IMG/VR virus record: IMGVR_UViG_2531839200_000015
Origin: a virus
Lineage: Duplodnaviria > Heunggongvirae > Uroviricota > Caudoviricetes
DNA length: 4,288 nucleotides
Strand: one strand, 5' to 3'
Part shown: positions 1 to 4,288 of the stretch, in pieces
Numbering within the stretch: position 1 is the first letter of the stretch
How the letters are laid out: each line of letters opens with the position of its first letter
Position numbers and translations under genes: made by a program
The notes under the pieces: generated by a model
Database searches by the model: none
What the model was told of the DNA's origin: nothing
Seen by the model: the letters and a program-made list of their open reading frames with translations, nothing else

Positions 1-370
1 TCATCGGGGTAAAACGGTTTATGACGTGGCTTCCGGCGACGCGTTATTTATTTCTGAACTCGGTCCGTTACCGGAAAATGTTACCTGGTTGTCGCCGGAT
101 GGAGAGTGTCAGAAGTGGAACGGCACATCCTGGGCGAAAGATGCAGAAGCAGAAAAACTGTTTCGGGTACGGGAGGCAGAAGAAACAAAAAACAGCCTGA
201 TGCAGGTAGCCAGTGAGCATATTGCGCCACTTCAGGATGCCGTAGATTTGGATATTGCGACGGAGGAAGAGGCATCGTTACTGGCTGCATGGAAGACATA
301 TCGGGTATTGTTGAATCGTGTTGATACAACAGTAGCAGCGGATGTTGAGTGGCCAGTCGCCCCACAATAA
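1..370 (+). CDS. Phage tail fiber assembly protein (Tfa/gpG family), C-terminal part; 5'-partial, gene begins upstream of the window
   Basis: The frame is open from base 2 ([29 protein letters not shown]...) to the TAA at 368-370. The GTG at 26 reported as start by the ORF track is internal. The C-terminal motif [27 protein letters not shown]....WP is the conserved tail-fiber-assembly chaperone domain found in lambdoid Tfa and P2 gpG proteins (recalled, not searched). GC is about 48%. Confidence 0.88.
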
Positions 371-376
371 AAAGAA

Positions 377-406
377 AAAGCCATCGACAGAAATATCGAT
401 GGCTTT
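377..406 (-). terminator. Rho-independent terminator hairpin between convergent genes, strongest for the minus-strand acetyltransferase
   Basis: Perfect 11-bp stem, AAAGCCATCGA (377-387) pairing with TCGATGGCTTT (396-406), around an 8-nt loop CAGAAATA. On the minus strand the hairpin is followed by UUCUUUUUAUU (complement of 366-376), a classic U-tract. On the plus strand it is followed by AUGUACUCUAUUU, a weaker tract. It sits between the tfa stop (368-370) and the acetyltransferase stop (414-416). Confidence 0.7.
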
Positions 407-413
407 ATGTACT

Positions 414-986
414 CTATTTATACAATACAACACCACTCTTTTTAGTTATATATGTGCAGTTTGATGGTATATCTTTATTTATAAAAGACATTGCACCTAT
501 TTTTACATTATCCCCAATTTTACGTGATAATCCAATGATGCAACAATTAGCTCCGATATCAACGTTACTACCAATTTTTACTCTTGAACTAGGCATATCA
601 CCATCTATCTGTCCAATGGTAGTATTCTGTCGTAATACCAGATTTTCACCCGCATCAACAGCAAAATGAACAACAATTCCAGCATGATGGGGAATTGTCA
701 ACCCTTTTCCAATATTTGCGCCCAATCCTATTTCACAACCAAACTTGTTAATTATTTTACTGTTTAACTTTTTGGCTGCTTTCTTATGTAATTTATTACC
801 ATTAATATACATTTCGTTAGCCAACCGCCACCAGAAAAGGAAATTCCGGTTACGCTGCTTTTTCTCTCTTAAAAGCCTCCAGATATCCATACGTTTCCGC
901 CGAATTACTTCATGTTTCCAGAAGTTTTTTAAATTAGTAGAGTTTCCAAATAAAACAAAGTGAATTGCCATTAAGTAAGATAGCAC
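414..986 (-). CDS. Hexapeptide-repeat (left-handed beta-helix) acetyltransferase, serine acetyltransferase CysE/WcaB-like; AT-rich cargo gene
   Basis: The ORF-track frame is 414..1019. The protein carries tandem hexapeptide repeats (GLGANIGKGLTIPHHAGIVV..., IGQIDGDMP, KIGSNVDIGANCCIIG, KIGDNVKIGAMSFI) preceded by a CysE-like helical region (FLFWWRLANEMY...KFGCEIG). I prefer the GTG at 986-984 as start because AAGGAG (998-993, minus sense) lies 6 nt upstream of it. The track start GTG at 1019 and the ATG at 971 have no Shine-Dalgarno and remain alternatives. GC is about 27-30%, far below the flanks. Confidence 0.82.
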   Translation of the reverse strand: MLSYLMAIHFVLFGNSTNLKNFWKHEVIRRKRMDIWRLLREKKQRNRNFLFWWRLANEMYINGNKLHKKAAKKLNSKIINKFGCEIGLGANIGKGLTIPHHAGIVVHFAVDAGENLVLRQNTTIGQIDGDMPSSRVKIGSNVDIGANCCIIGLSRKIGDNVKIGAMSFINKDIPSNCTYITKKSGVVLYK

Positions 987-1037
987 GATAATCTCCTTAA
1001 TTATTATTTCAGACCACACATGTTATAAGGTTAAGAG

Positions 1038-1066
1038 ATTATAAAATCCTGTTATTTGTTATTCAA
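1038..1066 (-). promoter_or_regulatory. Predicted sigma70 promoter for the acetyltransferase gene
   Basis: Minus-strand reading: TTGAAT (-35, complement of 1061-1066), a 17-nt spacer AACAAATAACAGGATTT, then TATAAT (-10, complement of 1038-1043, perfect consensus). An A/T-rich UP-like tract (AAAATTGTTTT) sits upstream. The predicted transcript start near 1031 leaves a leader of about 45 nt before the SD and GTG at 986. Confidence 0.55.
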
Positions 1067-1099
1067 AAACAATTTTCTGAGAAGGACATACAACAGCAA

Positions 1100-1132
1100 G
1101 TCGCCAGTCACCTTCATCAGGAAATTGGCGAC
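1100..1132 (-). other. Inverted repeat (7-bp stem, 19-nt loop) just downstream of the gpU stop; possible weak terminator or recombination scar
   Basis: GTCGCCA (1100-1106) pairs with TGGCGAC (1126-1132). It is flanked by direct copies of GACATAC (1085-1091 and 1130-1136). On the minus strand the stem is followed by the moderately U-rich CUUGCUGUUGUAUGU. Confidence 0.25.
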
Positions 1133-1142
1133 ATACGTTAAA

Positions 1143-1631
1143 TCAGAGCAGCCCCTTAACTGAGCTGGCCGCGCTATTAAGGGATGATGTCACCTTATCT
1201 TTGAAGCCGGACAGCATATCGCTGAACGATGAGGATTGCAGGCGCTCCCGCAAATCCTCATCACAGCGTTCAAGAGTCAGTGAAAATTCTATCTTTTTCG
1301 CCTTACCGTAGCGATCAAACTCGGAGCGGGTCGTATTCGTTCCGGTCAGGACATACATGCCGTAAATCTGCCCGACGCCATCAATCAAAGGCCAAGGACG
1401 TCCTGTATATGCCTGCGTGGTCAACAACGACAGCGACACTTCGCCACCAGTAATCTCAGGATAAAGAACACCAGAAAGAACGATGCGATCATCACCTGCA
1501 CCGATATACTGCCAGCTTGCTGAACGGTTAACGCGTTCATTTTTCACATGTCGCCAGCTTTTGTTTTGCTGTAACTGCTGATGCGGCAACGTGCGCAGCT
1601 CAAAAACAAACATGCCGTAGATCATCATCAT
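1143..1631 (-). CDS. Phage tail protein, P2 gpU family
   Basis: The ORF-track frame is 1143..1637 (MAMMMIYGMFVFELRTLPHQQLQ...WRH...NSRVNRSA..GAGDD...LSGVLYPEITGG...WPLIDG.G.IYGMYV). The N-terminal MMM-hydrophobic pattern and conserved blocks match P2 gpU as I recall it (MMMVLGLFVF...). It sits directly downstream of the tape measure gene, as in P2 T-U order. The start is probably the second ATG (1631-1629), since GAGGAG (1645-1640, overlapping the gpT stop) is 8 nt upstream of it and only 2 nt upstream of the first ATG at 1637. Confidence 0.8.
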   Translation of the reverse strand: MMMIYGMFVFELRTLPHQQLQQNKSWRHVKNERVNRSASWQYIGAGDDRIVLSGVLYPEITGGEVSLSLLTTQAYTGRPWPLIDGVGQIYGMYVLTGTNTTRSEFDRYGKAKKIEFSLTLERCDEDLRERLQSSSFSDMLSGFKDKVTSSLNSAASSVKGLL

Positions 1632-1643
1632 GGCCATGACTCC

Positions 1644-3954
1644 TCAATCTTTATCGTAAAAACTGCCACGCCTGGCACGGGCGCGCCGTTCCATTTCTGC
1701 CCTGACCATTTCGCCGACCAGTTTCGCCAGTTCGCGGGGATTCTGCGTAACAACGTTATGCAGATGAACATGAATTTCACCGCCAAATCCGGAGGCAACA
1801 GGCTCCCGGTTACGGGAAGTTGCAGGAACTGATGCCACTGGCGATCGTATGGCCTCCACCACCGGGCGGGAGCTGGCCGCAACAACAGGGACCAGCGCCG
1901 GAGGCAGCGGAGCCGGGACCACGGGTGTGATATTAATTGCGGGGGCAGGCTTACTGACCTGCGCAATCTTCCGCTCCTGCCACTCCCCACGAACAGCAAG
2001 TGCGCGGGGCAGGTTCTTAAAGACAATATCGCCGGGGCCAATGCGTTTTTTTGTCTCATCAACCAGCTTACCTGTGTTATCAGCAATTTTGCTGAGTCTG
2101 CGTAGCGTGCCGGTATTGCTGTCTGTGAGAGGTTTGTTGTCTTTGGGTTTATCATCTCCGGTGCCATTGCTATTTCCCGCAGACTTCGGCGGATTGATTT
2201 TCGCAATGTCTCCCTGAAACAGAGCAACCTTGTCCTGAAGAATGGCCGCACGTTGTGCGTCTTCGATTTTCTTGCGCGCCCTTTCCGCTTCATCCGGAAG
2301 CACACCGAGTTTTTCAAGTATCCACGCCAGCGTATCCAGCAACATTTTTGCAGGCGTCAGAACAAGCTGTAACGCACCACCAAGAACGTTACCGAATACC
2401 TCGCCAGCACTGGTACATTTATCCAGCGTTTCCTTGCTGGACTCCATCGGTGACAGCAGCGATTTAAACCAGTTAAACACCTGGCTGATCCCGCTTCCGA
2501 TTACGTCAAAAACAGGGCCAAACCGTTCAAAGGTGTCGCGCAACGGGGTCAGCCTTTCCATAATCCCGCTGAACACCCCGGCAAAGAAAGCCCTGATAGG
2601 ATCCCAGTATTTCCAGATAAGAACGGCAGCTCCGGCAAGCGCAGCCACGATAAGACCAACCGGACTGAACAACGCCCCGATAACGCCTCCCAGTAAAGAA
2701 ACGGAACCCGTCACCATTCCCCATAGCGCAGGTAACACCCTGACGACATTCATTGACCGGGTAAGAATGTCAAAACCAAGACGCAGGGTGGCCAGCTTCC
2801 CGTAAAGCACCCCAATAACCAGCGACAACGAGCCAATCGTTGCAGTCATTGCCAGCAACGCACCGCCTGCTATCAGTAGCTGGCGCGTCAGTACCGGATG
2901 GGCCTGCGCCAGCGAGGTGATTTTTTCAAGCACCCGCGTGAGCCACTGCGTGACAGAACGCAGCGGACCGTCAACCAGATCACTGATGCGAATACGAAGA
3001 CCTTCCCATGCGCTGTCGAGATTTTTCAGGTCCCCATCAAGATTATCAGCCATTACTTTTGCGACGCGATCGGCCTCTCCCCTTGCCCCCTGCAATTCTC
3101 TGGTCAGTTTTTGCAGCTCTCCTGAACCAGCCGCCGCAACAAGCGTCTGCAAACCAACGAACGCCTCTTCTCCGGCGATGTCCTTGAAGAAGGAGACCTG
3201 GTCCACCTGTCCGTATTTTTGTGTCGCCTTATAGAGATCAAGCAGCACATCCTCCATCGGGCGCATTTTGCCTCTGGCGTCAGCAACTGACACCCCCAGC
3301 TCTTTCAGTGCATCAGCCGCAGCTTTTGGCGGTGATGCAAGGCGGGACAGACTTGCGCGCATGGCCGTGCCAGCATCGCTTCCGCGAAGACCATTATTGG
3401 CAAGCATCCCGGCCATGGCCGCCGCTTCTTCAAGACTGATACCAAGTTTTGCGGCAACCGGACCGGTATACTTCATGGTTTCGCCCAGCGCGCGTAAATC
3501 AGTATTGGTCCGGGTAAATGCTGCTGTCAGCGTATCGCCCACCCGGTCCATTTGATCGGCTGTCAGGTTGAACTGTGTGAGGATATTGGAGCCTATATCA
3601 GCCGTCTCGCCGAGTTCGACGCCACCTGCCAGCGCCATATTAAGAACACCGGGCAATGCGGCCTGAATGGCCTGCGGAGTAAAACCAGCCATTGCCAGAA
3701 AGCTCTGCCCACTGGCGGCATCACTCGCAGTAAACTGTGTTTCAGCAAGTTTTAACGCCTGCTCACGCAGCGCCTTAAACTGCGGGCTGTTTTTGTCGAT
3801 TCGCGTCAGTGCCTGAACGCGGGACATCTCTTTGCCGAACCCGATCGCAGGCTGCAAAAAACGCCCGGCAGCATAGCCGCCCGCCGCTGCCGCACCAATT
3901 GCCAGCGCACCACCTGTTTTCAGTTTTCCCGCGGTTTCCTGCGCGTGCGAATAC
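1644..3954 (-). CDS. Phage tail tape measure protein (P2 gpT-like, TP901-type domain), 5' end interrupted by IS insertion; probably a pseudogene or gene fragment
   Basis: A 737-codon ORF (track 1644..3857, with TTG as first possible start) ends in TGA at 1646-1644. It has an N-proximal tape-measure domain (...LGISLEEAAAMAGMLANNGLRGSDAGTAMRASLSRL...), a long central hydrophobic Gly/Ala/Leu-rich segment and a Pro/Val/Ala-rich C-terminal region, all typical of myovirus tape measure proteins. My hand translation shows the frame stays open upstream of 3857, with no ATG/GTG/TTG, through the IS boundary at 3954/3955 and about 30 codons into the IS until a TGA at 4046-4044. So the native start is missing from this side of the IS. 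Confidence 0.88.
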
Positions 3955-4288
3955 TGAACCGCCCCGGAAATCCTGGAGACTAAACTCCCTGAGAAAGAGG
4001 TAAACAGGATGACTAAAAATACTCGTTTTTCCCCCGAGGTCCGTCAACGGGCAGTTCGTATGGTTCTGGAAAGTCAGGATGAATATGACTCACAGTGGGC
4101 GGCAATTTGTTCCATTGCCCCAAAGATTGGCTGTACGCCGGAGACTCTGCGTGTCTGGGTTCGCCAGCATGAGCGGGATACCGGGGGCGGTGATGGTGGG
4201 CTCACCAGCGCTGAACGTCAGCGTCTGAAAGAGCTGGAACGTGAAAATCGTGAACTGCGCCGCAGTAACGATATCCTTCGCCAGGCTT
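3955..4288 (+). mobile_element. IS3-family insertion sequence, left end (IS629/IS1203/IS3411-like); continues beyond the window
   Basis: The terminal sequence TGAACCGCCCCGGAAATCCTGGAGACTAAACTCCCTGAGAAAGAGGTAAACAGG starts at 3955 with the TG dinucleotide typical of IS3-family inverted repeats. It is followed by the OrfA ATG at 4008 with an AAGAGG Shine-Dalgarno (3995-4000). The left-end sequence matches IS629 as I recall it; this was not verified by search. Confidence 0.85.
4008..4288 (+). CDS. IS3-family transposase OrfA (helix-turn-helix and leucine-zipper N-terminal protein), 3'-partial
   Basis: The ATG at 4008 opens [93 protein letters not shown], which runs to the window edge without a stop. 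This is the characteristic IS3-family OrfA: an HTH region followed by a heptad Leu/Arg/Glu-rich zipper. It is absent from the ORF track because it is not closed within the window. Confidence 0.9.

Follow-up and report, generated by a model that had tools for sequence, protein, structure and literature searches.

The closest known systems to the locus analysed here are Escherichia phage P88 (Xuanwuvirus P88) and its relatives 500465-2, 503458, 520873, P884B11, PhiR44_2, Chuche and Citrobacter Shae_phiSM. P88 is a plaque-forming phage with a contractile tail and a burst size of ~65 (PMC5285337). In P2 (Peduovirus P2), a cargo hot spot lies after gene G, the position of fun(Z), known as 'moron position 2' (PMC3573123). 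The NeaT gene, an A+T-rich acyltransferase located after tfa (yfdK/G), points against the fibre operon and is dispensable for the phage (PMC3573123).

The window, i.e., the whole stretch of 4,288 nucleotides that was analysed, is very likely the right-hand tail region of a P88-like prophage of the P2 family, in a lineage where convergence of tfa with U and T is the normal order. The prophage is integrated in E. coli O157:H7, corresponds to the P2-like prophage of the Sakai Sp13 type and belongs to the Peduoviridae, with relatives assigned to Xuanwuvirus or Gemsvirus. The comparison with P88 was performed by segments, and this prophage copy has deletions. The features of the window are as follows:

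1..370 (2-370), plus strand: tail fibre assembly gene tfa (P2 gpG analogue), C-terminal 122 codons and stop (Pfam Caudo_TAP, 1.7e-40).
377..406, no strand: hairpin in the convergent gap between tfa and the acetyltransferase gene, flanked by an A-run and a T-run on opposite sides.
414..1019, minus strand: hexapeptide acetyltransferase, left-handed beta-helix, EpsC/CysE/WcaB type (profile matches, low GC).
1020..1136, no strand: spacer, part of the cargo and not of the phage backbone (local blastn boundaries).
1038..1066, minus strand: sigma-70-like promoter match TTGAAT-17-TATAAT, upstream of the acetyltransferase gene (10/12 in a consensus scan).
1143..1637, minus strand: gpU tail protein, last gene of the inverted FI-FII-E-E'-T-U operon (Pfam Phage_P2_GpU, 1.5e-38).
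1644..3954, minus strand: gpT tape measure, 770 of ~935 codons (Pfam PhageMin_Tail, 9e-55).
3955..4288, plus strand: left end of the IS3-family element IS1203/IS629 (RefSeq IS1203; HTH_Tnp_1, 1e-12).

In line with the preliminary description, tfa on the plus strand faces gpU and gpT on the minus strand, all four genes lie where it had placed them, and the separation it gave as only about 0.8 kb amounts to 772 bp between the stop of tfa (370) and that of U (1143). Its remark that the window departs from the collinear order of P2 was also correct, since the P2 record has G, FI, FII, E, T, U and D on one strand; an arrangement with G...U and D on one strand and U followed by D was found neither in the window nor in its flanks. 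As convergence is a statement about gene order, no chance model applies to it.

From the flanks and relatives, the full layout reads V-W-J-I-H-tfa (plus strand), a variable slot, U-T-E'-E-FII-FI (minus strand) and D-ogr (plus strand). In the exact match in O157:H7 strain PV15-279, a full head, lysis and baseplate module precedes tfa, while in O157 strain 2017C-4109 the U-T-E'-E-FII-FI block on the minus strand is followed by D on the plus strand. The near-intact prophage of NCCP 13983 carries the entire layout and terminates with D, ogr and hok, and the order is identical in an O111:H8 copy integrated elsewhere; the flanks in these last three supply the layout beyond the tfa and U-T genes of the window. 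The convergent layout was also present in the isolated phages P88, 500465-2, Klebsiella 3LV2017 and Salmonella SEN4/5 (recovered as produced phages; PMC5261728), as well as in Enterobacter phiT5282H; plaque-forming phages of at least four genera carry it. In the flanks, the order is thus that of a known phage group, conserved and intact, and the tail operon is complete; the preliminary description, having taken the order as non-canonical, had itself named this as the observation against its reading.

The conservation of this layout was determined in a census of 80 IMG/VR loci whose gpU was at least 99% identical. H/I lay on the strand opposite to U in 45 of the 46 informative loci, the sole exception (L089) having both H and T truncated, with an IS66 element in between, and D was opposite and divergent to FI in all 50 loci where this was scored (50/50). 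Among phage records, U and D were on opposite strands and 5.2–5.9 kb apart in 45 records with a gpU identity of at least 53%, while in KP12 and Kp4845-2 (gpU 49%) they were adjacent on one strand, as in P2. This type of gpU occurred in 1404 of 5426 complete E. coli genomes, and the tfa-acetyltransferase-U junction was found in 495 complete E. coli genomes of several serotypes, at 96–100% identity and at two integration sites.

In the P88-like lineage the operon FI-FII-E-E'-T-U is inverted relative to P2, which leaves the V-W-J-I-H-tfa and sheath-to-U operons facing each other and D-ogr divergent from FI. No paper explicitly describing an FI-U inversion was found in our literature search, which did not reach Casjens and Grose 2016. 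The inverted operon may have kept its own late promoter, with an activator dyad (TGT-N12-ACA type) like that of P2 PF. In this regard, the regions upstream of FI align with P2 PF, and each FI/D gap contained one dyad, 81.5–88.5 bp from the FI ATG (82.5 bp in P2 PF) and 68.5–76.5 bp from the ATG of D, which lies on its other side. Since about 0.65 one-mismatch dyads are expected by chance per 157-bp gap (calculated), the argument rests on the conserved position and on the alignment with P2 PF. Given its symmetry, the dyad probably serves D too; P2 likewise has a single site for its divergent promoters pP and pO, at distances of 78.5 and 95.5 bp to the two start codons.

Taken together, we hold with high confidence that the region comprises an inverted FI-U block with a putative late promoter of its own, a tolerant cargo slot, an acetyltransferase moron and a T gene truncated by an insertion sequence. 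The finding is therefore an ordinary one, namely the normal, functional order of genes in one known P2-family branch plus a cargo gene and a cut made by an insertion sequence.

No essential transcript needs to pass through the junction of the two operons, which would make this junction a slot tolerant to cargo. The proposal of the preliminary description that the foreign acetyltransferase sits at a recombination-prone, cargo-collecting junction gained support from the variability of this slot among the 80 relatives: it contained an invertase together with an alternative fibre end in 35 loci, an acetyltransferase in 32, other cargo of ~1.4 kb including GT9-like ORFs in eight, another fibre in three and almost nothing in one. 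These are five contents among loci with gpU at least 99% identical, and this patchy presence goes together with a deviant composition, the GC content of the acetyltransferase region being 32–38% vs. 50–60% in the flanks. The acetyltransferase gene is cargo (a moron) and no virion gene. The functional phages that we found were either of the invertase class or without cargo. Regarding the borders of the cargo, local blastn homology to P88, 500465-2 and locus L042 began at 1137 and that to locus L037 at 1088, while homology to the P1-like phage JL22 ended at 985; the stretch 1088–1136 also adjoins U in relatives with different cargo (GT9-like ORFs).

The longest acetyltransferase ORF encodes 201 amino acids, whereas RefSeq places the start at 986 (190 amino acids). 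The NCBIfam matches to EpsC (2.7e-21), CysE (5.5e-17) and WcaB (5.6e-15) all fell far below the curated cut-offs, with bit scores of 62 vs. 211 for TIGR01172, 76 vs. 150 for EpsC and 55 vs. 196 for WcaB. The RefSeq product name, serine O-acetyltransferase CysE, was rejected because the score is below the equivalog cut-off. Together with matches to phrog_2154 (3.5e-87) and to serine acetyltransferase structures (1.8e-12), these profiles point to a member of the hexapeptide-repeat acetyltransferase superfamily that is none of EpsC, CysE or WcaB. Its substrate is probably a surface polysaccharide of the lysogen, which the enzyme would O-acetylate. The hairpin at 377..406 has a 13-bp stem in the terminator scan and a predicted RNA fold of −16.1 kcal/mol (z = −4.4), equalled by none of 200 shuffles, and it is likely a bidirectional intrinsic terminator. 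Promoter matches such as that at 1038..1066 were no commoner in the window than in shuffles, so that it is position alone that makes this match a candidate.

The full tfa gene has 192 codons and starts 208 bp to the left of the window (RefSeq CDS at L001 19792-20370; phrog_105, 9e-57); its DNA is 88–90% identical to tfa of lambdoid phages and 91–93% to that of P1-like phages. The fibre C-terminus, tfa and the acetyltransferase gene were together 86–92% identical to the P1-like JL22 and Ro157c2YLVW, and approximately 33 P1-like plasmids carry the acetyltransferase. The gene probably arrived within such a fibre C-terminus/tfa/acetyltransferase module, shared with P1-like phages. The acetyltransferase gene is nearly always attached to this tfa, an acetyltransferase allele of 37% identity in the same slot pairs with a tfa allele of 77% identity, and one other slot cargo is a GT9 heptosyltransferase-like gene. 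These three observations hint at a reading that we put forward as speculation, in which the convergence point would be a receptor-cargo slot, fibre tip, tfa and acetyltransferase a linked cassette moving as a unit, and the enzyme one that alters, in the lysogen, the surface polysaccharide bound by the co-transferred fibre. Were this so, the cassette would provide sister-phage exclusion or progeny protection and would move whole between P1-like phage-plasmids and P88-like peduoviruses.

The cargo of the window could also have a different history, in which the acetyltransferase class derives from an ancestor with an invertible segment whose distal half was deleted together with the invertase, and not from direct replacement in the slot. 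JL22, with the order tfa, acetyltransferase, tfa', fibre' and invertase and a module at 91.6% identity, would fit such an origin, as would the resumption of P88 backbone homology 6 bp past the U stop, the junction with the backbone being at this place in the invertase class too. Against it, the stretch 986–1136 yielded no trace of tfa', of another fibre end or of an invertase, none of the 80 P88-like loci had both acetyltransferase and invertase, and the stretch 1088–1136 common to the GT9-cargo class fits better with cassette replacement. We therefore regard derivation by deletion as rather unlikely.

It has long been known that fibre C-termini and tfa are swapped between unrelated phage families. 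The preliminary description had considered a hybrid between a lambdoid tail-fibre region and a P2-type tail remnant, and the 3' two-thirds of tfa are indeed 88–90% identical to tfa of lambdoid phages and to TfaQ/TfaR of K-12 prophages. This same type of tfa is, however, carried by P1-like phages, the remainder of the prophage is of the P2 family throughout, and no lambdoid structural genes (J, stf, lom, etc.) were found beside tfa in the flanks examined (PV15-279, 2017C-4109 and NCCP 13983). Further, gene I and the first ~290 codons of H, upstream of tfa, share 94% identity with P88 and 71% with P2, which implies that the fibre region is no lambdoid graft. A hybrid of this kind is very improbable, and the mosaic is confined to the fibre-tip module.

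Still less probable is that tfa lies inside a segment that is currently invertible (Gin/Cin/Pin type), its orientation to U being one of two states. The preliminary description was right insofar as 35 of the 80 relatives carry at the slot an invertase beside U and an opposed second tfa and fibre end. In these, both orientations were seen (11 vs. 6 for one tfa pair and 9 vs. 3 for another), in P88 the segment is bounded by inverted repeats of 65 nt, and JL22 holds the same tfa-acetyltransferase pair within its Cin-controlled invertible C segment. This did not extend to the window: the 32 acetyltransferase-class loci and this prophage have a single tfa and no invertase gene, none being annotated in the prophage and none being detected in the acetyltransferase-class loci by tblastn with the P88 invertase. 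Neither an adjacent serine invertase nor crossover-site repeats with a second fibre-end/tfa set were found, the best inverted repeat being of 20 nt at 85%, in keeping with chance (~0.8 expected in 7.5 kb, calculated). Besides, flipping in the invertase class swaps the tfa behind H and leaves the convergence of the fibre operon and U unchanged.

With regard to U and T, gpU is 99.4% identical to that of P88 and ~46% to its counterparts in P2-type phages (e.g., Wphi), and the DNA of 1137–3954 shows 90.2% identity with P88 and 95.9% with 500465-2; both this closeness of the P2-family U and T to those of P88 and the layout itself place the prophage among the P88-like peduoviruses. T, of 2808 nt at full length in P88 and NCCP 13983, is cut at 3954/3955 by IS1203, which removed its 5' end, and is tagged by RefSeq as 'incomplete; missing N-terminus'. 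Only the left 334 bp of the element are inside the window, with orfA starting at 4009 and running off its end; the RefSeq annotation, 'IS3-like element IS1203 family transposase' with a programmed frameshift, agrees with the IS1203/IS629 assignment. In O157 strains without this insertion, the sequence runs on into T, E', E, FII and FI. The strain with IS1203 also lacks E-FI and the 5' part of D, and these losses together with the insertion in T indicate that the prophage copy in this strain is defective. Other O157 strains have lost head genes instead. Within the window, the IS1203 insertion in T is the only real damage.

Such decay, and the occurrence of rearrangements associated with insertion sequences in this region (IS66 in L089; CP052639.1 with a split sheath gene), could suggest that the convergent order is a local inversion or deletion scar in this O157 prophage, possibly due to IS activity, but this is scarcely credible given that the same junction recurs in the 495 genomes at two integration sites and in the NCCP 13983 prophage with its complete tail operon, and that plaque-forming phages share the layout. 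Hence, of the inversion or deletion joint proposed in the preliminary description, the inversion of the FI-U block relative to P2 stands, whereas a local joint in a decayed prophage does not, since intact relatives have the same order.

Compared with the P88 group, the locus is alike in the DNA of U-T (87–96%), in gpU (96–99%), in the backbone before the fibre tip (94%) and in the succession of H-tfa (plus), variable slot, U-T-E'-E-FII-FI (minus) and D (plus). It differs from P88 in that the slot of the latter is occupied by a DNA invertase along with another tfa and fibre end in place of the acetyltransferase, in the macro-domain gene that this strain has between H and tfa, and in the defective state of this copy (IS1203 in T, E-FI lost). 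The Mu G, P1 C (Cin) and e14 P segments resemble the slot of the sister phages, where opposed tfa genes converge beside an invertase, and differ from the window locus, which is without invertase, second tfa and crossover-site repeats. As with NeaT, an A+T-rich acyl- or acetyltransferase gene follows tfa and opposes the fibre operon; however, the sequences are unrelated, and a P2-collinear prophage encodes NeaT, a membrane acyltransferase (PF01757), whereas the protein encoded here is soluble, has hexapeptide repeats and belongs to an inverted layout. Lastly, the locus shares with P2 the gene families H, G/tfa, FI, FII, E, E', T, U, D and ogr, as well as an FI upstream region with the same type of late-promoter activator site. 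In P2, by contrast, a collinear order holds for G, FI...U and D, with an overlap between U and D, and the gpU of P2-type phages is only ~46% identical, while here the FI-U block is inverted.

The window comprises the following features, listed with their positions, strand and supporting matches.

2-370, plus strand: tfa, the tail fibre assembly gene, C-terminal 122 codons (Pfam Caudo_TAP, 1.7e-40)
414-1019, minus strand: hexapeptide-repeat acetyltransferase of 190-201 aa (ORF listing and Pfam)
1143-1637, minus strand: gpU (Phage_P2_GpU, 1.5e-38)
1644-3954, minus strand: tape measure gene T (PhageMin_Tail, 9e-55)
from 3955: left end of an IS3-family element, with the orfA start at 4009 (HTH_Tnp_1)

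The preliminary description had tfa on the plus strand converging with U and T on the minus strand about 0.8 kb away, which is accurate according to the ORF listing and Pfam matches, with 772 bp between the tfa and U stop codons. The GC content of the acetyltransferase region is 32-38%, compared to 50-60% in its surroundings. Chromosomes of O157:H7 Escherichia coli match the window at 99.9-100%, and the matching stretch belongs to a P2-like prophage located between yecA and the tRNA-Leu/Cys/Gly cluster. The P2-like prophage at the yecA site is Sp13 of strain Sakai (Asadulghani et al., PMC2669165).

P2 has G, FI, FII, E, E', T, U, D and ogr on a single strand, with U overlapping D, and it is only the cargo gene fun(Z), between G and FI, that reads the opposite way. 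The contrast with the gene order of the window is real. The phages nearest to positions 1137-3954 were P88 and its relatives (87-96% identity), and not P2. P88, which was induced from E. coli K88, is a plaque-forming phage whose tail is contractile and whose burst size is approximately 65 (PMC5285337). Its genome carries H and tfa (plus), an opposed tfa' and fibre end' (minus), a DNA invertase (plus), U, T, E', E, FII and FI (minus), and D (plus); phage 500465-2 has the same layout. The inverted layout was also found in Klebsiella phage 3LV2017 and in Salmonella phage SEN5 (described together with SEN4 in PMC5261728), whose gpU proteins are 62% and 53% identical, respectively, to that of the window. 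By contrast, Klebsiella phage ST13-OXA48phi12.1 (gpU 51% identical) shows the P2-like collinear order, and Burkholderia P2-like phages have been reported to be collinear with P2.

Inspection of the flanks and of the synteny with P2 showed that U-T-E'-E-FII-FI is inverted in the O157 and O111 prophages, while P2 is collinear. Flanks and relatives thus present an order that is conserved and intact within a known group of phages whose tail operon is complete. Instead of the local inversion or deletion joint that had been proposed, the gene order of the window is a lineage-level layout, already known from published phage genomes. No explicit description of this layout was found in the literature searched, which did not include the 2016 work of Casjens and Grose defining the P2-like subclusters.

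The individual prophage copies differ in their state of preservation. NCCP 13983 is essentially intact, with H and tfa (plus) followed by the acetyltransferase, U, T, E', E, FII and FI (minus) and by D, ogr and hok (plus). An O111:H8 strain, in which the prophage is integrated elsewhere, beside ihfA, showed this order too. PV15-279, the O157:H7 strain that matches the window exactly, keeps a full P2-family head, lysis and baseplate set (portal through I and H) on the plus strand before tfa; owing to IS1203, its T is annotated without an N-terminus, and the copy has lost E-FI as well as the 5' part of D (L001 24009-26846). In the O157 strain 2017C-4109, T carries no IS, and U-T-E'-E-FII-FI on the minus strand are followed by D on the plus strand. 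The head and baseplate genes of this copy are gone, an IS3-family remnant adjoins tfa, and D is broken by an IS30 that is itself broken by IS1203 (L002 26872-29595). IS-associated deletions of one prophage therefore differ between these two O157 strains. Inside the window, the real lesion is that IS1203 cuts T short. Two further traits are unusual compared to P2: a hok/gef-family toxin gene after ogr (L001 28675-29267; L009, NCCP 13983, 28016-28608) and ParM-type partition genes after the replication gene A in the PV15-279 and NCCP 13983 prophages.

Orientation was surveyed in 80 IMG/VR loci with a gpU at least 99% identical to that of the window, on which I, H, the tfa types, invertase, acetyltransferase, T, FI and D were mapped by tblastn. 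H/I and U were on opposite strands in 45 of 46 informative loci, as were D and FI/U in all 50 loci (50/50). The sole locus with H/I and U on one strand (L089, 5265-7880) bears an IS66-family element (TnpB_IS66, 5e-40; DDE_Tnp_IS66, 4e-103) between a truncated H fibre gene and a truncated T, and we therefore ascribe this exception to an IS-associated inversion.

Within a phage collection, tblastn matches of gpU and gpD were compared for strand and spacing. In 45 phage records, the two genes were 5.2-5.9 kb apart and on opposite strands; these include P88, PhiR44_2, 500465-2, 503458, Shae_phiSM, P884B11, 520873, Chuche, Enterobacter phiT5282H, 24 Klebsiella Kp48xx records, 3LV2017, ST16-OXA48phi5.4 and SEN4/5. 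KP12 and Kp4845-2 (gpU 49%) have them side by side on the same strand. The sheath gene is split in the Klebsiella record CP052639.1 (L093 8547-11892), filed as plasmid or phage, where the 3' part heads the tube-to-U block on the other strand; since the 5' fragment is still divergent from D, we consider this record a secondary rearrangement or misassembly.

A P88-type gpU was detected in 1404 of 5426 complete E. coli genomes (about one quarter), and the sheath-to-U operon is inverted in the sampled relatives that carry it. Hence, deviation from the P2 order is not evidence of decay or of hybrid origin. As for the lambdoid-P2 hybrid suggested previously, the resemblance to lambdoid phages does not extend beyond the exchangeable fibre-tip module; I and the N-terminal region of H are 94% identical to P88.

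How the inverted FI-FII-E-E'-T-U operon (FI-U block) might be expressed was approached through its upstream region. Regions upstream of FI in P88, NCCP 13983, 3LV2017 and SEN5 align with the region of the P2 PF promoter and with the activator binding site annotated in it. The FI/D intergenic regions span 153-157 bp and each contain one TGT-N12-ACA-type dyad (0-1 mismatch), whose centre-to-start-codon distance is 81.5-88.5 bp for FI (82.5 bp for P2 PF) and 68.5-76.5 bp for D. A strict TGT-N12-ACA search of late intergenic regions recovered no site, P2's own annotated sites included, and the dyads became visible only with one mismatch allowed and with P2's annotated activator sites as a guide. 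As a one-mismatch dyad is expected by chance approximately 0.65 times per gap (own calculation), the argument is carried by the conserved position. P88, with a genome of 35.8 kb, has just two copies of the extended dyad GTTCT-N12-ACAAC, one in the divergent portal/scaffold gap and one in the divergent FI/D gap; the positions of this dyad are 14214 and 33253 in P88 (L003), and 7405 and 26784 in NCCP 13983 (L009). Both are candidate Ogr/B-type activator sites of two bidirectional late promoter regions. In P2, the divergent promoters pP and pO share one annotated site, which lies 78.5 and 95.5 bp from the start codons on its two sides, and the FI/D gap resembles a second such bidirectional late promoter. 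From these sequence features we infer that the FI-U block would be transcribed late as a unit of its own, having retained its promoter on inversion, with D probably driven from the opposite face of the same symmetric dyad. Inverted repeats flanking the whole block were limited to pairs of 16-25 nt, which is chance level, indicating that the block is not itself a switch.

An invertible tail-fibre segment, also put forward in the preliminary description, fits the sister phages: P88 has 65-nt inverted repeats at its segment ends, and both orientation states were found among relatives with an invertase (11 vs. 6 for one tfa pair, 9 vs. 3 for another). It does not fit the window, which has no invertase, a single tfa and only a chance-level 20-nt repeat. 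This inverted repeat, between 5' tfa and positions 1107-1126, was considered as a possible remnant of another tfa in opposed orientation, a reading rejected because chance alone would give approximately 0.8 such pairs in 7.5 kb (own calculation) and no further similarity was found.

Backbone homology to P88, 500465-2 and locus L042 resumes at position 1137, 6 bp past the U stop codon. Slot content, meaning whatever separates U from the closest fibre or tfa gene, was scored in the 80 loci.

Content of the U-tfa slot (80 loci)
Invertase and opposed tfa: 35/80
Acetyltransferase: 32/80
About 1.4 kb with split GT9 heptosyltransferase-like ORFs: 7/80
Different fibre without tfa: 3/80
260 bp only: 1/80
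No detectable content downstream of U: 2/80

The convergence point of the two tail operons is thus a hypervariable cargo slot. That the operons end head to head, so that insertions break no essential transcript, is sufficient reason for cargo to collect there. In one relative (L037, 10592-11676), the slot holds two A+T-rich ORFs, one of which matches glycosyltransferase family 9 (heptosyltransferase; 8e-6); judged by sequence, the pair looks like a split LPS-core-type transferase gene. A stretch of 49 bp beside U (positions 1088-1136) is common to this GT9 cargo and the acetyltransferase class.

The acetyltransferase belongs to a left-handed beta-helix family. Its best matches, EpsC, CysE and WcaB, all scored far below the curated cut-offs, and the RefSeq name 'serine O-acetyltransferase' is therefore unwarranted. 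It was assigned to phrog_2154, a phage family without known function, and PADLOC returned no defence-system match for it. A putative promoter precedes the gene (1066-1038; 10/12 consensus match), and a strong hairpin with A- and T-runs (377-406; -16.1 kcal/mol, z = -4.4) occupies the gap to tfa. As a working interpretation, it may be a lysogenic-conversion enzyme that O-acetylates a polysaccharide of the cell surface, which might serve the linked fibre as its receptor. A second allele (36-37% protein identity) was located just downstream of gpU in 5 of the 32 acetyltransferase-class loci (L031, L036, L044, L054 and L079), beside a 77%-identical tfa in four of them; no tfa was detectable in L054.

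In the O157 copy, a 300-aa macro-domain gene (Pfam Macro, 8e-19; phrog_2613) lies between H and tfa (L001 18881-19783), approximately 220-1120 bp left of the window. It is not found in the O111 and NCCP 13983 copies or in P1-like JL22; SEN5 and 11 of the 32 acetyltransferase-class IMG/VR loci have it in the corresponding place. PADLOC gave only a sub-threshold DarG match for this protein (E = 0.004). A possible esterase beside acetyltransferase cargo is suggestive, yet the two genes are distributed independently.

JL22 and Ro157c2YLVW, both P1-like phages, share the module of fibre C-terminus, tfa and acetyltransferase at 86-92% identity. In JL22, the acetyltransferase lies between U and U', within the cin-controlled C segment, and approximately 33 P1-like plasmids carry it. 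The junction between the tfa 3' end and the acetyltransferase was present in 530 complete E. coli genomes, 495 of which had the full tfa-acetyltransferase-U junction. As a caution, P2 is no template for every P2-family prophage. In enterohaemorrhagic E. coli, the slot holds a putative polysaccharide-type acetyltransferase that P1-like phage-plasmids also carry. The location of the slot matches 'moron position 2', which follows gene G in P2-like phages (PMC3573123).

Follow-up and report, generated by a model that had tools for sequence, protein, structure and literature searches.

A putative surface-modifying acetyltransferase encoded among the tail genes of a defective P2-like prophage of Escherichia coli O157:H7

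The 4,288-nucleotide stretch of DNA analysed here (the window) matches a P2-like prophage of E. coli O157:H7 at 100% identity and contains a gene for a 190-amino-acid protein that, on the basis of its modelled structure, belongs to the left-handed beta-helix (LbH, hexapeptide) acyltransferase superfamily. The reading that we favor, although tentatively, is that this protein is a lysogenic-conversion O-acetyltransferase acting on the lipopolysaccharide (LPS) core, the receptor of P1 and P2. The comparison of homolog neighborhoods proposed in the original prediction, which had been made from the letters of the DNA and its open reading frames, showed that relatives adjoin tail-fibre genes in most mobile lineages and occur in a waa operon or with LPS-core-type partners.

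The original prediction had described a single AT-rich gene lying between phage tail genes, and both flanking genes were identified as such by profile searches (Table 1). One ORF lies within 414-1066, as had been stated; it is on the minus strand, and its Shine-Dalgarno sequence was found as read. The GC content of this block, given as 27–30%, was underestimated: we measured 32.9%, with individual 60-nt lines spanning 22–43%. The flanks, predicted at approximately 48–55%, measured 48.4% (1-413) and 54.2% (1067-4288). The composition of the acetyltransferase coding sequence (GC 34.0%, GC3 28.8%) is distinct from that of the flanking phage genes (GC 50–56%, GC3 46–56%). A longer ORF starting at GTG 1019 was rejected because the homologs and the PGAP annotation start at 986 and the Shine-Dalgarno precedes 986, and an upstream ORF of ∼89 codons was rejected as the conserved partner of a two-gene system because it is lineage-specific, being seen in some relatives. 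Rfam identified no sRNA in the intergenic region upstream of the gene. Tandem Repeats Finder (minimum score 30) found no tandem repeats in 350-1160, and phase variation of the kind known for neuO was rejected on this ground.

Table 1. Features identified in the window.
Feature	Position	Strand	Evidence and remarks
tfa, tail-fibre assembly (chaperone) gene, 3' two-thirds	1..370	+	Caudo_TAP 5e-38; "tail fiber assembly protein" in NZ_AP018488.1
Intrinsic terminator of acetyltransferase gene	367..406	-	Hairpin 377-406 plus T-run, in 43-nt gap between convergent genes
Acetyltransferase CDS	414..986	-	GTG start 986..984, TAA stop 416..414, 190 aa; PGAP CDS WP_000954203.1
Shine-Dalgarno AAGGAG	993..998	-	6 nt before GTG start; direct sequence reading; invariant in 6 aligned alleles
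Predicted sigma-70 promoter	1038..1066	-	TTGAAT (1066..1061), 17-nt spacer, TATAAT (1043..1038); consensus scan, 10/12 matches
gpU-like tail protein gene, directly upstream of acetyltransferase gene	1143..1637	-	Phage_P2_GpU 1.5e-38
Tape-measure gene, 5' end removed by IS element	1644..3954	-	PhageMin_Tail 8.5e-55, TIGR01760 6e-84; annotated N-terminally truncated pseudogene
IS1203/IS629 (IS3 family), left end	3955..4288	+	orfA from 4009; HTH_Tnp_1 9.8e-13, IS3-family transposase; annotated IS1203

The O157:H7 prophage is defective, its tape-measure gene being cut by the IS element. We take the IS629 boundary to be at 3955 from the inverted repeat of the element, in agreement with the annotated end of the pseudogene. 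The order T-U-acetyltransferase is also found in an intact O104:H4 prophage, and the FI-U block in the O157/O104 lineage is inverted with respect to the P2 map, so that the acetyltransferase gene is located between tfa and gpU. Despite the loss of tail genes from the prophage, the acetyltransferase gene is intact and 100% conserved in O157. Because of this conservation, and because dN/dS values of 0.10–0.19 indicate purifying selection, sequence comparison argues that the gene is functional.

The gene's own terminator, a further element of the original prediction, proved to be strong: the hairpin from 406 to 377 has a 13-bp stem followed by a TTCTTTTT tail, with a dG of −20.9 kcal/mol (z = −6.2), and 0 of 200 shuffled sequences were equally stable. 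The outcome for the predicted sigma-70 promoter was mixed. Its hexamers and 17-nt spacer are present, but sigma-70-like matches (4 observed versus 3.4 expected in shuffled sequence) do not exceed chance, so the promoter is not significant alone, and it is degraded in two other alleles (L153 and L162), homology to which stops at window positions 1068-1070, just beyond the −35 hexamer. The promoter, leader, and Shine-Dalgarno are near-perfectly kept in an allele whose coding sequence shares only ∼75% DNA identity, and the promoter is identical in the O104 allele and in alleles of 71% identity. In the lysogen, this sigma-70 promoter probably drives transcription of the gene; transcripts of the late tail operon might also extend into it, as gpU is located upstream in the same orientation. 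The literature that we searched contained no statement on a transcript or on proteome detection of the gene. As for the moron layout that had been proposed, a single AT-rich unit with its own terminator does lie between tail genes, but a probe joining the end of tfa to the end of gpU revealed no empty site (0 places with ≥80% coverage in 5,426 E. coli genomes). In other phages the gene occupies different slots, and the P2 slot carries other cargo. Stand-alone cargo ("moron") of a defective P2-like prophage is the best explanation for the gene.

Residues 1-82 of the protein form a basic N-domain of five helices and residues 83-190 a left-handed beta-helix, bearing out the CysE-like helical N-terminus and hexapeptide fold that had been predicted. 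AF2 modelled it with a pLDDT of 96.3 in a run with 107 sequences, which was used in place of a 38-sequence run that rendered the beta-helix poorly (pLDDT ∼50). All top Foldseek matches to the model were CysE structures (TM ∼0.72 over ∼200 aligned columns, probability 1.00), and the best structural neighbors are all of the serine acetyltransferase (SAT) type with a helical N-domain, which MAT, GAT, and XAT enzymes lack. Profile searches gave the similarity to hexapeptide acyltransferases that the original prediction had called for, with an E-value of 5.6e-24 against solved SATs and other matches to phrog_2154 (2.9e-87) and Pfam Hexapep, the last just under its gathering cut-off (24.1 versus 27). 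Residues E85 and H100 align to the catalytic His-Asp dyad of SATs (His158/Asp143 in the E. coli enzyme and His162/Asp147 in that of N. gonorrhoeae, NgSAT; residue roles from PMC8786284), the acid (Asp or Glu) being present in 38 of 38 family members and the histidine in 37. The family also has a signature of its own, FWWRLA / RQNTTIG. Unlike the acidic CysE, the window protein has a very basic N-domain (+16, pI 11.4), which would suit an anionic membrane or a lipid A-core surface.

The acetyltransferase gene was found in 530 of 5,426 complete E. coli genomes (∼10%); most O157:H7 isolates and many strains of O26, O103, O111, and O104:H4 appear to be among the carriers. Near-identical alleles span many O serogroups with unrelated O-units (O157, O26, O103, O104, O111, and O22). 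Members of the family are carried by prophages, phage-plasmids, and plasmids; from a scan of species-representative genomes only relatives L006-L018 were used, as the matches drifted to generic LbH enzymes. The O157 P2-like prophage shares the C-terminal third of its fibre (86%), tfa, and the acetyltransferase coding sequence with the P1-like JL22 and related phage-plasmids; in JL22 the latter two are contiguous, with 91.6% nucleotide identity. The homology between the P2-like and P1-like blocks ends at the acetyltransferase start codon. These alignments indicate that fibre tip, tfa, and acetyltransferase are transferred between P2-like and P1-like phages as a single block. More broadly, in ∼13 of 15 lineages of mobile elements, which differ in phage architecture, the gene is a neighbor of tfa or fibre genes, and in three of the relatives (L164, L166, and L168) its exact position is between the G (tfa) gene and the gene for the FI sheath, in antisense orientation to the late genes. 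One clade occupies the hok/gef end of a prophage, another is plasmid-borne, and seven relatives on chromosomes stand as isolated genes. A Wadjet JetD gene and an IS21 element are found close to one relative. Tail-fibre adjacency alone could be hitch-hiking, because the post-tail-fibre position in P2 is a general cargo and defence hotspot.

Several relatives are found among genes for LPS-core synthesis. In Leminorella, a relative that is 48% identical, N-domain included, lies beside waaL in the LPS-core operon, in the order waaG-waaP-GT4-GT8-waaY-waaZ-acetyltransferase. Xenorhabdus prophages pair the acetyltransferase with a GT25 (123 bits), a Morganella prophage pairs it with a GT9, and in two viral contigs the gene adjoins a YibB/HtrL equivalog; htrL adjoins the waa cluster in K-12. 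A Pseudomonas relative lies between three LPS kinases and wbp-like genes. LPS genes were present in only ∼5–6 of ∼20 sampled contexts, and the association is that of the relatives, the gene in the window being alone in its prophage. We know of no report of an O-acetyl group in the core of E. coli R3 or O157, although such groups can be lost during standard preparation of the core. P1, P2, and 186 require the LPS core, including waaJ and waaO (PMC7553319). [quoted passage not shown]

The acetylation of a surface receptor, as originally proposed, is strengthened by the co-transfer with fibre tip and tfa and by the waa contexts, but the capsule and O-antigen targets that had been put forward fit poorly because the gene is present across many O serogroups; this distribution is more easily reconciled with a conserved target, for example the LPS core. 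Our view of how the gene is expressed in a lysogen, what it acetylates, and what results from this is an inference. The protein would be a very basic, cytoplasmic, acetyl-CoA-dependent acetyltransferase that keeps the SAT fold and dyad but has a different acceptor pocket. It would be expressed in the lysogen from its own promoter, possibly also by late-operon read-through, with transcription ending at the strong terminator. Its acceptor would be an LPS-core sugar or, with lower probability, some other lipid-linked glycan of the envelope, and O-acetylation would thereby change the receptor for the very tail fibre with which the gene travels. Such a change could block superinfection by the same phage and by related LPS-core-binding phages, and could reduce the number of progeny lost on cell debris.

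Other functions must be weighed against this one. The RefSeq name, "serine O-acetyltransferase", would make the gene an auxiliary metabolic gene that raises cysteine synthesis, and SAT structures are indeed the best sequence and fold matches of the protein, which also keeps the catalytic dyad. However, the name is unsupported at the residue level and by family scores, which are far below the cut-offs of the CysE, WcaB, and EpsC models (36–76 bits overall versus 150–397): 62.3 versus 210.65 bits for TIGR01172 and 36.4 versus 397 for NF008349 (both CysE), and 54.1 and 55.2 versus 194.65 and 196 for TIGR04016 and NF007564 (both WcaB). The best NCBIfam match is the exopolysaccharide enzyme EpsC. 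In pairwise comparison WcaB (35% over 109 aa, E 6e-16) is closer than CysE (29%, E 1e-09). No SATase_N match was obtained in Pfam at E ≤0.01, the N-domain having 82 aa versus ∼140 for SATase_N. At 190 aa versus 273 for CysE, the protein ends ∼10 residues past the last coil and lacks the C-terminal tail, which in CysE binds CysK, and its strongly basic charge is unlike that of CysE. Finally, of the residues that bind L-serine in NgSAT (Asp161, Glu170, Arg196, and His197, with Asp96 in the N-domain; PMC8786284), all four that can be aligned are replaced (P99, F108, S134, and R135) in columns that are not conserved among the 38 family members, and Asp96 cannot be aligned. True serine acetyltransferase activity is thus unlikely, as had been suspected of a role in cysteine or sulfur metabolism, and we regard an auxiliary metabolic gene of this kind as extremely improbable. 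A detoxifying or small-molecule acetyltransferase of the maltose, galactoside, Vat, or XAT type, carried as fitness cargo, is very unlikely in our judgment. The profile does match galactoside and maltose O-acetyltransferases (E ∼1e-12 to 1e-13), and there are weak NCBIfam matches to LacA, Maa, and Vat, but the former cover generic C-terminal coils only, the top structural neighbors are all SAT-type with the helical N-domain missing from MAT, GAT, and XAT, and the genomic contexts contain no pointer to sugar or antibiotic metabolism.

A closer competitor, which we consider a minor but real possibility, retains the mechanism and changes the acceptor to O-antigen, enterobacterial common antigen, colanic acid, or capsule, where the original prediction had placed its emphasis. 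WcaB, the closest characterized pairwise relative, acetylates the colanic-acid repeat unit, the match to EpsC again points to exopolysaccharide, the genes downstream of the Pseudomonas relative resemble O-antigen sugar-nucleotide genes, and with NeuO there is already a prophage LbH enzyme whose substrate is capsule (PMC3046976). Against these stand the near-identical alleles in six serogroups with unrelated O-units, partners in other prophages that are core-type (GT9, GT25, YibB) rather than Wzx, Wzy, or O-unit genes, and the waa operon as the clearest chromosomal context of the relatives. Enterobacterial common antigen and colanic acid are conserved and are possible acceptors. We judge it unlikely that the gene instead serves anti-phage defence or counter-defence by acetylating a non-glycan target (a phage protein, nucleotide, or metabolite) inside the cell. 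The locus matches the Z/fun hotspot, which yielded three new defence systems in the work of Vassallo et al. and is named among the P2 defence sites in a 2026 NAR study, the family occurs across prophages, phage-plasmids, and plasmids, and there is the relative near JetD and IS21. But PADLOC-DB v2 returned 0 defence families at E ≤1, leading us to reject a described defence system as the identity of the gene, and no described system with an LbH acetyltransferase was found in the papers searched. It is LPS enzymes that recur as partners of the gene, rather than nucleases or sensors, and membership of a chromosomal relative in a waa operon is hard to square with a dedicated immune function.

Our search of the literature on P2-like acetyltransferases, morons, superinfection exclusion, defence, and waa acetyltransferases yielded no paper on the gene, and no acetyltransferase is mentioned in Rousset 2022, Vassallo 2022, or the text of the 2026 NAR P2/P4 paper. 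It is possible, although doubtful, that this family is the first identified class of LPS-core O-acetyltransferases, with chromosomal members in waa operons (Leminorella, possibly Pseudomonas) and phage members in a portable three-part module (fibre tip, chaperone, and an enzyme that masks the receptor) exchanged among P2-like, P1-like, and other myovirus prophages, so that host range and superinfection exclusion are co-inherited. The union of receptor-binding tip, chaperone, and putative receptor-modifying enzyme in a single exchangeable unit is an example of how phages might inherit attack and exclusion together. If the LPS core is acetylated, sensitivity to LPS-core-binding phages would change, which is relevant to phage therapy and typing of STEC, core-directed antibody or innate recognition could be altered, and the family would supply candidates for the enzymes that O-acetylate the LPS cores of Pseudomonas (PMC8005017). 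The unsupported name "serine O-acetyltransferase" is propagated in databases.

Compared with known enzymes, CysE (TIGR01172; PDB 1T3D and 6WYE) is the best structural match and has the same His-acid dyad, but the window protein lacks its serine-binding residues, full N-domain, and C-terminal tail, and is basic rather than acidic. WcaB resembles the window protein in being a short LbH enzyme of SAT-like type whose chain stops directly behind the beta-helix, and both have an HH-G-x-V motif and an acidic dyad partner. [quoted passage not shown] The window protein differs in having ∼30 more N-terminal residues and the family signature, and its gene family is found in phages and waa contexts whereas WcaB is encoded in the wca operon. 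Z/fun of P2 and the other cargo genes in the hotspot behind the tail-fibre genes share the genomic slot of the acetyltransferase relatives, but the proteins are unrelated.

The gene for NeuO adjoins the receptor-recognising tail gene of its prophage, CUS-3 of E. coli K1. NeuO is likewise a prophage-borne, cytoplasmic, trimeric LbH O-acetyltransferase that alters the surface glycan used by its phage (PMC3046976). The two have no close sequence relationship, NeuO not being among the 60 best PDB profile matches of the window protein, and the latter differs in its SAT-type helical N-domain, its lack of a phase-variation repeat tract, and its occurrence in many serotypes; its target is probably the LPS core, whereas that of NeuO is capsule (polysialic acid). 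The phage acetyltransferases of the Oac, GtrC, and OafA type are integral-membrane acyltransferase-3 proteins acting on O-antigen, whereas the window protein is a soluble LbH enzyme without such a Pfam match. They nonetheless share the role proposed here, namely lysogenic conversion by O-acetylation of LPS against superinfection, as exemplified by gtrC of BTP1 (PMC7067206).

The whole window is matched at 100% identity by a chromosomal P2-like prophage of E. coli O157:H7 (e.g., NZ_AP018488.1), at a site adjoining the tRNA-Leu/Cys/Gly-pgsA-uvrC region. This prophage is defective: it lacks the sheath, tube, and gpE genes and so is unable to make tails, its holin gene is a pseudogene, and an IS30 fragment follows. 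The acetyltransferase gene (190 aa, WP_000954203.1) is intact and 100% conserved in O157 although the prophage is tail-defective. In an intact O104:H4 relative, H and G (tfa, the tail-fiber assembly chaperone gene) lie on one strand and acetyltransferase-U-T-E-FII-FI on the other. The FI-U block is inverted relative to the P2 gene order, and its presence in an intact prophage indicates that the inversion is native to the lineage rather than damage. Just to the left of the window (O157 prophage locus, 18502-19404), the late operon has a gene between H and tfa that encodes a 300-aa Macro-domain protein (PF01661, 8e-19); this gene is missing from the O104:H4 and phage JL22 versions of the fiber/tfa/acetyltransferase cassette, and as a late-expressed phage Macro domain it could be a counter-defense gene. 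An Rfam IS009 match (RF02111; 191 bits, gathering 117) at window 135-333 (+) falls wholly within tfa coding sequence, and the family here probably models tfa remnants of cryptic prophages, not an independent small RNA.

Features of the window surrounding the acetyltransferase gene
Feature	Position	Strand	Basis
tfa, 3' two-thirds	ends at 370	+	Caudo_TAP 5e-38
Candidate terminator: 13-bp hairpin, then TTCTTTTT	406..377	-	dG -20.9 kcal/mol, z -6.2
Acetyltransferase gene	986->414	-	GTG start at 986 (PGAP)
Shine-Dalgarno AAGGAG	6 nt upstream of GTG 986	-	
Predicted sigma-70-like promoter TTGAAT-17-TATAAT	1066..1038	-	
gpU-like tail gene	1637->1143	-	Phage_P2_GpU 1.5e-38
Tape-measure gene, 5' end removed by IS1203/IS629	~3954 down to 1644	-	profile matches and annotation
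IS1203/IS629 element, inserted in tape-measure gene	3955-4288		fills window end

The AT-rich block of the original prediction is present at 414-1066 (32.9% GC, flanks 48.4% and 54.2%), but the 27-30% GC ascribed to it was a few points too low; its 60-nt lines range from 22 to 43%, and the CDS has 34.0% GC, with 28.8% at third codon positions as compared to 46-56% in neighboring genes. Homologs share the start residue encoded by GTG 986, where the P1-like allele uses ATG, and a dN/dS of 0.10-0.19 among five alleles points to a real gene under selection. A good Shine-Dalgarno and a dedicated terminator had been claimed and both were found, the hairpin being convincing as the terminator of this minus-strand gene. 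The near-consensus sigma-70 promoter exists as a sequence, but such matches are no commoner than AT-rich shuffles would give by chance (4 against 3.4), and both hexamers are degraded in two other alleles (L153 and L162), making this promoter lineage-specific. Independent support for it comes from the L086/L089 allele, in which promoter, leader, and Shine-Dalgarno are nearly identical despite a CDS only ~75% identical in DNA; over ~110 nt (window 987-1100, L086/L089 3856-4000) this identity is ~97%, which could mean either that the regulatory region is constrained or that it was exchanged by recent recombination. Because no convincing terminator was found between gpU and the acetyltransferase gene on their shared strand, late-operon read-through is also possible. 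JL22 has a different upstream region (L004 5513-6000; ~490 nt, very AT-rich) with its own TTGACA-18-TAAAAT match, and in P1-like phages the gene lies between two alternative tfa genes beside cin, possibly within the invertible segment.

The predicted CysE-like helical N-terminus and hexapeptide-repeat fold were borne out by an AlphaFold2 model (107-sequence alignment, pLDDT 96.3) with five helices (residues 2-82) and a left-handed beta-helix (LbH) ending ~10 residues before the C-terminus, for which the best 50 Foldseek matches in the PDB were CysE structures throughout (TM ~0.72, 19-26% identity). At the profile level the LbH similarity held (E 5.6e-24 to solved serine acetyltransferases, starting only at the last N-domain helix), but family assignment did not: Pfam Hexapep scored just under threshold (24.1, gathering 27), SATase_N gave no match in a Pfam search, and the best NCBIfam models were all under cut-off (EpsC 76 bits/150, CysE 62/210.65, WcaB 54-55/~195). 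The protein belongs to a function-unknown PHROGs group (phrog_2154, 2.9e-87) and matched no PADLOC defense-protein model; FWWRLA (N-domain) and RQNTTIG (helix) are invariant in its family. The N. gonorrhoeae serine acetyltransferase uses His162/Asp147 as its catalytic dyad and binds serine through Asp96, Asp161, Glu170, Arg196, and His197 (PMC8786284; E. coli numbering in PMC9547175). The dyad is kept in the family (H100 is His in 37 of 38 members, E85 Asp or Glu in all 38), but the four alignable serine-binding positions (P99, F108, S134, and R135 here) vary freely. The window protein carries a strong positive charge (net +19; +16 and pI 11.4 for the N-domain), in contrast to the acidic CysE. 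Pairwise alignment gave 35% identity over 109 aa with WcaB (E 6e-16) and 29% over 115 aa with CysE (E 1e-09), making WcaB the nearer of the two. On this comparative evidence (absent serine-binding residues, a sub-cut-off CysE score, no SATase_N, no C-terminal tail, basic charge), it is unlikely to be a true serine acetyltransferase. A literature search returned nothing on the gene beyond its automatic label, save that the Citrobacter phiNP paper lists it as a 'fitness' gene.

Of 5,426 complete E. coli genomes, 530 carry the gene, the majority at identities of at least 95% (O157:H7, O26, O103, O111, O104:H4, O22:H8, and others), with 66 plasmid places. In P1-like phage-plasmids (pEC5502-2; JL22, where it is named sacF) it lies inside the tail-fiber region between U and tfa. 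The O157 prophage and JL22 share 86% DNA identity in the C-terminal third of the fiber gene and 91.6% across tfa and the entire acetyltransferase CDS, the homology stopping exactly at the start codon; with L153 and L162, it stops just outside the -35 hexamer. Judged from sequence comparison, the gene travels with the tail-fiber tip and tfa. Among the mobile-element lineages sampled, it is convergent with tfa or the fiber gene in the O157/O104 type, P1-like phages, L162, the 71%-identical allele, L164/166/168/180, L171, L181-183, Citrobacter phiNP, and a Buttiauxella prophage; downstream of both on the same strand in L175-179; and one gene from either in L169/170, Xenorhabdus, and Morganella. 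Two clades are not fiber-linked, one at the hok/gef end of a P2-like prophage and one on IS-rich plasmids. With a probe pairing window 230-413 (tfa end) and 1143-1320 (gpU end), either half was present in 2,405 of the 5,426 genomes and the halves were never within ~680 nt of each other, so a convergent tfa/gpU junction without an insert of about this size was not seen.

At the 71%-allele loci, a tfa 3' remnant is attached to the gene and a second, complete tfa lies alongside. In L086-L088 (4617-5605) the remnant is 87 aa and an additional class-I methyltransferase cargo gene precedes the complete tfa; this arrangement resembles the trace left by a cassette exchange through recombination within tfa. 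A 50%-identity relative adjoins psiA, IpaB/EvcA-family, and EspF-fragment genes on IS-rich ~113-kb plasmids (L095-L098), so plasmids of pathogenic E. coli carry the family as well.

Several relatives neighbor LPS-core genes. A Leminorella grimontii relative (48% identical across 164 residues that take in the N-domain motif; GC 28-33%, low like outer-core genes) is last in a canonical core operon of GT4 (WaaG-like), WaaP-family kinase, GT4, GT8, WaaY (3e-102), and WaaZ (402 bits, cut-off 200) genes, convergent with waaL in the slot held by waaU in K-12. Xenorhabdus prophages carry an AT-rich pair of acetyltransferase and GT25 'LPS biosynthesis' glycosyltransferase (123 bits), and in a Morganella prophage its partner is a divergent gene of the GT9 heptosyltransferase family (32.6 bits, cut-off 22). 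Each pair lies directly against a gene located after those for the baseplate wedge and J; this gene had no Pfam match and is taken by position to be a tail fiber. In viral contigs L169 and L170 the gene and a YibB/HtrL equivalog (360 bits, cut-off 342) converge, and htrL adjoins rfaD-waaF-waaC-waaL in K-12. One Pseudomonas relative has three Kdo/WaaP-family LPS kinase genes on one side and WbpA/B/E-like genes on the other, and one in Intestinirhabdus neighbors ugd and arn genes; seven other chromosomal relatives are isolated among uninformative neighbors.

Phages P1, P2, and 186 depend on the LPS core, including the outer-core genes waaJ and waaO (PMC7553319). We tentatively favor, as the most likely function, O-acetylation of an LPS-core sugar, which would mask the receptor of the fiber inherited with the gene and thereby provide superinfection exclusion and reduce progeny loss on debris. 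A conserved target would explain near-identical alleles across unrelated O serogroups, a distribution that speaks against an enzyme specific for O-antigen, whereas the acceptor could still be ECA or colanic acid. A non-glycan defense role is possible but less likely; in L164, L166, and L168 the gene is placed between G and the sheath gene, exactly where Z/fun classically lies in P2, a recognized accessory and defense hotspot (Vassallo et al.; NAR 2026). With core acetylation as the favored reading, the lysogenic conversion originally proposed is plausible, if unproven, and better focused.

The gene may be placed, with a plausible but putative function, as an uncharacterized prophage member of the lysogenic-conversion acetyltransferases, to which it adds a fiber-tip/chaperone/enzyme cassette and recurring LPS-core associations. 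The Pseudomonas literature describes core O-acetyltransferases as still unidentified (PMC8005017), and this family offers a specific candidate for that activity. WcaB and CysE are the closest sequence class, although the protein is under curated cut-offs for both and differs from CysE at substrate residues as well. The role proposed here is shared with the Oac/GtrC-type phage O-antigen acetyltransferases, which are membrane proteins unrelated to this one. In its logic, the nearest parallel is NeuO of prophage CUS-3, an LbH O-acetyltransferase that is encoded beside the tail gene and modifies the receptor of the phage; unlike in NeuO, a search for phase-variation repeats found none in the window gene, and by family profile against the PDB the two proteins are not closely related.

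Follow-up and report, generated by a model that had tools for sequence, protein, structure and literature searches.

The locus examined here raises the question of how an acetyltransferase gene lodged among the tail genes of a prophage is transcribed in the lysogen, that is, from a promoter of its own or together with the phage late genes. Over positions 1-3953, the stretch of DNA analysed (4,288 nt, hereafter the window) is identical to the sequence of a defective P2-like prophage that E. coli O157:H7 carries near leuZ-cysT-glyW, pgsA and uvrC and that is called Sp13 in strain Sakai and CP-933T in strain EDL933. The window opens with the 3′ part of the tail-fibre assembly gene tfa (26..370, plus strand; Pfam PF02413, E 5e-38), which is convergent with the acetyltransferase cargo gene (414..986, minus strand; ECs2638 in Sakai, EDL933_RS14210 in EDL933, protein WP_000954203.1). 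The latter starts at a GTG, has a GC content of 28-40% and encodes a hexapeptide-repeat protein of 190 aa. Behind it lie the gene for the tail protein gpU (1143..1637, minus strand; PF06995, E 1.5e-38), which is the last of a co-directional upstream tail operon, and the tape measure gene (1644 to about 3953, minus strand; PF10145), which is cut by the left end of an IS1203/IS629 element of the IS3 family (3954-4288, with orfA from 4009 on the plus strand). Strains differ in the DNA upstream of the cargo gene. In the arrangement of the window, as in strain PV15-279, IS1203 has replaced part of the upstream tail operon and the sheath genes, tube genes and late promoter are gone, while Sakai, which does not differ from the window over 371-1142, retains sheath and tube genes upstream. 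Because the upstream late promoter was deleted by IS1203 in the window arrangement, a local promoter is there the only evident source of transcription for the cargo gene.

We propose that the minus-strand motif TTGAAT-17-TATAAT is the sigma-70 promoter of a self-contained phage moron, composed of promoter, ribosome binding site, acetyltransferase gene and terminator, and we put the probability of this reading at roughly 70%. The -35 hexamer TTGAAT (1066-1061) agrees with TTGACA at 4/6 positions and keeps the TTG, its two mismatches falling at the two least conserved and least informative positions. The spacer of 17 nt (1060-1044) lies within 17 ± 1 nt and contains segregating sites at 1058 and 1054, and the -10 hexamer TATAAT (1043-1038) is a 6/6 match, including the A at position 2 and the T at position 6. 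Upstream of the -35, an A/T-rich tract, TTCTCAGAAAATTGTTT (1083-1067, minus strand), partially matches the proximal subsite of an UP element and is conserved in a P2-like relative, L094. Hexamers, spacer and upstream tract are thus all read on the minus strand as the sequence-only reading had described them. Assuming the usual -10 to +1 spacing, transcription would initiate at A1031 or A1032 (minus strand), 6-7 nt past the -10, a predicted start that maps to ~2,700,324 (-) in EDL933 NZ_CP008957 and to ~2,605,999 (-) in Sakai NC_002695.2. The distance of about 45 nt to the best-supported start codon given by the same reading is correct when taken from this transcription start (45-46 nt to GTG 986). 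Host RNA polymerase carrying sigma-70 would recognise such a site without a phage activator, which would make transcription of the gene in the lysogen independent of the Ogr-dependent late operons. A P2-type late promoter dependent on Ogr/Delta was ruled out, since the dyad TGT-N12-ACA does not occur anywhere in the window. We also observed a C-to-T variant at 1022, present in the commonest haplotype (L056 and 12 other loci), by which TATAAC becomes another perfect TATAAT, located 16 nt downstream of the first and associated with a poor -35 (AGGATT).

The predicted leader (987..1030, minus strand; 45-46 nt) carries the Shine-Dalgarno sequence AAGGAG at 998-993, 6 nt ahead of GTG 986. No significant secondary structure was predicted in this 5′-UTR (fold z-score -0.43), and a comparison of the 5′-UTR and intergenic region with Rfam returned no known RNA element. 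The only Rfam matches in the window were RF02111 'IS009' inside tfa and a sub-threshold Qrr match over the cassette terminator. The IS009 match (191 bits, cut-off 117) covers 135-333 on the plus strand, wholly within the tfa coding sequence, so that this Rfam 'sRNA' family coincides here with a conserved segment of a prophage tfa gene. PGAP assigns GTG 986 as the start. This agrees exactly with the first position of all ten homologues compared, the most distant of which (Orbaceae, Frischella and Citrobacter) are 39-47% identical. The alternative starts GTG 1019, ATG 971 and ATG 891 were rejected, every homologue starting at the position of GTG 986, and it follows that the older annotation from ATG 891, used originally for both Sakai and JL22, is too short.

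The boundaries of the cassette are marked by composition and by structured RNA. GC content is 28-40% over positions ~400-1100, with 28-33% around the promoter, compared to 48-58% in the flanks. At the distal end, an intrinsic terminator on the minus strand (367..406) consists of a 13-bp stem (406-377) followed by UUCUUUUUAU. It folds with -21.3 kcal/mol (z -6.8), and also folds on the plus strand (z -6.3), behind the convergent tfa gene. At the proximal end, directly past the gpU stop codon, a hairpin on the minus strand (1100..1132, GUCGCCA...UGGCGAC, then UUGCUGUU; -21.3 kcal/mol, z -3.9) separates the promoter from gpU. It lacks a clean U-run and is probably a moderate terminator or insulator that ends the tail operon. 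The terminator scan missed this hairpin owing to its large interrupted loop, and the segment is lineage-specific, its place being taken in L094 by another, GC-rich hairpin. Promoter, ribosome binding site, gene and terminator together make up a classical moron layout, from which a monocistronic mRNA of ~660 nt would be expected, with its 5′ end near 1031 and its 3′ end near 370 (minus strand). The position of the cassette had been described as being inside a tail gene cluster. The tail context is right; more precisely, the cassette occupies the junction of two convergent tail operons, between the end of gpU and the tail-fibre/tfa operon, which is a known variable slot for morons or invertases that contains a DNA invertase in related phages and neaT in strain CFT073.

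The same slot was followed through related phages. In Gemsvirus, Xuanwuvirus and P88-like phages, homology to the window extends through the tape measure gene and gpU as far as 1137, past which these phages have a DNA invertase, together with an invertible tail-fibre segment, in place of the cargo. Presence or absence of the cassette therefore differs between otherwise homologous phages at a junction of conserved genes, as expected for a moron. The acetyltransferase gene is always accompanied by tfa and tail-fibre genes, in P2-like, P1-like and other phages, and it is the upstream side that varies. P1-like phage-plasmids (JL22, Ro157c2YLVW and several IMG/VR contigs) share window positions 2-985 and break exactly at the start codon, having upstream an unrelated sequence with its own TTGACA-18-TAAAAT. 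The upstream neighbours in one of these contigs (L077) are divergent lysis genes, and in JL22 and Ro157c2YLVW the upstream element is a co-directional tail-fibre assembly gene or its remnant (U, U′) at a distance of ~500-600 nt. In three further loci (L084, L092 and L093) the shared sequence ends at 1068-1070, at the edge of the -35, and the upstream neighbours, a phosphatase gene and umuD, are again divergent. Where the upstream neighbour is divergent, co-transcription is impossible and the gene must have its own promoter. As separate observations on gene order, the tfa and acetyltransferase genes of JL22 (L002, 2121-7584) lie within a segment between 602-nt inverted repeats beside cin, that is, an invertible tail-fibre segment, in which inversion would not alter the orientation of the acetyltransferase gene relative to tfa, and in Ro157c2YLVW (L157) the same pair adjoins the U′ remnant.

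Conservation of the promoter itself was analysed in a sample of 42 IMG/VR contigs representing 24 haplotypes; a pattern search that left both hexamers unconstrained yielded only the same 42 contigs. All 12 hexamer positions are invariant in these close relatives, while 13 other upstream positions vary, a result that is not significant in this underpowered sample (P = 0.31, with 75 variable sites in 772 nt). L094, which is P2-like and has a diverged gpU and the different hairpin mentioned above, keeps the entire TTGAAT-17-TATAAT. In L084, L092 and L093 the -35 reads TTAAAT and the -10 reads TACGAC (L093) or TACACT (L084 and L092), and this degradation of the hexamers points to turnover, with no deep purifying selection on the promoter element. 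A 26-nt block around the Shine-Dalgarno sequence is 100% conserved in all loci that share the upstream type, including these three. In all three loci the best local candidate is displaced by ~22 nt in the downstream direction; in L084 (1514-1690) and L092 (469-645) it reads TTTACA-18-TAATAT, with its -35 at the place of the window's -10, and this shift may represent promoter turnover. The promoter segment 987-1100 is present at at least 95% identity in 495 of the 5,426 complete E. coli genomes (~9%, roughly one in eleven), and the serotypes that carry it include O157, O26, O111, O104:H4 and O22:H8.

AT-rich foreign DNA readily yields promoter-like sites, and the motif could be a chance match in acquired DNA of this kind, in which case the cargo gene would depend for its transcription mainly on another start or, in intact phages, on read-through of the tail operon. 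A promoter scan of the window gave five promoter-like sites against 4.3 expected, and the sites with at least 10/12 matches number three, all of them within the AT-rich island. The other two (502-531 and 965-992, each with 10/12 matches) lie on the plus strand, inside and antisense to the acetyltransferase gene, and the one at 965-992 would fire back through the cargo promoter, antisense into gpU. By match count, a 156-nt stretch with the composition of the island has a probability of 0.07 of containing one or more such sites on the right strand, and this falls to 0.02 when a perfect TATAAT is required. The loss of the hexamers in L084, L092 and L093 fits a chance origin as well, and the absence of a clean U-run after the gpU hairpin would allow read-through. 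On the other hand, a weighted model that combines position weights with a spacer preference, the weights being approximations of published compilations and the results indicative only, ranks the site as the best of the window on either strand, with 15.3 bits compared to 11.1 for the next best, a margin of ~4 bits, and 0.6% of random island-like 156-mers reach this score (P ~0.006). Strand, distance and geometry relative to the ribosome binding site all fit as well. The weighted scan found no other good candidate between gpU and the cargo gene and none better within 300 nt upstream. Read-through is difficult to reconcile with the deletion of the upstream late promoter by IS1203 in the window arrangement, with the divergent neighbours that the gene has in other contexts, and with the separate regulation of ECs2638 and ECs2644 in the Sakai data described below. 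We thus consider a chance match unlikely.

Another explanation starts from the A/T-rich palindrome TTCTCAGAAAATTGTTTTTGAATAA (1083-1059, minus strand), which overlaps the -35 and might be the relic of a Hin/Gin/Cin crossover site that stayed behind on replacement of the invertase module found in related phages, the resemblance to a promoter being incidental. Related Gemsvirus phages indeed have a DNA invertase directly beside gpU, the tfa-acetyltransferase pair of JL22 lies inside an invertible segment, and the homology of L084, L092 and L093 breaks at 1068-1070, within TTCTCAGAAAATTGTTTTTGAATAA. Nevertheless, a recombination site of this type, with two 12-bp half-sites around a core, was rejected since the AAACC-NN-GGTTT core is missing, no match within 2 mismatches being found near 1059-1083, in contrast to L003, which has 1-mismatch sites at the borders of its segment. 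The resemblance requires indels in both half-sites, and a relic of this kind would not account for the perfect -10 hexamer located 17 nt away, all of which makes this explanation highly improbable.

Regarding expression in the lysogen, papers mentioning CP-933T contained nothing on the cargo gene, and the sole mention of ECs2638 found in literature text was a gene-loss table. Expression values for Sp13 genes are nevertheless given in the accessible part of Supplementary Table 1 of a Sakai microarray study (Crozier et al. 2016, PMC4940412). There, comparison of 1 h at 18 °C with 37 °C gives a change of -9.99-fold for ECs2638 mRNA, while the temperature columns of the tail tube gene ECs2644 and of ECs2646 are blank (non-significant); these values are relative mRNA signals and not initiation sites, and the rows compared are those of ECs2644 and ECs2646, with ECs2639, ECs2640, ECs2643 and ECs2645 left out. 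Since ECs2638 changes with temperature and ECs2644 and ECs2646 do not, the table rows indicate that its mRNA level is controlled apart from that of the co-directional tail genes. The data thereby support the view that ECs2638 is a separate transcription unit in the lysogen whose mRNA is present at 37 °C. Other Sp13 genes listed in that portion of the table are also lower at 18 °C, namely the integrase gene ECs2617 (-9.6-fold), ECs2619 (-6.3-fold) and the early genes (cox, Z2971-4; -46 to -276-fold relative to 37 °C). The much lower levels of the integrase and early genes at 18 °C show that part of the defective prophage is transcriptionally active at 37 °C. These figures do not support the suggestion that the cargo gene is expressed 'constitutively', and they contradict strictly constitutive expression, given that Sakai contains about 10-fold less of its mRNA at 18 °C than at 37 °C.

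How this temperature response arises bears on whether the promoter, even if functional in vitro, is silenced in the lysogen by H-NS/Hha and expressed only conditionally, at 37 °C, upon host cues or through anti-silencing. The DNA around the promoter, with its 28-33% GC, would be a suitable target. The accessible rows of the table (PMC4940412) list espF, ehxA, espP and stx2B around ECs2638, and LEE, ehx and espP genes share the direction and size of its change, so that the 10-fold drop at 18 °C parallels that of H-NS-silenced LEE, ehx and espP genes. The temperature pattern would thus be compatible with H-NS silencing of AT-rich DNA, and H-NS may act at the cargo promoter. However, a temperature effect has many possible causes, and the integrase and early genes of Sp13 also fall in the rows available. 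Moreover, the mRNA is measurable at 37 °C in minimal medium according to the same source, so silencing can be at most partial. We regard conditional silencing as a serious possibility, somewhat short of an even chance. In terms of mechanism, expression from the proposed moron promoter would be modulated, higher at 37 °C than at 18 °C, plausibly via H-NS-type silencing of AT-rich DNA.

Taken together, the claim of the sequence-only reading that the promoter is dedicated to the cargo gene and lies outside late control is supported, and that reading as a whole is upheld in part. The motif is the only good candidate after gpU, a hairpin stands between the two, the Ogr dyad is absent, the upstream neighbours are divergent in three other phage contexts, and ECs2638 behaves differently from ECs2644 in the available Sakai rows. 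From these lines we infer promoter activity, and we consider it likely that the gene has a dedicated promoter that works independently of late transcription.

As to what such a promoter would express, the cargo protein matches phrog_2154 (E 3e-87), a family whose annotation gives no function. Its fold class is that of left-handed beta-helix acetyltransferases, most like EpsC, CysE and WcaB, and matches in the PDB are confined to the hexapeptide domain. The name given by PGAP, CysE serine O-acetyltransferase, is not established, because the score is far under the equivalog cut-off (TIGR01172, 62.4 bits against 210.65); the EpsC and WcaB models likewise gave 76 against a cut-off of 150 and 54-56 against 195, respectively. 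The only paper that discusses the protein, that on JL22, calls its role unknown. Variable sites in the gene fall mostly at the third codon position (36/53), which indicates purifying selection on the cargo gene, and the substrate is probably a surface polysaccharide or its precursor. An Orbaceae chromosome (L005, 2501-3881) carries two tandem paralogues outside any obvious phage tail context; thus, the acetyltransferase family is not restricted to prophages. Macro domains bind ADP-ribose or deacetylate O-acetyl-ADP-ribose, and a gene for a macro-domain protein separates the tail-fibre gene from tfa in the O157 prophage (L001, 10511-11413) and in L093 (3708-4517); no such gene was found at that place in L084 and L077. 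This protein, two genes from the acetyltransferase, may or may not be functionally paired with it.

If the promoter is active, the acetyltransferase would be a lysogen-expressed conversion gene in about one of every eleven complete E. coli genomes, including major Shiga-toxin-producing serotypes, and would offer a handle on the target of the enzyme, on phage susceptibility and on surface antigens. As gene regulation, this would be a textbook moron promoter that changes no concept; a modest added interest comes from the association of the acetyltransferase gene with tail fibre and tfa and from the exchange of promoter modules between phage types. A more speculative view is that the tail-fibre/tfa genes and the convergent acetyltransferase gene form a portable unit for receptor recognition and masking, switched on at mammalian body temperature, in which the enzyme would acetylate the surface polysaccharide that the linked fibre recognises, a proposal that we hold to be doubtful. 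Equally doubtful is that this unit hops among P2-like, P1-like and other temperate phages, acquiring a new promoter module each time. If true, superinfection exclusion and altered antigenicity would be among the consequences.

The phrog_2154 hexapeptide acetyltransferase cassette and its promoter have not been described previously, and several known systems resemble them in part. The lambda bor and lom genes and the morons of HK97 and HK022 (Hendrix/Juhala) are likewise extra AT-rich genes between conserved structural genes, with their own sigma-70-type promoter and intrinsic terminator; they are likewise present or absent among related phages and are expressed from the prophage. Unlike in these morons, the upstream promoter region is here itself modular and differs between phage types. 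The late promoters of P2 (PP, PO, PV and PF) also lie in a P2-type morphogenetic region, but in them a TGT-N12-ACA dyad near -55 accompanies a poor -35, whereas the cargo site has no dyad and a good -35 and -10, which places it in an activator-independent class. Sf6 Oac and the SfIV/SfII-type modules are likewise prophage-borne, AT-rich acetyltransferase genes with autonomous expression in the lysogen and linkage to receptor-recognition genes, and for them, as for the present cassette, the presumed role is to alter surface polysaccharide. Those enzymes belong to the AT3 family and are encoded beside int/att, in contrast to the cargo enzyme, which is from another family. The closest system is neaT of E. 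coli CFT073, which occupies 'moron position 2' in the P2-like prophage phi-b0847 (PMC3573123). It is A+T-rich, adjoins tfa in an orientation opposite to the tail-fibre operon, and is expressed in the lysogen from a native upstream region of 211 bp (PMC3573123). It therefore shares with the present cassette the slot, an A+T-rich acyl/acetyltransferase gene and the opposition to the tail-fibre operon. The two proteins are not homologous, NeaT being a membrane AT3 acyltransferase (PF01757) and the cargo protein a soluble-type left-handed beta-helix; neaT is rare, compared to the ~9% of complete E. coli genomes that carry the present cassette; and, in contrast to the neaT prophage, the cassette described here is set in the inverted FI-U operon arrangement of the P88/Gemsvirus type.

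Follow-up and report, generated by a model that had tools for sequence, protein, structure and literature searches.

IS629- and IEE-associated genomic deletions in Escherichia coli O157 were reportedly described by Ooka in 2009 and by Kusumoto in 2011. IS629-driven prophage decay of this kind is already well known, and the element described below is an ordinary IS629/IS1203 copy. IS629 and IEE are reported to make IS-adjacent deletions that can be as short as a few nucleotides or exceed 40 kb, and IEE has microhomology-mediated end-joining activity (PMC9943667). In a proposed model of 'sloppy' strand transfer, one IS end is joined into nearby DNA (bioRxiv 10.1101/2023.06.07.543989). Sp13 of strain Sakai is a P2-like, defective prophage in which most morphogenetic genes are missing (Asadulghani 2009, PMC2669165), and the literature found on Sp13 contains general descriptions only.

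The window, that is, the whole stretch of 4,288 nucleotides analysed here (IMG/VR record IMGVR_UViG_2531839200_000015), shows the 3' part of a tail fibre assembly gene on the plus strand (1-370; Caudo_TAP), followed on the minus strand by an AT-rich gene encoding a hexapeptide acetyltransferase (414-989), an intact gpU tail gene (1143-1637; PF06995, Phage_P2_GpU, E=1.5e-38) and, with gpU downstream of it, a truncated tail tape measure gene, gpT' (1644-3954). The remaining 334 bp (3955-4288, plus strand) are the left quarter of a 1310-bp IS629/IS1203 element of the IS3 family, which the end of the window cuts off. Positions 1-3954 match PV15-279, an E. coli O157:H7 strain, with 100% DNA identity, and Sp13 of Sakai with 99.9%. 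The window forms the right part of Sp13, a P2-like (peduovirus) prophage of E. coli O157:H7.

The truncated tape measure gene and its prophage

The gpT' frame on the minus strand has its stop at 1644, is open to 3954 and stays open into the IS segment. Inspection of the ORF found no start codon (ATG, GTG or TTG) farther upstream than the TTG at 3857, and both the ORF and its translation bear out a sequence-only reading of the window, which had described a tape measure frame that has no start codon beyond 3857 and runs open into the IS. The gpT' product matches PF10145 (E=9e-55, 186 bits) and TIGR01760 (E=4e-84, 282 bits), and is 96% identical to residues 166-935 of the intact 935-aa T protein of phage 500465-2. 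Therefore, 165 N-terminal codons are missing, in agreement with the claim of the same reading that the gene is without its 5' part. At the DNA level, gpT' shows 100% identity to PV15-279 and 99.9% to ECs_2640 of Sakai. Genes of the tape measure type are expected to lie between gpE/E' and gpU and to encode proteins of about 800-950 aa. The gene of the window shows the features of the TP901/P2 gpT type, with the domain present and gpU directly downstream, here over residues 166-935, and its intact homologues encode 935 aa and have gpE/E' upstream.

Phage 500465-2 (Peduoviridae, Gemsvirus) and the P88-like Xuanwuvirus phages have a tape measure protein 96% identical to that of the window and DNA 89-96% identical to it, and show the FI-FII-E-E'-T-U block in the same orientation, divergent from D. 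They differ from the window in being intact phages, with a 935-aa T protein and a 1242-bp D gene, and in containing a DNA invertase and a tail-fibre shufflon in place of the acetyltransferase gene. An IS-driven inversion of the FI-FII-E-T-U block relative to P2 was also considered, and it was rejected because intact phage 500465-2 shows the same order.

The Sakai Sp13 prophage shares with the prophage lineage of the window the site between yecA and leuZ, as well as the gene order tail fibre assembly gene, acetyltransferase gene, U and T. It differs in that T is full length but frameshifted at window positions 2489-2490, sheath and tube genes are retained, and the head genes have been removed by another IS-bounded deletion. 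In contrast, the PV15-279-type prophage, to which the window lineage belongs, retains head and baseplate genes and is without sheath, tube, E and the T N-terminus. In PV15-279 itself, integrase, replication, head, lysis, baseplate and fibre genes are present, the holin gene having an internal stop; the genes for sheath, tube and E/E' are missing, as are the N-terminus of the tape measure and an intact D. Judged by this gene content, the tail module (sheath, tube, E/E', T and D) cannot be functional in this lineage, and the earlier prediction of a nonfunctional tail module agrees with the set of genes missing from PV15-279. The setting that it had suggested, a decaying O157 prophage, is likewise correct. 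The operon upstream of T' and U is missing in PV15-279, and T' and U have lost the promoter of that operon, which lies upstream of the sheath gene. A scan of the minus strand between 3860 and 4288 for a sigma-70-like promoter of T' found none, nor any that reads out of the IS, which, as a consensus scan only, is weak evidence.

The IS629/IS1203 copy

Similarity to the uninterrupted tape measure gene of Sakai Sp13 ends exactly at 3954, and from exactly 3955 onward the window resembles IS629/IS1203 copies, starting with TGAACCGCCCCGG. These two homology limits define a novel joint, TAC/TGA (3952-3957, to which no strand applies), between the last tape measure base and the first IS base. The alignment to an uninterrupted homologous prophage that had been proposed as a check thus places the break at 3954/3955, and the IS terminus had been located correctly, at 3955 and beginning with TG.

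The 334 bases from 3955 to 4288 have IS matches of 95-100% identity in 3,712 of the 5,426 complete E. coli genomes, and therefore the identity of the IS is not due to chance; the IS3-family, IS629-like element announced from the letters is an IS629/IS1203 copy. The same bases are 98.8-100% identical to thousands of copies, named IS3-like element IS1203 family in RefSeq and IS629 in Sakai. The left terminal inverted repeat, IRL (TGAACCGCCCCGGAAATCCTGGAGA..., 3955-3991, plus strand), was compared with the right end of the PV15-279 copy in reverse complement: the first 13 nt are its reverse complement and the further bases match partly. The full copy at the joint in PV15-279 has 1310 bp, TG...CA ends and a right end reading ...CCGGGGCGGTTCA. 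In the window, orfA begins with an ATG at 4009, 54 nt past the first IS base. The earlier reading had recognised a typical IS3 OrfA here, which holds, and had placed it 53 bp after the IS end, a trivial difference. The 93 visible codons of orfA (4009-4288, plus strand), which encode the helix-turn-helix part of the OrfAB transposase, match PF01527 (HTH_Tnp_1, E=1e-12) and the NCBIfam model transpos_IS3 (NF033516). The full element in PV15-279 and in a related 5.29-Mb contig contains an annotated programmed frameshift and matches to HTH_Tnp_1, HTH_21 and rve.

The element shows the likeness expected of IS629/IS1203 (IS3 family, IS3 group) of E. coli O157:H7 and Shigella: the TG start, the IRL and an orfA with HTH_Tnp_1 54 nt from the end, full copies having 1310 bp, a programmed frameshift, the rve domain and 3-bp duplications. 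Its terminal repeats, orfA/orfB layout and near-identity assign it, at the level of sequence, to the IS3 family (IS629/IS1203), the IRL and the N-terminus of orfA being read in the window and the right end and orfB in PV15-279 and the 5.29-Mb contig. The copy of the window differs from O157 IS629 in a patch of four SNPs (4038, 4047, 4053 and 4054; plus strand), found by position-by-position comparison, with one amino-acid change, I16V. The patch carries the alleles of a sister IS variant that is 96% identical to O157 IS629. Only one complete genome matches the 334-bp IS allele of the window exactly. The combination of the joint and this exact allele is found in no complete E. coli genome, the best full-length match having 98.9% identity, and a search of genome contigs for the exact junction with the SNP patch gave 0 matches.

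The joint in related O157 genomes

The loci compared are those of PV15-279 (L001), Sakai (L002), F3113 (L005), the 5.29-Mb contig (L007) and PA2 (L012). The T'/IRL joint is identical in two complete chromosomes, PV15-279 and F3113, and in the 5.29-Mb contig; these three loci show 99.9-100% identity to the window, and a draft contig (L010) stops at window position 3952. In the RefSeq annotation, a partial tape measure gene stands beside an IS1203-family transposase at the joint. This recurrence bears on whether the joint belongs to a chimeric contig, assembled from short reads through a collapsed IS repeat. Two IS alleles are mixed in the SNP patch at 4038-4054, which a collapsed repeat could bring about, and the window terminates inside the IS. 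However, the joint is the same in the two RefSeq chromosomes, the 5.29-Mb contig and the end of one draft contig, the excision scars of other strains are consistent with it, and the exact IS allele is present in a complete genome. An assembly artefact is highly improbable, and its rejection rests on the recurrence of the joint in complete assemblies that are independent of one another.

The IS at the joint is full length, 1310 bp, in all three of PV15-279, F3113 and the 5.29-Mb contig. Its right end, ...GGGGCGGTTCA, is followed in each by GTTATCGATATT, which is the interior of IS30 (Sakai locus 16614 onward). In these loci the IS has TAC at its left flank and GTT at its right, and therefore there is no target duplication. 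The left flank corresponds to position 12953 of the Sakai locus and the right flank to 16614, and the 3,660 bp between them (12954-16613) are absent. The missing segment contains tape measure codons 1-165, gpE/E', the tube and sheath genes, the gpD 5' stub and part of IS30. Since the window ends 334 bp into the IS, the sequence past 4288 is deduced from these relatives, which are identical over 1-3954 and have the same joint.

The sequence-only reading had the tape measure gene split by transposition, with the N-terminal piece of gpT beyond the other IS end and a 3-4 bp target duplication (ATAC or TAC). In the relatives sharing the joint, neither sign of a simple insertion is seen, the 3-4 bp duplication or flanks that are contiguous in an empty-site homologue: the right IS end adjoins IS30 in PV15-279, F3113 and the 5.29-Mb contig, the flanks are TAC and GTT, and the N-terminal piece is absent from all three. 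A query for the junction of the IS629 right end, TAC and the tape measure N-terminus (GGGGCGGTTCA-TAC-CGCTCACGCGCC), at a threshold of at least 80% coverage, matched 0 of the 5,426 complete genomes. The outcome that the reading had itself named as refuting, no T N-terminus and no duplication past the IS, is thus what the closest relatives show, the window's own sequence ending at 4288.

A simple insertion of IS629 in the genome of the window, which would place the N-terminal 165 codons of T and a 3-4 bp duplication about 1 kb past 4288, is accordingly improbable. The right flank lies outside the window, the L010-type contigs (six of the 24 read) stop at the IS and are uninformative, and IS629 with a 3-bp duplication is known in the T gene of strain 1613. 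But all assemblies that cross the IS at the joint show IS30 or further deletions beyond it, the predicted junction is in none of the complete genomes, and an insertion in T would not explain a right junction that coincides with the insertion site of PA2 in IS30. Strain 1613 serves as a positive control: IS629 has inserted there independently, at window position 2043, neither half of T has been lost, and the element is flanked by a 3-bp ATG/ATG duplication. The joint at 3954/3955 does not match, in its sequence, the true simple insertion exemplified by this strain.

A query composed of the IS30 left flank, GTT and the IS629 left end gave a single-piece match of 100% in one complete genome, that of O157 PA2. 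In the same prophage of PA2, IS30 contains an IS629 of the same orientation; both IS30 halves are kept, and the IS629 is flanked by a perfect GTT/GTT duplication. PA2 and PV15-279 have an identical right junction, and their IS copies agree at 1309 of 1310 positions. Among the best 40 matches listed, this right junction is in a single piece only in PA2, PV15-279 and F3113. Since PA2 shows the same IS629, the same IS30 site, the same orientation and the GTT duplication, IS30 was most likely the transposition target, and the claim that the tape measure gene was split by transposition is not supported.

The joint was most probably made (with a probability of roughly 0.55) by an IS-associated deletion next to an IS629 sitting in IS30, and not by a simple insertion. 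In the proposed history, IS30 would first have interrupted the tail gene D, and IS629 would then have transposed into that IS30 with the 3-bp GTT duplication, a state preserved in PA2. In the window lineage, a deletion flush with the IS629 IRL would have removed about 3.66 kb of adjoining DNA, taking the IS30 3' part, the D 5' stub, sheath, tube, gpE/E' and tape measure codons 1-165, and would have fused the IRL to the tape measure interior at 3954/3955. Under such an IRL-flush deletion, the tape measure gene would therefore be truncated by deletion and would not be a transposition target, its N-terminus being probably lost and not displaced. As for the chemistry, the IS629 transposase would likely have carried out an aberrant, 'sloppy' strand transfer, or IEE would have assisted an end joining, both processes being described for O157. 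What the related genomes show by comparison is the structure, the mismatched flanks, the insertion that is intact in PA2 and the nested scars, together with the order of the events.

The PA2 prophage also presents a difficulty. Its Sp13 belongs to the Sakai type: T is frameshifted, and both the left end and the right-hand deletion differ from those of the fuller PV15-279 type, to which the window lineage belongs. The insertion common to both must therefore be ancestral and since lost from most strains, or have passed between lineages, or have arisen more than once at this site. This difference in prophage type would be hard to accommodate in a deletion model with a single history. Two further points count against the deletion model: the right flank of the IS lies outside the window, and four clustered positions set this IS apart from those of the reference genomes. 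Recombination between two IS copies is a possible but rather unlikely origin of the joint. A second IS629, oriented like the copy in IS30, would have entered T at 3954/3955 and duplicated TAC or ATAC, and recombination between the direct repeats would have removed the 3.66 kb and one IS. In that case T would be a true target, yet its N-terminus would still be gone. Such recombination yields exactly the structure seen, with T' on the left, IS30 on the right and mismatched flank triplets; IS629 does enter the T gene, as in strain 1613, and the four SNPs from another IS allele show sequence exchange among IS copies here. However, it requires one extra event, the intermediate between the IS right end and the T N-terminus, which would show the junction GGTTCA-TAC-CGCTCACGCG, is in 0 of the 5,426 complete genomes, and other IS-end-flush deletions in the lineage require no second copy. 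A one-step deletion and a two-copy recombination would give the same sequence product.

The deletion model is also in accord with the other IS-flush deletion and excision scars of the same lineage. The sole correction to the sequence-only reading is causal, in that the IS end is most likely a deletion edge and not an insertion site. If it is a deletion edge, then no N-terminal fragment or target duplication is to be expected past the contig end.

Scars of further decay and known IS629 deletions

Many draft contigs encode a T' protein of 737 aa. Among the 24 contigs read, 16 are of the L006/L009 type, in which T' extends to about 3951 and is followed by no more of IS629 than its last 30-32 bp; next comes GTTAATCC, the sequence found in PV15-279 from locus position 9015 onward. 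One contig (L008) shows T' to 3954, T(G) and then GTTAATCC. These scar forms imply, from their sequence, that in a second deletion 1,690 bp were removed flush with the IRR, at a CAGTTA microhomology, and they also imply that the IS itself was lost after this IRR-flush deletion, at 1-2 nt of microhomology. The type of the window could be either that of PV15-279 or the intermediate one, the T N-terminus being absent in both.

With about even odds, the alleles of this locus in natural O157 isolates form a preserved stepwise series: IS629 in IS30 with GTT (PA2), the 3.66-kb IRL-flush deletion (window, PV15-279 and F3113), the 1.69-kb IRR-flush deletion, and the loss of the IS, leaving an IRR stub of 30-32 bp or the first 1-2 nt. 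If the series is truly sequential in one lineage, the locus would be a field record of 'sloppy' events of the transposase or IEE, and possibly a fine-scale lineage marker. The joint and the scars derived from it are usable as markers of O157 sublineages. An IS end adjoining a truncated gene is no proof that the IS was inserted into that gene. Beyond annotation, the locus is of little import: it adds to the recorded cases in which IS629 erodes a prophage, by what is most likely an ordinary deletion of the IS629-associated kind.

Among the closest known systems are the IS629- and IEE-associated deletions of O157 (Calvo 2023, PMC9943667). The locus resembles them in a deletion located exactly at the IS629 end, in flanks without a target duplication, and in related strains that show near-precise excision, with the scar microhomologies AA, G and CAGTTA. 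It differs from them in that the role of IEE or the transposase is deduced here from footprints. The IS-flush deletions and the microhomology scars, taken as sequence footprints, are consistent with IEE-mediated excision and deletion.

Tape measure gene inactivations and the IS629 joint

Window positions 2489-2490 show TC where Sakai and most O157 genomes show A, a difference that corresponds to a 1-nt deletion, causes a frameshift in the tape measure gene and accounts for the Sakai pseudogene ECs_2640. The lineage of the window does not have this frameshift, and in strain 1613 the tape measure gene is interrupted by an IS629 at window position 2043. Since the frameshift is absent from the window lineage, the gene has been knocked out at least three independent times: by the frameshift, by the deletion flush with the IS, and by the IS629 of strain 1613.

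In draft O157 genomes of the window lineage, excision scars are found at the joint between the truncated tape measure gene and the IS (9873-9908 in contigs L006 and L009, and about 9902 in contig L008). The scars retain either a stub of 30-32 bp from the right end of IS629 (IRR) or just the first 1-2 nt of the element, and are fused, via CAGTTA microhomology, to DNA lying 1,690 bp rightward. These footprints resemble microhomology joining of the type attributed to IEE, the IS-excision enhancer of O157.

The IS copy of the window shows four clustered differences from O157 IS629, at 4038, 4047, 4053 and 4054, one of which produces I16V in OrfA. At all four positions the window has the allele of a 96%-identical sister IS, a partial copy within Sakai Sp13, and its exact 334-bp IS allele is found in only one complete genome, OkiPb01684. 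The patch (4038-4054) is either a short gene-conversion tract or a short-read consensus derived from two IS types.

Tail fibre assembly and acetyltransferase genes

Rfam IS009 (RF02111), a candidate sRNA family that came out of a screen of E. coli intergenic regions, matches window 135-333 (+) at full length with 191 bits. The match falls within an intact Caudo_TAP (tail fibre assembly domain) coding frame, and RF02111 probably models a remnant of a prophage tail fibre assembly gene and not an RNA gene. In the PV15-279-type prophage, tail fibre gene H is separated from the fibre assembly gene by a gene encoding a 300-aa macro-domain protein (L001 941-1843; L004 35227-36129), an unusual cargo there.

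The tail fibre assembly gene and the gpU gene converge, and between them, in an AT-rich island of about 380-1140, lies a hexapeptide-repeat acetyltransferase gene (414-989, minus strand, 191 aa); its GC content is 35%, against about 55% for the tail genes. The acetyltransferase gene likewise converges with the tail fibre assembly gene, and a hairpin with a 13-bp stem between the two, AAAGCCATCGA...TCGATGGCTTT (377-406), flanked by A-runs and T-runs, looks like a bidirectional intrinsic terminator. The acetyltransferase shows weak similarity to EpsC, CysE and WcaB, below every curated cut-off, and a role in acetylating surface polysaccharide is a guess. Its position looks like a moron slot, because phage 500465-2 has a DNA invertase and a fibre shufflon at the same place.

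Orientation of the tail block

The FI-FII-E-E'-T-U block is divergent from gene D and convergent with the fibre genes, both in the intact phage 500465-2 (L011 4467-11309) and in the Sakai Sp13 locus (L002 10143-16195). An O157 rearrangement as the origin of this orientation was rejected, since phage 500465-2 is arranged alike. The divergent block is the natural layout of this peduovirus group, unlike P2, in which FI, FII, E, E', T, U, D and the fibre genes all run in one direction.
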